From positions 224,001 to 288,000 of the forward strand of contig JBCCHT010000002.1 of the NCBI GenBank assembly GCA_039028615.1: a DNA stretch of 64,000 bases. Direction: 5' to 3'. The stretch's first letter is position 1. Every line of letters begins with the position of its first letter. The notes beneath the pieces were generated by a model, which was not told where the DNA came from, ran no database searches, and saw only the letters and a list, made by a program, of their open reading frames with translations. A program made the translations under genes and the position numbers. This document shows positions 1-64,000 of the stretch, piece after piece. This stretch comes from Myxococcota bacterium. Lineage in GTDB: Bacteria > Myxococcota_A > Polyangia > Nannocystales > Nannocystaceae.

Positions 1-514
1 CGAGTTCGAACTCGCCGCCGAGGTCGACAAGCCCGCCGTGCCCCTGCCCTTCACCAACCCCCAGTGGGTCACGGGCGACGATCCCATGGCCATTCCCGCG
101 GGAGAGGCCGACGTCACCTACGCCGTCGAGGCCTCCGCTCAGGCGCCGCTGTTGCGCCTACAGCTGCAGAGCATCGGCGTCGGAGCCAGCGATCCCTTCC
201 TCGTTCATCAATCGGCGCTGCACATGCACTACCTCGGCACCTCCGGCCGTCTTTCCGTCGTGCGCGAAGGGGGCGACGACGAGTGCGTGCTGGACATCCC
301 CGCCTGGGACTTCGGCTGGCAGGGTGCCTATCAGCTCATGGAGCCCACGCGGGTCGAACCCGACGACCTGCTGCGCCTTTCGTGCACCTGGGACAACAGC
401 GAAGCCAACCAGCCCATCGTGGACGGCGAGGTCCTGTCACCGCAGGACGTCGAGTGGGGCGAGGGCACCCGCGACGAGATGTGCCTGTCGGTCATCTACG
501 CCACTGGGGTCTGA
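1..514 (+). CDS. Copper type II ascorbate-dependent monooxygenase-like protein, C-terminal part (5' truncated by window)
   Basis: Frame open from nt 2. Motifs HMHYLG, WDFGWQ, CTWDNS and WGEGTRDEMC are typical of the PHM/DBH C-terminal Cu-binding domain. Confidence 0.8.
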   Translation, partial: EFELAAEVDKPAVPLPFTNPQWVTGDDPMAIPAGEADVTYAVEASAQAPLLRLQLQSIGVGASDPFLVHQSALHMHYLGTSGRLSVVREGGDDECVLDIPAWDFGWQGAYQLMEPTRVEPDDLLRLSCTWDNSEANQPIVDGEVLSPQDVEWGEGTRDEMCLSVIYATGV

Positions 515-518
515 TCCC

Positions 519-1109
519 ATGACGCCGCGCTGGATCCCGCTCGTCCTCGGCCTGCTCTTGTCCGCCTGCGACGACTCGATCGTCGAGCTCGAGGACTTCG
601 ACCCGGCCGCCCCCACGTCGGGGGCCGAGATGGACCTCGAAGATTTTGCCGAGCCGCAGCCGCTGGTCGACGTCATGGCCTGGCGAGAAGGCACGGCCGA
701 GCACGACCCTTTGCACCACGAGCGACCGGACGCGATCGATTGCCCGGTAGCGGCGTGGGGCCCGGAGTGGGGCCGACTCGAGATCCAGACCGGCGTCTGC
801 AACTACCTGCACGTGACCCAGCCCAGCCTCACCGCCATCGAGGCGGGCGACTCGGTCGAGCTGGTCGTCTTCCACGACCGGCTCGACGCGGCCGAACCCG
901 CGCAGGGGCATGTCGCGATCCTCGTGGGAGAGCAGGTGCTGTGGGAGCACTGGGTCGACATCCCCACCGAGGCCGCCGTCGTGCACGCGCGCGTCCCCGC
1001 CCCGCAGGCGTGGCCGGTCGGGGCCCCCGTCGGCCTACATCTCCACAACCACGGCTACAACAGCTGGACGCTGGCCGGGCTCGAGGTCCTCCCGGGCGGC
1101 GCCGAGTAG
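519..1109 (+). CDS. Hypothetical lipoprotein
   Basis: ATG at 519, 4 nt after the upstream stop. Signal peptide with lipobox (LLSAC). His-rich C-terminus HLHNHG. Confidence 0.7.
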   Translation: MTPRWIPLVLGLLLSACDDSIVELEDFDPAAPTSGAEMDLEDFAEPQPLVDVMAWREGTAEHDPLHHERPDAIDCPVAAWGPEWGRLEIQTGVCNYLHVTQPSLTAIEAGDSVELVVFHDRLDAAEPAQGHVAILVGEQVLWEHWVDIPTEAAVVHARVPAPQAWPVGAPVGLHLHNHGYNSWTLAGLEVLPGGAE

Positions 1110-1142
1110 GAGGATCCATGCTATCCCCCTTCCATAGCCTCC

Positions 1143-2306
1143 ATGCTCAGCCGCAGCGCGAATCTAGGACTCTTGTGCGTCGTATCGGCGGGGTGCGTCG
1201 GCCTGCCCACGCCTCCTGGTAGCCAGGATTCGACCGGCGACGACTCGTCGAGCACGGGCCTGCCTTCCGCCGTCTCCGGCTCGAGCACCAGCTCGGGTGG
1301 CAACGTCGCCGACGAGACAACGTCGTCCGGCACCACCACCGACGCGGACACCGAAGGCTCGAGCAGCGGCGACGTCGCCGACGACGGCACCTCGTCCAGC
1401 GAGGGCACCACCGGTGGTTCCCCCGTCGAGGTGCCCTTCACCGTGCTCGACCCGACCGCGGTCCCCCTGCCCATCCGCGTCAACCCCGGCTGGTACCTGT
1501 TCGAGAACGAATCCGATTGGGATGCCCACACGGGGGCTCCCGTTCCGCCCGAGGTGGACTTTGATACGCAGTGGCTCCTGTACGGCTCCCGTGGCCCCGA
1601 CGATTTCCCCGGCCAGACCATCGAGGTCACCAGCCTGACCTTCGCCAGCGATGATCTTCGCCTCGAGGGCTCCGACACCACCTACGACAGCGACTGCGAG
1701 CGCTACCGCTTCGTGTGGCCCGTCGACACCCTGCTCGCCTTCGACGCGCTCGAGACCGATGTCCGCGCGACCATCACCGACCTACTCACGGGGGACACGG
1801 CGAACTGCGCGATGGGTGTGAGCGAGGGCATGGACTGCAACGTGGACATGCCCTGCGCGCCCGGTCTGCTCTGTGCGGGTCTCATCCGCAGCGTCGCGCT
1901 CGGCAACGGCCGCAACGATGGCATTTGCCTGCCGGAATCCAATGCGGGCGTCTTTTACGGCGAAGCCGAACCGATCCCCAGCGACGGGGACCTCCTCCAG
2001 GCGCCGCTGTCGGTCAGCGGACTCGCCACCGTGGACATGGACGTCGCGATCTGGGTCGAGGTCGATCACCCGGCCCCCCAGGAACTCATCATTCAGCTGC
2101 GCAACCCCGACGGCAACCAGGTCCCGGTGACCAACCTCGATTTTGCCCCCTTCCACCCCGGCGGGGTCGGCATCGTGCCCACCGGTTTCTCCGGCGACGA
2201 GTCCGTCAACGGCACGTGGACCCTCGTGGTGCAGGACACGGCATCGAACGCCAACAACGGGACGATCATGTCGTGGGAGCTCGAGATCATGAGCCGCCTC
2301 GACTGA
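1143..2306 (+). CDS. Lipoprotein with Ser/Thr/Gly linker and C-terminal proprotein-convertase P-domain
   Basis: Lipobox SAGC and low-complexity linker. C-terminal HPAPQELIIQLRNPDG...FSGDESVNGTWTLVVQD...GTIMSWELEI fits a P-domain. Confidence 0.75.
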   Translation: MLSRSANLGLLCVVSAGCVGLPTPPGSQDSTGDDSSSTGLPSAVSGSSTSSGGNVADETTSSGTTTDADTEGSSSGDVADDGTSSSEGTTGGSPVEVPFTVLDPTAVPLPIRVNPGWYLFENESDWDAHTGAPVPPEVDFDTQWLLYGSRGPDDFPGQTIEVTSLTFASDDLRLEGSDTTYDSDCERYRFVWPVDTLLAFDALETDVRATITDLLTGDTANCAMGVSEGMDCNVDMPCAPGLLCAGLIRSVALGNGRNDGICLPESNAGVFYGEAEPIPSDGDLLQAPLSVSGLATVDMDVAIWVEVDHPAPQELIIQLRNPDGNQVPVTNLDFAPFHPGGVGIVPTGFSGDESVNGTWTLVVQDTASNANNGTIMSWELEIMSRLD

Positions 2307-2333
2307 GCCGTCGTCAGGCGCCGGGCCGGGGTC
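2281..2333. repeat. 53-bp direct repeat, copy 1
   Basis: tcgagatcatgagccgcctcgactgagccgtcgtcaggcgccgggccggggtc, identical to 4002-4054. Confidence 0.95.
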
Positions 2334-3734
2334 TCAGCCGGGCTGGCGAACCGCCGCCGCGCAACGAAACCCCAAATCACCATCTCCATCGTCGCCTGCC
2401 CGCCGCTCGTCGCGACGGAGCGCCCGCATTGTGTGCGGCGTCGACTCGCGCCAGTTCCCCCCAACCACCGCACGCTTGCGCTTGCTCTGTTCGGAGACAG
2501 TCGCCGTCCACTCGGATACGTTGCCGGCCAAGCCGAGAATGCCATCACGAGACGCACCGCGTGAATGCTCAGCCGCCACGCACGTTCCCAACTTTCCTTG
2601 TAGTCGATCCCAACACGCAAGATCACGAGCTGGTGGAAGACTTCCCCACGGGAACCCACGTTGTTCCTCTCGGCCACTAGCCACCCACCTCCATTCCTCG
2701 ACTGTAGGCAGCCTTTTTCCCGCCCACTCGCAGTATCGAGTCGCATCGAACCAGTCCACGTCATTGACAGGATGTTGCTGCTTCTCAACATCGCGCCATG
2801 TGCCGTAACGAGATCTAGAGGGAGTCTCGCAGGCACCAACCTCCACACATTTTCGATAGTCGGCGACGGTGACCTCTGTGATATCGAGACAGAAGTCGAG
2901 AGAGGGACTGCCCTCGCCTCCCCGGCTGATGTACCGCATACGGTACGGGCACATGGATCGACGCTCGGACGCGGGTCTAATCGGCTGCAACGTCAACCGA
3001 ATTGGAGTCTGGCACTCGTCAACCGGAGTATCCCTCCATGTTCGAGAGCAACTTCTAGGATCGCCCCGTTGTGTCAGCTTCTCGCTCTCAACCGAAGCGG
3101 ACGCCCCCGCACCCGCTCTGGCACCAGCACCACCGACTTGCGCTCCAGCTCCGCCTCCGCGCGCATGCTGCCCGGAAATCATGTAAGCCCCAACGTCGAT
3201 GGCCTGCACGGTATGAGTCGCCCCCTCGCACCGTGATCCAGAGAAATCATCGGCGTAGAACTCGACGGTCGTGGTCTCCCAAGTACCACCGAGAGCCCGA
3301 GTGACCTGTAGTTTCTTGAAGTGGTCGAAATGTGTCTCGAGATTGACCCCACCAAGCTGAAACTGAATCATTGCCTCGGCCGCTGACCTTAGTTCAACGA
3401 CTTGCGGGTCGGTCATTGCGGCGTTCTGGAAGCGGTAGTCACCGGATGCAGCGGTGCACCCTGGCAACAGCTCCAAACTGCAGTTTTCGAGGCGAACGGC
3501 CAGCGGGCGGCTACGACTGACGGCGCGCTGGAGGTCGTTGAGTTTGAGTTCGTCCCAACCAACGACGTAAGGTCGGCGAAGCGAGCTCACGTACTTGCAG
3601 GCATCCTCGCGATCCCCGCCAAACAGCTCAACGAGGCTATCTCCGGGTTTATCGGTCTTGGCGTCCTTCCGGCAGCCCTGCATTGACAGGGCGACGCAGA
3701 ACAGTCCTATTGGAGTGACAAACCGGTGGACCAT
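2334..3734 (-). CDS. FGE-sulfatase (SUMF1/formylglycine-generating enzyme fold) domain lipoprotein
   Basis: Lipobox MQGC. C-terminal motifs FCLDITEVT, HPVNDVDW, KRLPTVEEW, FPWG, LAGNVSEW, GGNW, LGFRCA. Confidence 0.85.
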   Translation of the reverse strand: MVHRFVTPIGLFCVALSMQGCRKDAKTDKPGDSLVELFGGDREDACKYVSSLRRPYVVGWDELKLNDLQRAVSRSRPLAVRLENCSLELLPGCTAASGDYRFQNAAMTDPQVVELRSAAEAMIQFQLGGVNLETHFDHFKKLQVTRALGGTWETTTVEFYADDFSGSRCEGATHTVQAIDVGAYMISGQHARGGGAGAQVGGAGARAGAGASASVESEKLTQRGDPRSCSRTWRDTPVDECQTPIRLTLQPIRPASERRSMCPYRMRYISRGGEGSPSLDFCLDITEVTVADYRKCVEVGACETPSRSRYGTWRDVEKQQHPVNDVDWFDATRYCEWAGKRLPTVEEWRWVASGREEQRGFPWGSLPPARDLACWDRLQGKLGTCVAAEHSRGASRDGILGLAGNVSEWTATVSEQSKRKRAVVGGNWRESTPHTMRALRRDERRAGDDGDGDLGFRCAAAVRQPG

Positions 3735-4001
3735 ATGGGACTCAGAATTACCGGTACAAGGGCTCGACGGCTATGGACCAAACGGGCCGTCCCAAGGCCC
3801 TTCTTCTACCTGAACCGAGCACTTGATCGTCACGACGTTGACTGTCGGAACGTTCAGCCTCGCGAATACGCTCATTGATGACCGGATAGACGGCGCCCTC
3901 TCGACGAAACCACCGCCATCGCGCACCTCACCTGATTGGCAGCGTTGGTGGTCACACTCCGGTTCGCTCGTGATCCCGAAGCAGTCGCGAGGTGGTTGTA
4001 G
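2334..4001. mobile_element. Inserted segment bounded by a 53-bp duplication (no integrase or transposase)
   Basis: Exact flanking direct repeat. Visibly more A/T-rich codon usage than the neighbouring genes. Confidence 0.6.
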
Positions 4002-4054
4002 TCGAGATCATGAGCCGCCTCGACTGAGCCGTCGTCAGGCGCCGGGCCGGGGTC
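4002..4054. repeat. 53-bp direct repeat, copy 2
   Basis: Identical to 2281-2333. Confidence 0.95.
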
Positions 4055-5219
4055 CCGGCTCGGACAGCGCCGCCAAGATCATCCCCAGCGTGCTCCAGTC
4101 GGTCAGCTCGCGGTCGAGCAGCTCGCCCAAGGTGTAGACCTCGACGCTCGTTCGCTCTTCGCCGTCGCCGTGCACCACCCCGGCTTCGGTCCGGAAACGC
4201 TCCATTTCTTCGGCCGTCAGCTCGACGGCGAACGCGTGGGCGCGGTGGGCCGACACCGTGGCACCGACCTGTCGTGCGCCCAGCGGTCGTAGGCGATGGG
4301 GCTCGATCCGCAGGCCGGTCTCCTCGAACACCTCCTCGGCCGCGACCGCGACCGCATCCCCCGCAAAGTCGGGCGCCGAGCCTCCGGGGTTTTCTCGCAC
4401 GTAGCCGTCCGTCGTCGCGGCCGGGCTCCGAAACTCGCGGACCAATGCGATCGTCGATCGACGAAGGTCCCCGGGGTCCTTGTGGACCAAGACGGCGGCC
4501 GAGACATCGGGGCGGCTCAGTACGATCTCGTTGGACTTGCGGCGGCCCTCGGCGGCGACCCAGACCGAGACGTGCAGCGCCCAGAAGAACACGACCTGGC
4601 CATCTCGCACCCGAAACGCCCACTGCGCCCGAGCGGCTTCCAGCGTGTTGCCGGCCCCGCGCAGCGCCGAGTACCACGCCTGAAACGACGGGGTTCGCCA
4701 CACGTGCAGCGGGACCTGGCACTCACCGTCGTGTCGCTCGGCGCCCGGATCGACCATGGCGATGACCCGGGAGACGGTGTCGGCGAGTGCCTCGGAGTGT
4801 TCGACTCCGCAGCGATCGGCCAGCCCTCGCAGGTAACGAAGCTTGGGCGCATCGGCAGGTGCTCCGAGTACCACCTTGCCCGAGTGGGCGTAGTGCCCAA
4901 ACTCCACGTTGGTGGTGAACGCGGGCATCGTCTCCAGATCGCGCGGGACCCAGAACAGGATGCAATCGGCCCGCGCGAGCGCCTGGAGCTCCCAGTCGAT
5001 CTGCTCGTCGTACGAGCCGACGAACACGCCGTCGCGCGGCTCGGGCACGAACACGACCCCGGCAAAGCCCTGCGCCTCGAGCAGCTCGAGGCACTGCGGA
5101 CGCCACGACGGTACATCCAGCGACCGTGGCGTGGGGCCGGCGAGAAAAACCGACGCGGTCACGGCCCGAGGCATGGCCTCCTTGGCGTAGACCACGGTCA
5201 TCGCCTCGGCGGTCACCAC
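4035..5219 (-). CDS. Nucleoside 2-deoxyribosyltransferase-like domain fused to a NUDIX hydrolase
   Basis: N-terminal VFLAGPTP...QIDWE...ADCILFWVPR...TTNVEFG. C-terminal Nudix box GGS...AAEEVFEETG. Start could be ATG at 5201. Confidence 0.8.
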   Translation of the reverse strand: MVTAEAMTVVYAKEAMPRAVTASVFLAGPTPRSLDVPSWRPQCLELLEAQGFAGVVFVPEPRDGVFVGSYDEQIDWELQALARADCILFWVPRDLETMPAFTTNVEFGHYAHSGKVVLGAPADAPKLRYLRGLADRCGVEHSEALADTVSRVIAMVDPGAERHDGECQVPLHVWRTPSFQAWYSALRGAGNTLEAARAQWAFRVRDGQVVFFWALHVSVWVAAEGRRKSNEIVLSRPDVSAAVLVHKDPGDLRRSTIALVREFRSPAATTDGYVRENPGGSAPDFAGDAVAVAAEEVFEETGLRIEPHRLRPLGARQVGATVSAHRAHAFAVELTAEEMERFRTEAGVVHGDGEERTSVEVYTLGELLDRELTDWSTLGMILAALSEPGPRPGA

Positions 5220-5767
5220 TCGGGTTCGCTCTCGATGCCGAGCCCGTCGGCGAGGCGGTTGTAGTAGTTGAACAGCGCGGCGACCTGCACGATCTGGGAA
5301 ATCGCGGGGTCGTCGAAGCCCGCGTCGCGCAGGCGTTGAACGTCCTGCTGCGTCATCGACTGCGGGTGCGTGGTGAGCTTGACGGCGTAGTCCAGCATCG
5401 CCCGCTCGGCGGCGGTGATCGGTGCATCACGGTGGTCCTTCAGCACCGCGTCGACCAACGCATCGGCATCGTCTCGATCTTGGACCTCAGCCCGGAGGTC
5501 CTCGGCGTGCGCCCGCGCTCAATAGCCGCAGGCGTTGGTGCGCGAGACGGTGACCGCGATCATCTCGCGCTGCGCCCGGGTCAGCGGCTCGTCGGGCGAT
5601 TTCATGATGCGCGTGTACAGCCGGGTCGACACGTCGAGCACCTTAGGCTGCAGGCTCTGGATCGAGATGATGTTGAAGACCTTGCCCGCCCGGGTGATCG
5701 AGACGTCGAAAATCTTGCGAAGGCGACCGGTAGCATCCTTGGGTGAGATCAGTTCGATCCAGGGCAT
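5213..5767 (-). CDS. AhpD/carboxymuconolactone-decarboxylase-like peroxidase, predicted selenoprotein (CxxU, 184 aa)
   Basis: ORFs 5519-5767 and 5213-5458 are in the same frame, separated only by TGA at 5519-5521. Read-through gives REMIAVTVSRTNAC-G-Y-U-ARAH, the AhpD CxxCxxxH motif. Confidence 0.85.
5482..5501 (-). promoter_or_regulatory. Bacterial SECIS-like hairpin
   Basis: mRNA GGACCUC-CGGGCU-GAGGUCC: perfect 7-bp stem starting 17 nt after the UGA, with G in the second loop position. Confidence 0.65.
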
Positions 5768-5784
5768 CGAGCCATTGTAGTCGG

Positions 5785-6747
5785 TCAGCGCACGGTGTCG
5801 ATCACGGTGCGCTGCGTGGCGGTGCCCGAGCCCGGCGGCGACACCGACTCGCCGACCTCCCCCGTACCGACCCAGCGCGAGACCTCGGGCGGACCGATGC
5901 GGGCGGCGTCGGGGAACGCCTCGAGCAGCGCATCGCGGAGCGCCAAGGCATCGGGGAATCGCTCGGCGGGGCGAGCGGCGAAGCAGCGGGTCAACACGGG
6001 GACGAGCGACCCCGGCACGGCGGACAGGTCGGGCGGGGCGGCCTCGCGGATGTTCTCGAGCACGTCGGCGGGGCCACGACCATCAAAAGGACGCACCCCG
6101 GTGAGCAGCTCGACCAGCATCACGCCGACGCCGAACTGATCGCTGCGCGCATCGAGGGGCTCCCCCGCGACCTGCTCGGGCGACATATAGGCGTACTTGC
6201 CCCGCCGAATGTTCACCGCCGTGTCCCCGGCCAAGAAGGTGGCCTTGACGATGCCGTAGTCGGCCACGCGCACCTCTCCGCTCCGAGACACCAGCACGTT
6301 GGAGGGGCTCACGTCGCGATGCACCAGGCCCAAGGGGCGGCCGTCGTCGTCGCCCAGCTCGTGCAGGTGCTGAAGCCCGAGCAAGCACTCGACCACTACG
6401 TGGATGGCCAGCGCGGGCATCGGCGCATGGCGACGTCGCAAGGTGCCGAGGTCGGCCCCGTCGACGTAGTCCATCACCACGTAGTAGGTGCCCTCCGACA
6501 GGCCCAGCCCCTGCACCGAGACGAGGTTGCGATGGTGGATGCGGGCCCCGACCCTCGCCTCCGCGATGAGCATGCGCTCGAGCTCTCCCTCGCCGCGAAA
6601 GCCGGGCAAGGGCCGCTTGATGGCGACCAAGCGCGAGAACCCGCTGGCCCCCAACGAGCGAGCCAAGAACACCTCGGCCATGCCGCCCCGGCCCAGCCGA
6701 CGCAGAACCGGATGAGGACCAATGGAGTCGGGAAGCGCTTCGGACAT
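5785..6747 (-). CDS. Hanks-type Ser/Thr protein kinase
   Basis: GRGGMAEV, VAIK, HRDVSPSN, DYG, GKYAYMSPE, SDQF motifs. Confidence 0.95.
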   Translation of the reverse strand: MSEALPDSIGPHPVLRRLGRGGMAEVFLARSLGASGFSRLVAIKRPLPGFRGEGELERMLIAEARVGARIHHRNLVSVQGLGLSEGTYYVVMDYVDGADLGTLRRRHAPMPALAIHVVVECLLGLQHLHELGDDDGRPLGLVHRDVSPSNVLVSRSGEVRVADYGIVKATFLAGDTAVNIRRGKYAYMSPEQVAGEPLDARSDQFGVGVMLVELLTGVRPFDGRGPADVLENIREAAPPDLSAVPGSLVPVLTRCFAARPAERFPDALALRDALLEAFPDAARIGPPEVSRWVGTGEVGESVSPPGSGTATQRTVIDTVR

Positions 6748-6811
6748 TGGTCCTGCCGATCACGATAGCAGATGGTCCGACCCCGTCACGGGCGGGTGCT
6801 AGGCTTGAAGC

Positions 6812-8143
6812 GTGTCCACCGTCGCCACGGTCTACGGTGAAGCGCACGACTCCGGTCGGCGGCGCGTGGAGCTGGTCATCGTGCGCGGGCGCGACGAAGG
6901 CCGGGCCATCGCCCTGCACGAAGGTCGCGTGCACCGGGTGGGCACCGCCTCCGACTGCGACCTGGTGATCACCGACGAACGCGTCTCCGGCCATCACCTC
7001 GAGGTCACGCCGCAGGGCTCGGACTTCAGCGTGGTCGATGCGGGCAGCACCAACGGCACCTTTTACCAGGGCTCGCGCATCGACCGAGCCACGCTGCCCC
7101 TGGGCGCGAGCATCAAGGTGGGGCGCAGCGTGCTGCGACTGCAGCCCCGCCCCGAGGCGCTCGAGCTGCCTCCCAGCCGCGCCCATCGCTTCGGCGACCT
7201 CGTCGGCCATAGCCTCGCCATGCGCCAGGTCTTCGCCGTGCTCGAGCACGCGGCCTGCTCCGAGGTCACGGTGCTGCTCGAGGGCGAGACGGGCACGGGC
7301 AAGGAGCTCGCCGCACGAGCACTGCACGAGACCAGCGAGCGCCGTAAGGGGCCCTTCGTAGCCGTGGACTGCGGGGCCCTGCCCGAGTCCCTGGTCGACT
7401 CCGAACTCTTCGGCCATGTGCGCGGGGCCTTCACGGGAGCCACCAGCGATCGCAAAGGGGCGTTCGCCCGGGCCCGCGGCGGCACCTTGTTCCTCGATGA
7501 ACTCGATGGGGTGCCGGCCGCCGTTCAGGCCCGCCTGCTGCGAGCCCTCGAGGAACGATCGGTTCGCCCCGTGGGCTCCGATCGCGAGCACCCGCTCGAC
7601 ATCCGCCTGGTGGTCGCGACCCAGGCCCCCCTGCCCGCGCTGGTGGCCGAGGGCCGCTTCCGGGCCGACCTGTTCTACCGCATCGCCGTGCTGCACCTGC
7701 GCCTGCCCCCGCTGCGAGAGCGGCGGGAAGACATCGCCGGGATCGTGGCCGAGCTGCTGTCGCAGCGTGGCCTGCCCTCGCATGCCCCCGAGGGCCCGGG
7801 GCTGCAGCGCCTGATGGCCCACGACTGGCCCGGCAACGTCCGAGAGCTGCGCAACGTCATCGATCGCGCGGTGGCCTTGTCGCCCGGCGCCGAACGTTTC
7901 GAGCAGCTCCGCGTGTGGCTGACCCCGCGCGAGCACGAGCTGGCCCCGCTCACCGTGCGCACCGACCTGCCCTTCGCCGAAGCCAAGACCCTGGTGGTCA
8001 TCGAGCTCGAGCGCCGCTACCTGAGCGAGCTGTGGGCTGATGCGGGCGGCAACCTCTCGGCCGCCGCCCGCCGAGCCGGGCTCGATCGCAAGCACCTACG
8101 CACCCTGCTTCGCCGCCACGGCTTGATCCCCGGTGACCCGTAG
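6812..8143 (+). CDS. FHA-domain sigma-54 enhancer-binding protein (FHA-AAA+-HTH)
   Basis: FHA (VGT...VSGHH...STNGT), Walker A GETGTGKE, GAFTGA, FLDE, WPGNVREL, C-terminal HTH (GGNLSAAAR). Confidence 0.95.
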   Translation: MSTVATVYGEAHDSGRRRVELVIVRGRDEGRAIALHEGRVHRVGTASDCDLVITDERVSGHHLEVTPQGSDFSVVDAGSTNGTFYQGSRIDRATLPLGASIKVGRSVLRLQPRPEALELPPSRAHRFGDLVGHSLAMRQVFAVLEHAACSEVTVLLEGETGTGKELAARALHETSERRKGPFVAVDCGALPESLVDSELFGHVRGAFTGATSDRKGAFARARGGTLFLDELDGVPAAVQARLLRALEERSVRPVGSDREHPLDIRLVVATQAPLPALVAEGRFRADLFYRIAVLHLRLPPLRERREDIAGIVAELLSQRGLPSHAPEGPGLQRLMAHDWPGNVRELRNVIDRAVALSPGAERFEQLRVWLTPREHELAPLTVRTDLPFAEAKTLVVIELERRYLSELWADAGGNLSAAARRAGLDRKHLRTLLRRHGLIPGDP

Positions 8144-8872
8144 GACCACCGCGGTCATGTTGTCGGTCCCGCCCGCTTCATAGGCGGCCGACACCAGCTG
8201 ATGCGTGGCCTCGGCCGCGTGATCACAGCTGAGCGCCTCCACGAGCTGCTGCGAGCGCAGCGGCTCCCAGACGCCGTCCGAGCACAGCAGCAGGACATCG
8301 CCCGCCCGCAGCTCATCGGTCACGACATCGGCCTCGAGCGGACCCGGCATGCCCACCGCACGGGTCAGCACGTGACGGTAGCCCGCCATGGCCGCGGACT
8401 CCTCGGGCAGGCCGGCGCGGCGAGCCTCCTCCACGAAGGAGTGGTCCCGGGTCAAGCGCTGGAGCTGGCCGTCACGGAGCCGATACACCCGACTGTCGCC
8501 GACGTGACCGACCGCGATCCGGGTGCCGTCCCATGCCACCACCACCGCGGTGGAGCCCATCCGAGACAGCCGTCCCTCGCGCTGAGCCAGCACGCACACG
8601 TGGGCATGCCGAAGGCCCACCGAGACCTGATCGGCCAAGGGATCGCAGGTGGGTCGCGCCGCGAAGGGCCAGGTCGCCTCGGAGTCTTGCTGCCCCCGCG
8701 CGAACAGCTCGACCAGGCGCTCGACTACGATGCGGCTCGCCACTTCGCCACCTTCATAACCGCCCATGCCATCGGCCACGACGATCAATCCGAGGTCGGG
8801 TCGGAGGGCATGCGCGTCTTCGTTGTTGCGACGACGACCCACATGTGAAAACGCGCTGCAATGGAGTTCCAT
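8096..8872 (-). CDS. PP2C-family Ser/Thr phosphatase
   Basis: RRNNEDA, VADGMGG, MGST, HVGDSR, TRDHS, CSDG, GGTDN motifs. Confidence 0.95.
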   Translation of the reverse strand: MELHCSAFSHVGRRRNNEDAHALRPDLGLIVVADGMGGYEGGEVASRIVVERLVELFARGQQDSEATWPFAARPTCDPLADQVSVGLRHAHVCVLAQREGRLSRMGSTAVVVAWDGTRIAVGHVGDSRVYRLRDGQLQRLTRDHSFVEEARRAGLPEESAAMAGYRHVLTRAVGMPGPLEADVVTDELRAGDVLLLCSDGVWEPLRSQQLVEALSCDHAAEATHQLVSAAYEAGGTDNMTAVVLRVTGDQAVAAKQGA

Positions 8873-8884
8873 GCTCGCTTTCGA

Positions 8885-8900
8885 AGCGAGCATCGTGCCG
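8885..8900 (-). promoter_or_regulatory. Candidate sigma-54 (-24/-12) promoter of the PP2C gene
   Basis: Minus strand CGGCACG-ATGC-TCGCT, a GG-N10-GC match close to consensus TGGCACG-N4-TTGC. Confidence 0.45.
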
Positions 8901-9106
8901 TCGCCAAGGCCCCGGAATCACGAGATCGGGTGGGGTTTGCGCTCCTCGGTCGGCCTGTTGTTGGAGCCAAACCCGGGGTCCGCAGCCCCACCCCAAACCG
9001 CGCTCTAGTGCCCGAATACGGTCGAATTCAGCCAGGTCATTTTCGATCGAACCGATGTCTCACGCTGGTGAGACAGCCCCCCCGTAGGCTGATTTCGTAC
9101 CAAGTC

Positions 9107-9733
9107 ATGGAGGCTCACGAACTCGTCGATGTCGGTTTTCCTCTGCGGGGAGGCAAGCTCCCCACAGACCACGGATACCTACTCTTCTCCGCGCTGTGCG
9201 AGGCTCTCCCACGCCTCAGTCATGAACCCGGGTGGGCTCTCCACCTCATCGACGGCAAGCGCGAAGGCCCCCGTAAGATCCGATTGGGACCACGCTCGAT
9301 GGTGCGGCTGCGACTACCCGCCCGAGAGCTCGGCGAAGCACTCTCCTTGACTGGTCGCGACCTCGCTGTCGGCAGCGATCGTGTGCACCTGGGAATGGCA
9401 AAGGTCAAACCACTGGCCCCCGCCTCCCGACTCCGCTCCGCGGTCGTTACCACTCCCGGCTGCAACCGCTCGAGCTTTGAAGCCACGCTGCGGCGAGAAT
9501 TGGCCACCCTGCCCCTCGGGCAGGACCCATCCACCATCGAGCTCGAGGTGGGCGTAGAGCGCTTGCTTCGCGCAAGGGTTCGGACGGTGACCGGCTTCGA
9601 GGTCGTTCTTTCCAATCTCCGCCCCCACGCCTCGCTGTGCATCCAAGCAGAAGGACTCGGTGCTCGACGCCACATGGGCGCCGGTGTCTTTCTTCCTCTC
9701 AATGAGCCTCGATCCGTCCCTGATTCAGAATGA
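9107..9733 (+). CDS. cas6: Orphan CRISPR-associated endoribonuclease Cas6, type I-MYXAN (Cmx6)-like
   Basis: N-terminal VDVGFPLRG..LPTDHGYLLFSAL, central SMVRLRLP, C-terminal Gly-rich loop SLCIQAEGLGARRHMGAGVFLP. Confidence 0.85.
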   Translation: MEAHELVDVGFPLRGGKLPTDHGYLLFSALCEALPRLSHEPGWALHLIDGKREGPRKIRLGPRSMVRLRLPARELGEALSLTGRDLAVGSDRVHLGMAKVKPLAPASRLRSAVVTTPGCNRSSFEATLRRELATLPLGQDPSTIELEVGVERLLRARVRTVTGFEVVLSNLRPHASLCIQAEGLGARRHMGAGVFLPLNEPRSVPDSE

Positions 9734-9751
9734 CTATGGCGACTATTTCGT

Positions 9752-9923
9752 AGTGTCCGTGCTTCGTGTGCCGTGAGCGAGCTTCGTCGCATCTGTCGCG
9801 TTGCCGCCCCCGAATGGCCGTGAAGGTAGGAGAGGGTGACTCTTACCCTCACGGCAGCGACAACGAGACAACGTAGGTTGGTTAGCCGTGGCGAACCTCG
9901 ACTGCGTCGCATGAAGTACGACT
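9752..9923 (+). ncRNA. Candidate structured ncRNA (~172 nt rod-like hairpin; class unknown, possibly 6S-like)
   Basis: Nested pairings 9758-9770/9908-9920, 9778-9781/9897-9900, 9783-9790/9888-9895, 9794-9807/9857-9870, 9817-9823/9849-9855, 9825-9832/9840-9847. Several G-U pairs work only on the + strand. Terminator follows directly. Confidence 0.6.
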
Positions 9924-9960
9924 GGCCCGCTTCCCTTCGGGGAAGCGGGCCTCTTTATTT
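9924..9960 (+). terminator. Rho-independent terminator
   Basis: Perfect 12-bp stem ggcccgcttccc/gggaagcgggcc, UUCG loop, then tctttattt. Confidence 0.9.
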
Positions 9961-9981
9961 GGTTCGTCGGGTCGTCCGCGA

Positions 9982-10515
9982 TCACGCGAAATAGCGCGCC
10001 ACGCCCTCGAGCTGTGGTCGCGCGGGCACGTGCTCGAGCAGGGTGGCTGCGCTGCACCACGGCCCTTCGATCGCCGACAGCCAGCCGAGCACCGCCCCCG
10101 CCGCCTCGGGCTTCATCATCGCCATGCGGTGCATCGTGACCTGTAGCGAGGTCGCTCGATCTCGCGCGGGATCGAAGCGCCACTGATAGTCCCCCCACGC
10201 GACCCGGACCTCTCGGCTGCCCCGCTCGGTCATGCCCACGATCCACTTGCAGCTCATCGTGGTCGCCGTGGACTCCACCGTCTCGGGGATGCACAGCGTA
10301 TAGATGTTCTCGCACTGCTGACCGAGGGCACGGAAGGTCTCGGTGATCGCCTCGATCCCCTCCCGTGGGGTGTCGTTACCGAAGTCGGTCTCGAAGTCGA
10401 AGCGCGAGACGAACACCGCGTCCTCGGCGAACGCGAGCGGAAACAGGTGGGGCCGGCACTCGTCCTTGGCCTGCAGATATGCCCGGACGACGCGATCATG
10501 AAGGGGTCGAAGCAT
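9982..10515 (-). CDS. SnoaL/NTF2-like fold protein
   Basis: VVRAYLQAKD...FAEDA...GIEAI pattern; about 177 aa. Confidence 0.6.
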   Translation of the reverse strand: MLRPLHDRVVRAYLQAKDECRPHLFPLAFAEDAVFVSRFDFETDFGNDTPREGIEAITETFRALGQQCENIYTLCIPETVESTATTMSCKWIVGMTERGSREVRVAWGDYQWRFDPARDRATSLQVTMHRMAMMKPEAAGAVLGWLSAIEGPWCSAATLLEHVPARPQLEGVARYFA

Positions 10516-10560
10516 GAACAGAAGCTAGTGCCGCTCGCTCCCGTCCGCCCGGACACCCGG

Positions 10561-10596
10561 CGACGCAAAACGGACCCAACGCGACGAATTGCGGTC
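10561..10596. promoter_or_regulatory. Tandem direct repeat with 21-bp period, candidate AraC-family operator
   Basis: CGACGcaaaaCGGaC (10561) and CGACGaattgCGGtC (10582), between the araC-like gene and the snoaL-like gene. Confidence 0.45.
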
Positions 10597-10608
10597 GCGA
10601 CGTGCCCG

Positions 10609-11631
10609 TCAGCGCAGGGAGCGGCGAAACTGAGCCGGCGTCGACCCGCTCATCCGCTTGAAGGCCCGCCGAAACGAACGCTCGTCGGCGTAGCCCAGGA
10701 CGAACGCGACCTCCTCCACGCTCAGCCGCGGATCGGCCAGAAGCTGCCGCCCGTGCTCCTCCCGGGTCTCGTCGAGCAGGGTGCGTAGGGTCGTGCCGTG
10801 CGAGGCGACGTGTCGCTGGAGCACGCGCAGGCTCATGCCCATGCGCTTGGCCAGCGCCTCCGCCCCGTACTCCGAGCGGGCCGCGTTGTCGGCCAGCGCC
10901 GCGCGAAGCGGTGCCAGGCCGTCGTCCTTCTCGCCGCGCACCAGCAGCCGCTCTCGCGCCAGATCGAGGTGCCGCTGGATGTAGTCGAAGAGCTTGGGGT
11001 CACGGGTTCGTGGGGCCGTCGACAGCTCGGCCGCATCGAAGACCAGCGCATTGTCGGCCGCCTCGAACGCGACCGGGACCCCGAAGTAGGCCTGGTACTG
11101 CGCTGCGCTGCCGATCGGCGGGAACGCGAAGGACACCCCTTCGAGAGCGTCCTTCATGCCGATGACTTCGTCCACGAAGCGCATGCCGAGGGCCAGCCCG
11201 ACCATCGCCGCCGCGCCTCGATCGTCGCGATCAGTCGGGTGCCGAAACCACAGCTGAGCTCGTCGCTCGGAGACCTCGAGCCCCGCCGCGAGTTCGCTGG
11301 ACAGCACCGTACGAAAGCGCAGGAAGACATCCAGAGCCTGGCGCAGATCCTCGGCGTACTGCGCTCCGAATGCCAGCGGACCGAGAAAGCTCAGCGGCGT
11401 GCTCGCGGCCATCTTCAGCGGCAGCGCCTCACCCGGGTTCAGCTCGAGCATGCGACGCCAGATCTTGGAGACCACCTCGTTGGGAAAGCGGGCGTCGGCT
11501 GCCGTCAGCTCGGCCATGGACAGCCCCGTCGTCGTCGCCACCTCGTCGTGGCTCATGTCATGGGCCAGAGCAAAGAGCACCGTGGCCGTGACCACCGTGC
11601 CGGACATGCCCGGCTGAATCGCGTCGTCCAT
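10609..11631 (-). CDS. AraC-family transcriptional regulator (N-terminal ligand-binding domain)
   Basis: C-terminal double HTH: ALAKRMGMSLRVLQR...VAFVLGYADERSFRRAFKR. Confidence 0.92.
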   Translation of the reverse strand: MDDAIQPGMSGTVVTATVLFALAHDMSHDEVATTTGLSMAELTAADARFPNEVVSKIWRRMLELNPGEALPLKMAASTPLSFLGPLAFGAQYAEDLRQALDVFLRFRTVLSSELAAGLEVSERRAQLWFRHPTDRDDRGAAAMVGLALGMRFVDEVIGMKDALEGVSFAFPPIGSAAQYQAYFGVPVAFEAADNALVFDAAELSTAPRTRDPKLFDYIQRHLDLARERLLVRGEKDDGLAPLRAALADNAARSEYGAEALAKRMGMSLRVLQRHVASHGTTLRTLLDETREEHGRQLLADPRLSVEEVAFVLGYADERSFRRAFKRMSGSTPAQFRRSLR

Positions 11632-11971
11632 CGGTCCCGTGCGGCTCGGTGCGAAAGCGCCCCATGATCGTCTCGATGTCGGGCCCGGTTCAAGCGCAAT
11701 GCCGGGGAGCCCGCACGCGCAGACGAACGGTGTCGGAGCCCGCGTTTCGACCGACGGACAACAAGCACTCGGAGGGAACGGTTCGACCGCAAACGAGTCG
11801 AGAACACGTCCACGAACCCAAGCGTTGGAGCCGTGCGCTCACCAGCCCAACCCGAAAGGGTCACAACGGGCGCTGTCGACCGCCCAGGAGCCACACCGTC
11901 GACACACGCTGCTAGGCTGAGTCGGTGCTTCGGGTATCCGAGCCGCGCCGTCGTAGTGAAGGGGTCGATCG

Positions 11972-12940
11972 ATGACGCTCGATCTCGAGTTCGTCGCGAT
12001 CGGAGCCCGCACCCCGGTAGGCCTCACCGCGCAAACCAGTACGGCGGCCATCCGGGCGGGAGTCTCACGCCTCCGCGAGTTCTCGTTCATCGCGGCCAAC
12101 GGCAAGCCCGTGGTCTTGGGCACCGACCCCCTCCTCGACGATCGCATCGAAGGCCGCGACCGCATGCGGGTCATGCTCGAGTCGGCCCTCGACCAAGCCC
12201 TCGCGAAAATCGGACCGCACCTGGCCCAGGCCCGCACGAGCTGCGACGTCTTGCTCGCCCTCCCCGAGACCCGCCCCGGCTTCTCCGACCCCGAAGCGCA
12301 GTGGATGTGCCAGGTCGCGCAGGTCCGCCTCCACCAGCACGGCATCGCCTGCAACGCGCTGTTGGCCGGCCGCGGCCACGCGGGCGCGCTGGCAGCCGTC
12401 GAACAGGCCACCCGAAGGGCGGAGCAACGGCGGCAGGCGGGCGAGGACGCCGTATTCGTCATCGCGGGCGCCGACAGCTACCACGACGCGCGCACGCTGC
12501 TTTGGCTGGAGTCCGAGCAGCGGCTGGCCATGCCCACCGTTCGCAACGGGTTCACCCCCGGCGAAGCGGCGGGCGCCCTGGTCCTCACCACCAAGGCCAT
12601 TCGTCGATCGTTGGGCCTGCCGTGCCTGGCGTCGCTCGACGGGGTGGGGCTCGCCCGGGAGGCACTGCTGCGAGACAGCGATACCGGGTCCTTCGGCCAG
12701 GGCCTGAGCCACGCCGTCAGCCAGGCCGCCCATGCGCTCTCCACGCCGACTTGGGGGAGACGGAGGAGACCCAGGCCGATGCGTCGGCGCTGGAATCCGC
12801 GCTCAAGGGCAAGAAATTCGAGCCCCGCGACATCAGCATGTTGGGCGTGGTGCATTGTCAGTGCGGAGATGCCAAGGCCGCGGCGCGCTCGACGATGCAG
12901 CGGTCGGGCGACTTCACCGCGGCCGCGTCTGGATACCTGA
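11972..12940 (+). pseudogene. Truncated beta-ketoacyl-synthase-like (PRK06147-type) T6SS adaptor; similarity ends near 12740
   Basis: IGARTPVGL...AAIRAG...RGHAG...GADSY...FTPGEAAG...GQGLS. After ~aa 257 the sequence is Arg-rich and looks out of frame, and the usual C-terminal part is missing. Confidence 0.65.
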
Positions 12941-13368
12941 CTCCCGCGTATACCGACTACAAGAATGCCGCTGCCGTCGTCGCGAAGATCAAGACGCATG
13001 CAGCCAACGAAAAAGCGTTCAACAAAGCGCTCGACCTCGCAAGGACACGACGGGCTGCATTCGTAAAATTGCAAAAGGAAGCCCCGGGCACGGCGCCGCA
13101 GGTCAACGTCCCGGGAGCGTGCGCGGCCCCCAAAGCGATGCTCTTGTTGCTCGAAGACGGAGGCCAGCCGGGTGCACTCACCGAGCGCTGGTGCGGCAGC
13201 CCGACCATGGCCAACCCGGTCGAACATTTCGACGAAACGAGCGGCGTCCGTGTCCGCGTCACCGACCGGGTCTTCGAGTATGGGAATTCAGTGCCTCCCT
13301 GCTTGGCCTGTGATGCCCTGCTGCCTCTGCTGCTGTGTGACAAGGACAAGCCATGTCACAAGAAGTAG
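12751..13368 (+). CDS. Polymorphic-toxin-like C-terminal domain (deaminase-like Cys motifs), N-terminus missing
   Basis: MLGVVHCQCG, AAASG, PGACAAPK, LTERW, VPPCLAC. Overlaps the SMI1 gene. Start uncertain (TTG 12751 or ATG 12838). Confidence 0.55.
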   Translation: MGETEETQADASALESALKGKKFEPRDISMLGVVHCQCGDAKAAARSTMQRSGDFTAAASGYLTPAYTDYKNAAAVVAKIKTHAANEKAFNKALDLARTRRAAFVKLQKEAPGTAPQVNVPGACAAPKAMLLLLEDGGQPGALTERWCGSPTMANPVEHFDETSGVRVRVTDRVFEYGNSVPPCLACDALLPLLLCDKDKPCHKK

Positions 13369-14120
13369 ATCCGTCGGAGCTCGAGCCCGAGCTCGAGGCG
13401 TTGCTGGTGCGCCTCGTCCCCGACATGCGCTCGCGGTGGCAGAGCGCGTCCGAGGCCGACATCGAAGCGCTCGAGACCATCGCCGGCGAGGAGCTGCCTC
13501 GCTGCTACCAGTGGTTCTTGCGCCGCCTGGGACGAGGTTGGGCGGACATCGGGTTCGGGACCCACGACTTCTCCGCGCAGACCATCGTGGCGGGACACGC
13601 CAGGGGTCTGTTCCCGCCGCACGAGGGCATGATGTGCATCGCCCACGACACCGCCGAGTGGGAACCCCAGCTGCGCTACTACGACCTGGCGCATCCCGCT
13701 GACGACGACGCGCCCGTGTTCATGGCCGGGCCCGAGGCAGAGGACTTCGAAGGCGAGTACGAGAGCCTCCGGGCCCTCATCGCGTCGACCATCTTCAGAA
13801 ACCACTACGTGCGACGCATGCCGCATCGCTGCGCGGGTCTGCTGGTGGACGACGGAGAAGGCAACGCGACGACCGCTCTGCTTCCCGTGCTGGAGGACCT
13901 CGGCTTCAGTACCCCTGTGGCGACCGGGTCCCTGTGCCAGCTCTACGAGGATGGCACCCATGTGCTGCACAGCTATCGCTCCCCCGAGTCGACCGCGCCC
14001 TACGTGCTGCCCTTCGACCTCGGCGCCCCTTCGGTGGCCGCGCTGCGCAAGCTGCTCGGCATCATCTGCACATCGACCGATCTAGTGGCCGAGAACCTGA
14101 CCTGGGATCCCGCTCTGTGA
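13353..14120 (+). CDS. SMI1/KNR4 (SUKH) family immunity protein
   Basis: ASEADIEALE...GEELPRCYQWFLRRLG motif. Confidence 0.8.
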   Translation: MSQEVDPSELEPELEALLVRLVPDMRSRWQSASEADIEALETIAGEELPRCYQWFLRRLGRGWADIGFGTHDFSAQTIVAGHARGLFPPHEGMMCIAHDTAEWEPQLRYYDLAHPADDDAPVFMAGPEAEDFEGEYESLRALIASTIFRNHYVRRMPHRCAGLLVDDGEGNATTALLPVLEDLGFSTPVATGSLCQLYEDGTHVLHSYRSPESTAPYVLPFDLGAPSVAALRKLLGIICTSTDLVAENLTWDPAL

Positions 14121-14184
14121 CCCGGCTGCGGCCCTGAGCACCGCCGTTCTCGCCACGCCACGGGAGAAACTCGCCCGATCGAGA

Positions 14185-14238
14185 TGGACTAAATTGCACG
14201 AAATCTGGCCTGAATTGGCGATCGTTCCCCCCGAATTG
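14185..14238. promoter_or_regulatory. Three AATTG-cored repeats with 21-bp period, candidate AraC-family operator
   Basis: TGGACTAAATTG (14185), TGGCCTGAATTG (14206), and GAATTG ending at 14238. Confidence 0.5.
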
Positions 14239-14268
14239 CCGGCTATCGTCTCGGACAGCGACTCCACC

Positions 14269-14907
14269 ATGACCGACGCAATGCAAGTCCAGATCGAAGC
14301 GTGGGAGCACGGCGCTCCCATCCCCGCGCAGTACGCCTTCGGCAAGCCGGGGACGGACGGCCCCTTCGCCACCAGCGACAACGTGAACCCGGCCATCCGC
14401 TGGTCGAACGCGCCCGAGGGCACACGCTCGTTCGTGATCCTCTGCCACGATCCCGACGTCCCTTCGTCGGGGGAGGACGTGAACCAAGAGGGCAAGACGG
14501 TGCCTGCTGGACTGCCGCGCGTGGACTTCTTCCACTGGATCCTCGTGGACATCTCGGCCAGCGTGTCGAGCATCGACGAGGGTGCCGCGTCACGGGGGGT
14601 CACCGCGCACGGCAAGGCGGTCGGGCGCACCGAGCACGGGGTGACCGGCGCGAACGACTACACCGGTTGGTTCGCGGGCGACGCCTCGATGGAGGGCAGC
14701 TACGGAAGCTACGACGGCCCCTGCCCGCCGTGGAACGACAGCATCGTGCACCACTACCACTTCACCGTGTTCGCGCTCGACGTCGAGTCGCTCGGCCTCG
14801 AGGGTGACTTCACCGGTCAAGACGTACGCAAGGCCATGGAGGGGCACATCCTCGGGCAGGCCTCGCACATGGGCACCTACTCGATGAACCCCGCCGTGTC
14901 CGCCTGA
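14269..14907 (+). CDS. YbhB/YbcL family PEBP (Raf kinase inhibitor-like) protein
   Basis: HDPDVP, FFHW, YDGPCPP, HHYHFTVFAL motifs. Confidence 0.92.
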   Translation: MTDAMQVQIEAWEHGAPIPAQYAFGKPGTDGPFATSDNVNPAIRWSNAPEGTRSFVILCHDPDVPSSGEDVNQEGKTVPAGLPRVDFFHWILVDISASVSSIDEGAASRGVTAHGKAVGRTEHGVTGANDYTGWFAGDASMEGSYGSYDGPCPPWNDSIVHHYHFTVFALDVESLGLEGDFTGQDVRKAMEGHILGQASHMGTYSMNPAVSA

Positions 14908-14928
14908 CGCTCGGGGTCGTCTGCACGC

Positions 14929-15774
14929 ATGCTGAGGGTGCCGCAGGACTTCGAGGCGCAGTGGGCCCACGCCACGGTGCGCGTGCCCGAGGCCTGCGTG
15001 GTGCCCTACCGAGCGACCACCCCGGTGCACTCCGCCCGTGCCCTCGTCACCCAGCCGACCTTGGTGCTGGTGCGCACGGGCACCAAGCAGCTGCAGCCAC
15101 AAGACGCCCAGCACGTGCTCACGGCGGAGGCCGGCTCGGTCCTCGCCATGCGCTCGGGTACTCACGTGATGTCCGAGTTCCAGGGCGAGGACGCGGCCTA
15201 CTCCAGCCTCATCGTCGCGGTCGATCGCGGCTTCCTCAGCCAGGCGGTCGGCATTCCCCAGGCGAGCCCGGGGGGTCCGCGGGTCGTGGTCTCCACCCCG
15301 TCGGGACACGCTCGTCAGCTGCTCGAGCGGCTCCCCGAGGTCATGGCCAGTCCATTGCCGGACATCGAGCGCCAGTTCAAGCTGCGAGAGCTGCTGGTGG
15401 CGGTGATGGCCGACCCCGCGCTGCGTCGGCTGCTGTTCAGCGAGGTGACCGACTGGGGCCGCACCATCGAGGAACGCATCACGTCCGTGGTCACCACCCA
15501 CGGCCTGAGCCCGCTGCAGGTCCCCGACATGGCCGGCCTGTGTGCGATGAGCCTGTCGTCGTTCAAGCGCCACTTCAAGGGGGTGTACGGCACCACGCCC
15601 GGCAAGTGGCTGGCCAAGGCCCGGCTCGACCACGCGCACTCCATGGTGATGGGCGGGGGCGCGTCCGTGTCCCAGATCTCCGAGGCGAGCGGCTACCGCG
15701 ACGTCTCGGCCTTCGTTCGTGCCTTTCGGCGGCAGTTCGGCACCACGCCGGGCAGCCTACGCCGCCAGCGTTGA
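14929..15774 (+). CDS. AraC-family transcriptional regulator
   Basis: MSLSSFKRHF...PGKWL...SGYRDVSAFVRAFRRQFG. Confidence 0.92.
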   Translation: MLRVPQDFEAQWAHATVRVPEACVVPYRATTPVHSARALVTQPTLVLVRTGTKQLQPQDAQHVLTAEAGSVLAMRSGTHVMSEFQGEDAAYSSLIVAVDRGFLSQAVGIPQASPGGPRVVVSTPSGHARQLLERLPEVMASPLPDIERQFKLRELLVAVMADPALRRLLFSEVTDWGRTIEERITSVVTTHGLSPLQVPDMAGLCAMSLSSFKRHFKGVYGTTPGKWLAKARLDHAHSMVMGGGASVSQISEASGYRDVSAFVRAFRRQFGTTPGSLRRQR

Positions 15775-15798
15775 TCCCTACGCCTTGGTTTCTTCGGC

Positions 15799-16797
15799 AT
15801 GACGACATCCCCTTCTTCGTTCGTTCGAGCTTCCTTCGGCCTGCTCGTCCTCGGTCTGAGCCCGGCGTGCAAGAGCCCGCCCCCTCCCCCGCTGCCCCCC
15901 GCGACCACCGAGCACACTGCGACCGCCGAGCGACTCCGCGAGCACGTCACGATGCTCGCCACGACCATCGGCGGTCGCGACATGGATCACCCCGAGCAGC
16001 TGGAAGCGGCCGCGATCTACATCGAGTCGGAATGGAAGAAGCAGGGCTATGTGCCTCGGCGCCAGTGCTTCGATGTTCGAGGTCAGTCGGTCTGCAACGT
16101 CGAAGTCGAGCGGACCGGCACCACCACGCCGAAAGAAATCGTCCTGGTGGGCGCCCACTACGACACCGCGTGGAACAACCCGGGCGCCAACGACAACGGC
16201 TCGGGAGTCGCGGCCATGCTCGAGCTGTCGCGCTCGTTCTCGCAGCGGGACTCGGCGCGGACGCTGCGATTCGTGGCCTTCGTGAACGAGGAGCCCCCCT
16301 ACTTTCATACCGAGGCCATGGGCAGCCTGGTCTACGCTCGCGCCGCGGCGAAGCGGGGCGACGACATCGTGGGCATGCTCTCGCTCGAGACGATGGGCTA
16401 CTACACCACGGAGCCCGGCAGCCAGAACTACCCCAAGATCATCGCGCCGCTGTACCCCGATCGCGGCAACTTCGTGGCGGTGGTCGGCAACGGGCGCTCA
16501 CGCAAGTTCGTCAAGCAGGTCGTGAAGGCCTTCGAGTCGTACACGCCCTTCCCCGTCGAGTTCATCGCCGCGACCGACGAGATTCAGGGCATCGGCTGGT
16601 CGGATCACTGGTCGTTCTACAAACAGGGCTATCCCGCGGTGATGGTCACCGACACCGCCCCCAACCGCTACGAGCACTACCACAGCTCCCGCGACACACC
16701 GGACAAGCTCGACTACCGATCGACGTCGTACGTGGTGCTGGCCTTGCGCGACGTGATCGGTGACCTGACGCAGGTCGAAACGACCCCGTCGTCCTAG
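15799..16797 (+). CDS. M28-family metallopeptidase lipoprotein
   Basis: GAHYDT, PGANDNGSG, NEEPP, LETMG, SDH, YH motifs; lipobox SPAC. Confidence 0.9.
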   Translation: MTTSPSSFVRASFGLLVLGLSPACKSPPPPPLPPATTEHTATAERLREHVTMLATTIGGRDMDHPEQLEAAAIYIESEWKKQGYVPRRQCFDVRGQSVCNVEVERTGTTTPKEIVLVGAHYDTAWNNPGANDNGSGVAAMLELSRSFSQRDSARTLRFVAFVNEEPPYFHTEAMGSLVYARAAAKRGDDIVGMLSLETMGYYTTEPGSQNYPKIIAPLYPDRGNFVAVVGNGRSRKFVKQVVKAFESYTPFPVEFIAATDEIQGIGWSDHWSFYKQGYPAVMVTDTAPNRYEHYHSSRDTPDKLDYRSTSYVVLALRDVIGDLTQVETTPSS

Positions 16798-17651
16798 TCG
16801 AACGAGACGCCGTGAATCGCGTAGCCGAACCCGAACGGGTTCTCGGCCGCGAACAAGAAGTCGACGATCTGCGTGGGGTCGAAGGCGTCGAGGTCCGAGC
16901 CGTCCTGCGGGAACAGCTCGCTGAACGCCAGGCTGCGCGCCTCGGTGCCGACGGTCGGCCACAGCCAGCCACCGAAGGCCCCGTTGCCGGTCGTACGAGC
17001 GATGAACAGCACGGCCCCGCCGCTCTCCATCTCCACCGTGACCCCGCTGTAGCCGCTGGCGTCGTAGGGTTCGCCTCCCGCCAAGGGGAAGCCGATGATG
17101 GCGAAGTCGGCCGCCCCTCCTCCGCTGCCCCCCTGGGTCCACGCCGCGCACGAGGTGTCGACCCAGTCTTCGGTGGGCATCGACACCATGAACGACTGAC
17201 TGACGTCGTCGTCGGCGAACGCGAACCATTCGCCCGACCGGCCTTCGATCTCGCAGATCGAAGTGTCGCAGGAGAAGAAGTTGTCGAGCGTGTTCGACGG
17301 TGCGCCTCCGCACGCTCCGGCCGGACCCGAGTCACCGCTGTCGCCGTCTGCCGGAGGCGGGGTGGGATTCGAACCAGTCGTACCGCTGGTCGAGGTGCTG
17401 GGCCCCTCGTCACCGACATCGAGCGAGCTGGCGTCGACGCAGAGCATCGACAAGCAGGTCAGCCCATCGTTGCAGGTCTCGTTGGGGTAGCAGGCACACC
17501 CCTCGTTGCCGTCGACGCAGGCGCCGTACGTCTCGGTCGCGCTCTCACCATCGCTGTCCTCGAGGTCGACCATGACCGGGGACGGCGAGCACCCCAGCAG
17601 CAAGGCGGCGGCCGACGAGGAAATGAACCGGAGGGAAGCGGAGATGTTCAT
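16794..17651 (-). CDS. Hypothetical lipoprotein with Cys-rich module and galactose-binding-like C-terminal domain
   Basis: Lipobox LLGC; CVDGNEGCACYPNETCNDGLTC; YDASGYSGV and FDPTQI resemble CBM11/CIA30-like domains. Confidence 0.6.
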   Translation of the reverse strand: MNISASLRFISSSAAALLLGCSPSPVMVDLEDSDGESATETYGACVDGNEGCACYPNETCNDGLTCLSMLCVDASSLDVGDEGPSTSTSGTTGSNPTPPPADGDSGDSGPAGACGGAPSNTLDNFFSCDTSICEIEGRSGEWFAFADDDVSQSFMVSMPTEDWVDTSCAAWTQGGSGGGAADFAIIGFPLAGGEPYDASGYSGVTVEMESGGAVLFIARTTGNGAFGGWLWPTVGTEARSLAFSELFPQDGSDLDAFDPTQIVDFLFAAENPFGFGYAIHGVSFD

Positions 17652-17932
17652 GGCGTCTCGGTACTGACAATGCCGAGGCACGGAATCGACCGTGCCGGGT
17701 GGAACGAGGCGTTCGGTCCCCGCGACCGCGCAGTCGTCAACGACGGCCGCTTTGGGCGTGGGTGCGGGGTGCTGCCCCCGATTTGGTGCACGATCGGTAC
17801 CAACCGATCGAGTCCACGCATCGACACAATGAACCATCGAGCCCGCCGAAAACCAGCCAACGTGCCTTGCACAAGTTGCGCAAATGCACCCGCCCTCGAA
17901 AGTGAGCCCGGGCTGAATGCGTCGACTCGAAC

Positions 17933-18649
17933 ATGACACTCACCGTATCGAAAATCGCCACCGTCGCCATGGTCCTGATGATGGGCCGGGGCGGTGGAAC
18001 CAGCGCTCCCGAGACCGTATTCACCGACAGCGATGGTGACGGGGTCCAGGACGCCGACGACCTATGCCCCGGCAGCGACGACACCGTGGATCTCGATGGC
18101 AACGACATCGCCGATTGCAGCGAGACCTTGGCCCCGGAGTTCATGTTCGACAGCCCCGCCGACGTCGCCGGGGCCACGCTCGGGAGCCATACGCTCGCGT
18201 CGTTCTCCCCCAGCGACGGCGGAGGCTACAGCGGCTCTGGCTCCATGCGACTGGTCTCCAACGCAGGCAGCGTGACGTCGGCCGCCTTCGTGTGCGTGAA
18301 CATCATGCCCTGGGAGGACGAGGTCGAGATGTGGTTCAACGTGACCACCGGGTGGAGCCCCGGCTCGCAGGTCCGCACCGGCTATCGGTATTTCAACGGA
18401 TCCGACTGCTCGGGCTCGATTAGCCTGTTCAGCTGGGGCAGCTCGGTGGGCACCACGGGCGCCAGCTCGGGTGCCCCCTGGCCCACGTTCTCCGACCAGC
18501 GGGCGCTGCCCAATGGCACCCGCAGCGTGCAGATCGGCATCACCGTCCCCACGACGCAACCCGATGGCGACCCCTGGTACCTCGACAACCTGCTGGTCCG
18601 CGGTGTCACCGAGAGTGAGAGCTGGGAGGGACCTCCGGGCATGCAGTAG
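17933..18649 (+). CDS. Secreted protein with thrombospondin type-3-like Ca-binding repeat
   Basis: DSDGDGVQDADDLCPGSDDTVDLDGNDIADC. Confidence 0.6.
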   Translation: MTLTVSKIATVAMVLMMGRGGGTSAPETVFTDSDGDGVQDADDLCPGSDDTVDLDGNDIADCSETLAPEFMFDSPADVAGATLGSHTLASFSPSDGGGYSGSGSMRLVSNAGSVTSAAFVCVNIMPWEDEVEMWFNVTTGWSPGSQVRTGYRYFNGSDCSGSISLFSWGSSVGTTGASSGAPWPTFSDQRALPNGTRSVQIGITVPTTQPDGDPWYLDNLLVRGVTESESWEGPPGMQ

Positions 18650-18733
18650 CGCCCGCGTGACACTCGTGAGCCCGCGCAGGCCGAAAAGTCGGCCCGCGCG
18701 GGAACTTCCGGCTCCGGCCGTACCCTAACCGCC

Positions 18734-21700
18734 GTGCCAGCTTCGTCTTCGGGCGGCCGCGCCGTGGGTCGGTCGCGATGGTCCCCGTGGTTGTTTCTGG
18801 GCTGCATCGGCGTGGTGTTCGGGGTGCAACGGCAGGCGACTGCGGGCGAACCTGCTCCGGTCGAGCTACCCGTGCGGTCGGGGGCTCGCCCCACGGAGCG
18901 TTTCATCACCGACGCACGCGCGGTCGTGCCTCAGGCCCCGGCAGAAGCGATGGCCGCAGGCCTCGATCCTCTCGATGACGACGCCCCATCTTCGTGCGCG
19001 GCATATCGAAGAGCCGCCCGATCGGCGTCGGGGGCTGCGCTGGCCTACGCGCACTATCGCATCGCGTGGTGCCTGCTCGATCCTCCCGGTCGAGCCCCGT
19101 CCGACGATGCAGGCGCGCTCGAGCACCTGTCGCGCGCCCTCGAGGTGCCGCCACTCCCCACGACCGAGGACGAACAGCACGCAGCGCAGCTGCGCCCCCA
19201 CGTGCAACGAGCGTGGGCCCTGGCCTACGCCCGCGCACGACGCCCATCGCATGCCTGGCGCGATCTCGACGGTGACCCCCGCCGCATGGTCGAGCTCGCC
19301 TCGATCTACTTGGCCGAGGGCATGGCGCTCGAGTCGGTCATCACCCTGCGTCGCTTGGTCCACGAACGACCCGAGGATCCGCAGAGCTGCTCGTGGCTCG
19401 CCCTGTCCGTCGCGGCCGCGGTGTCGTCGGGGTCGCCCACCATCGCGGCTCAGCAGGCGGTCGCGCTCGGAGAGCAATGGTCCGCCCTCGCCGACCGGGC
19501 CCCTTCGCCCGCGCGCACGCCATGCCGCGAGCAAACCGAGTCGCTGCTCCAAGAGGTCGCGACCACCCTCCACCCACGGGCTCGCCGCGACGGACGAGCC
19601 TCGTCGTTCGATGCGGCCGATCGGGTCTTCCGGGAGTCCCTGCACCGGTTCCCGAGCGAACCGTCCGCCCCCGCCATGCGCTATCACCATGCCGAGCTGC
19701 AGCTCGAGCATGGCCACGTGCTGTACGCGGCGCAGGACACCGAGACACGCCGCCGCGCCCTCGACGTCTACCAAGAGGCGCACCAGGACTTCGTCGACCT
19801 GCTCGATGAAGACCCCACCGGTCCGCACCACGCCCGGGCAGCCTACGCTCAGCTCCTCGCCCTGCGTCACGCCCAGGAGCGCACCGACACCCCACCACGG
19901 CTCCACGCCTGCAAGGTCGACAGCACGGGCGTCTGCGTCTACCGGGCGAGGAAGGTCAAAAAGCGGCGCAAGACGAAGAGCACGAACGAGTCCGATCCCG
20001 CAATTGCCGAGCCGCCCCCGTTGCCCTTCTCGGAGGCAGAGCAGGCCCTCTTGGCCGCGTACGACCGCTTCGAGGCCCACGTCGACATCGCCGCCGAGCA
20101 TCCGCAGGAAGCCCCGCGGATCGACTACCGCCGCGCCTTCCTCATGGTCCGCCGCAACCGCTTCGAGCAGGCCCGCCCCCTGCTCGAGCGACTCGTGGTC
20201 GAGCACGACGGCACGAAGTGGGCGGCCTGGGGAGCCACGCTGCTGCTCGACCAGCTCACCATGGAGTGGCTCCGCTCCCGCGGACCCGAGGCTGCCCCTC
20301 GAGCCCGCGACGAGCTCGAGTCCTGGGTCGAGCGACTACCGAAGATGAAGCTGTGGGGGCATCGCGAAGCGCAGCGCCTGCGCGAGCAAGTCCCTTCGCT
20401 GATGGCCGGCCTCCTGTGGCAGAAGGCCGAGTACTTTCGCGAGCAGGAGCGCTACGAGGAGTGCGGGGAGCAGTTCGTCGCCATCCGTAACCGGTTCGAC
20501 GAGCACGACCGCGCCGATTCCCTGCTCTTCAATGCCGCACGATGCTTCGATCATGCCCACCAGGTAGGCAACGCCATCCAGGTACGCGAGGCCTTGTTGG
20601 CCGACTACCCCGAATCCGCGCACGCCCGGCAGACCCTGCTGGAGCTCGCCCAGATCTACGAAGCCCTCGCCGAGTACCCACGAGCCGCTCAGCGCTACGA
20701 GCAGTTTGCCGAGGCCTACCGCAAAGACTCCGAAGCCGCGCCCGCATTGGCCAAGGCCTACGTGTTTCGCCGCGCGCTGGGCCAGCGCGATCGAGCCACC
20801 GAGAACCTGACGCGCTACGAGTCGCTCTTCGCCCGGCGGGACGTCGGCCGAGCCGCGACGGTGTTCTGGTCTCAGTCCGAGCTGCTCGACGACTCCAAGG
20901 CCCGCGAGGCTCATGCCCGCGAGTACATCGCCCGCTACGGGTCCAAAGGCGGCATCGATCGGCTGGCGGTCGCCCACGCCACGCTGGGCCGCGAGCTGTG
21001 GCGCACGTCCTGTGTGCGCCCCGCGGCCGACGGCACCTGCGTAACGATGAAGTACGCCGCGGTCGATGCGTCCCCTGGTGAGTTCTGCACCGCCCGTCGG
21101 GTCACCGCGCTGCAGATCGGGCGTCGTCGCAAAGTCCGAGCCGAACGAGCCCAGGAACACTTGACGCGAGCCGTCGAGCTCGCGGAACGCGTGCTCGAAC
21201 GCCCGCTGGACCCCGCCCGTCAACAGGCGCTGGTCGAGGCCTTGGCGATGGCCCGGGTCCTGGCGGCACAGCCCGCCTACGAAGCCTTCCTTCGCGAGAC
21301 CTCGGCGTCGCACGGCACCACGCTCACCGAGCTGCGAGACCTCCACGAACGCCTCGATCCCGAGCTCGAGGAGCTGAAGGTCGCCTATCGAGAAATCTTC
21401 GAGCTCGGGCACGGACCATGGGCAGGGCGAGCAGCCTGGCAGTGGACCCTCGCGCACGACCGACTCGGAGATGAGCTTCGAATCGAGGTGCCCGAAACGA
21501 AGTCGGGCCCGAGCGAGCGCAGCTCATACTGCAAGCGGAAACGCGGCCCCGCCGATGCCCTACACGAAGCCGCCACTCAAGCCCTCCAGTTTTGCGTGGA
21601 GCGGGCCATGCAGGGGCAGTCCTTCGGCCCCTTTGCGCGAGCGTGCGAGCAGGAGCTCCAGCGCCGCAAGCCGAAGGAGTACCCGCCGACCTACGAGCTG

Positions 21701-21775
21701 TTCGATCGCAGCCGCTACACCCATGCCCCGATGGTCCCGGTCGGCGTACAGCTCGAGCCGCAACCAAGCGAATGA
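18734..21775 (+). CDS. Large secreted TPR protein (AgmU/GltD-like)
   Basis: Signal-like N-terminus, many TPR helices (LFNAARCF, LLELAQIY), C-terminal C...C...L...P..YP...E pattern. Start uncertain. Confidence 0.7.
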   Translation: MPASSSGGRAVGRSRWSPWLFLGCIGVVFGVQRQATAGEPAPVELPVRSGARPTERFITDARAVVPQAPAEAMAAGLDPLDDDAPSSCAAYRRAARSASGAALAYAHYRIAWCLLDPPGRAPSDDAGALEHLSRALEVPPLPTTEDEQHAAQLRPHVQRAWALAYARARRPSHAWRDLDGDPRRMVELASIYLAEGMALESVITLRRLVHERPEDPQSCSWLALSVAAAVSSGSPTIAAQQAVALGEQWSALADRAPSPARTPCREQTESLLQEVATTLHPRARRDGRASSFDAADRVFRESLHRFPSEPSAPAMRYHHAELQLEHGHVLYAAQDTETRRRALDVYQEAHQDFVDLLDEDPTGPHHARAAYAQLLALRHAQERTDTPPRLHACKVDSTGVCVYRARKVKKRRKTKSTNESDPAIAEPPPLPFSEAEQALLAAYDRFEAHVDIAAEHPQEAPRIDYRRAFLMVRRNRFEQARPLLERLVVEHDGTKWAAWGATLLLDQLTMEWLRSRGPEAAPRARDELESWVERLPKMKLWGHREAQRLREQVPSLMAGLLWQKAEYFREQERYEECGEQFVAIRNRFDEHDRADSLLFNAARCFDHAHQVGNAIQVREALLADYPESAHARQTLLELAQIYEALAEYPRAAQRYEQFAEAYRKDSEAAPALAKAYVFRRALGQRDRATENLTRYESLFARRDVGRAATVFWSQSELLDDSKAREAHAREYIARYGSKGGIDRLAVAHATLGRELWRTSCVRPAADGTCVTMKYAAVDASPGEFCTARRVTALQIGRRRKVRAERAQEHLTRAVELAERVLERPLDPARQQALVEALAMARVLAAQPAYEAFLRETSASHGTTLTELRDLHERLDPELEELKVAYREIFELGHGPWAGRAAWQWTLAHDRLGDELRIEVPETKSGPSERSSYCKRKRGPADALHEAATQALQFCVERAMQGQSFGPFARACEQELQRRKPKEYPPTYELFDRSRYTHAPMVPVGVQLEPQPSE

Positions 21776-21802
21776 GGCACGACCCTGACGGCCGTGCCTC
21801 AT
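21772..21802. terminator. Hairpin between convergent genes
   Basis: atgaggcacg ... cgtgcctcat 10-bp inverted repeat; no clear U-tract. Confidence 0.45.
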
Positions 21803-21817
21803 GCCGCCCGACGTAGC

Positions 21818-23071
21818 TCAGTACTCGTAGCCGCGCACGCCGACTTTCACCTCGACCAAGAGGCCATAGTCGACTCGAGACTCGCCCGCGGCTCGGCCCG
21901 CCAGGAACACGTCGATGAGGGGTGAGACGCCCATGCGCACGTTGGGCTTGCTCGTGGCCAGCTCGCCCGCCTTGCCCACCGGGTACCAGTACAGCCACGT
22001 CTCGAAGCGCAGGACGTGGATGTCGTTGAACGGGTTGTAGCCCCGGTCGCTCCCCGCCGCGGCGTAGCTCACCGCCGGGCCGAGGCCGAGCTGCGACAAC
22101 GCATTGCCCACCCGCCCCTTGCCGCTGTGAATGCTCAGCAACACGGGCAGCGTGATCGTGAACGCGGGCCGAGTGACGGGCCCGGTGATGATCGAGGGCA
22201 CCGTGAAGTCGGGCGTGGTGGCGTCACCATCGTCGATGACCACGCCGACCTCGTCCGCGTCGGACCACTGGCGGTCGTAGCGAAGCAGGACCTGCGGCGC
22301 GACCCGAGTCTTCCGCGGGGGATGGATGTAGGCCAAAAATCGGGCCTTGGTCTGAAACGAGTGCCGGGTCTCGGACTCGCTCGACTCGGACTGCAGCGGC
22401 GAGAACCGGAAGGTCTGCACGCCCCACGCCCCCTCGAAGTTCAGCTGATAGAACTTCGCCGGGGTGTCCGACTCGAACGAGGTGACGTCGCGGATCCAGT
22501 CGAAGGTACCGCCGACGCGCCATGCCCCCGAGAAGCCATTGAGCGAGTCGATGGCCGCGCGCCCGCTGCCGCTGGCGCTCGACTGGGTCACGGGCAGACG
22601 CGCCCGCAGCCCGATCCGATAGCTGTTGCACACGTCGACCAGCTCCGCGTCTTCGTCGAACTCCTCGTCGTCGTCGGGCCCCGGGCAGATGGGACCGATG
22701 GTGAGGTCGCCGCCCACGTTGAGCTCGCTGCCGCGATCGACGACGTCGAGATCGGCAAAGGGCGCCGGCTTGACGTCGGGCTTGTCCTCGTCGGCGGGCT
22801 CGGGTTCCGGCTCGGGCTCGGGTTCCGGCTCGACGCCACCATCACCACCCCCGCCCCCTGGAGTGGGCGGCACCGGTCGCGGCGGCGGCGGAGGCAAGGG
22901 CGTCGGCGGCTCGACCGGAGGATCGGGCAGGTCCGGCAACGGCACGGTGGTCGGCCGCGGCGTTGGTTCGGGATCGGGATCGGGATCGACGGGGACTTCG
23001 TCGGGATCGGGACGCGGCTGGGCTCCGACGGCGAGCGACGCGGCGAACACCGCGACGAGCCAGCTGCTCAT
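21818..23071 (-). CDS. Secreted Pro-rich protein with probable beta-barrel C-terminal domain
   Basis: Signal peptide, PEPEP/PPP linker, amphipathic beta strands, aromatic C-terminus (GYEY). Confidence 0.65.
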   Translation of the reverse strand: MSSWLVAVFAASLAVGAQPRPDPDEVPVDPDPDPEPTPRPTTVPLPDLPDPPVEPPTPLPPPPPRPVPPTPGGGGGDGGVEPEPEPEPEPEPADEDKPDVKPAPFADLDVVDRGSELNVGGDLTIGPICPGPDDDEEFDEDAELVDVCNSYRIGLRARLPVTQSSASGSGRAAIDSLNGFSGAWRVGGTFDWIRDVTSFESDTPAKFYQLNFEGAWGVQTFRFSPLQSESSESETRHSFQTKARFLAYIHPPRKTRVAPQVLLRYDRQWSDADEVGVVIDDGDATTPDFTVPSIITGPVTRPAFTITLPVLLSIHSGKGRVGNALSQLGLGPAVSYAAAGSDRGYNPFNDIHVLRFETWLYWYPVGKAGELATSKPNVRMGVSPLIDVFLAGRAAGESRVDYGLLVEVKVGVRGYEY

Positions 23072-23346
23072 ATCCGGATCTCCAGCTCCCCGTATCCGCG
23101 GTCGAGGGTCAGCTCGAGCCGTTGGTCATCCACCACGCCAGGCAGGTCGATGGTGAGTCGGTAGCGCGCGCTGCCGTTGCCGAACACGCGTACCTTGATC
23201 TGGACGTCGTCATCGTCGATCGAGCCGCTCCAGCTTCGCTCGGTATCGCCGCTGTCGGCGATCCTCTTTCTGCGGTCGACGAAGGCGTAAAAGCGCTCGA
23301 TCGTACCTTCGACCGGGCTCATCTTGAGGGTCAGTGAACGGGCCAT
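23068..23346 (-). CDS. Small hypothetical protein (92 aa)
   Basis: Strong SD (AAAGGAG) before ATG 23346; ATGA overlap with the next gene. Confidence 0.7.
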   Translation of the reverse strand: MARSLTLKMSPVEGTIERFYAFVDRRKRIADSGDTERSWSGSIDDDDVQIKVRVFGNGSARYRLTIDLPGVVDDQRLELTLDRGYGELEIRI

Positions 23347-23433
23347 GGGGGTCTCCTTTGGAGGCCCGTGGAGGATACAACGAAAGCGCCGCATCTCTGC
23401 GGCGCCTTCGCTCGTTCACGACCAACCGGGCCG

Positions 23434-25173
23434 TCAGTCGACGCGAACGACGTCGAGCGCGACCTTGGCCCGGCTCGGCTTTTCGGCCACGCGGATCTCG
23501 TAGAGCTGGCCGTCGTCGTCCTCGACGAAGAGCACGTCTCCGGCCGCAATCCGAACCTTCTCGTGGGCGGTGTCCTCGTCGACGAGGTCCGTGGAGGAGA
23601 CCTTGTTGCTCAGCCCGCGGTCGGAGAAAAAGCCCGGGTTCGAGTAGTCGTAGCCCCGCACGGGGTGGCCCTCGTCGTCGAGGCGGATGTCGTCCTCGCC
23701 CACGAAGAACAGCCAGTCCTCGTCGTCCGCCCGCACGTAGTAGAAGTCCGCGTCGCCGACCGTGCTGTTGGTGATGAGGGACGCGAACTCGCGCAGCGCC
23801 TCGGGGTTCTGCTCGAGGTTCTCGCGGGTCTGGCTGATGAGCAGCTCGGGATCGACCCCGACGTCGACGTCGGTCAGGCTCATCGCGACGTCGGCCTCGC
23901 CCTCGGCCAGCCCACCGTCGTGGAGCCGCACCTGGGCGATCTCCAAGATCAGGTCCCACAGGTACTGGCCCGGCGGCGGATCGCCGAGGTCGTTGAAGGT
24001 CTCCATGGTGACCCAGCCGTCTTCCTCGACGCAGGCCACGAAGGCCTCGGTACCCGTGCCCAGCTCGTAGCTGTCGCAGTGCGCCGGGATCTGGGCCGCG
24101 ACCTCGCGCCCCATCTGCATGATGAGGTGCTCGAACTCGTACTCGGGCAGGTCCCAGGCGGGCGAGTTGCCCTGCCCCGCCGGCTCGCGCGAGGTGCCGC
24201 CCGAGATGAACGCGTCGTTCTCGAAGACGGTGAAGGTCAGCTCCTCGACCCGCGGCTCGGGCACGAGGCCCTCGATGTCCATCCAGTCGGGATCGGAGTA
24301 GTCGTGGGCCGTCTCGATCTGCGCGCCGATGCTGTTGATGCTCGCCACGCTCACGTTGGTGAGGTCGGTGCCCTTGAAGGGCAGCGCGTTGGCGTTGACC
24401 TTGGTGCTCATGACGAACTCGTCGGCGACCACGGTCAGGCCCCGCGCCGCGGACACGAAGCCGGGGTGGAAGATGCCGGTCTCCTGGTTGTCGTAGCGCC
24501 CGAAGCGTTCGGCCATGTCCTCGAAGTTGGTGACGACATCGGCCAGCGTCAGCGGGATCGAGTTCTCCGCCACCGGATAGAGCCCATCGGGGTGCTCCTC
24601 GTCGGGCAGCCCGCGGCGCCACTGCGCGTTGGGGTGCGAGCCGACCACGTGCCGCAGCATGACCTCGGCCACGATCTCGGGCGGGATGAAATCGTCGGTG
24701 ACCCCGACGCCCAGTAGGTTGGCCAGCGCCCGCGCGGGCGGAATGCCGACCGAGCCGGACAGCGCGATGAGGTTCTCCAGGCTGGTGCCCTCGAGGTCGG
24801 CCGTGTCCGGCGTCATCGTCAGCAGCTCGCGCATGTTCTGCGCGGGCACGCCGAGCTGCTCGACCTCCTCGCTCGGCAGCTCGCGCAGCTGCTCGAGGGA
24901 GTTGACCATCAGCGGGGTGATGTCGAGGTCGGCCAGCCACACGTCCTCGAGAATGACGCGGGGCATCCCCTGGAGCTGACTGAGGCTGAGCCGATTGTCG
25001 AAGCCCACCACGTCGAGCCGCAGGTAGCGGAGCTCCACGTCGCGGTTTTCTCCCACCGCCACCGGAGCGGCCTGCTCCACCTCGTCGGGCAGCGGGACCG
25101 TCTCGTCGCCGCAGCTCAGGGCACAAAGACCGAGGGCGAGGGCGTAGGCGGTCGGGGTCGTTCGTCGTCGCAT
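23434..25173 (-). CDS. Acidic lipoprotein of unknown function, paralog of 25197-27047
   Basis: Lipobox ALSC. Shares LLTMTP, TLAD, HPG, AQVRLHD, DFYY, YDYxNPG and HEK with its neighbour. Confidence 0.8.
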   Translation of the reverse strand: MRRRTTPTAYALALGLCALSCGDETVPLPDEVEQAAPVAVGENRDVELRYLRLDVVGFDNRLSLSQLQGMPRVILEDVWLADLDITPLMVNSLEQLRELPSEEVEQLGVPAQNMRELLTMTPDTADLEGTSLENLIALSGSVGIPPARALANLLGVGVTDDFIPPEIVAEVMLRHVVGSHPNAQWRRGLPDEEHPDGLYPVAENSIPLTLADVVTNFEDMAERFGRYDNQETGIFHPGFVSAARGLTVVADEFVMSTKVNANALPFKGTDLTNVSVASINSIGAQIETAHDYSDPDWMDIEGLVPEPRVEELTFTVFENDAFISGGTSREPAGQGNSPAWDLPEYEFEHLIMQMGREVAAQIPAHCDSYELGTGTEAFVACVEEDGWVTMETFNDLGDPPPGQYLWDLILEIAQVRLHDGGLAEGEADVAMSLTDVDVGVDPELLISQTRENLEQNPEALREFASLITNSTVGDADFYYVRADDEDWLFFVGEDDIRLDDEGHPVRGYDYSNPGFFSDRGLSNKVSSTDLVDEDTAHEKVRIAAGDVLFVEDDDGQLYEIRVAEKPSRAKVALDVVRVD

Positions 25174-25196
25174 GTCTTGCACTCTCCTCGGCCTTG

Positions 25197-27047
25197 CTAG
25201 AGGACCACGGGGGCGACCCCGACCTCGATCTCGGTGTCGTCGTCACCCACGTCGAAGCGCGCTCGGAACACGGTGCCGGCGTCGTCCTCGAAGTAGTAGA
25301 TGCTCTCGCCCGCGGGCAGCGCGAGCTTCTCGTGGGTCATGTCGGCGAGCCCCTCGATCACCGTCAGCGAGGCCTTGTCGGTCAGCGCCGCGTCGTGGAA
25401 CAGACCCGGGTTTGTGTAGTCGTAGGGCGCGCCCTCGGAGCGGTCTTCGGGGGCGGTGAAGTAGATGTACGCGTTCCCGTCCTCGGCTCGCCGGTAGTAG
25501 AAATCGACGGGGTCGTTGTCTTCCTTGAAGTCGCCCAGCAGGAAGTCCGAGATGTCGCTGGCCTGGTCCTGCAGGTAGGGCCGCACCGCTTCGGCCGCTT
25601 CGGACCCGGTCAGCCCCACCGGGATGTCCTCGACGGTGAACGCCAGCTGGACCCCCTCGGGGAAGGTGGCGAAGCCGCTGTCGTGCAGTCGGACCTGGGC
25701 GACCTCGAGGATCGTCTCCCAGATGTACTGATCCTCGGGCGGGCTGCCGAGGTTGAAGAGCACGTCGTACTGGATCCAGCCCGGCGGGTTGCCGTTCTGA
25801 CCGATGTGCACCTCGGCCGTGCCGAGCAGGTAGGCCAGCGTGTTGGTCAGCCCCTCGTAGTCGGTGAGCGCCGCGTCGGTGACCAAGTACTCGAAGGTCC
25901 ACGGGTCGAGCGCCCAGACCGACTGGGCCGAAGACGGCGCGCCCGGGAGGTTGCCGTGGCACGTGGCCGAGCCCGTGCACGAGGGCACGAACAGCGGGTG
26001 CTCGCCCAGGGAGAAGCGCATGTCGATGCGCAGATCCTCCACCAGCCCCTCGACGCGGAATTTCTTCTCGTCGTTGAAGTCGAACTCGAGCTCGTCGTTG
26101 AAGGTGGGCCCGGTCTGGTCGACCACGACCGACGCGAAGCCCTTGCCCGCGCCTTCCGAGCCGCCGTCGGCATCCACCCCGTCGACGATGCGGAGGTTGG
26201 AGTCGGCCAGCGCGACCATGCGGAAGTCGGGGCCGAAGACCTGCCCCTGCACGGGGAAGCTGGGATCGACCACGCCGGGATGGTCGCCCTGCGGCCCGTA
26301 GCGCTCGGTGAGCGTAGACAGGTCGGAGAGCGCGTCGGCCAGCGTGAAGTTCAGCCGCCCGCCTTCACCGACGGCGGGATGACTGGCGGCAAAGTTGTCG
26401 CGGAAGGACTCGACCAGCGACTGGGTGGTGATCACCGGGTCCGTCCGCGCAATGCTCAGGGCATCGGCGAGAATCTGTCCGTAGTTGTCGAGGATGAAGA
26501 ACGTCGACAGCGTGTCGGCGAGCTCGGCCAGCCCCTCGCTGGAGGTGCCGGAGACGTCGACGTTGGCCGGCGTCATGGTGAGTAGCCGGACCATGGCGTA
26601 CTCGGCACTGGTCTGCCACGTGCCGTCCGGGCCCATGAAGGTCTGCCCCAGCGGCGTCAACGTACAGTCGTGACCGGGGTCGGTGTTGTCGAACTGCCAC
26701 GCGACTCCGCAGGCGTCCCGCACCGCGAGCAACGTGTTGGTCAGCAGCGGCTCCGAGTCGAGCTCGAGCAGCAGCACGTCATCGGCCTGCTCACCGAACA
26801 GCTCGGCCACTTCCTCCTTGTTCATCTCGAGGGTCAGCGGGGCGGGGGTCTCCTCGTTGAGACGCAGCTCGATGACTTGCTCGTTGCCGACACCCGGACC
26901 CGCCGTTTCGTCGACGCCCTCGTCTCCCGATGTTCCGCCCGTGTCGACGGAACCATCGGTACCGCCAGCCGAACCTCCCCCTGCGCTCGACGAGTTACAA
27001 CCACTCGCGAGCGCAGCGAGCACACTTGCCGCCATCCGCCACCGCAT
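25197..27047 (-). CDS. Acidic lipoprotein of unknown function, paralog of 23434-25173
   Basis: Lipobox ASGC, Gly/Ser linker, shared motifs as above. Confidence 0.8.
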   Translation of the reverse strand: MRWRMAASVLAALASGCNSSSAGGGSAGGTDGSVDTGGTSGDEGVDETAGPGVGNEQVIELRLNEETPAPLTLEMNKEEVAELFGEQADDVLLLELDSEPLLTNTLLAVRDACGVAWQFDNTDPGHDCTLTPLGQTFMGPDGTWQTSAEYAMVRLLTMTPANVDVSGTSSEGLAELADTLSTFFILDNYGQILADALSIARTDPVITTQSLVESFRDNFAASHPAVGEGGRLNFTLADALSDLSTLTERYGPQGDHPGVVDPSFPVQGQVFGPDFRMVALADSNLRIVDGVDADGGSEGAGKGFASVVVDQTGPTFNDELEFDFNDEKKFRVEGLVEDLRIDMRFSLGEHPLFVPSCTGSATCHGNLPGAPSSAQSVWALDPWTFEYLVTDAALTDYEGLTNTLAYLLGTAEVHIGQNGNPPGWIQYDVLFNLGSPPEDQYIWETILEVAQVRLHDSGFATFPEGVQLAFTVEDIPVGLTGSEAAEAVRPYLQDQASDISDFLLGDFKEDNDPVDFYYRRAEDGNAYIYFTAPEDRSEGAPYDYTNPGLFHDAALTDKASLTVIEGLADMTHEKLALPAGESIYYFEDDAGTVFRARFDVGDDDTEIEVGVAPVVL

Positions 27048-27234
27048 CGGCCCATCTTCCGAGATTTTCCGGGTAAATTCGAGGCCTAACGCGGGCTTTG
27101 GACCCATTGAAGGCGTGATTTCCCGAGCGGCCATCGGCGGCGGTGGCCGCCGTGTGCGGGCCCACGGCTGCGGCGGAGATAGAGCGGCGCGGTGGCCGCG
27201 AAGACGATCTCTTTTCGCAGTCCGAACGAGTCCC

Positions 27235-28137
27235 CTAGTCGTGCTCGCCCATCACCGACTCCATCCACTGCAGGTCCTTGGCCGACACCCGCTGGAACAG
27301 CAGCGGCCCCGCGGCGCCCGACTCGAAGAAGCCGAGCAACCGACCGTCGACGACCAGCGGGGACCTCCGAGCCGGTCGTGCGTAGTGATATCCGGCGGGG
27401 AGCACGGGCGCCTCGGGATCGAGCTCGGACAGGGCGATGTCGATCGCCGCGAGGTGCTCGTCGCCGTCGTAGAACGTCCCCATGATCTCGGGCCGCGGCT
27501 CGAAGTCCTCGGTGAAGTAGAACGCCTCGGCGGCCTGCCCCTCCAACACGCTGAAGCTACGCGTGGCGACTTCGCCCACCGTGCCTTCGGGGACCTCGGG
27601 CAGCCACTCCACGATCGTTGCCAGCGCCCCCACGAGATCGGCCTCGCTCGCCAGCAACGGGTGGCTCAGCACGGGCTTCACCGCGGCGTCGGCCTCGAGC
27701 GGCTCGTCGAGGTAGATGAGCGCGAGCGAATCCGGTCCAAAGGCGTGGTCCTTGAAGCGCTGGCGATAGGCGGTGCCACGGTGAAGCGCCCCCGAGAACG
27801 GGTCCTCCGAGGTGCGCACGCCGACCTCGTACTCATGGATGGTGTTGTCCCCGTTGGTCTGCCCCACGCAGTGGGCATGGGCCAAGACCCACTGCGGCGA
27901 CAGCAGTGCGGCCCCGCAGCGATAGCGGTAGTTCGCGTCGGGCAGGTTGTCCGCATCAGCCACCAACACCCACGCGAACCAGTCGGTGCCGAGGTCCTCG
28001 ACGCCCGCTCCGCCCCCACGGACGGCCTCGCTCACCGCTCGACCTTGCGGTCCCTCGACGTCGCACGCCGTGGTGGTGATCAACGTCGACGCGGTACCCA
28101 AGACCGCGATGCCCATGGTGAATGCCGATTTCAACAT
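27235..28137 (-). CDS. Trypsin-like (S1) lipoprotein, probably catalytically inactive
   Basis: CGAALLSPQWVLAHAHC and DSLALIYL present; GDSGGP replaced by PARRSPL. Confidence 0.65.
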   Translation of the reverse strand: MLKSAFTMGIAVLGTASTLITTTACDVEGPQGRAVSEAVRGGGAGVEDLGTDWFAWVLVADADNLPDANYRYRCGAALLSPQWVLAHAHCVGQTNGDNTIHEYEVGVRTSEDPFSGALHRGTAYRQRFKDHAFGPDSLALIYLDEPLEADAAVKPVLSHPLLASEADLVGALATIVEWLPEVPEGTVGEVATRSFSVLEGQAAEAFYFTEDFEPRPEIMGTFYDGDEHLAAIDIALSELDPEAPVLPAGYHYARPARRSPLVVDGRLLGFFESGAAGPLLFQRVSAKDLQWMESVMGEHD

Positions 28138-28324
28138 GCTGCCGCTCCCCCCGATTGGAAAATCGCTCGACTCCACCCATTCCATCTGGAGTCGAGCGCG
28201 GACCAATCCGTCCCAGACGTGAGTGCCCCCGCGCGCCGACAGTTATTCGAACGCGAACAACTTTTTCGGGCCGGGCTCGAAGTGCCAGCACAACGGCCGC
28301 GGAACGGCGATCCAGGCGCGTTCG

Positions 28325-29965
28325 CTACGGGGCGGGAGGCGGAGGCGGCACGTCCCCGGACTCGGGCGGGGGCGGCGGGGCCGACTCGTCGGTGCTCGGG
28401 TCGGTCGGGTCGGCCGCAGGCTCCGACGCCTCCGACTCGTTCGCCTCGTCCTCGACCTCGGGCAGCTCCGACGCCTCGCCCTTCCCGGCACCCGAACCCC
28501 GACGACCGAAGCGGACCTTGGCGTGCACCGCCGCCGCCCCGATGAACAGCTTGTAGGTGCCGTTGCCCAGGTCGAAGTCGGAGTCGGTCACCGTACGCGG
28601 GATGATCCCCTGGAGCCGTACGTCGCCCAGGATGCTGAGTCGATCGTTGATCGCGAACTCGAGCCCCGCGCCCCCGATGAGCCGATGACCATCGGGCGAA
28701 GACATGTCCACGGTGGAGTCGGGCGAGGCCCCGGACTGGTAGCCCAGCGTGCCGGAAACGAGCAGCTTGTCGGTGACCTGACCGCGCACGTTGAGGTCGG
28801 TATGCACCGTGTTCACCCAGTTGCGCACCAGATCTTGGGGGACGCTCTCGCCGATGCCGAGCGCGGGCTGAGCCAGGTCGGGCGAGGTCAGGGTGATGTC
28901 GACGACGTCGAAGTCCGAGTAGAAGACGTAGGACAGCGAGCCGTCGATCTTGACCTTGGGATGGACCTGGTAGCCCGCTCCAGCCGTGATCCGCTTGGGC
29001 AGCGACAGCTCGATCTCCGCATCGCCCCGCACCAGCGGCGGGAACTGGAGCCCCTGCTCGGCGAGGTCTTGGGTGAAGAACTCGTCGTCCATGTCGAGGG
29101 TGAAGTCCCCTCGCAGCCGCAGTCGCGAGCCGTGCTGGTAGACCAGCGCCAGGTCGAGCTTGTCGGTGGGACGCAGGGCCACGCCCGCATTGAAGGACAC
29201 CGAGTGCGAGATCGCGGGGCCGATGTTGGCCTGGCGCGAGAGCAAGTCGAGCTCGCGCACGGTGGAGGGCGCATTGGGCCCGAAGCTGTTGGGCTGGTTG
29301 ATCGGCGATGCCGCCAAACCGTCGCCAAAGGACTGCACGGCGCCGAAATCCTGGACTTTGCTCAGCTCCATCAGCGAAAAGACGTAGCTGACGCCCGCCC
29401 CGATGGAGATGACGTCGTGCAGCTTCAGCCCGGCTGACAGCGTGGTCGAGGCCGAGATCAAGGTGACCGATTGCGCCTGGTAGCGCTGCGCACCATCGTC
29501 GGGCAGCGCGAGGATGGCCGCGTAGGGCACGGACACGCCCGCGCCCAGCGTGAGGCGGTCGTTGACCACCGGGATGGCGACGAACGCATCGAACAGCGGC
29601 CCGGCCGGCGTCGCGCGAACGGGCTGCGCCAGGCCGCTACGGCTGGGGTCGATGTCCGCGGGATCGATGGGATCGGAAAAGTCGAAGTTGTCCGCGTACT
29701 GGTACTGCCCGCGCCGATCTCGTTGGTAGTCGACGACCCCGAAGATCACCCCCAGGCCAACCTCGAGCTCGGTGCGATCGATGTATCCGAGCTGGCCCGG
29801 GTTGTGATGCACCGCGGCGGCATCCCGGGTCACGGGCGAGGACTGCCCCGTACCCACGATGGGGGCATCGAAGCCCGACGCAGCCGCGGATTGAGCCACG
29901 GAGCCCACGGCGAGCATCGCGGCGACGGGCAAGAGGCGACCGAGGATGGCGCTGTCGCAGGTCAC
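28325..29965 (-). CDS. OmpP1/FadL/TodX-family outer-membrane transporter
   Basis: Signal peptide, ASGF start, DAAAVHHNPGQL hatch motif, beta strands, acidic/Pro-rich tail. Confidence 0.85.
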   Translation of the reverse strand: MTCDSAILGRLLPVAAMLAVGSVAQSAAASGFDAPIVGTGQSSPVTRDAAAVHHNPGQLGYIDRTELEVGLGVIFGVVDYQRDRRGQYQYADNFDFSDPIDPADIDPSRSGLAQPVRATPAGPLFDAFVAIPVVNDRLTLGAGVSVPYAAILALPDDGAQRYQAQSVTLISASTTLSAGLKLHDVISIGAGVSYVFSLMELSKVQDFGAVQSFGDGLAASPINQPNSFGPNAPSTVRELDLLSRQANIGPAISHSVSFNAGVALRPTDKLDLALVYQHGSRLRLRGDFTLDMDDEFFTQDLAEQGLQFPPLVRGDAEIELSLPKRITAGAGYQVHPKVKIDGSLSYVFYSDFDVVDITLTSPDLAQPALGIGESVPQDLVRNWVNTVHTDLNVRGQVTDKLLVSGTLGYQSGASPDSTVDMSSPDGHRLIGGAGLEFAINDRLSILGDVRLQGIIPRTVTDSDFDLGNGTYKLFIGAAAVHAKVRFGRRGSGAGKGEASELPEVEDEANESEASEPAADPTDPSTDESAPPPPPESGDVPPPPPAP

Positions 29966-29980
29966 GAGCTGACTCGTATA

Positions 29981-31186
29981 TCACGGCCCTGCGGTACCGG
30001 GGTGGGCCGTCCCCGCCCGCGTGCCCCAATAGACGGCAAAGCTGGCGAGCCAATGTCCGCCCGCATAGTGCTCGTCGCTGACCGCGGCCACGGCCGCTCC
30101 GGCGTGGCGATCGGCCGCGGCACGCAGCGAAGCCCGGCGAGGGTCGTTCGGAGGCAACCCCTGCTCGATGCCGTCGAGCATCCACGCCCGACTCGAACTC
30201 AGGCCATCGAGGTGAACCAGCTTGCCATCGCGTCGGTCGGCGGGAACGGCCAGAGGCAGCCAATTCGCGGAGCCATCGGTGGGGATCGTCGGCAATGCCG
30301 CACTGAGCCATCGACCGAATTCCTCGGCGGGGACGATCCGGCGCATGAGATCCGCGGCCCCCAAACATGGGGACAAAAAGTCATGCCCCGAAGGCTCGAG
30401 GTGCAGGGCGCAATCGCGATCGTTGCCGTAGAGGCGCAGCGAGTGTTCCTCGATGATCGCGGCCAGACGCGGATCGCCGCCCTCGCTGCGGGCCCAGTCG
30501 AGCGCCAGGCCGAAGGCGAACCCGGTTTGGCTGTGCTCGCCGCTGCGGATGGGATGGGACAGCTTGGGGATCCACGCGGCCAAGTGTGCCGCCGCCTCGG
30601 CCTCGAGCGGCGCGAGAGCCTGCGACCACGCCTGTGCCTGCGGGTCGTCCCACGCCCGCAGCTCCGCTCCGAGCTGGAGCAACCACGCCAACCCATAGGG
30701 GCGCTCGAACCCCGCCCGATCGGCACGCTGCAGGTAGCTCAGCTCGGTCTGCAAGGAAGCCGCGGTCAGGCTTCGATCCAAGGCTGCCCGCGCATCGGCG
30801 CTGGTCGAGGCGTCGGGGAATAGCCGAGCCGTGCGCGCCAGCAGCCAGTGTCCGTGCACCGCCGAGTGCCAGTCGAAGCATCCGTAAAAGGCCGGGGTCA
30901 GCTCGCGCGGTGACGCCACGTCGTCGGGGCCCGCGAGCACATGGGCAATCTTGTTGGGATAGTCGCGGTGGACACACGAAAGAGCCATGCCCGCGAAGCG
31001 CTCCGCTTGGGCCGAGGACAGGGCGACCTCGGAACGCGGAGCGAGCGGCTCGTCGGCTCCGGCCGGCTGCGCCCCGGCCGGAGCGGGCCGTGACGCCATG
31101 CACCCGCCCCCCGCTGCGCTCATGCCCAAAATCAGCGCTACGACCCATGCGCTGCCCGTGTGGCTTCGTTCGGATTCAGCGTTCAT
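29981..31186 (-). CDS. DUF2891-family protein
   Basis: YPNK, PAFYGCFDWHSAVHGHW, FERPYGLAW, GEHSQT, EPSGHDFLSP, HLDGL, HYAGGHWL. Confidence 0.85.
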   Translation of the reverse strand: MNAESERSHTGSAWVVALILGMSAAGGGCMASRPAPAGAQPAGADEPLAPRSEVALSSAQAERFAGMALSCVHRDYPNKIAHVLAGPDDVASPRELTPAFYGCFDWHSAVHGHWLLARTARLFPDASTSADARAALDRSLTAASLQTELSYLQRADRAGFERPYGLAWLLQLGAELRAWDDPQAQAWSQALAPLEAEAAAHLAAWIPKLSHPIRSGEHSQTGFAFGLALDWARSEGGDPRLAAIIEEHSLRLYGNDRDCALHLEPSGHDFLSPCLGAADLMRRIVPAEEFGRWLSAALPTIPTDGSANWLPLAVPADRRDGKLVHLDGLSSSRAWMLDGIEQGLPPNDPRRASLRAAADRHAGAAVAAVSDEHYAGGHWLASFAVYWGTRAGTAHPGTAGP

Positions 31187-31264
31187 CCCGGCTCCACCCC
31201 GGACCATAGCGCGCTGAGACCACCGACCGAGCGCGAATGGTCCCGCTCGGTATACTCTGCCGCC

Positions 31265-32944
31265 GTGTCGGTCCTGCGGACCCTGGTTAGCTCTTCGCGA
31301 GCCCTGATCACCGGAGCCAAAGAGGTGGCCCGCTTTCGCGAGATCGCGGGGGTGTTCGTCACGCACGGCTTCGGCTGGGTCTTCGCTCAGCTCAAGCTAC
31401 GTCGCGAGCTCCAGCCCGACCTCGAGGGCTTCGATCGCACGCGGGCGGCCCTGGCCAGTCCCGACACGGGCAAGCGCCTGGTCGCCGCGCTCACCGAGCT
31501 GGGCCCCACCTTCGTCAAGCTGGGGCAGATCCTCTCCACGCGCTCCGACCTGCTGCCCGAGAGCATCTACTCCGAGCTCACCAAGCTCCAGGACGACGTC
31601 GACACCCTGCCCTTTTCCGACGTCGAGTCGCAGCTGGTCAAGACGCTCGGCGAGGACTACCGCAAGCACTTCGCCAGCCTCGACGAGACCCCGCTGGCCT
31701 CGGCCAGCATCGCTCAGGTTCACCGGGCCACGCTCACCGATGGCCAGGAGGTCGTGCTCAAGATCCAGCGGCCGGGGGTCAAGCCCAAGATCGAGAGCGA
31801 TCTGGGCATCCTCTACGCGATCGCGGGCTGGGCCGAGGAGGCCATCGACGAGGCGCGGGCCATGGACCTGCGCGGGGTCATCACCGACTTCACCAAGTCC
31901 ATCTCCCAGGAGATCGACTTCAAGATCGAGGCCCGCAACCTCGAGCGCTTCACTCGCAACTTCGTGGACGTGGAGCACGTGGTGTTCCCCAAGGTCTTCG
32001 ACGAGCTGTCGAGCACCGAGGTCCTGTGCATGGAGTTCATGCCGGGGCGCAAGTTCAGCGAGGTCCTCGACGCGGGCGAGAGCACCGACGAGATCATCCA
32101 GCGCTACTTCGACGGCGCCTACAAGATGCTGTTTCACGACGGCTTCTTCCACGGCGACCTGCACCCGGGCAACGTCCTGCGGCTCGAGGACGGCCGCCTC
32201 GCCATCATCGACTGCGGCATGGTCGGGCGCCTGTCGCCGATGATGCGCGACAAGCTCATCGACATCCTGTGGGCGGTGATCAACGAGGACCTCGAGGGCG
32301 TGGCGCGGTCGTTCTGGGCCCTGTCGGTCCGCCAGGGCCCCGTCGACTACCAGGCCTTCGAGCGGGACGTCGTGGACATCGCCGAGCGCTACATCGTGGG
32401 GCTGCCGCTGTCCGAGATCCAGATCGGCACGCTCTTCGCCGAGATCGTGGCCGGGGCCACCCGCCACCAAGTCCGCATGCCCACGGACTTCACCATGATG
32501 TTCAAGGCGATCATCACCACCGAGGGCATGGCCAAGGCCATCGCGCCCGACCTCGACCCGGTGGAGATGGCTCGGCCCTACATCGAGGAGATGATCACCC
32601 AGCGCTACAGCCCCGACCGGATCAAGCAGCAGGCGCTGGCCGACTTCGGGGTGTTGTCGCGGATGTTCCGCAATCTCCCCAACTCGGTGCCCGACCTCAT
32701 CGAGGAGATTCGCGGGGGCAAGATCGCCATCGGCGTCGCGCCCAAGACCATCGATACCCTCGAGCAGGGCGCCGACCAGCGGGCGCGCCGCAACGTCCGA
32801 GCCGCCCTCACCGTGACGTGTCTGGGCTGCGGCACCTATACGATGGGCCTGGGTCTGCCCGTCTGGGATCTGGTGGGCATCCCCGCTCTGGCCGCCGCGT
32901 TCTTCGTGGGCGCGGGCGTGGGTTTGTTCTCGCTGTGGAGATGA
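31265..32944 (+). CDS. ABC1/UbiB-family atypical kinase
   Basis: LGPTFVKLGQILSTR, PLASASIAQVH, KIQRP, FFHGDLHPGN, IDCGM; C-terminal TM helices. Confidence 0.92.
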   Translation: MSVLRTLVSSSRALITGAKEVARFREIAGVFVTHGFGWVFAQLKLRRELQPDLEGFDRTRAALASPDTGKRLVAALTELGPTFVKLGQILSTRSDLLPESIYSELTKLQDDVDTLPFSDVESQLVKTLGEDYRKHFASLDETPLASASIAQVHRATLTDGQEVVLKIQRPGVKPKIESDLGILYAIAGWAEEAIDEARAMDLRGVITDFTKSISQEIDFKIEARNLERFTRNFVDVEHVVFPKVFDELSSTEVLCMEFMPGRKFSEVLDAGESTDEIIQRYFDGAYKMLFHDGFFHGDLHPGNVLRLEDGRLAIIDCGMVGRLSPMMRDKLIDILWAVINEDLEGVARSFWALSVRQGPVDYQAFERDVVDIAERYIVGLPLSEIQIGTLFAEIVAGATRHQVRMPTDFTMMFKAIITTEGMAKAIAPDLDPVEMARPYIEEMITQRYSPDRIKQQALADFGVLSRMFRNLPNSVPDLIEEIRGGKIAIGVAPKTIDTLEQGADQRARRNVRAALTVTCLGCGTYTMGLGLPVWDLVGIPALAAAFFVGAGVGLFSLWR

Positions 32945-32959
32945 TCGCGTCGGGGTGAC

Positions 32960-35900
32960 ATGACCGAGACGGCCGAGACCAATACCGCGACCCCGCGAGC
33001 CTCGGTCCCCGCCAGAGCATCGGCCGACGTCGTCGCGACCGCCCAGACGGTGGGGCGCTTCACCGTGCTGGGTCGAGTGGGCGCAGGCGGGATGGGCCAG
33101 GTCTTCGCCGCGTACGACCCCGTGCTCGACCGTCGCGTGGCCCTCAAGCTGCTGCATGCCAACCGCGGCCCCGCCGACCACGACCGCCTCGTTCGCGAAG
33201 CCAAGGCCCTGGCCCGGCTCACCCACCCCAACGTGGTCGCGGTCCACGACGTCGGCATCGAAGACGATCGGATCTTCGTGGCGATGGAGTATGTCGACGG
33301 GGTCACGCTCAAGGCCTGGGCCCGACAGCAGCCCGGCCGCGATCGCATGAGCGAGGCGCTGGAGCTGCTGCGCCAGGCGGGACGAGGTCTGCAGGCCGCA
33401 CACGCGCAAGGGCTGGTGCACCGCGACTTCAAGCCGAGCAACGTGCTGGTCGGCACCGACGGCCGGGTCCGCGTCGCCGACTTCGGGCTGGCGCGCTCGC
33501 CCCACTCCAAGTCTCAGCGCGAGACCACCCGATCCCACGAGAGCATCCCGAGCCTCGCGGGCGACGACAGCCGGGACTCGACCCCCCAGGACCCCATCGA
33601 GCGACCGCTGACCCGAGCCGGAGCGGTGGTCGGCACGCCCCGCTACATGGCGCCCGAGCAGGCCCGCGGCGAGCAGGTCGATGCCAAGAGCGATCAGTTT
33701 TCGTTCTGCGTCGCCGCGTGGGAAGTGCTCTTCGAGACCCGCCCCTTTCGCTTCGAGACCACGACGCCCGAAGCCATGGCTTCGCTCAGCGTCGAGCCGA
33801 CCCACGATGGCGAGATCCAGCTGCCCGGGAACCTCGAGGCGGCTCTGCGCAAGGGCCTGGCGCGCCGTGCCTCCGGCCGCCATCGTTCGATGGAAGCGCT
33901 GCTGGCCGCGTTCGACGGGGCGATCGACGAGCGTTCCGGTCGCCCGCCGCAACGCAGCTCCCGAAGAAACGTTGCATCGGGAGCCATCGGACTGCTGCTG
34001 GTGGGCGGCTTGGCCTACCAACTCGGCGGCCAGAAGACCGAGGCGCCCCAGTGTACGGGCGCGGCTTCGCAGCTCGCCGAGCTGTGGAACGACGCCAATC
34101 GGGAGCAAGTCCGCGCCGCCATCCTCGATACCGGAGTCGGGCACGCGCCGCGCAGCGCCGATGCCGTGGTGCGCGACCTCGATGCCTACGCCGACGCATG
34201 GATCGACGGACACACCCGCGCGTGCGAAGCCACCCGAGTGCACGCCGAGCAATCCGAGGCGATGCTCGACCTGCGCATGACCTGCCTGGCCCGCCGACGC
34301 CGAGGCCTGCGCTCGGCCGTCAACGCGCTGCGCCGCACCGAGCCCGCCTGGGTCGACGACGCCGTCACGCTGGTGCGCTCCCTCGACTCCGTCGAGACCT
34401 GCGCCGACCTGGCCTACGTGCAATCCGAGGTCCCGCTCCCCAGCGACGAGACGACCCGAGCCGAGGTCGATGCCCTCCGGGACGACCTCGCCGAGCTGCG
34501 AGCCACCTGGATTCTGGGCCGCGTCGACGAAGCGGTCGACCGCGCGAAGTCCATGGTGGCCCGCGCCCGCGACATCGACTACCCCATCGTGCTGAGCGAG
34601 AGCCTCCACCAGCAGGGGCTCATCGAAGACCGCACCCAACGCTTCGAGGATGCCGCCAAGAGCCTCCGCGAGGCGTTCTTCATCGCCGAGCGCAGCGGGG
34701 CCGATCGCCGGGCCGCAGCGATCGCGTCCTATGCCTCCTACGTCGTCGGGTATCGGCAGCACGAGCTCGACGAGGGCCTGCTGTGGAACGACCTCGCCAG
34801 TGCCGCGTTCGAACGCAGCGGGATCACCAGCACCCGGCTCGAAGCGCGAATCCTCCAGCACCGCGCTCTCGTCTACGAAGCCGCGGGCCGCTACGACCGC
34901 GCGTTCGAGCTCCAGGACCGAGGATTGGCCGTGATCGAAGGCGAGTCGCTCCCGCTGGTCGAGTCCAAGATGCTCTCCGGGCGAGCGAGCAACGCGTCCT
35001 GGCTCGGCAACACCGCCAGCGCGATCGCGGACCTCGAGCGTGCCCTGACCCTCGAAGAACAGGTCGCCGGCGTCGACCATCCCATGCTCGCCGACGTGGC
35101 CTTCAACCTCGCGCTCACCTACGGCTTCGTCGGTCGCATCGACGATGCCCTCGCGCTGCTCGAGCGAGCCCACCGCATCTATCTCGCCAGCGAGGGGGAG
35201 TCCGGACGCAACGTGGGCTCGGTGATCGCCGAGTTCGCACGCCTGCACATGCTGCAGGGGCAGTTCGAGCGGGCGAAGGGCGAGCTCGAACGAGCCGCGA
35301 CGATCTTCGAGGCCACCATCGGCCCCAAGCACCCCGAATACGCGATGCTCCACCATCGCCTGGGCCAGCTGAACGTTCGCCTCGGCGACTACGACCAGGC
35401 GATGCCCGGCCTCCAGCGCGCGCTCGCTCTGTTTCGGGAATCGATGGGCGAAGACCACGTCTACACCGCCATCGCATGGAGCGGCGTCGGCGACATGCAT
35501 CGGCTCCAGGGCGACCTCGACCAGGCCCGCGAGGCATACGAGCGGGCGTTGCCTCCGCTTCGCACCGCCCACGACGAGTACAATACGGCGGTGGTGCTCA
35601 ACGGGCTCGGGCGACTGAACCTCGAGGAAGGCGCCCTCGATCGCGCCCGCGAGCAGTTCACCGAGGCGCTGAAGTCCCACGAGCAGGCATCGACCGCCGA
35701 CGGCATCACCGACTCGCTCGATGGTCTCGCCCAGGTGCACGAGCGCGAGGGCGACTTCGCGGAGGCCGTTCGATTGCTCGAGCGAGCGCAGACGCTGGCC
35801 AAGACCGAGCTGGTCGTCCTCCCCGTCACCCTCGCCTCGATTCGCTTCTCGCTGGCCCGCAGCAGCTGGCAAGCCACGAAGGACCCTGGCGCTCGCGCCC

Positions 35901-36007
35901 TCGCCCTGCTGGCCCGCGAGCACTACGCGAGCCTCGGGACCGCCGAAGCGGACGAAGTCGAGGCGATCGATCAATGGCTACGCGAGCTTCCCGAGTCCCT
36001 CCCATGA
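32960..36007 (+). CDS. Membrane Ser/Thr kinase with extracytoplasmic TPR repeats
   Basis: GAGGMG, VALK, HRDFKPSN, DFG, GTPRYMAPE; TM segment; TPR repeats. Confidence 0.95.
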   Translation: MTETAETNTATPRASVPARASADVVATAQTVGRFTVLGRVGAGGMGQVFAAYDPVLDRRVALKLLHANRGPADHDRLVREAKALARLTHPNVVAVHDVGIEDDRIFVAMEYVDGVTLKAWARQQPGRDRMSEALELLRQAGRGLQAAHAQGLVHRDFKPSNVLVGTDGRVRVADFGLARSPHSKSQRETTRSHESIPSLAGDDSRDSTPQDPIERPLTRAGAVVGTPRYMAPEQARGEQVDAKSDQFSFCVAAWEVLFETRPFRFETTTPEAMASLSVEPTHDGEIQLPGNLEAALRKGLARRASGRHRSMEALLAAFDGAIDERSGRPPQRSSRRNVASGAIGLLLVGGLAYQLGGQKTEAPQCTGAASQLAELWNDANREQVRAAILDTGVGHAPRSADAVVRDLDAYADAWIDGHTRACEATRVHAEQSEAMLDLRMTCLARRRRGLRSAVNALRRTEPAWVDDAVTLVRSLDSVETCADLAYVQSEVPLPSDETTRAEVDALRDDLAELRATWILGRVDEAVDRAKSMVARARDIDYPIVLSESLHQQGLIEDRTQRFEDAAKSLREAFFIAERSGADRRAAAIASYASYVVGYRQHELDEGLLWNDLASAAFERSGITSTRLEARILQHRALVYEAAGRYDRAFELQDRGLAVIEGESLPLVESKMLSGRASNASWLGNTASAIADLERALTLEEQVAGVDHPMLADVAFNLALTYGFVGRIDDALALLERAHRIYLASEGESGRNVGSVIAEFARLHMLQGQFERAKGELERAATIFEATIGPKHPEYAMLHHRLGQLNVRLGDYDQAMPGLQRALALFRESMGEDHVYTAIAWSGVGDMHRLQGDLDQAREAYERALPPLRTAHDEYNTAVVLNGLGRLNLEEGALDRAREQFTEALKSHEQASTADGITDSLDGLAQVHEREGDFAEAVRLLERAQTLAKTELVVLPVTLASIRFSLARSSWQATKDPGARALALLAREHYASLGTAEADEVEAIDQWLRELPESLP

Positions 36008-38154
36008 GCGCGGCCATGACCTGCCAGCATGGTGCCGACCACCTCGGGCCTCCCGCTCGGCTCCGCCGGTTGATGGCCACGGCGGCCTTGCTCCTGGGCC
36101 TGGGCTGCACGTCCGTGCGCGGCTCCTTGCCCGAGCCCGAGCCGCGCGCCCCGGTCACCGCCTCCGAGACGGGCTGGCTGGCGGGCGCGGCCGAGATCGA
36201 CATCACCCCTCCCCCCGGCTACGCGATGGGCGGGCACTCTCTCGAAGGCGCGGTGGGGTTCGGCGTGTGGACCCGATTGCGCGCCCAAGCGCTGTACTTC
36301 GAGGACACGCGCGGCGTGCCCTTGGTGCTGGTCGCCTGTGACTTGTGGGCCGTGGAAGCGGGCCTGGTCGACCGCGTCGCGCAGCGGCTGCGCGAGCACC
36401 CCGGCCTCGAGCACATCGGCCGCGAGCACCTGATCATCGCCGCCACCCACACCCACCACAGCCCGGGCCTGTTCTCCACCGGCCTGGCCTATAGCCGCTA
36501 CGCCGCCGCCGACAGCGGTCACGATCCCGTGCTCTTCGAGGCGCTGGCCAACCGCCTCGCGACCGCCATTGCCGAGGCCGCCGCGTCGCGCCGCCCCGCT
36601 CGGATCCAACACCACACCGTGGCCCTGCCCGCCGTCGCTCGCAACCGCAGCGTGGAGGCCTTCCTGCACGACCCCGAGGCGCCTGCCTTGCTGAGCACCA
36701 ACGCCGGGCTCCCCGGGTGTCGCGGACAACCCAGCTCGGGCGGCGTCGACCCCTGCCATGCCGTCGAGCCCTTGGTCGAGACCCTGCACGTGGTCGATGC
36801 CGCCGACGGGCGCAACATCGCGGTGGCCGGCGTCTTCGCCATGCACCCCACCGCGATGCCCAAGACGACCGAGCTGTATCACGGCGACGCGTTCGGCATC
36901 GCCAGCACGCGCGCCCAGACGCAGCTGGCCGACCCCGAGCACGGAGAGCCGGTCGTCGCCCTGTTCAACGGGGCCCAGGGGGACGTCTCGCCCAACTGGG
37001 ATCCTCAGGGGCGGCCTTCGACCATCGAGCTCGGCCATGCCCTCGGGCGCGCCCTGGTCGACGCCATCGAGACCCCCGGCACCCCAGTGGAGGGTGAGAT
37101 CGAGGTCGCCTTCGCCTGGCAGACCCTCGCCGGGCAGCGCTTCGAAGACGCCGAAGGGACGCCCCTGCGCACCGCTCGAAGCGCTCGCTCGGGCAAGGGG
37201 CAGTTCGGCGGGGCCGAGGATGGCCGCACCTGGCTCTTCGAACGAGGCTGGCGCGAAGGCAAGCGCAACAAGCGACGCCGCAACAACGGCCAGGGCAACA
37301 AGCGCGCCCCCTTCCCATGGCCGCTTTCGTGGCTCACGCCCCCGCCGGGCTCGATGCCGAAGGCGGTGCCGCTGTCCGTGGCGTCGCTCGGCCACGTCAC
37401 GCTGCTCGGACTCCCGGGCGAGTTCAGTACGGTCCTGGGCCAACGCATCGGCACGCGGGTCGGCGCGGGCCTGCCCGACGATCGAGTCGTGGTGCGCCTG
37501 GGCCTGGCCGGCGGCTACCTCTCCTACTTCACCACCCCCGAGGAGTACGGCGCCCAGCACTACGAGGGCGCTTCGATGCTCTACGGCGAGCACGCGGGCG
37601 TGCTCATCACCGAGCGCCTGGCCGAGCTCGCCGCCTCGCCCCGGGTCGAGCGCCCGCCCGACTTTCGCTACCGACCCGGACCTCGCCGAGACTGGGCGAT
37701 GGACCGCGGTCGCCAGCGCGCCCTGCTCGAGATCGAGGACCGCATCGCCGTGCAGCTCGACACGGGGCCCCCGCCCGGGCTCCCGCGCTTCTACCTGTGG
37801 GACACCGCCCCGCGCTGGCCCAGCGACGATCCCCACGCCCTCACCAGCCCCCGCGTGCGCGTCCAGGCGTGGCACGACGACCAGGGCTGGCAGGACTACG
37901 CCCCCGGGGGCATTCCCGTCGACGATCGCACGGGCACCCTGGCCCTGATGCTCACCCACGTGCAGGACGACGCGTGGCGCTGGGGCGTGTGGTGGCTCGA
38001 GCCCGGTGCCTCGCCCGGCCAGCCGCTGCGCTTCATCGTGGAGACGGTGGGCGTGGGCACGACCTGCTCGGAGCCCTTTTCCACCGACCAGTGGTTTCGC
38101 CCCACCGGGCCGGGCGTGCTCGACGTTCGGCCCTGCGAAGCACCCGCGCAATGA
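36004..38154 (+). CDS. Neutral/alkaline ceramidase-family lipoprotein
   Basis: ATHTHHSPG, RNRS, FAMHPT, GAQGDVSP, PGEFST, YFTTPEEY..QHYEG. ATGA overlap at 36004; start could be 36072. Confidence 0.85.
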   Translation: MSAAMTCQHGADHLGPPARLRRLMATAALLLGLGCTSVRGSLPEPEPRAPVTASETGWLAGAAEIDITPPPGYAMGGHSLEGAVGFGVWTRLRAQALYFEDTRGVPLVLVACDLWAVEAGLVDRVAQRLREHPGLEHIGREHLIIAATHTHHSPGLFSTGLAYSRYAAADSGHDPVLFEALANRLATAIAEAAASRRPARIQHHTVALPAVARNRSVEAFLHDPEAPALLSTNAGLPGCRGQPSSGGVDPCHAVEPLVETLHVVDAADGRNIAVAGVFAMHPTAMPKTTELYHGDAFGIASTRAQTQLADPEHGEPVVALFNGAQGDVSPNWDPQGRPSTIELGHALGRALVDAIETPGTPVEGEIEVAFAWQTLAGQRFEDAEGTPLRTARSARSGKGQFGGAEDGRTWLFERGWREGKRNKRRRNNGQGNKRAPFPWPLSWLTPPPGSMPKAVPLSVASLGHVTLLGLPGEFSTVLGQRIGTRVGAGLPDDRVVVRLGLAGGYLSYFTTPEEYGAQHYEGASMLYGEHAGVLITERLAELAASPRVERPPDFRYRPGPRRDWAMDRGRQRALLEIEDRIAVQLDTGPPPGLPRFYLWDTAPRWPSDDPHALTSPRVRVQAWHDDQGWQDYAPGGIPVDDRTGTLALMLTHVQDDAWRWGVWWLEPGASPGQPLRFIVETVGVGTTCSEPFSTDQWFRPTGPGVLDVRPCEAPAQ

Positions 38155-38157
38155 AAA

Positions 38158-38186
38158 GCGGCGGTGCCCCTCGGGGTCACCGCCGC
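38158..38186. terminator. Hairpin between convergent genes
   Basis: gcggcggtg...caccgccgc with inner cccc/gggg stem. Confidence 0.55.
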
Positions 38187-38221
38187 CTCGTCGGCGCCTC
38201 GGCGCCGCGCTTTCGACCCGA

Positions 38222-40126
38222 CTAGATCGGCTCGACCACGCCGCCGAGCAGCTCGGCCATGCGTGAGTCGATGACGTTCGAGGTGCTCGAGTTGAGCGCC
38301 GACAGCTCGCCGGAGACGACCTCACCGATGGACCGCACCTCGGCCAGCAGCGAGGTGAACAGCTCCTCCAGCGCCTGCATGTGATCGGCATCGCCGACCT
38401 CGGCCACGTGCAGGGTCGCGGGCAACAAGCCCCCGGTGGGGCCGGCCAGGCCGATGCCGTTGCCCAGGTCGATCTCGGGCAGCCCGATCAGGAAGGGCTC
38501 GGGCATGGTGGTGAACATCGGCCAGGTCTCGAGGTAGGCGTGCAGCCCATCGAGGCCCCGATCGAGGTCACCTAGGGCGCGAGCGAGGGTCCGGCGCTTG
38601 CGATCGACATCGGACTTGGCCCGGCTGGCGGCGCCGCGGCGCGCCACGAGCTGCTCCTTGACGGTCGCGATCTCGGCCTTGATGCGCTTCTTCTCTTCCT
38701 CGACGGGATTGGGACGAGGCCGGGGCGGAGGCGCCCCTTCGCCGGCCGGCGGGCGCGGCCGCGGGGTGGCCGGCGCGGGCACGCGAGGGGTGGGCACACG
38801 CGGCGTGACGGGCACCCGCGGGTTGATGGGCACCCGCGGGTTGATGGGCACCCGCGGAAGGGGCACGCGCGGCAGCGTGGCCATGGGACGAATCCCCGCC
38901 ATGTGCTCGAGCGAAGGGCGAACCCGGGAGATCGAGGCCGCATTCGTGAGCGGGCCCGCCGACGCAGCCGCGGTGGTGGTGGTCGTGGTGGTCGTCGTCG
39001 TGGTCGACGCGGCCGCGCCACGCCCGATCGATGCCGCGGCGATGCGAGACGCTGCGCCGGAGGTGGCAAAGGACGACAGCGCAGCCGAAGGGCGCGGCGC
39101 CCCGAAGCGACCGCCCGCAAAGGCAGCACTGGCTCGAGCCACACCGCGCGGCAGCAACACCCGCCCGGGGCCGGCCAGCGTGGGACGGGGACGTCCGCCG
39201 CCGCCACCACTGTTGCCCCGACCAACGGCCGCGAGCTTGTCCTCGAGCTCGGCCAGCCGCTCCTCGCTCTGCTCGACCTGGCGCTCGGCCTGGACGACGG
39301 CGGGCAAGGCCACCTCGACGGCATCGCTGGCCGACTGGGCCGCGGCGACGGCATCGGCCAGCTCGTCGAGCCGTGGGGTCACGTCGGCCAGCCACTCGGC
39401 GGCCATGGTCTCCTCGGCGAAGCGCACCTCGCCCGCCGTGGCCTCGGCCTCGACCAGCGTACGCAACGTGGTGAGAGCATCGTTGAACAGCGCCTCTTGC
39501 AGCTGGATGTCGTCGGCGACTCCGCCGAGGCCCTTGCGCATCATTCGGACCAGCTTGCGCAGCTTGGCCCGCTTCATCGCCCGCGTGTGCGTCGCCAGGG
39601 CCTCTTGCAGCCCGCCGATCAGCTTCTCGTCGTTCTTGGACTCGTCGCGCAACGCGACCAGCACGGCACCCAGGGACTCGGCCCCTTCCGCGGTGGCGGT
39701 CTCGATGCGCGTGCGCCACTCGGCGGCACGCAGACCGGTGGGGCGCCCGTCGGCACCCGCCGATTGGTCGAGCAGCAGGGTCAGGCTGATCTCGAGGGCC
39801 TGGCCGCGAGCCAGCGCGGCGGCGCGCTCCTTGATCGCCTTGCGGAGCTTCCTCCACTCGCGTCGCTCCGAGCCGAAGGCACGCGAGAAGAACCGATGCG
39901 ACTCCTTGAACTTCTCGAGGTCGGATTTGGCCAGGTTGAGCGCGAGCTGGAGCTCTTCGACGTTGGCATCGACCTCTGCGAGCTCGCCTTGCAGCTCACC
40001 GACCTGGCCGTCTTCGAGGGTCAGCCCCTCGACGAGGCCGGACAGCGCCTTGAGGGCGTCTTGGGCGGATGAAATCTCGGAGGCGCTCCGCAGCGCGGAG
40101 ATGGCTTCGGTGATGCGATCGGACAT
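38222..40126 (-). CDS. Coiled-coil protein with poly-Thr and Pro-rich repeat insert
   Basis: Heptad-rich helices, long poly-Thr tract, (PRVP-x) repeats; consistent codon bias. Confidence 0.7.
   Translation of the reverse strand: MSDRITEAISALRSASEISSAQDALKALSGLVEGLTLEDGQVGELQGELAEVDANVEELQLALNLAKSDLEKFKESHRFFSRAFGSERREWRKLRKAIKERAAALARGQALEISLTLLLDQSAGADGRPTGLRAAEWRTRIETATAEGAESLGAVLVALRDESKNDEKLIGGLQEALATHTRAMKRAKLRKLVRMMRKGLGGVADDIQLQEALFNDALTTLRTLVEAEATAGEVRFAEETMAAEWLADVTPRLDELADAVAAAQSASDAVEVALPAVVQAERQVEQSEERLAELEDKLAAVGRGNSGGGGGRPRPTLAGPGRVLLPRGVARASAAFAGGRFGAPRPSAALSSFATSGAASRIAAASIGRGAAASTTTTTTTTTTTAAASAGPLTNAASISRVRPSLEHMAGIRPMATLPRVPLPRVPINPRVPINPRVPVTPRVPTPRVPAPATPRPRPPAGEGAPPPRPRPNPVEEEKKRIKAEIATVKEQLVARRGAASRAKSDVDRKRRTLARALGDLDRGLDGLHAYLETWPMFTTMPEPFLIGLPEIDLGNGIGLAGPTGGLLPATLHVAEVGDADHMQALEELFTSLLAEVRSIGEVVSGELSALNSSTSNVIDSRMAELLGGVVEPI
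38810..38857. repeat. 18-bp tandem coding repeat (PINPRV)
   Basis: gggcacccgcgggttgat x2 plus a partial third copy, with degenerate flanking units. Confidence 0.8.
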
Positions 40127-40399
40127 GGGGCAGACCTTGGGGGCGTCGGGAAAAACGTGAACACACGGAGGACACGTCAGTCGCCCACGGCAACCGCGTC
40201 GTCCTCGAACAGCCGAGCAAGGCTAGTCGATTTACGGCCCCATTTGAACTGCATCGACAACGTCGCGGAACTGCGTTGGCCCATCGACCCCGCCTCCGCA
40301 CGATGATTCATCGCGCGAACCTGCCCCTCACAGACCCCAACTGCCACACGTGGCCCACAACCGACCTGGTGGCCGCTGCCGAGCCCGGCAACCGGCCTC

Positions 40400-41065
40400 T
40401 CAGAACAGGCTGGTCTGCGTGGGCGGGGGCCGGGTGGCTTCGACGGCCTCGATGAGCTGCGGCCCGTCGTTGCGAACATTGCCGACCGCCTTGGACACCG
40501 GATGCCGCACCAACGTGCCCGCCACGGCCGGCTGCACCAGCGAGGTGAGCATGTCCAGGTCCTCGCCCATCAGCCACGGCTCGACGCAGTCGGGCTCGAG
40601 CACGGCGGGCATGCGGTCGTGGATGCCCCCGATGTCCGACGAAGGATCGGTGGTCACGATGGTCGTATGCAGGCCGTCGTCGTCGGTCGAGACGAGCCCC
40701 GCCAACAGCAACAACGAGCCGTCGCCTCGACGAAAGTACCAGGGCTGACGCTGCGGCTTCTCCCACTCGTAAAAACCGAGCAGCGGCACGACGGCTCGAC
40801 TCCGGCGCAGCAGCGGTGCCCACAGCCCGCTCCGCAGTCGGTCGTCGCGGGCATTGATCGCGATGCCCCCTCGCCGACGCGGCACGCCCCAGCGCGCCAC
40901 CGACAGCTGCCGTCCCCGCTGTGGGTCGCGACGCAGCACGCCCACGGGGTCGGTCGGGGCCAGGTTGTAACGAGCCGGCAGTGCAGCCACTTCCTCGTCC
41001 ACGAGCTCGGCCTCGAGCATCTCGACGAGCTCGGCGCCGTCGGGGCGGACTCCTCGACCACACAT
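40400..41065 (-). CDS. SOS response-associated peptidase (SRAP/HMCES/YedK family)
   Basis: N-terminal MCGR, RYNLAPT, INAR, GFYEW, IHDRMP, VGNVRNDGP. Confidence 0.92.
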   Translation of the reverse strand: MCGRGVRPDGAELVEMLEAELVDEEVAALPARYNLAPTDPVGVLRRDPQRGRQLSVARWGVPRRRGGIAINARDDRLRSGLWAPLLRRSRAVVPLLGFYEWEKPQRQPWYFRRGDGSLLLLAGLVSTDDDGLHTTIVTTDPSSDIGGIHDRMPAVLEPDCVEPWLMGEDLDMLTSLVQPAVAGTLVRHPVSKAVGNVRNDGPQLIEAVEATRPPPTQTSLF

Positions 41066-41104
41066 GCCATGGACCATACCGCATGGGCCCTCTAGGATCC
41101 GAGG

Positions 41105-42250
41105 GTGCCGAGCCGGACGAGCCCCTTCTACGACGAAGACCACGATGCCTTGCGCGACACCGTTCGCCGCTTCGTAGAGCGAGAAGTCACCCCTCACGTC
41201 GACGCCTGGGAGCGCGCCAAGGAGTTCCCTCGCGAACTCTACCGCAAGGCGGCCGACGTGGGCCTGCTGGGCCTGGGCTTCCCGGAGGAGTACGGAGGCA
41301 TGCCCGCCGATCAGTTCGTGCGGGTGCTGGTGACCGAGGAGCTGTGCCGCTGCGGCGCGGGCGGGGTGGTCGCGGGCATGATGAGCCACGGCATCGGCCT
41401 GCCCCCCGTGGCCGCGCTGGGCTCCGACGAGCTCAAGGCCGCGGTCATTCCCCCCGTGCTCGCGGGCGAGAAGATCTCCGCGCTCGCCATCACCGAGCCC
41501 GGCGGTGGCTCGGACGTCGCCAATCTCCGCACCACCGCCCGCCGCGATGGCGACCACTGGGTGGTCAACGGCAGCAAGACCTTCATCACCTCCGGCATGC
41601 GAGCGGACTTCATCACCACCGCCGTGCGCACGGGCGACGCGGGCATGGGCGGTATCTCGCTACTGGTGATCCCCGGCGACGCGCCCGGCCTCGACCGCAC
41701 CCCCATCGACAAGATGGGCTGGTGGTGCTCGGACACCGCCACCCTGTACTTCGACGACTGCCGGGTGCCCATCGGCAACCTGGTCGGCGTCGAGAACCAG
41801 GGCTTTGCCGGCATCATGTCCAACTTCAACGGCGAGCGCCTGGCCATCGCGGCCATGGCCTACGGGTTCTCGGTGGTCTGCTACGACGAGGCGGTCAAGT
41901 ACGCCCGCCAGCGCGAGACCTTCGGCCGCCCGCTCGTCAAGCGCCAGGTCATCCGCCACAAGCTCGTCGACATGGCCCAGCGCATCGGCGCCACCAAGGC
42001 CTATCTCGATGGCATCACCTGGCGCGTCGACCAGGGGCAGTGGCCCATCGCCGAGGTCTGCATGCTCAAGAACCAAGCCACGCAGTGCATGGAGTTTTGT
42101 GCCAAGGAAGCGGTGCAGATCCTCGGGGGCGCGGGCTACATCAGCGGGGCCATCGTGGAACGGATCTACCGCGAGACCAAAGTGCTGGCGATCGGCGGCG
42201 GAGCCGAAGAGATCATGAAGGACCTCGCGTCGCGCCAGCTGGGTCTGTAG
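41105..42250 (+). CDS. Acyl-CoA dehydrogenase
   Basis: ALAITEPGGGSD, NGSKTFIT, RETFG, QILGGAGY, IGGGAEEI. Confidence 0.95.
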   Translation: MPSRTSPFYDEDHDALRDTVRRFVEREVTPHVDAWERAKEFPRELYRKAADVGLLGLGFPEEYGGMPADQFVRVLVTEELCRCGAGGVVAGMMSHGIGLPPVAALGSDELKAAVIPPVLAGEKISALAITEPGGGSDVANLRTTARRDGDHWVVNGSKTFITSGMRADFITTAVRTGDAGMGGISLLVIPGDAPGLDRTPIDKMGWWCSDTATLYFDDCRVPIGNLVGVENQGFAGIMSNFNGERLAIAAMAYGFSVVCYDEAVKYARQRETFGRPLVKRQVIRHKLVDMAQRIGATKAYLDGITWRVDQGQWPIAEVCMLKNQATQCMEFCAKEAVQILGGAGYISGAIVERIYRETKVLAIGGGAEEIMKDLASRQLGL

Positions 42251-42299
42251 CCCCGGGTACGCGCGCGAGCGCCTGACCGAGTCGCGCGGGGCTCGGCCT

Positions 42300-44003
42300 T
42301 CAGCTTCCGGTCGCCTGCGCCCGCAGGGCTTCGTGGCGCGCACGAAACGGGCTGCCCTCGACCCACTGCGGGCGTCGCTGGTCGTTGGCGAGGGCATGAC
42401 CGGTGCGGAAGTAGATGGTCACGTCCTGCACGATGCCCGCCATGTCCCAGCTGTCGTCGTACTCGTCGGTCACCTGGTGATAGCGGCCCTGGACGAACTG
42501 CACGAAGTCCTCGACGGTCACCGTCTCGACGTCGTTGGGGTCGTGCGAGATGCCCCCCACCGCGAAGATGGCCGGGACCCCGCGCAGCGCAAAGGGATAG
42601 TGGTCGGATCGAAAGAACGCCCCCATCTCGGGCGCCGGGTCGGGATAGAGCTTGCGCCCCACCGTCTGCGCCGCCGCGGCCATGTAGTCCTCGAGCTCCG
42701 AGCTGCCCAGGGCGACCACCGTCATGCCTTTGGTCGCGCCGAAGGGAAACAGCGCATCCATGTTGATCACCCCCACCGCATCGGCCAACGGCAACACGGG
42801 GTGCTCGGCGTACCAGGTCGCGCCCAGCAGGCCCTGCTCTTCGGCGGTGGTCGCCACCAGCACCACCGAGCGCTCGGGCGCCTGCGGCAGCGCGGCATAA
42901 GCCTGCGCCAGCTCGAGCAACGCGGCCGTCCCCGTGGCGTTGTCGACCGCCCCGTTGTAGATGGTGTCGCCCTCCCCCGTGCCGCGACCCACGTGATCCC
43001 AGTGCGCGGTATAGACGACGTGCTCGTCGGGCCGAGTTCGACCGGGCAGCACCGCGACCACGTTGTGCGAGACGACCGGATTGACCTCGCGCTCGAGCAC
43101 CACCGACAGCCGCAGCGGCAGCTCGGTGGCCACAAAGTCATCGCGAGTGACGGACGATTGCAGCCGCTGCAGCGTGGCTCGGCCCGTGTCGTCGAGGCCC
43201 TGCTCCAGCGTGAGCCGCTGCACCAGGCCCACGATCGGCACCTTCGCCGGGCCCGAGGACTCGGCCAGCTGCTGCTTGGGTCGACGCGCGCCCTGACCGA
43301 ACACCTCCCATGCGACCGGCGAGTTTTTGCTGTCGTGCAGGATGAGCATCGCCGCCGCCCCGTGCTCGGCCGCCTGCTCGGCCTTGTGCCCCGTGGTGCC
43401 GTACAGGGTGAGCGCCCGCCCGTCGAAGAACTCGGGGTCGTCTCGCGAGGGGCCCGGATCGCCGCGCACGACCACGACGACCTTGCCGCGCACGTCCACC
43501 CCCGCGTAGTCGTCCCAGCCGTACTCGGGCGCGGTGATGCCATGGCCCACGAACACCACGGCGGCCTCCTTCAGCTCGACGCGGGGGTCGACCGTGGCGC
43601 TGCCGACGATGAGGTCGTCGGGGACCGCGAGTGATATCGGCTCGCCCGCGCCTCGGATGGAGGCCCGACTGGTGTCTCGCAGCGTCACCGATCGCAGCGG
43701 CACGGGCTGTAGGTAGCTACCCTCGAGCCCCGGCTGAAACCCCGCCTGCGCCAGGTGGGCGGTGAGATACGCGACCGTCTTCGTCTCGCCCGCACTGCCG
43801 GGAAAGCGGCCCTCGAAGTCGTCGGAGGCCAGGACCTGGATGTGCTCGCGCAGGTCCTCCGCCTGGATGCTGGCCACCGCTCGCTCTACACCCTGCACCT
43901 CCGACGCCGGGCTCTCGCCGTGCCCGGCGGGATGGCAACCGACGACGACGCCGAGACTCAGGGTGAACGAGCCGAGAACACTACGGGTGAGGTCATTCAT
44001 CAT
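42300..44003 (-). CDS. M28-family peptidase lipoprotein with PA domain
   Basis: EGRFPG, AHWDHVG, NGAVDNATG, TAEEQGLLG, NMD, RSDHY, YHQ. Confidence 0.92.
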   Translation of the reverse strand: MMNDLTRSVLGSFTLSLGVVVGCHPAGHGESPASEVQGVERAVASIQAEDLREHIQVLASDDFEGRFPGSAGETKTVAYLTAHLAQAGFQPGLEGSYLQPVPLRSVTLRDTSRASIRGAGEPISLAVPDDLIVGSATVDPRVELKEAAVVFVGHGITAPEYGWDDYAGVDVRGKVVVVVRGDPGPSRDDPEFFDGRALTLYGTTGHKAEQAAEHGAAAMLILHDSKNSPVAWEVFGQGARRPKQQLAESSGPAKVPIVGLVQRLTLEQGLDDTGRATLQRLQSSVTRDDFVATELPLRLSVVLEREVNPVVSHNVVAVLPGRTRPDEHVVYTAHWDHVGRGTGEGDTIYNGAVDNATGTAALLELAQAYAALPQAPERSVVLVATTAEEQGLLGATWYAEHPVLPLADAVGVINMDALFPFGATKGMTVVALGSSELEDYMAAAAQTVGRKLYPDPAPEMGAFFRSDHYPFALRGVPAIFAVGGISHDPNDVETVTVEDFVQFVQGRYHQVTDEYDDSWDMAGIVQDVTIYFRTGHALANDQRRPQWVEGSPFRARHEALRAQATGS

Positions 44004-44584
44004 CGTTGCTCCGTGGAGGGGGCGAGAACCCAAGACAAGGCACACAGCACGCCGCGGCCGCGGGCCGGCCTCGGCTTGCGCAGGATGGCCAAGATCGCCT
44101 GCAGGTGACGGTTGATCTGCCGCAGGTCCTCGCGGCTGAGCCGAGCTTCGAGACGCAGCGACCACAGGTTGCGCAGCGGGCCACGCACCGCGACCTCCGG
44201 GTGCTCGAAGCCCTCGGAAAAGTCGCGCTCCGCCTGCCGCAGCAGCGAGCGCGTGGCTTTGCGCAGAGCCCCCACGTTGTCCGGGTCATCGGGCTCGTAG
44301 GCAATGTGCCAGCGCCGATGGGGTACGTCGTACAGCGCCTCGTCGCGACGCGAGGTCCCGCGCGAGCCCGCCTCGACCAGCAGCCCGACCGCGAGTAGCC
44401 GCCGTACGTGATAGTAGAGCGCGTCCGCGGGCCTCCCCAGCGACTGCGCCAGATCGGCCACCGACGAGGGCCCCAGTGCTTCCACTCGATCGAGGATGGC
44501 CTGGCGCACCGCCGACGTCAGCGCCTCGATCTGCTCGGGCTCCCGGATCCAACGAACCTTGGTCTTTGCCATGGGCGTCGTCAT
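44000..44584 (-). CDS. Winged-helix (ArsR-like) transcriptional regulator
   Basis: ALTSAVRQAIL...SVADLA..LG....LYYHVRRL..VGL. ATGA overlap with the peptidase. Start 44584 or 44572. Confidence 0.85.
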   Translation of the reverse strand: MTTPMAKTKVRWIREPEQIEALTSAVRQAILDRVEALGPSSVADLAQSLGRPADALYYHVRRLLAVGLLVEAGSRGTSRRDEALYDVPHRRWHIAYEPDDPDNVGALRKATRSLLRQAERDFSEGFEHPEVAVRGPLRNLWSLRLEARLSREDLRQINRHLQAILAILRKPRPARGRGVLCALSWVLAPSTEQR

Positions 44585-44585
44585 T

Positions 44586-44618
44586 AATTGAAAAGTTCTA
44601 CGTAAATTTCAATTGAAA
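44586..44618. promoter_or_regulatory. AT-rich inverted-repeat operator candidate
   Basis: aattgaaa-N13-tttcaatt (44586-44614) plus perfect palindrome tttcaattgaaa (44607-44618), abutting the regulator start. Confidence 0.6.
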
Positions 44619-44627
44619 CCTTCACGA

Positions 44628-44658
44628 AAGGCCCCTGGTCCAAGGACCGCGGGGCCTT
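44628..44658 (-). terminator. Hairpin downstream of the Cys-rich lipoprotein gene
   Basis: aaggcccc...ggggcctt with inner ggtcc/ggacc stem. Confidence 0.45.
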
Positions 44659-44685
44659 CTCGCTCCACTCGGCGGTCGCTCGCCC

Positions 44686-45618
44686 TCAGGCGTCTGCGCA
44701 GACGCCCGGCGGAGCGGACACGCAGGCCTCGTCGGGCGGCTCCTCGTAGTACGGGGTGCACGAGGTCCCGGGCAGAAGCGCCGGGCACGGGTCGTCGCCC
44801 ACCAGCGGGCAGTACGGCGTACAGCACCCCGAGCCCTCGCAGCCGGGGATGACATCGGCTCCGACGCATGCCGAGCCTTCGGGGCACACGTTGATGAACT
44901 CGCAGGCGTCGCCGATCATCGTGCCGGGCCGCGTGGCATCGGGGGCACACACGAAGCCCTGCTGTACCGGGTAGCACGCCTCCCCCTCTCCGCAGTCCTG
45001 GGCCAGCGGGTCGCAGCTCGGGATGCACAGCAGCAGGCTCGAGCTACCCGAGATCGAGCACTGATCGCAGGAATTGGGGCACACGGGGTCGTCGATGTCG
45101 CCAATGCAAAACTCGATGCAGGCGCCCATGTTCGTCTTTTCATCGACGTTCCAGCACATCGAGGTGCCGTCACAGTCGTCGATGCCGCTGAGCGCGTTGC
45201 CTTCGACCGAGCACGGCTGCCCCGGGGCGTTGGGGTCCTCGACGATGGGCACACACTTGGTCGCGTTCCACGTCGATCCGCCGTCGTTGGCGAAGGGCAT
45301 GCACTTGTAGCCCCGCGGGCAATCCTGGTCGATGATCGAGCAGAACTCGGGCAGGTCGGGCACGCCTCCGTCGTCCGTGGTGGGTCCGCTGTCCAGCACC
45401 CCGGTGTCTTGGGGTTCCTCGGTGGCGGTGCCGGGCAGCGTGTCGGTGGTACCGGGCGGGGTCGGAGTGCCGGTCGCGGCCTCGGTCCCGGATCCCGCGG
45501 TCTCGGCCTGGCTCCCGGCGTCGTCATCGGCCCCGACCTGAGGGCCACACGCCATCGTCAATCCCACGGCCATGGCGGCCGCCCATCTACCGAAGCCATG
45601 ATTCATGGATCGATCCAT
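44686..45618 (-). CDS. Cys-rich myxobacterial lipoprotein
   Basis: Lipobox TMAC, Thr/Gly linker, C..QDCP.G.KC.P.ANDG..WN..C, CDPL.QDC, C.FIN.C, CC.PYC. Confidence 0.85.
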   Translation of the reverse strand: MDRSMNHGFGRWAAAMAVGLTMACGPQVGADDDAGSQAETAGSGTEAATGTPTPPGTTDTLPGTATEEPQDTGVLDSGPTTDDGGVPDLPEFCSIIDQDCPRGYKCMPFANDGGSTWNATKCVPIVEDPNAPGQPCSVEGNALSGIDDCDGTSMCWNVDEKTNMGACIEFCIGDIDDPVCPNSCDQCSISGSSSLLLCIPSCDPLAQDCGEGEACYPVQQGFVCAPDATRPGTMIGDACEFINVCPEGSACVGADVIPGCEGSGCCTPYCPLVGDDPCPALLPGTSCTPYYEEPPDEACVSAPPGVCADA

Positions 45619-45636
45619 AGCACCGATCGGCGTGCA

Positions 45637-46512
45637 TCAGGGCAACAGACACAGCCCCACGGGTGCGGGTGTGCATCCCTGGGCCTCCTCCCACCCCACG
45701 GATGTGCAAATCGTGCCAGTGAGCAACGTCGGACATGGGTCCGGCCCTTCGAGCGGGCAATAGGGCATGCAACAGCCTGACGTAGGGCCATCGCAATCGG
45801 GCACGCCCTCACCTCCCCAACACACCGAACCGGGGATACAGGCGTTGATGAACCGGCACGGGTCACCGAACGCGCCATCCGGGCTCGGGGCGAAGACCGA
45901 GCATGCGAAGACGTTCCCGGATCGGCTCGGGAGGCACGCCTCGCCCGCGAAACAGTCGGGGGCGAGAGGGTCACAGGCCTGGAGACAGACGGATACGACG
46001 CTCTCGCCGAAGACCGGACAGTAGTCGCAACGATTGGCACAAAAAGGGTTCGTGTCGTCGCCGATGCAAAACTCGATGCAGTAGCCCGTGCCCGTCTCGC
46101 TGGCGCCTCGACACATCGACGTGGCGTCGCAGTCGTCGGTCCAATCCGAGGCGTCTCCGAACACCGAGCACGGCTCGTCCGGCCCCTGAGGTTCGTCGAC
46201 GACGGGCACACAATGCCGGTCGTTCCACGAGCTGCTGTCATTGGCGTAGGGCAGACACTTTTCACCGGGCGGGCAATCCTGCTCGACCATCGAGCAGGGC
46301 CCGGAAGGGCCGGTAGTTCCCGAGCCCTCGTCCGCCCCTCCCGTGGTTCCGGTCGACGCACCACGGGTGGTGGTGGTCTCGGGCTGTTGCCCCGTGGCCG
46401 TCAGCGGGGTGACGACCCCCGTGGTGGACGACGACGCACCGGGTTCGCCATTCGTGCCGGTCGGCGCCCCCGGGCCGCAGCCGAAGACGAGCACCGCCAT
46501 CGCGATGAGCAC
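45637..46512 (-). CDS. Cys-rich myxobacterial lipoprotein (tandem paralog)
   Basis: Lipobox VFGC; same Cys pattern as its neighbour. Start uncertain (46512 or 46500). Confidence 0.8.
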   Translation of the reverse strand: MLIAMAVLVFGCGPGAPTGTNGEPGASSSTTGVVTPLTATGQQPETTTTRGASTGTTGGADEGSGTTGPSGPCSMVEQDCPPGEKCLPYANDSSSWNDRHCVPVVDEPQGPDEPCSVFGDASDWTDDCDATSMCRGASETGTGYCIEFCIGDDTNPFCANRCDYCPVFGESVVSVCLQACDPLAPDCFAGEACLPSRSGNVFACSVFAPSPDGAFGDPCRFINACIPGSVCWGGEGVPDCDGPTSGCCMPYCPLEGPDPCPTLLTGTICTSVGWEEAQGCTPAPVGLCLLP

Positions 46513-46528
46513 CCGCCCCAGGTCGGCC

Positions 46529-48532
46529 TCACTTGCCTTCGCAATCAACGACGTCCTCGAACACACACGCCCCACCGCAGAAGCTCTCGGCCCGACCGTT
46601 GCGCAGATACGCATCCATCTGCTCCCGCGCGGCGCCGACCCAGCGCAGCCGCTCGTGGGGGTCTTCGCACAGGCGCTGTGGCTCGTTGGTGGTGGGATCG
46701 GGCGGGACGCCGAAGTCGTACTCGACGTACGCCGAGCCCTCGATCGGCCCCGCGCTCGAGTCGAGCCCCCAGACCTCACCGAGCCCGGTATCGAGCTGGG
46801 TGGTCCCGATCGCGCGCGCCATCGTCTGCGCCCCCAGAATCGACACCTGGTGGTCGCCCCGTGCCGCCCGCAGCAACACCTGGTGCGCGGGGCTGCCCGG
46901 CAGCGTGTCCTCGCGGATGTGTCGCGAGTAGCCCGCGGCCTCGGTCCGATCCCACAGCATCTGCATCAGCCCCTGGAGCATCCAGACGTCTCGCTGGTCG
47001 CTGAAGCGCGTCCGCAGGTTCGAGAAGAACCCGTCGAAGTCCTCGGCCCGCGACAGCAGCAGGTTGTAGGGCTGCCCGGTGACCCCCAAGACGCCGCGCT
47101 CGACGTCGGTGGTCAACGCCATATAGGTCGCACCGAAGTTCCCGCCCTGCCCGCTGCCGTGATAGTAGGCGCGGCTCGGGTCGACGAAGCGGCCGTAGTC
47201 CGCGTCCTGGCTGAAGCCGCCGGTCATCATGCGCATGGCCAGCAGCGAGTTGATCATGCCCTGGTGCTGACGATCGGTGAGCGACGAGAAGTCGTCGAAG
47301 CGCCCCTCCTCGGCAATCGCCCCCAGGTAGGGCTGGTCGTCGGTCATCATGCCCAGCATGTCGACGGAAAACAGCACGTAGCCGTAGTCGTTGGCGAAGC
47401 TCAAAAGGTGCGCCGCCTCGACCTGGGTGCGGTTGCCCAAAAGCCCATGGCCGTACTGCAACAGCGCCCCCGGGCTCTGATCGCTGACGCTCTGCGGGAT
47501 GATGATCTCGAAGGGGAACCAGCCCCAGGGCGCCTCGGGATTGGGCAGCGGGTCGCCGTCGGAGTCGAACACCAGGTGGCCTCCCGGGCCGCCCTCGGTG
47601 AGGAACAGCGGCACCTCCATCTGCCCGACGAGCCGCACCGCCACGGTGTCGTTCTCCCAGTCCTGGTCGACCACCGTGATGCGGTACTCCGGGCCCTGGC
47701 TGCCGACCAACGCCATCGCCGTGTCCCGCATGTCGAGCATCCACGCCGTGTTGTTCTCGCGGCTGGCCGTGGTGAAGTCCCACGCGATCTGCAGGTCGTG
47801 GCGGAGCACGTCGCCGGTCTCGAGCAGGTTGAAGATGTTGGTGTACAGCGCCCGTCGCCCTCGCACCGAGGCGTCATTGCTGGGCAGGCCGTCGCGCAGC
47901 GCTTCGAAGGCTTCCGAGGGCATCAAGGACTCGCCCTCGTCATCGACCAGGCGCCGAATCGCGACCACGTAGCGACGACCGTCATCGAGCCGAGTGGCGG
48001 GGCGAATCAACAAGGTCCGATGGTCGTCGGAGCCCGCGGTGGCATCGAGCTCGACCCAGTGCGGCACCCGCTCGCCCGACTCGGCATCCACCAGGATCGT
48101 GGGCGAGTCGAACTCCATCGAACGATCGATGTTGGCGAAGGTCGGGACGTCGCTGTCCCGCAGCGAGCTTTGGGTCAGCCCGGGGAAGTGGGTCATGATG
48201 GCCGAGCTGGCCGAGAACCCGTCCGCGCGATTCCAGGGTCCGGGCGAGGGCTTGAGCCCGAAGTAGTCCTCGGGCATCAGGTCCAGACCGAGCTGGAGCC
48301 GACGCCCGGTGGCCGTCGATTCGTCGACCACCGTGTAGACATTGGAGGGAAAGGGAAAGCCGCAGTAGCTGGGCGCCAGGGGGTCGCACTCGAGCAGCAT
48401 CCACTCGGCGACCGACTCCTCGGTGACCTCGAAGACCGGCTCTTGGCAGGCACCGAGCAGGCCGAGGCCGAGCCCGACCGTGAAGCAACGGGACACCAGG
48501 GTCTTGGGGGCGGATGTGCGGCGGGCGATCAT
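46529..48532 (-). CDS. Lipoprotein with Ig-like N-terminus and alpha/beta-hydrolase (lipase-like) domain
   Basis: Lipobox LGAC, PFPSN, DGFS, WDFTT, YGHGLLG, YYHGSGQGG, GDHQV, DPHE. Confidence 0.75.
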   Translation of the reverse strand: MIARRTSAPKTLVSRCFTVGLGLGLLGACQEPVFEVTEESVAEWMLLECDPLAPSYCGFPFPSNVYTVVDESTATGRRLQLGLDLMPEDYFGLKPSPGPWNRADGFSASSAIMTHFPGLTQSSLRDSDVPTFANIDRSMEFDSPTILVDAESGERVPHWVELDATAGSDDHRTLLIRPATRLDDGRRYVVAIRRLVDDEGESLMPSEAFEALRDGLPSNDASVRGRRALYTNIFNLLETGDVLRHDLQIAWDFTTASRENNTAWMLDMRDTAMALVGSQGPEYRITVVDQDWENDTVAVRLVGQMEVPLFLTEGGPGGHLVFDSDGDPLPNPEAPWGWFPFEIIIPQSVSDQSPGALLQYGHGLLGNRTQVEAAHLLSFANDYGYVLFSVDMLGMMTDDQPYLGAIAEEGRFDDFSSLTDRQHQGMINSLLAMRMMTGGFSQDADYGRFVDPSRAYYHGSGQGGNFGATYMALTTDVERGVLGVTGQPYNLLLSRAEDFDGFFSNLRTRFSDQRDVWMLQGLMQMLWDRTEAAGYSRHIREDTLPGSPAHQVLLRAARGDHQVSILGAQTMARAIGTTQLDTGLGEVWGLDSSAGPIEGSAYVEYDFGVPPDPTTNEPQRLCEDPHERLRWVGAAREQMDAYLRNGRAESFCGGACVFEDVVDCEGK

Positions 48533-48749
48533 GACGACGACGCGATCCTCCAACGGAGGACTGAAGGATATCCCGACGAATCGTCGCCTGCCGCTCAGGC
48601 ATTAAGCGGGCTGACCACAATCACCGCGTAACGGCACCGGACGGTAGTTTCAGGCCCGCTTTTCGCTCCAAAACCAACGTGGCCGCCGACCGAGGGATCG
48701 CCTATGCTGATGTACGATGTTGTGGTTTCGGGACCTTGGAAGGACTCCC

Positions 48750-50084
48750 ATGGCGCGGGGAGTCGCGGGCTTGGCGTTGGCGCTCGGATTCGGCTGCGGG
48801 GGCGATGACGGCGCTCGAGGCAGCGGAGGCGACGGTACGGGCCTCGCATCCCTCGACGGCACTCCGACCGATGGCGACACCCTCGACGGCACGGCCGACG
48901 CCGACCAGAGCGGCGACAAGTTCGACGTCCAGGTCACCGACGCGGGCGTGAGCGGCGATTGCCCGGGCGGCGGCGGAGGCATGGACGACGAGGTCGAGTT
49001 CAGCCTCATCTGGATCGCCAACTCCCCCGAGGGCACCGTCTCCAAGATCGACACCATCACCGGGGTCGAGCTCGCGCGCTACTACACCGGCCCGTCCAAC
49101 GGCGGCGACGATCCCTCGCGCACCTCGGTCAACCTCGCGGGCGATGTCGCGGTCACCAACCGCTCCGGCGGCATCACCAAAATCGCCGCCCGCGATGGCG
49201 ACTGCGTCGACGCCAACGGCAACGGCACCATCGAGACCTCCACCGGCCCCACCGACGTGCTGCCCTTCGGGCAAGACGAGTGCGTGCTGTGGAACCTCGG
49301 CCTGCCCAATGGCGGCAGCAACACCCAGGGCCCCCGCCCCACCGCGTGGGACGCGGGCGCGAGCAACAACCCCTGCGCCGCCGACAGCTTCCGCGTGTGG
49401 GTCGGCTACTACGACATCGCCGTCAACCAGGGTCACTTCTATCGCCTGTCGGGCAGCGACGGCACCATCCTCGACGAGGTCGTCACCCCCAACTGGTCCA
49501 TCGACATGAGCGCCAGCTACGGCCCCTACGGCGGTGCGGTGGACAGCGGCGGTCACCTCTGGACGACCGGCCTGCGCGGGCCCCTGGTGCGCATCGACGG
49601 CACCACCCTCGAGGTTCAGCAGTGGGAGCTGCCGGCCGATACCGCCGCCTACGGCATGACCCTCGACGCCGACGGTCACGCCTGGACCGCGGGTCTCAAC
49701 GGCGAGCTCGCCCACTTCGATCCCGACACCGAGCTGTTCGAGGTCTTCAGCCTCGGCAGCAACTCGCTGCGCGGCCTACAGATCGATCGCGAGGGCACGC
49801 TGTGGGCGGCCGTCAACGGCAACTGCGGCATCGCCCAGTTCGACGTGGCCACCCGCACCATCGTCAATCCGCTCATTCCGCTGCCCGGCTGCATCACCCC
49901 GGTGGGCGTGAGCATCGATGTGGACGGCAACGTCTGGGTCCCGGACCAAGGCGCGAATCTGGCCTTCAAGGTCAACCCGGTCACCTACGACGCGCAGGTC
50001 ACCCCCGGCCTCGTCGCGCCCTACACCTACTCCGACATGACCGGAGCGGGGCTGGGGCTCGTGTTCAACCCGCCCGCGGGTTGA
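48750..50084 (+). CDS. Vgb-lyase-like beta-propeller lipoprotein
   Basis: Lipobox GFGC; IWIANS..GTVSKIDT, PSRTSV, repeated YG.. D..G..W, terminal YTYSDMTG. Confidence 0.8.
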   Translation: MARGVAGLALALGFGCGGDDGARGSGGDGTGLASLDGTPTDGDTLDGTADADQSGDKFDVQVTDAGVSGDCPGGGGGMDDEVEFSLIWIANSPEGTVSKIDTITGVELARYYTGPSNGGDDPSRTSVNLAGDVAVTNRSGGITKIAARDGDCVDANGNGTIETSTGPTDVLPFGQDECVLWNLGLPNGGSNTQGPRPTAWDAGASNNPCAADSFRVWVGYYDIAVNQGHFYRLSGSDGTILDEVVTPNWSIDMSASYGPYGGAVDSGGHLWTTGLRGPLVRIDGTTLEVQQWELPADTAAYGMTLDADGHAWTAGLNGELAHFDPDTELFEVFSLGSNSLRGLQIDREGTLWAAVNGNCGIAQFDVATRTIVNPLIPLPGCITPVGVSIDVDGNVWVPDQGANLAFKVNPVTYDAQVTPGLVAPYTYSDMTGAGLGLVFNPPAG

Positions 50085-50218
50085 CCGGAACAGAACCGAC
50101 CGGAGCGGCCCGCGGGCTCGCGTCCCGATTGGAACGCGGGCCCGTCGAGCGTCAAACCGCCTCGTTTGCATGCGTAAGAATGAAGCCGAGAGCACGAGCG
50201 TGCGTCCCGGTCCACGAT

Positions 50219-51778
50219 ATGAATGCACGAGATGGTTTGAACAATATCGGGCTCGCGCTCGCGGCATGGAGCGTCATTGCGGCGACTCTGGCTTCCTGTA
50301 CCGATCGACCCGCCGTCATCGAGGCGGGCACGGGAACGGGGGACGAGAGCACCAGCGACGGCTCCCCCTCAATCGACACGACCACGACTGCGATGTCGAC
50401 CACGACGTCGAGCACCAGCGAGGGCCTCGACGAGAGCACGACGGGTAGCCCCCCGGATCTGGGGGACGACTCGGCGGGCCAGGAATGCGGCGTCGACTTT
50501 TCCTGCCCCGCCATCGATCTGCTGCTGGTGATCGACAACTCCGGCACGATGGGTGAGGAGCAGCTCAACCTCGCGCGGAGTTTTGCGACGCTCCTGGACG
50601 AGCTCGAATCGTTCGAGGACGCCGAAGGCGGCCTCGTGCGGCCCAACGTCAACGTCATGGTGACGACGACCGACATGGGTCACCCCTCGTGCACGGCCTT
50701 TCAGCACCCTTCGTACACCCCTCGGGAGGGCGCCCCCGTGTACACCGGCTGCAATGCTCGCATCGGCGACTTCGTCGGCCTCGACCCCTCGAACCCAATG
50801 ATCATCGAAGAGGCGTGCACGGAGAACTGCCCCGCCGACGTCGCCCCCACCGGTCATTTTATCAACTTCCATGCCGAGGGGAGCAACGTGCCGAACGATG
50901 ATGTCGGCGTGGCGCTCGCGTGCATCGGCCCCCAGGGCATCAACGGCTGCGGCTACGAAGCACCGCTCGAGGCCATGCTCCAGGCCCTCGACCCCCAAGC
51001 ATGCTGGAACGACCCCGACGTCTCCGGCTGTAGCGACGACCCCGAGTGGGCCGACACCGAAGTCGGCTTCCTGCGCGACGATGCGACGCTGGCCGTGATC
51101 CTGGTGACCGACGAGCTGGACTGCTCGGTCCAGGTCCCCGAGGGTTACTCGTTCTTCACTGACATCGAAAACTCCGTCTTCTGGAACATCAACCCGCAGA
51201 CCGAGGTCCCGCAGACGACGTCGGCCGTCTGCTACAACGCAGGCGTCAGCTGCGTCGACGAGGACGGCGACGGGCTCTACGAGGGCTGCACCTCCGTCGA
51301 TAACGAAGTGCTCCATCCCCCCGAGCGCTACAGCGCCTATTTCCAGGCACTCGTCGACGGCGGAAAAGACGTGGTGATGCTCGGGCTGCTCGGGGTGCCC
51401 ACCGTCGTTCACGACACCGAGCCTCCGTTCGGCCCCCTCGAAGGAGGCGTGGCCAGCCTCCTGTACCGCGCGTGGATCGACTTTCCCTTCCCCGCCGGCG
51501 ACATCCTGCCCAGCGAGTGGGACGCGGGTCGGCGCGCCGCCGACAAGATCTTCGAGTTCGGCGACCTGGGTCCGGGGTGCACCGGAACGGACAAGGTGGG
51601 AAGGTTCACCGGGCAAGCACTGCCCCCGGTCCGCATTCGCGAAGTCTGCGAGAGCCTCGACGTCGTCGAAGCGGACGGGAGCACGAGCCCTCGCTGCTGC
51701 ATCGAGTCGATCTGCGACGACGGCTTCGACCCGGCGATGCGCTGCCTGACCGGCATGCTCGGCCAGGTCGTCGACTGA
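50219..51778 (+). CDS. vWA-like lipoprotein
   Basis: Lipobox LASC; IDLLLVIDNSGTMGEEQ MIDAS-like, GCGYEAPL, FLRDDA.L.VI.VTDE.DCS. Confidence 0.8.
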   Translation: MNARDGLNNIGLALAAWSVIAATLASCTDRPAVIEAGTGTGDESTSDGSPSIDTTTTAMSTTTSSTSEGLDESTTGSPPDLGDDSAGQECGVDFSCPAIDLLLVIDNSGTMGEEQLNLARSFATLLDELESFEDAEGGLVRPNVNVMVTTTDMGHPSCTAFQHPSYTPREGAPVYTGCNARIGDFVGLDPSNPMIIEEACTENCPADVAPTGHFINFHAEGSNVPNDDVGVALACIGPQGINGCGYEAPLEAMLQALDPQACWNDPDVSGCSDDPEWADTEVGFLRDDATLAVILVTDELDCSVQVPEGYSFFTDIENSVFWNINPQTEVPQTTSAVCYNAGVSCVDEDGDGLYEGCTSVDNEVLHPPERYSAYFQALVDGGKDVVMLGLLGVPTVVHDTEPPFGPLEGGVASLLYRAWIDFPFPAGDILPSEWDAGRRAADKIFEFGDLGPGCTGTDKVGRFTGQALPPVRIREVCESLDVVEADGSTSPRCCIESICDDGFDPAMRCLTGMLGQVVD

Positions 51779-51780
51779 CG

Positions 51781-52347
51781 TCAGGGCGGCGAGGCCCTCA
51801 GCCGCACATCGTGGCCGCTCGCGGTGCGGTACACGGGCTCCGCAGCGTCGGCGTCGACCCGGTGCATTTGGTTTCGACGCACGCGCGCCCCTCGATACAC
51901 CTCCGGGGGACCAAAGCCCGACTCGGAGTGAACGCGTGCGAGCGCCAGGCTGCCGTCGGGCAGCGACACGAAGACCTGACAACACGCCAGCTCCTGGCAA
52001 CGAGGGTCGAAGGTGACCCATGCCCGCACGCCCTGCGGAATCGACTCGACGTGCCACACCATGCCCAACGTGCGCGGCGTGGTGACCTCGGTCAGTGTCG
52101 AGTACGCGCTGGTTTCGACCAACCATTCGTCGTCATCGTCGTCCACCTGGTCGACGTAGAGCACCGACAACCGACGGTCGAGTCGTACGCGAATGCGATG
52201 AAGGTCGCGCTCGTGCCCGGCCACGTGCAGCAACTCCTCGGCAGGCTGCGGCGCCGCGTGAGAACAAGCGAAGGTGCCGAGCATGGTGAAGAGGATCAGC
52301 GTCGACCCCAGCCGCACCGCCTCGTGTTTCGTCCTCCGCGTCTGCAT
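51781..52347 (-). CDS. Hypothetical lipoprotein
   Basis: Hydrophobic signal ending TFAC; fills the gap between genes. Confidence 0.5.
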   Translation of the reverse strand: MQTRRTKHEAVRLGSTLILFTMLGTFACSHAAPQPAEELLHVAGHERDLHRIRVRLDRRLSVLYVDQVDDDDDEWLVETSAYSTLTEVTTPRTLGMVWHVESIPQGVRAWVTFDPRCQELACCQVFVSLPDGSLALARVHSESGFGPPEVYRGARVRRNQMHRVDADAAEPVYRTASGHDVRLRASPP

Positions 52348-52792
52348 CGATCCAGGGGATGCCCGCGACCGTGAATTTCCATTCACGTGCCGTGGGGGCC
52401 ATGCACGAGTCAGCTCACGCTCGTGTTCATCGGTCCCACCCACCACCGTGCATAAAGGAGATCTTCGGCTTCGATCACCGGTCGACGGGTGGGTTCCGTC
52501 GGTCGGAGGCCACGCGCCGGATCAACCTCGACCGCTCGCAGTCCCGCTCACGTGTCCGCAACTGGCCCTAGTTTTCCGCCACGGCGCATCAACGCCGGTT
52601 TGCTGCGCGCTTGAACAGGTAGGTACCACTCGTTCCGAAAATGAGGGCTCCCCCTAGGGCGGCCAGCGCGCAAGGCAGGAGTGCAGCACCTACACTGGGG
52701 TTGCGCATATCGGTAGCCCCGCGCTCGGTCTTCCTCGCGTGTTCGAGCCATGACATGTTCCCGTCCGCAGACCAAGGACAGCACGCACCGTC

Positions 52793-54181
52793 ATGGCCGT
52801 TCACACTGCGCCAAGGGGTCTCGACCTCCCGATCAAGGGCGCGCCCAATCAACAAATCGTAGAGACAATCAACGTTCGACGTGTCGCCGTGATGGCTGCC
52901 GACTATCCCGGCATGCGACCGAAGATGCTCTGCAAGGTCGGTGACCGCGTCAAGCGGGGCCAACCACTCTTCGAAGATCGTAAAGCCGCCGGGGTCCTGT
53001 ACACCGCGCCGGGTGCCGGACAGATCGTCGGCATCAATCGCGGTGAGTACCGGGCACTGCAGTCGGTGGTCATCGAGCTGACCGACAGCGAAGCTGCCGG
53101 CGAGCCGACCGACGACGACTTCGCCACGTTCTCGAGCTACGAGGGCAAGGCGATCGACAAGCTCGAGGCTTCGGAGATCGCAGCGCTGCTCACCGAGAGT
53201 GGAATGCGGACTGCGTTCCGGCAGCGTCCGTTCGACCGCGTCCCCTCGACCGAGGCAGCGCGTCCGAACGCGATGTTCGTCACCGCGACCGACTCCAACC
53301 CGCTCGCCCTCGACCCCGCCCTGGCGCTCGCCGACGAAGACACGGCAAGTGCCTTTGAAGCGGGCCTAAAGGTCGTTGCGCGGCTTTGCGAGGGCAAAAC
53401 CTTCGTATGTAAAAGGATGGGCGCGGACATTCCGACCGGCAGCGCTTCGGTGCAGGTCGAAGAGTTCGACGGCCCGCATCCGTCGGGCACCGTCGGCTTC
53501 CACATCCACACGCTCTACCCGGTCAGCCGTCAGCGGTCCGCCTGGCATCTCAACTACCAGGACGTGATTTCGATCGGCCGGCTGTTCACCACCGGTCGAC
53601 TCGACGTCACCCGCATGGTGTCCCTCGCTGGGCCGGGCATCCGAACCCCGGGCCTCGTTCGGACCCGCGTCGGCGCGGAGATCGACGGCCTGCTTCGACC
53701 CAAGGAACTCCTCAACTGGGAGAGCCGCGTGGTGTCGGGCTCGGTGTTGTGGGGTCGCATCGCGATGGGCGAGGAGCACGGCTACCTCGGTCGCTATCAC
53801 CTGCAAATCACCGCGCTCGAAGAGGGCCGCAAGCGAGAGTTCCTCGGTTGGCTCAAGCCCGGCTTCGACATGTTCTCCATTACGCGAGCCTTCGCGTCGT
53901 GGCTGGCGCCGGACCAGAAGTACGACTTCGACACCAACCTCAACGGCTCGCCGCGCGCCATGGTCCCCATCGGGATGTTCGAGGAGATCTTCCCCTTCGA
54001 CATTTTCCCGACGTTCTTGCTGCGCGCCATCCTCATGCGCGACCTCAGCCGGGCCGAAGAGCTCGGCGTGCTCGAGCTCGCCGAGGAAGACCTGGCCCTG
54101 TGCACCTACGTCGCACCGGGCAAGCACGACTTTGGTGCCGCACTCCGCGCAAACCTGGACGAGATCTGGAAGGAAGGGTAG
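52793..54181 (+). CDS. nqrA: Na+-translocating NADH:quinone reductase subunit A
   Basis: GLDLPIKGAP, GMRPKM, GPHPSG, LAEEDLALC; operon context. Confidence 0.95.
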   Translation: MAVHTAPRGLDLPIKGAPNQQIVETINVRRVAVMAADYPGMRPKMLCKVGDRVKRGQPLFEDRKAAGVLYTAPGAGQIVGINRGEYRALQSVVIELTDSEAAGEPTDDDFATFSSYEGKAIDKLEASEIAALLTESGMRTAFRQRPFDRVPSTEAARPNAMFVTATDSNPLALDPALALADEDTASAFEAGLKVVARLCEGKTFVCKRMGADIPTGSASVQVEEFDGPHPSGTVGFHIHTLYPVSRQRSAWHLNYQDVISIGRLFTTGRLDVTRMVSLAGPGIRTPGLVRTRVGAEIDGLLRPKELLNWESRVVSGSVLWGRIAMGEEHGYLGRYHLQITALEEGRKREFLGWLKPGFDMFSITRAFASWLAPDQKYDFDTNLNGSPRAMVPIGMFEEIFPFDIFPTFLLRAILMRDLSRAEELGVLELAEEDLALCTYVAPGKHDFGAALRANLDEIWKEG

Positions 54182-54187
54182 TTCGCC

Positions 54188-55420
54188 GTGCAATTTCTGA
54201 GAGACAAGCTCGACGAGGTCGGCAAGCAGTTCGAAAAGGGGGGCAAGCTCGAGTGGCTCTACCCCTTCTACGAAGCCAACGACACCATCCTGTTCAACCC
54301 GGGAGACGTCACCAAGGGCACGACCCACGTCCGTGACGCGATGAACCTCAAGCGCATGATGATCACGGTCGTCGTGGCGCTGCTGCCCATCGTGCTGTGG
54401 TCGATGTTCAACACCGGCTACCAAGCTTCGCTCGCGGTGGAGCAAGGGGCGACCGCCTATAACGGTTGGCAGGTCGACCTGTGGCAGTGGGTGGGCTTCG
54501 AGTTCGACTCGGGCTCGGTCATCGGCAACCTGACGCTGGGTGCGCTGTTCTTCCTCCCCGTGTTCATCATGGTGGGGGTGGTCGGCGGCCACATCGAGGT
54601 CGCCTTCGCACTCATCCGCAAACACGAGATCAACGAGGGCTTCCTCGTCACCTGGTTCCTGTTCGCGCTGACGCTGCCGCCCACCATCCCGCTATGGCAG
54701 GTCGCGCTGGGCATCTCGTTTGGTGTGATCTTCGGTAAGGAGGTCTTCGGCGGCACGGGGATGAACATCTTCAACCCGGCGCTCACTGCCCGGGCGTTCC
54801 TGTTCTTCGCCTACCCGGCGCAGATCTCGGGCGACCAGGTGTGGACGGCCGCTCAGAGCACGGGCGCGGTGGACGGCTGGTCCGGCGCCACCTGGCTCGG
54901 CCGCGTCGCCGCCGACGGCGTCGGCGTCCTCGATGCCGACCCCAACCTGTGGCTCAAGTCCTTCTTCGGGCTCGTCCCCGGTTCGATGGGCGAGACCTCG
55001 ACCTTCCTGTGCCTGGTGGGGGCCGCAATCCTCATCCTCACGAAGGTCGGTTCCTGGCGAACGATGGCTGGCGTCGTGCTCGGCACCGCCGTCATGACCC
55101 TGACCCTCAACGCCATCGGCTCGGACACCAACCCGATGTTCGCGCTGCCCTTCGAGTGGCACGTGGTCCTCGGCGGCTGGGCCTTCGGCATGGTCTTCAT
55201 GGCCACCGACCCGGTCTCGTCCGCCTTCACGGACTTCGGCAAGCTCCTCTACGGCTTCGGCATCGGCGTCATGGTGGTCCTCGTCCGGATCGTCAACCCG
55301 GCGTACCCGGAAGGCATGATGCTCGCCATTCTGTTCATGAACATGTTCGCTCCCCTGGTCGACCACTTCGTCGTCCAGGCCAACGTCAAGCGCAGGAAGG
55401 CTCGGTATGGCCTCAAATAG
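54188..55420 (+). CDS. nqrB: Na+-NQR subunit B
   Basis: GKEVFGGTG, FMN site SGAT, GSMGETS, MATDPVS. Confidence 0.96.
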   Translation: MQFLRDKLDEVGKQFEKGGKLEWLYPFYEANDTILFNPGDVTKGTTHVRDAMNLKRMMITVVVALLPIVLWSMFNTGYQASLAVEQGATAYNGWQVDLWQWVGFEFDSGSVIGNLTLGALFFLPVFIMVGVVGGHIEVAFALIRKHEINEGFLVTWFLFALTLPPTIPLWQVALGISFGVIFGKEVFGGTGMNIFNPALTARAFLFFAYPAQISGDQVWTAAQSTGAVDGWSGATWLGRVAADGVGVLDADPNLWLKSFFGLVPGSMGETSTFLCLVGAAILILTKVGSWRTMAGVVLGTAVMTLTLNAIGSDTNPMFALPFEWHVVLGGWAFGMVFMATDPVSSAFTDFGKLLYGFGIGVMVVLVRIVNPAYPEGMMLAILFMNMFAPLVDHFVVQANVKRRKARYGLK

Positions 55421-56234
55421 CACCAGCTACATCCTCGGCTTCTCCGCCGCGGTGTGCCTGGCGTGCTCGGTGTTCGTCGCCGGCTCGGCGGTGATCCTCA
55501 AGGATCGACAAGAGCTCAACGAGCTCGTCGCCAAGCGCACCCAGGTCCTCGAGGTCGCGGGACTCGTCCAACCCGAAGAAAAGGGCAAGCTCTCCGCCGA
55601 CGTCGTCGCCGACCGCTTCGAGGCCGTCGTGCCCATCCTGGTCTCGCTCGAGACCGGCGACGTGCTTCCCAAGGCGGAGGGCAAGGAAAACGCCTTCACC
55701 TTCGAGGGCCAGACCCTCGATGCCGGAACCTACGACCAGAAGGCCGCCTCCAAGGACGACTCGCTGGGCAAGGAGGCTCCGGCCAACGATGCCAAGGTCC
55801 TGCGGCTGCCCAAGGTCGGGCTCGTCTACCAGGTGATGGAAAACGGCAAGCTGACCAAGCTCATCTTGCCGGTCGAGGGCTACGGACTTTGGGGAACGCT
55901 CTACGGCTTCCTCGCGCTCGAGCCGGACACACAGACCATCGCCGGGCTGACCTTCTACGCCCACAAAGAGACTCCGGGTCTCGGCGGTGAGGTCGACAAT
56001 CCCGCCTGGAAGGCGCTGTGGAAGGGTCGCAAGGCCTTCGACGACGAGTGGGAACCCACCATCGAGGTCATCAAGGGCCCGGCCGGCCCTGCCGACCAGG
56101 CGCCCTACTCGGTCGACGGCCTCTCCGGTGCCACCCTCACCTCGCGCGGCGTGACCAACCTGCTGCGCTTCTGGCTGGGTGACGACGGCTACGGGCCCTA
56201 CCTCAGCAAGTTCCGCGAGAAGGGAGCAGCATAA
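55407..56234 (+). CDS. nqrC: Na+-NQR subunit C
   Basis: [18 protein letters not shown] site [10 protein letters not shown]. Confidence 0.96.
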
Positions 56235-56236
56235 CG

Positions 56237-56857
56237 ATGGCGAAGAATCGCGAGTTTTTGCTCGATCCTCTGATCAACTCCAACCCGATCGCGGTGCAGG
56301 TGCTGGGCGTCTGCTCGGCGCTGGCGGTGACCGGCAAGGTCGAGACCGCGCTGGTGATGTCGGTCGCCCTGACCGTGGTCACCGGGCTGTCGAACTTCTT
56401 CGTCAGCCTGCTGCGCAACCACATCCCGGCCAGCGTCCGCATCATCGTCCAGCTGACGATCATCGCCTCGTTGGTCATCGTGACCGACCAGGTACTGCGG
56501 GCGTTCCTGTACGAGACCAGCCAGCAGCTGTCGGTCTACGTCGGGCTCATCATCACCAACTGCATCGTCATGGGCCGAGCCGAGGCCTTCGCGATGCAGA
56601 ACCCGCCCTTGGCGAGCCTCATCGACGGCATCGGCAACGGCCTCGGCTACAGCATGATCCTCGTCGGCGTCGGTGTGGTCCGGGAAATCTTCGGCACCGG
56701 CAAGGTGCTCGGCATCTCGGTGATGACGCTTCAGAGCGAGGGTGGCTGGTACAACCCGAACGGCCTGATGGTCCTGCCTCCAGCCGCTTTCTTCTTGATC
56801 GGCTTGGGCATCTGGATCATGCGAACGATGCGTCCCGCGCTCGTGGAGGAGGATTAG
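56237..56857 (+). CDS. nqrD: Na+-NQR subunit D
   Basis: [27 protein letters not shown]. Confidence 0.96.
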
Positions 56858-56861
56858 ACCG

Positions 56862-57461
56862 ATGCTCGAGAACTACATCAGCCTCCTGACGAAGTCCGTC
56901 TTCGTCGAGAACATGGCCCTGGCGTACTTCCTGGGCATGTGTTCGTTCCTCGCCGTCTCCAAGAAGGTGAACACCGCCATCGGCCTCGGCGCGGCGGTCA
57001 TCTTCGTGTTGGCGGTGACCTGCCCGCTCAACAACCTCATCTACAACGGGCTGCTCCGCGAGGACGCAATCATCCCCGGGGTGGACCTGAGCTTCTTGAG
57101 CTTCCTGACCTTCATCGGGACCATCGCCGCGGCGGTGCAGCTGGTGGAGATGGCGCTCGAACGCTACGCCCCCGCCCTCCACGGGGCGCTGGGTGTGTTC
57201 CTCCCGCTCATCGCGGTCAACTGCGCCATCCTCGGCGCCAGCTTGTTCATGATGGAGCGCGAGTACGACTTCGGTGAGAGCTGCGTCTTCGGCTTCGGCT
57301 CGGGACTGGGCTTCGCCCTCGCCATCGTCGCCCTGGCGGCGATTCGCGAGAAGATGCGCTACTCCAACGTCCCGCCCGGCCTCCGCGGCCTGGGCATCAC
57401 CTTCATCGTCACGGGCCTGATGGCCATCGCCTTCATGGCCTTCGCGGGAATCTCGCTGTGA
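56862..57461 (+). CDS. nqrE: Na+-NQR subunit E
   Basis: [30 protein letters not shown]. Confidence 0.96.
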
Positions 57462-58717
57462 ACGTGCTCATCGCAGATACCATCGGAGCGGGACAGGTCG
57501 CCGGCATCGCCGTCGGCATGTTCACCGTCGTCATCTTGGCGCTCGTCGCCATCTTGGTCATGGCCCGCCGCAAGCTGGTCAACACCGCCGACGTCAAGAT
57601 CCTCGTCAACGACGACGAGTCGAAGGCGATGACGGTCCCGGCCGGGTCGACCCTGCTCAACACCCTCGCCGACCAGAAGATCTTCATCCCCTCCGCCTGC
57701 GGCGGCATGGGCAGCTGCGGCGTGTGCAAGGTGCACGTCAAAGACGGCGGCGGAGCCATGCTCCCCACCGAGGAGGGCTGGATCTCCCGCGGTGAGGCTC
57801 GCGAAGGCTGTCGCCTGGCCTGCCAGGTGAAGGTCAAGCAGGACATGAAGATCGAGGTCGAGCCCGAGGTCTTCAGCGTCCGCAAGTGGAAGTGCAAGGT
57901 CCGCTCGAACGAGAACGTGGCCACCTTCATCAAGGAGCTCATCCTCGAGCTTCCCGAGGGCGAAGCCGTCCCGTTCCGCGCGGGCGGCTACATCCAGATC
58001 GAGTGCCCCCCCCACGTCGCGCACTACAAGGACTTCGACATCCAAGAGGAGTACCGCGGCGACTGGGACAAGTACGACATGTGGCGCTTCACCTCGAAGG
58101 TCGAGGAAGACGTCACCCGCGCGTACTCGATGGCGAACTACCCGGACGAGGCGGGCATCATCATGCTCAACGTCCGTGTTGCTTCGCCGCCGCCGCGCAA
58201 GCCCGACGTCCCGCCCGGCCAGATGTCCTCGTACATCTTCAACCTCAAGCCGGGTGACGAGGTCACCATCTCGGGCCCCTACGGCGAGTTCTACGCCCGG
58301 GAGACCGAGGCGGAGATGGTCTTCATCGGTGGTGGTGCCGGCATGGCGCCCATGCGCTCGCACATCTTCGACTTGTTCCGCCGCCTGTCGACCAAGCGCA
58401 AGGTGTCCTTCTGGTACGGCGCGCGGTCGCTCCGCGAGGCCTTCTACCAGGACCACTTCGACAAGATCGCCGAAGAGAACCCGAACTTCACCTGGCACCT
58501 GGCGCTGTCGGAGCCGCTCCCCGAGGACAACTGGGAGGGCTACACCGGCTTCATCCACCAGGTGGTGATGGACAACTACCTCAAGGACCACGAGGCGCCC
58601 GAGGAGATCGAGTTCTACATCTGCGGTCCCCCCATGATGAACGACGCCGTCATCAAGATGGCGCTGGAGCTCGGCGTCGAGCCCGAGAACGTCATGTTCG
58701 ACGACTTCGGTGGCTGA
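57458..58717 (+). CDS. nqrF: Na+-NQR subunit F
   Basis: 2Fe-2[38 protein letters not shown]. Confidence 0.97.
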
Positions 58718-59789
58718 CTCGAGCCCCACCTCCGCGACACCGCGAGCGACCACCCGCAGGGCGTGGTTTCTCGCGGTGTTCGGCGTTTTGGCCGTCGTCG
58801 GGTTCATCGCCTGGTCGCGCGCCAACGTCCCGCAGCCCCCCGCCGACCGCCTGGTCTTCGAGGGGGGCACGATGGGCACCACCTATCGGGTGGTCGTCCG
58901 CGGGGTCGACCCCTCGCGCCGCGAAAAACTCGGCGCGACCATCGAGTCCGAGCTCGAGGCGGTGAACGCCTCGATGTCGACCTACAAGGACGACTCCGAG
59001 CTCTCGCAGCTCAACCGCAGCCCGGTCGGCGAGGCCTTCTCCGTCTCGCCCGAGCTCGAGGAGGTGGTGGCCCTGGCCGAGCAGGTCTCGGAGGCCAGCG
59101 ACGGGGCCTTCGACGTCACCGTGGGCGCCCTGGTCGACGCCTGGGGCTTCGGGCCGACCCGCGACGAGAGTGCCCCCAGCGACGACGAGATCGCCCGGCT
59201 CCGCGCGCAGATCGGCTGGCGACGGGTGCAGCGAAGCCCGGGCACGATGACGCGCACCACCGAGCTTCTGCGGGTCGACCTGTCCGCCATCGCCAAGGGC
59301 TACGGCGTCGACCGGGTGGCGGCCGCGCTGCGGGCGGCCGGCGTCGAGCACTTCATGGTCGAGGTGGGCGGAGAAATCCGTACCGCAGGCGAGCGCCAGG
59401 CCAACGAGGCGTGGCGTATCGGCATCGAGGAACCCCACGCCGATCCCGCCAAACGCAGCCTGCACCGCGTGGTCCAGCTCGACGACGCCGCCATGGCGAC
59501 CTCCGGGGACTATCGGAACTACCGCGAGGTCGACGGTCGTCGGGTTTCGCACACGCTGGACCCGCGCAACGGCCGGCCCATCGAACATCGTCTCGCCTCC
59601 GTCTCCGTCATCGCGGATCAGGCGGCGCTGGCCGACGCCTGGGCTACTGCCCTCAATGTGCTCGGTCCCGACGCCGGCCTGGCCCTGGCCCAGCGCCAGG
59701 GGCTGGCGGTGTACATGATCATTCGTGAGAACAATGGCTTCGAGACCCGGGCGACACCGGACTTCGAGCGTCATATACTCCCGCCATGA
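58710..59789 (+). CDS. apbE: FAD:protein FMN transferase
   Basis: [36 protein letters not shown]. Confidence 0.95.
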
Positions 59790-59989
59790 CGACGATCCTG
59801 CTCACCATCGGCATCGTGGCGACGCTCATGGGTGGCATGGCGATCGGCGTGCTGCTGTCGAACAAGCCCTTGCAGGGCTCCTGTGGCGGTATCGGTCCCG
59901 ACTGCGCTTGCGACGAGGCCGGCATTCCGCGGCGCTGCGAGAAGCCGCCCGGGCCCTCGCTCGTCGGCATGAACCTCAACCGTCGCTAG
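59786..59989 (+). CDS. nqrM: Na+-NQR maturation protein
   Basis: TM helix, MAIGV, GSCGG and downstream Cys residues, located after apbE. Confidence 0.85.
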   Translation: MTTILLTIGIVATLMGGMAIGVLLSNKPLQGSCGGIGPDCACDEAGIPRRCEKPPGPSLVGMNLNRR

Positions 59990-60044
59990 CGGCGACACGA
60001 CGGTCGAGCCGTCGGTCGTGTCGTGAACTCGACCGCCTGCTAGC

Positions 60045-61259
60045 GTGGTGCGGGTGGAGCCCCTGCCCTCGGTCACGCTCGGCGATCGGACCCTGTTCCC
60101 CGCCCTCGACTCGCGCGCTTACCTGAACCACGCCGCCATCTCGCCCCCCTCGTCGCGGGTGCAGGCGGCGGTGGCCACCCTCGTGGACGACTACGCCGCC
60201 AAGGGCCTAGGCGCGCTCCACCGCTGGCTGGACCAGCGCGAGGGCCTACGAGACAAGCTCGCCACCCTGGTCGGCAGCAGCCCCGACGAGCTCGGCTACG
60301 TCGCCAACACCACCGCCGGGGTCCGGGCCATGGCGCTGTGCATCCCCTGGCAGGCGCGTGACCGGGTCGTGCTGCTCAACGGCGAGTTCCCGGCCAACGT
60401 CACCCCCTGGCAGCAAGCCGCGCAACAGCACGACCTGCGGCTCACCTGGCTCGAGACGGAAGACTTCCGGGGGAGCTCGGGCACCGGTCTGCAGCGCCTC
60501 GAGCAGGAGCTGGCCGCCGGGGTGCGCCTCGTCGCCGTGTCTGCGGTTCAGTTCCAGACCGGCCTCCGCATGCCCCTGCGTGAGATCGGCGAGCTGTGCC
60601 GCCGCTACGGCGCGGAGCTGTTCGTCGACGCCATCCAGGCCTGCGGCGCGGTGCCCATCGACGTCGAGGCCAACAACATCGACTACCTGTCCTGCGGCAG
60701 CCACAAGTGGCTCATGGGGCTCGAGGGCGTGGCCTTCCTGTACATCCGTCGGTCCGCTGCGCAACACCTGCGCCCCGTCGTCGCCGGGTGGCTCAGCCAC
60801 GAGGATGGCCTGCGGTTCTTGTTCGAGGGCAAGGGACACCTTCGCTACGACCGACCGATCCGACGCCGCGCCGATCTGGTCGAGGGCGGGGCTGCGCCCG
60901 GAGCTCTGCTCGCCGCCCTCGAAGCGGGCCTCGACCCCATCGCCACCCTGGGCGTGTCCAACGTGTTCGAACACCTGCAGGGCTATCTCGAGCCGCTGGA
61001 GCGAGGTCTGGTCGAGCGGGGCTTCACCAGCCTGCGCAGCCCCGTCGCCGGCCAGCGCTCGGGCATCCTGTCGGTCGATCCGCCCGCGGACATCGACCTG
61101 TTGGCGCTCAGCCCCGCTCTCGGCGAGCGTCGCATCCACGTGTCGACCCCCGACGGGCGCCTCCGCTTCGCCCCGCACTGGCCCAACGGGCACCACGAGG
61201 TCCCCGTGGTGCTCGACGCCGTCGACGACGTCATGTCCGAGCTACGGCGCGCCCTATAG
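60045..61259 (+). CDS. Class V PLP-dependent aminotransferase/lyase
   Basis: YLNHAA, VDAIQ, GSHKW (PLP Lys), RFAPH. No cysteine-desulfurase catalytic Cys loop seen. Confidence 0.88.
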   Translation: MVRVEPLPSVTLGDRTLFPALDSRAYLNHAAISPPSSRVQAAVATLVDDYAAKGLGALHRWLDQREGLRDKLATLVGSSPDELGYVANTTAGVRAMALCIPWQARDRVVLLNGEFPANVTPWQQAAQQHDLRLTWLETEDFRGSSGTGLQRLEQELAAGVRLVAVSAVQFQTGLRMPLREIGELCRRYGAELFVDAIQACGAVPIDVEANNIDYLSCGSHKWLMGLEGVAFLYIRRSAAQHLRPVVAGWLSHEDGLRFLFEGKGHLRYDRPIRRRADLVEGGAAPGALLAALEAGLDPIATLGVSNVFEHLQGYLEPLERGLVERGFTSLRSPVAGQRSGILSVDPPADIDLLALSPALGERRIHVSTPDGRLRFAPHWPNGHHEVPVVLDAVDDVMSELRRAL

Positions 61260-62030
61260 CGGCTCGAGGCAGCGGTGGCCGAGCATCTCTTTGCGCTCGA
61301 TCCACGCTTCCATCACCTCGCGCACCCGCTCCATCAGCAAGGGAATCTGCTCGTCCGTCAGCCCCTCGGTCTCGATCTGCGGCGCGATGTAGACCTCGAT
61401 GGGGCTCGGCCGAATGGTGAACGATCCCTTGGGCAGCAGCCTCGATGCGCCCCGCGACATCACGGGCACGATGGGCAAGCCAGCGTCACGCGCCGCCCGG
61501 AACACGCCCGTCTTCAGCTTGCCCAGGTGAGCGTCGAGCGTGCGGTGGCCCTCGGGGAACGCCAGCACCGAGATGCCCCGTGAAGCTCGCTCACGGAAGG
61601 CTTCGGCGATCCGTCGGAAGCGGCTGGCGCCCTTGCGCACCGGGATGGCGTTGCTGATCCGCAGGAGCCACCCGTAGCCCGGCACGTTGAGATGCGACGC
61701 GTTCTCCAGCCCGCATAGCGGCACGCGAATCGAGCCGATGGCGATGTTGGCATCGAGCATCGTCACGTGGTTTTGCGTGTACACGGAGACCCGGCTGGGG
61801 TCGTACTTCTCGTCTCGGATCACCCGAAGCGGCGAGAACATCAGGTACAGCGGCCACGCACACTTGTCGTGGAAGACCTTGTGCTGGAACTTCTCGAAGG
61901 GAACGAACAGCACGATCGGCAACGAGATGATGGCGATGATCATCATCGTGCCCAAGGTCGAAAGCCAAGCGACCAGGGACCACGGGAACCACAGCACGCT
62001 TCCCAGCAGGCTTCGGGCGGGATTGGCCAT
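61254..62030 (-). CDS. Lysophospholipid acyltransferase (PlsC-like)
   Basis: NHVTMLD and FPEGHR motifs. Confidence 0.9.
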   Translation of the reverse strand: MANPARSLLGSVLWFPWSLVAWLSTLGTMMIIAIISLPIVLFVPFEKFQHKVFHDKCAWPLYLMFSPLRVIRDEKYDPSRVSVYTQNHVTMLDANIAIGSIRVPLCGLENASHLNVPGYGWLLRISNAIPVRKGASRFRRIAEAFRERASRGISVLAFPEGHRTLDAHLGKLKTGVFRAARDAGLPIVPVMSRGASRLLPKGSFTIRPSPIEVYIAPQIETEGLTDEQIPLLMERVREVMEAWIERKEMLGHRCLEPL

Positions 62031-62119
62031 GGCGGGATGATGCCCCACCCGTGCCTTGGGCGGGGACCTTCCCGCGTGAGCGGACCGGGTGCAATCGCGT
62101 GCGCAGCCCGAGCTCGTGC

Positions 62120-63271
62120 TCAGGGCAAGACTAGATCCGCCGCGACGGGGAAGTGATCGGACGCCACTTCGGAGACTTCACACTGGAGCGGATCGCCGGC
62201 CTTGCTCATCCAGCCGCCGCGCGGCGCATCGTCGACCCCGTTGTCCCGACAGGCGTTGTAGACCTCGGCCACCTGGAGCTGCGGACCCGCGAGCAGCACG
62301 TAGTCCAGGCGCACGAGATCGGCCCAGGTCTCGTCCCGAGCGCTGTCCTCCTGCGTCGCGTCGACCCGGGAAAACCCGAGGTCCGCGAAGGTCTCGAAGG
62401 GCTGGTACAGCAGCGGGAACTCGATGTCCGAGCCGACCTCGTACGAGTCGGGCAGACCGGGCGGAATGGACTCGAACACCGAGCCCAGCGCGGGGTCGTC
62501 GATGCTCTCGTTGAGGTCCCCGAGGATGACCATCGGGTCGCCGGGATACTCCGCTTGGTACAGCGCCACCGCCTGCGCCACGCGGTGCGCTTCGACCTGG
62601 CGACGGAACCAATCCAGGGGCTCCTGCCCCGACTTGAGGTGCAGCGTCACCAGCCCCAAGCGACACGGCGGCTCGCCTGCCTCCGCCAGGTCGGCCTGCA
62701 CGACGAGGATGTCGCGCCCCACGTCGTTGGACTGGCCGCCTGGGCTGAGCTCCGCCCCGCCGTAGGAGCCCACGATGCGCAGGCCGGGTCGGCTCATGCA
62801 CGCGTTCGTGAACTCGCCCCCGATCGCGGGCGGGCGGTTGCCCTGAATGACGTCGGGATAGCCCGCCGCATTGCCCAGCGCGAACAGGGACGTCGTCTCC
62901 CACTCCACCACCTCTTGCAGACACACGATGTCCGCGTCGATGCGCTGGAGGATGTCGACCGCCGCCCCGAAGCTGTCGGAGGCCTCGGCCCCCACGCTCT
63001 CGATGTTGAAGGTCGCGACGCGAACCGTTCGACCGCCGCACGCCGAGGGCTGCACCCCGGAGTCGCTGCTGTCGGCCGACTCCGCCGCCGAGTCACCGCC
63101 CGTCGTGTCCCCCGTGCCGAAGCTCGGGATCACGTTGGTGGTCATCGCCGGATCGGAGCCCGAGGACCCGCCGTCCCCATCGACGCCCAGCGCCGCCTCG
63201 AGGTTGCAGGCCAGCCCGAACCCGGCCAGCACCGCGATCCCGCTCCCCGTGATCGTGCCGCGTATGCTCAT
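62120..63271 (-). CDS. Endonuclease/exonuclease/phosphatase-family lipoprotein
   Basis: Lipobox GLAC; ATFNI, LQEV, HLKS, GDLN, RLDY, SDHFPV. Confidence 0.9.
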   Translation of the reverse strand: MSIRGTITGSGIAVLAGFGLACNLEAALGVDGDGGSSGSDPAMTTNVIPSFGTGDTTGGDSAAESADSSDSGVQPSACGGRTVRVATFNIESVGAEASDSFGAAVDILQRIDADIVCLQEVVEWETTSLFALGNAAGYPDVIQGNRPPAIGGEFTNACMSRPGLRIVGSYGGAELSPGGQSNDVGRDILVVQADLAEAGEPPCRLGLVTLHLKSGQEPLDWFRRQVEAHRVAQAVALYQAEYPGDPMVILGDLNESIDDPALGSVFESIPPGLPDSYEVGSDIEFPLLYQPFETFADLGFSRVDATQEDSARDETWADLVRLDYVLLAGPQLQVAEVYNACRDNGVDDAPRGGWMSKAGDPLQCEVSEVASDHFPVAADLVLP

Positions 63272-63424
63272 CCGCCCCGGCCGGGAGCTTATCAGCCCCT
63301 CGGAAACCCCGTTGGCCGCCCAAAGCGCCTTCAATCGACGATCCTTTGGCAACCAAGGCCACGCGCGTCCGTCTTTTCGAACCGAGGGACGACCGTCGTG
63401 CGTACGTCCTGGAGACACAGCCCC

Positions 63425-64000
63425 ATGACTGCACCCGAGACCCCCTCGAATACTCGTCACTGGGGCCTGCGCGCCGCCGGCACTGGCCTGCTGGCGTGCG
63501 GCCTCGGCACCCTCCTCGGCACGTCCCGCTACGTCGCCCTTCCCGGCGCGCTCGGCCTCGATTGGAGCCAAATGCCGCTGGCCATCGCGATCTTTGCCGC
63601 GTTCGCGGGGATCTCGGTCGGCCTGTGTGTGGGCGGCTCCACTCTGCTCGCGGCTCGCCGCGGGGCGGGACCGCTGGGGCTGATGCTGGCTGGCGCGGTG
63701 GGCGGATTCCTCTCGGGGCTCGGTCCGGGCGTGCTGGGCATCGCGGGCTTCGGCTCGCTGCATGCTCCGTACGCAGGGACCGCCAACATCCTCAGCTCGT
63801 CGCTGGTCGGGGCGATCACCTTCGTGGCTCTGTGGTCGCCGCAGCTGTTCCCGAACCGCGGAGGGATCTCGCCGCTGCGTCACCTGGGGCACGCGTCCAT
63901 CGCATCGATCGTGTCGCTGGGGGCCTTCGGCATGATGGGCTGGACCCTCGCCCAGGGCTTCGACCTCGTTCCCCGCTTCGACCAGATCGAAGCCACGGCA
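63425..64000 (+). CDS. Multi-pass membrane protein (3' truncated by window)
   Basis: Open frame from ATG 63425 to the window end with several Gly/Ala/Leu-rich TM segments. Confidence 0.65.
   Translation, partial: MTAPETPSNTRHWGLRAAGTGLLACGLGTLLGTSRYVALPGALGLDWSQMPLAIAIFAAFAGISVGLCVGGSTLLAARRGAGPLGLMLAGAVGGFLSGLGPGVLGIAGFGSLHAPYAGTANILSSSLVGAITFVALWSPQLFPNRGGISPLRHLGHASIASIVSLGAFGMMGWTLAQGFDLVPRFDQIEATA

Follow-up and report, generated by a model that had tools for sequence, protein, structure and literature searches.

What might a Cas6 protein do when no CRISPR system stands beside it? This question is raised by the 64-kb window analysed here (the window being the whole stretch of DNA), in which a cas6 gene is accompanied neither by another cas gene nor by array-like direct repeats, and is followed by an extensively paired, rod-like element and an intrinsic-terminator-like hairpin (Table 1). 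The window is part of a draft genome of 12.27 Mb in 94 contigs that is 96.66% complete (G000), and cas6 and the rod together take up ~0.9 kb. A preliminary description, made from the sequence alone, had placed the two between a diverging PP2C gene and a converging SnoaL gene, had taken them for a self-contained, CRISPR-independent unit, and had considered that Cas6 might process the RNA or that the RNA might be an antitoxin. The neighbours are confirmed, the SnoaL match being weak (E 0.001, under the curated cut-off), and the self-contained unit is supported, as the searches revealed no CRISPR locus lacking a cas6 of its own that the protein might serve. The results described below suggest that a part of CRISPR has been reused for a different, probably stress-induced, job.

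Table 1. Features of the cas6-rod locus (positions in the window)
Feature	Position	Strand	Remark
Palindrome GTCTCA-N6-TGAGAC, candidate operator	9057-9074	.	overlies would-be -35 position
-10-like hexamer TAGGCT, inferred promoter	9085-9090	+	10 nt past palindrome, 16 nt ahead of start codon
Stand-alone Cas6/Cmx6 gene, 208 aa	9107-9733	+	two curated profiles and predicted fold
Linker, stop codon to rod	9734-9754	+	
Rod-like structured element, candidate ncRNA	9755-9922	+	strand inferred from terminator
Rod outer stem P1	9755-9790/9888-9922		
Rod stem P2	9794-9807/9857-9870		
Rod C-rich bulge	9808-9816		
Rod stem P3	9817-9832/9840-9855		
Rod apical loop	9833-9839	+	ends in GGGUGA (9834-9839)
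Rod 3' side hairpin	9876-9887		
Intrinsic-terminator-like hairpin and T-rich tail	9924-9959	+	hairpin 9924-9951, 12 bp, TTCG loop

Family, fold and conservation of the lone Cas6

The protein is assigned to the Cmx6 type of Cas6 by TIGR02807 (cas6_cmx6; 146 bits against a cut-off of 98.85) and by PF09559 (E 1.3e-44; 152.9 bits against a cut-off of 26.7). Its AlphaFold2 model (mean pLDDT 90.5) shows the double ferredoxin-like (RAMP) fold; the Foldseek matches listed for it are Cas6-family chains, and the best of them is the Cas6 of a type I-B CAST (8FCU_B, TM 0.86). Profiles and predicted fold thus confirm what had been read from the DHGY motif and the Gly loop GLGARRHMGAGVF. The C-terminal Gly loop is invariant across our alignment (A1), and D21-H22-G23-Y24, R69, S176, Q180, R187 and R188 are kept in the lone Cas6.

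Orthologous DNA was compared at 10 distinct loci (L002, which is the window, L035, L036, L037, L040 and L018-L022), at 73-80% identity to the window protein and with six stretches that were found by two tools counted once. Titled records among them are from Myxococcota and include a Nannocystaceae genome and Paraliomyxa miuraensis (L037), a cultured carrier. Among 73 genomes of the family, the clade occurs in the window's genus only, where five of six genomes carry it; in the protein database, ~45 clusters lie at 70-92% identity. The PP2C gene upstream is mostly kept at the orthologous loci, and the genes downstream vary and stand in either orientation. The median dN/dS of the orthologous genes is 0.18 at a median dS of 0.78 (45 pairs, simple counting method), and comparison among these genes shows the lone Cas6 to be under purifying selection without CRISPR partners. 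Five arginines (R36, R73, R84, R130 and R172) never vary among the orthologues; CRISPR-linked proteins are mixed at these positions. Such clade-specific arginines would suit a new RNA-binding surface.

A quick tree of 91 rows, which has SH-aLRT support only and drew long-branch warnings, groups the lone proteins in a single branch (support 99). It consists of the orthologues (52 rows, support 99) and a sister clade (10 rows, support 97), and among its closest neighbours is a cas3-linked Cas6 (L012) whose operon is confirmed as type I-MYXAN. The sister clade (L038, L039) lies at 45-47% identity, and the two genomes concerned also harbour a rod-bearing cas6. Matches in mobile elements are sparse: annotated phages gave no match, plasmid matches are distant (at most 38% identity), and viral contigs gave one weak partial protein match.

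Search for a CRISPR system in the genome

The window gene is the sole cas gene found in G000. The absence of a further cas gene or array, claimed earlier for the 64 kb, extends to the whole draft genome: tblastn found no second cas6, a repeat-spacer scan found tandem-type repeats only and no array, and the ORFs of 18 homologue loci, searched against the genome, gave no cas match. Family searches for Cas1, DevR/Cas7, RAMP, Cas6e and Cas5d returned 0 matches each, the same searches being positive in 7, 2, 5, 1 and 5 of 14 control genomes, respectively. The components of type I-MYXAN (cas3, cas8, cas7, cas5 and an array) were thus found neither at the locus nor elsewhere in the draft.

In two further genomes of the genus (G001, G002), neither Cas1 nor DevR was found. 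Three genus genomes do have CRISPR systems. Those of G003 (type I-MYXAN) and G005 (type I-E, its Cas6e recognised by eye) bring their own cas6, and the third, G004, has a CRISPR system and lacks the lone cas6 clade. A full I-MYXAN cas operon occurs in a single carrier (L141, G003:C373), and this is also the genome whose orthologue has lost the inner arm of the rod; this coincidence is a single case and may be due to chance.

Replacement of the loop histidine

According to an excerpt of PMC3902920, TtCas6A has its catalytic histidine, His37, in the loop after helix alpha1, and the H37A mutant is ~17,000-fold slower. Position 38 of the lone Cas6 was matched to this residue by its place in the secondary structure, since no sequence alignment reached TtCas6A. 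A histidine occupies position 38 in 22 of 22 CRISPR-linked homologues (the label comes from a neighbouring gene read by eye and was confirmed by HMM for one); of 199 database homologues without known context, 178 have it as well. The position is Ser or Gly in all 47 orthologue rows, five of which duplicate a locus, and Ser38 in the window protein; it is Arg in 8/8 sister-clade proteins and Glu in 3/3 proteins of a DsrC-linked group (see below). His38 is our candidate for the catalytic residue of this family, which the lone clades would then have lost.

Because the loop histidine of the CRISPR-linked homologues is replaced by Ser or Gly in the orthologues, RNA binding by the lone Cas6 is likelier than cutting. 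The adjacent His39, found in 43 of the 47 rows (the remaining four have Tyr39), may take over catalysis, and H22 is kept in 46 of 47. In 8FCJ, a solved Cmx6-type Cas6, the loop histidine is kept and an Asn stands where the DHGY histidine (H22) would be. Excerpts of PMC3902920 and PMC5965381 describe Cas6 active sites as plastic, some active Cas6 having no histidine.

A conserved rod-like element behind cas6

Downstream of cas6, the preliminary description had placed a ~172-nt paired RNA that starts ~18 nt past the stop codon and runs up to a UUCG terminator. The paired rod and the TTCG hairpin stand; the length is corrected to 168 nt, of which 126 nt are paired, and the start to 21 nt past the stop. 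The fold z-score is -4.45 for the rod alone and -7.19 with the terminator included; one of 140 random 171-nt windows of the genome reaches z <= -4.

A rod of ~155-185 nt follows the stop codon in 9 of the 10 orthologous loci, and its base pairs covary, so that the co-occurrence that was to be looked for among homologues is borne out. The orthologous rods were located by position and folding, blastn having missed them, and their median pairwise identity is 53% (42-80%). They share an outer stem, a variable 3' side branch, an 8-bp P2, a C-rich 5' bulge, and a P3 of ~15-17 bp that carries a 7-8-nt loop ending in GGGUGA. The GGGTGA stands at the tip of 9/9 rods, with G-C, C-G or U-A as the closing pair; when it is forced to be unpaired, the fold energy stays the same in five rods and becomes at most 2.7 kcal/mol worse in four. 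The linker between the stop codon and the rod measures ~20-90 nt in the orthologues and is 56-76% pyrimidine (nine stretches).

RNAalifold predicts 15 pairs on the aligned rods, seven of them with changes on both sides. In a hand-drawn structure of 45 pairs, 19 change on both sides, against 11.4 +/- 2.4 in shuffled alignments (0 of 500 shuffles as high), and the covariation score is 0.285, whereas slid partners never exceed 0.110. Neither control takes kinship into account, and the sequences from which the structure was hand-drawn are the same related ones on which it was tested. The paired fraction in the alignment is 91.5% for P2, 77% for P3 and 64.5% for P1. Leave-one-out tests are more independent than the covariation controls. 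A sequence profile of the other eight rods ranks the window rod first genome-wide (E 6.3e-5, next 0.13), and eight of nine held-out rods score E < 1e-4, the exception being L021 (0.29). A covariance model built without the window rod (R2) gives it 49 bits, with the next match at 18.6, as the single match in G000; it finds nothing in G004, the genus genome without lone cas6, or in G003. The RNA model R1 detects cas6-adjacent copies only, with nine matches in 52 loci and in 4/61 genomes, all of them training sequences. A rod away from lone cas6 was not found among the 47 or 150 candidates that were scored per genome. By these comparisons the rod is shown to be a conserved structured element tied to the lone cas6, and it appears to travel with the gene, because the rods are kept although the downstream genes differ.

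The association is not strict. L036 keeps a short hairpin and the terminator and is missing the inner arm of the rod; since it is nested among rod-bearers in the tree, this absence is a loss. Its protein is intact, with all residues scored as invariant kept, and dN/dS between L002 and L036 is 0.13. Two sister-clade loci have no rod, yet their proteins are intact.

A terminator-related CCGCT(T/C)CC stem follows the stop codon in 7 of the 10 orthologous loci, including L036, with T-rich tails behind it. The + strand is assigned to the rod because the terminator lies on that strand in these seven loci; folding itself leaves the strand unsettled, with + the better in five of nine rods and with G-U outnumbering A-C in the core (13 to 10) but not in P1 (15 to 16).

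The rod does not fall into the RNA families that were compared with it. At the gathering score, Rfam has 0 matches in the window, where ARAGORN likewise returned nothing; the best Rfam match is the Pxr sRNA (RF01812), which is terminator-driven and has 22.1 bits against a gathering score of 80. 6S RNA (RF00013) gives no match at E <= 10 in the region, and the 6S RNA of G000 lies elsewhere (G000:C59:45788-45953, L013; 49.1 bits). The rod and its flanks have no likeness to the MYXAN repeats that were tested: 10 flanks aligned locally to the L031 MYXAN repeat score 7-10, against a shuffled mean of ~9, and those aligned to the Synechocystis 6714 repeat score 6-11, against shuffled maxima of 10-13, with L035 alone above the maximum of its own shuffles (by 1). 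For L141, the nearest relative linked to cas3, the contig did not contain the repeat. No conserved short hairpin or repeat-like handle was seen in the linker.

Other candidates were considered and set aside. A small peptide encoded in the rod, by a GGAG...GTG reading or by a frame ending at the loop TGA, is conserved in neither length nor sequence. Pairing between loop and bulge is perfect in L021 only (by eye). As a repeated element the terminator stem is uninformative, 15 strand-matches of the exact pattern being present in G000, two of which are its own hairpin. In viral contigs the rod pattern has two matches, neither above 12 bits with R1. For a retron msr-msd there is no adjacent reverse transcriptase; the sole one found is on C16 and has its own long upstream leader. 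That locus (G000:C16:159600-161000, L156) consists of a retron-like reverse transcriptase gene, the long structured leader, and then a WGR-domain gene. The best secondary blastn match of the rod is a 38-nt stretch at G000:C2:48120-48290 (E 0.014), which the held-out model misses; beside it stands what we take to be a cobalamin-riboswitch motif.

An upstream palindrome and its candidate regulon

Ahead of cas6 lies a conserved palindrome that the preliminary description does not mention. GTCTCA-N6-TGAGAC precedes the gene at 10 of 10 orthologous loci and 2 of 2 sister-clade loci, and at 0 of 34 more distant loci (up to 2 mismatches). In all 12 cas6 loci it is exactly 10 nt from a -10-like hexamer, which is TAGGCT in nine orthologues, TATCTT in L037, and CATAAT and TACGCT in the sister clade; a consensus promoter scanner did not call the TAGGCT hexamer. 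The palindrome as an RNA hairpin for Cas6 was considered and rejected: the arms are invariant, the spacer is fixed at 6 nt, and it lies upstream of the putative -10 and also before non-cas genes.

Exact copies number 2-6 in each of the six genus genomes (20 in total; reversed control 0), and 7 of 55 genomes outside the genus hold one and none more. In 6/6 genus genomes a copy stands ahead of a gene for a 172-178-aa all-helical protein of no known family (G000:C20:42075, in L014:8076-8654; L062, L064, L066, L068 and L069), at the same spacing and with T at hexamer position 6 in 6/6 sites. This protein has conserved His residues and a model pLDDT of 90.9, and it gave no Pfam, Atlas or Foldseek match; its gene often stands before a DUF255 thioredoxin-domain gene. 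In two genomes (G000:C34:1974, L015; and L070) the palindrome precedes a tail-sheath gene, which looks like the start of a contractile injection system operon. No DNA-repair genes were among the palindrome sites examined. In viral contigs the promoter pattern has 45 matches. At one locus (G002:C47; L081:6307 and 6351) two palindromes 44 nt apart precede a pair of genes that belong to no known family.

An HTH-WYL-WCX gene lies upstream of cas6 in the three genomes where the two share a contig, at 10 kb in G000 and at 5 and 8 kb in G003 and G005. Its orthologues (E <= 1e-30) are present in six of six genus genomes and in 0 of 55 others; G000 has five WYL matches in total. The link is suggestive only, because any genus-specific gene would show the same pattern. 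The palindrome is missing from two I-MYXAN loci in which a WYL gene precedes cas6, and from L141.

The likeness is to DriD of Caulobacter, which an excerpt of PMC13004042 describes as a homodimeric WYL activator that senses ssDNA; the palindrome it binds covers the -35 position and keeps a constant spacing to the -10. The lone-cas6 promoter resembles the DriD promoter in that the palindrome lies over the -35 position, at fixed spacing to the -10, with no clear -35. The sites themselves differ, ATACGAC-N7-GTCGTAT for DriD and GTCTCA-N6-TGAGAC for the candidate operator here.

Proposed mechanism and alternatives

The reading to which we incline, tentatively, is that of an inducible unit in which Cas6 would bind and not cut, the rod would be its cis-encoded ligand or decoy, and further targets would lie elsewhere. 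cas6 and the rod would form one small transcription unit, a remnant of the gene that led a type I-MYXAN cas operon, retained for a new job. A WYL-type dimeric activator would bind the palindrome and switch the unit on in DNA damage or infection, and transcription would stop at the terminator, the rod forming the 3' portion of the transcript. The protein, after losing the loop histidine and acquiring its conserved arginines, would bind RNA without cutting it. It would bind the inner arm of the rod, with its GGGUGA loop and C-rich bulge, and this arm would serve as an internal decoy or feedback ligand, keeping hold of the protein and determining how long the transcript lasts. The main targets of the protein would be other RNA hairpins of the cell, and for this reason the protein could survive the loss of the rod. 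As all carriers among the 73 family genomes are in one genus, the co-occurrence of the rod, and likewise that of the WYL gene, may be plain linkage and descent.

The persistence of protein constraint without a rod, in L036 and at the two sister-clade loci, would also fit a rod that is real and independent of the protein: a small RNA or stability element that comes from the 3' UTR, has only the promoter in common with cas6, and is set free by RNases of the host. The locus has a pyrimidine-rich linker and a C-rich bulge, which would suit host processing and base-pairing. This explanation is unlikely on the whole: no copy was found away from the lone cas6 among the 47 or 150 candidates scored per genome, and a paired 168-nt rod with a fixed loop and a fixed helix length appears more like a protein ligand than like a pairing RNA. 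Marginally more doubtful is a Cas6 that is still an endoribonuclease, by way of His39 or His22, and cuts its own transcript so that the rod is released as a mature small RNA. The near-constant H22 and H39, the intact Gly loop, and the plasticity of Cas6 active sites, some of them active without histidine (excerpts of PMC3902920 and PMC5965381), speak for it; against it, none of the three CRISPR-independent groups sampled has kept His38, Tyr39 stands in 4/47 rows, and the linker offers no conserved hairpin or handle. The earlier proposal that Cas6 processes the RNA is thus unsupported so far, the loop histidine being replaced and the rod and flanks being unlike the MYXAN repeats tested.

A type III-like toxin-antitoxin pair, with Cas6 as a toxic RNase restrained by the rod, recalls AbiF and AbiFr in that a nuclease-fold gene is joined to a cis-encoded structured RNA (PMC12737573, in part). 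It has little probability, and the suggestion of an antitoxin RNA is weakened, as the L036 gene is intact after the loss of the inner arm, the sister clade is rod-less with intact proteins, the likely catalytic histidine is replaced, and the unit occupies a stable chromosomal site with no annotated-phage match and plasmid matches of at most 38% identity. Very improbable is a 6S-like mimic of DNA or a promoter, a DNA hairpin, or an RNA transcribed from the opposite strand. In its size and its long duplex arms the rod is reminiscent of 6S RNA, and folding leaves the strand undecided; against these readings stand the lack of a 6S match in the region at E <= 10, the genome's own 6S RNA elsewhere, and the T-rich tails behind the + strand terminator. 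Least probable of all is an ordinary Cas6 that serves a CRISPR locus in trans. G000 is a draft of 94 contigs in which arrays may be unassembled, and three genus genomes have CRISPR; however, no cas genes or arrays were found in G000, nor Cas1 or DevR in G001 and G002, and service in trans is poorly supported because the CRISPR systems of the carriers G003 and G005 bring their own cas6 and that of G004 occurs without the lone cas6.

A wider form of the inducible unit is possible and, in our judgement, rather unlikely. The CRISPR-derived Cas6 would have become the protein part of a new ribonucleoprotein whose RNA, of 170 nt, is not a repeat RNA, and the WYL activator would switch it on together with the helical protein and, in some genomes, the contractile injection system, in a stress or anti-phage response without guide RNA or Cascade.

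Relation to known systems

Two known kinds of arrangement meet at this locus, the reuse of a CRISPR part and the pairing of a protein with a cis RNA. The closest relative is the Cas6/Cmx6 of type I-MYXAN (I-B; TIGR02807, PF09559; 8FCJ/8FCU), with which the lone protein shares the sequence family, the fold (TM 0.86), the DHGY motif and the Gly loop. In two cyanobacterial type I-MYXAN loci examined, the cas genes begin with cas6, upstream of which stands a WYL gene. Unlike type I-MYXAN, the lone locus has no cas3, cas8, cas7, cas5, cas1 or array, its loop histidine is replaced, and its cas6 precedes a 168-nt rod that is unrelated to the repeats tested.

Racr reportedly is a small repeat-derived RNA of the same group as CreA and the mini-arrays. 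RNAs of this group are derived from repeats and act via Cascade, whereas the rod has no similarity to repeats and no Cascade to work with. In an excerpt of PMC10120712, CreA/CreTA and cr-like mini-arrays are described as a small RNA beside cas6 in type I-B loci. AbiF-AbiFr is alike in joining a nuclease-fold protein to a cis-encoded structured RNA, as an excerpt of PMC12737573 presents it, and in this it resembles type III toxin-antitoxin systems; AbiF has the HEPN fold, in contrast to the RAMP fold of the lone Cas6, whose loss of the RNA is tolerated and which gives no sign of mobility.

A second lone Cmx6-type Cas6, of the same Pfam family, is linked to DsrC in sulfur-oxidising betaproteobacteria (L050, L056, L057). 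It too is CRISPR-independent and lacks His38. It differs from the window clade in forming a separate branch of the tree, in having dsrC directly after it, and in having neither rod nor palindrome. The loss of the same histidine in the window clade and in the DsrC-linked Cas6 suggests that this route was taken more than once.

The CRISPR-reuse cases covered in part of a review (PMC8730458) retain Cascade, a guide RNA, or an RNA that derives from repeats. A selected lone Cas6 beside a non-repeat structured RNA would be a different route of reuse, from processing enzyme to RNA-binding regulator. In the main texts of the open-licence literature searched, including portions of PMC11096372, PMC13712802, PMC10952691 and PMC12102369, no description was found of a lone Cas6 with a non-repeat RNA. 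With the rod comes an RNA family that Rfam does not contain, and the palindrome points to a candidate regulon; the observations come from one genus.

Elsewhere in the window, at 11972-13368, a long + strand ORF seems to shift frame near 12900, ahead of a gene at 13353; it is possibly a broken gene or an assembly error.
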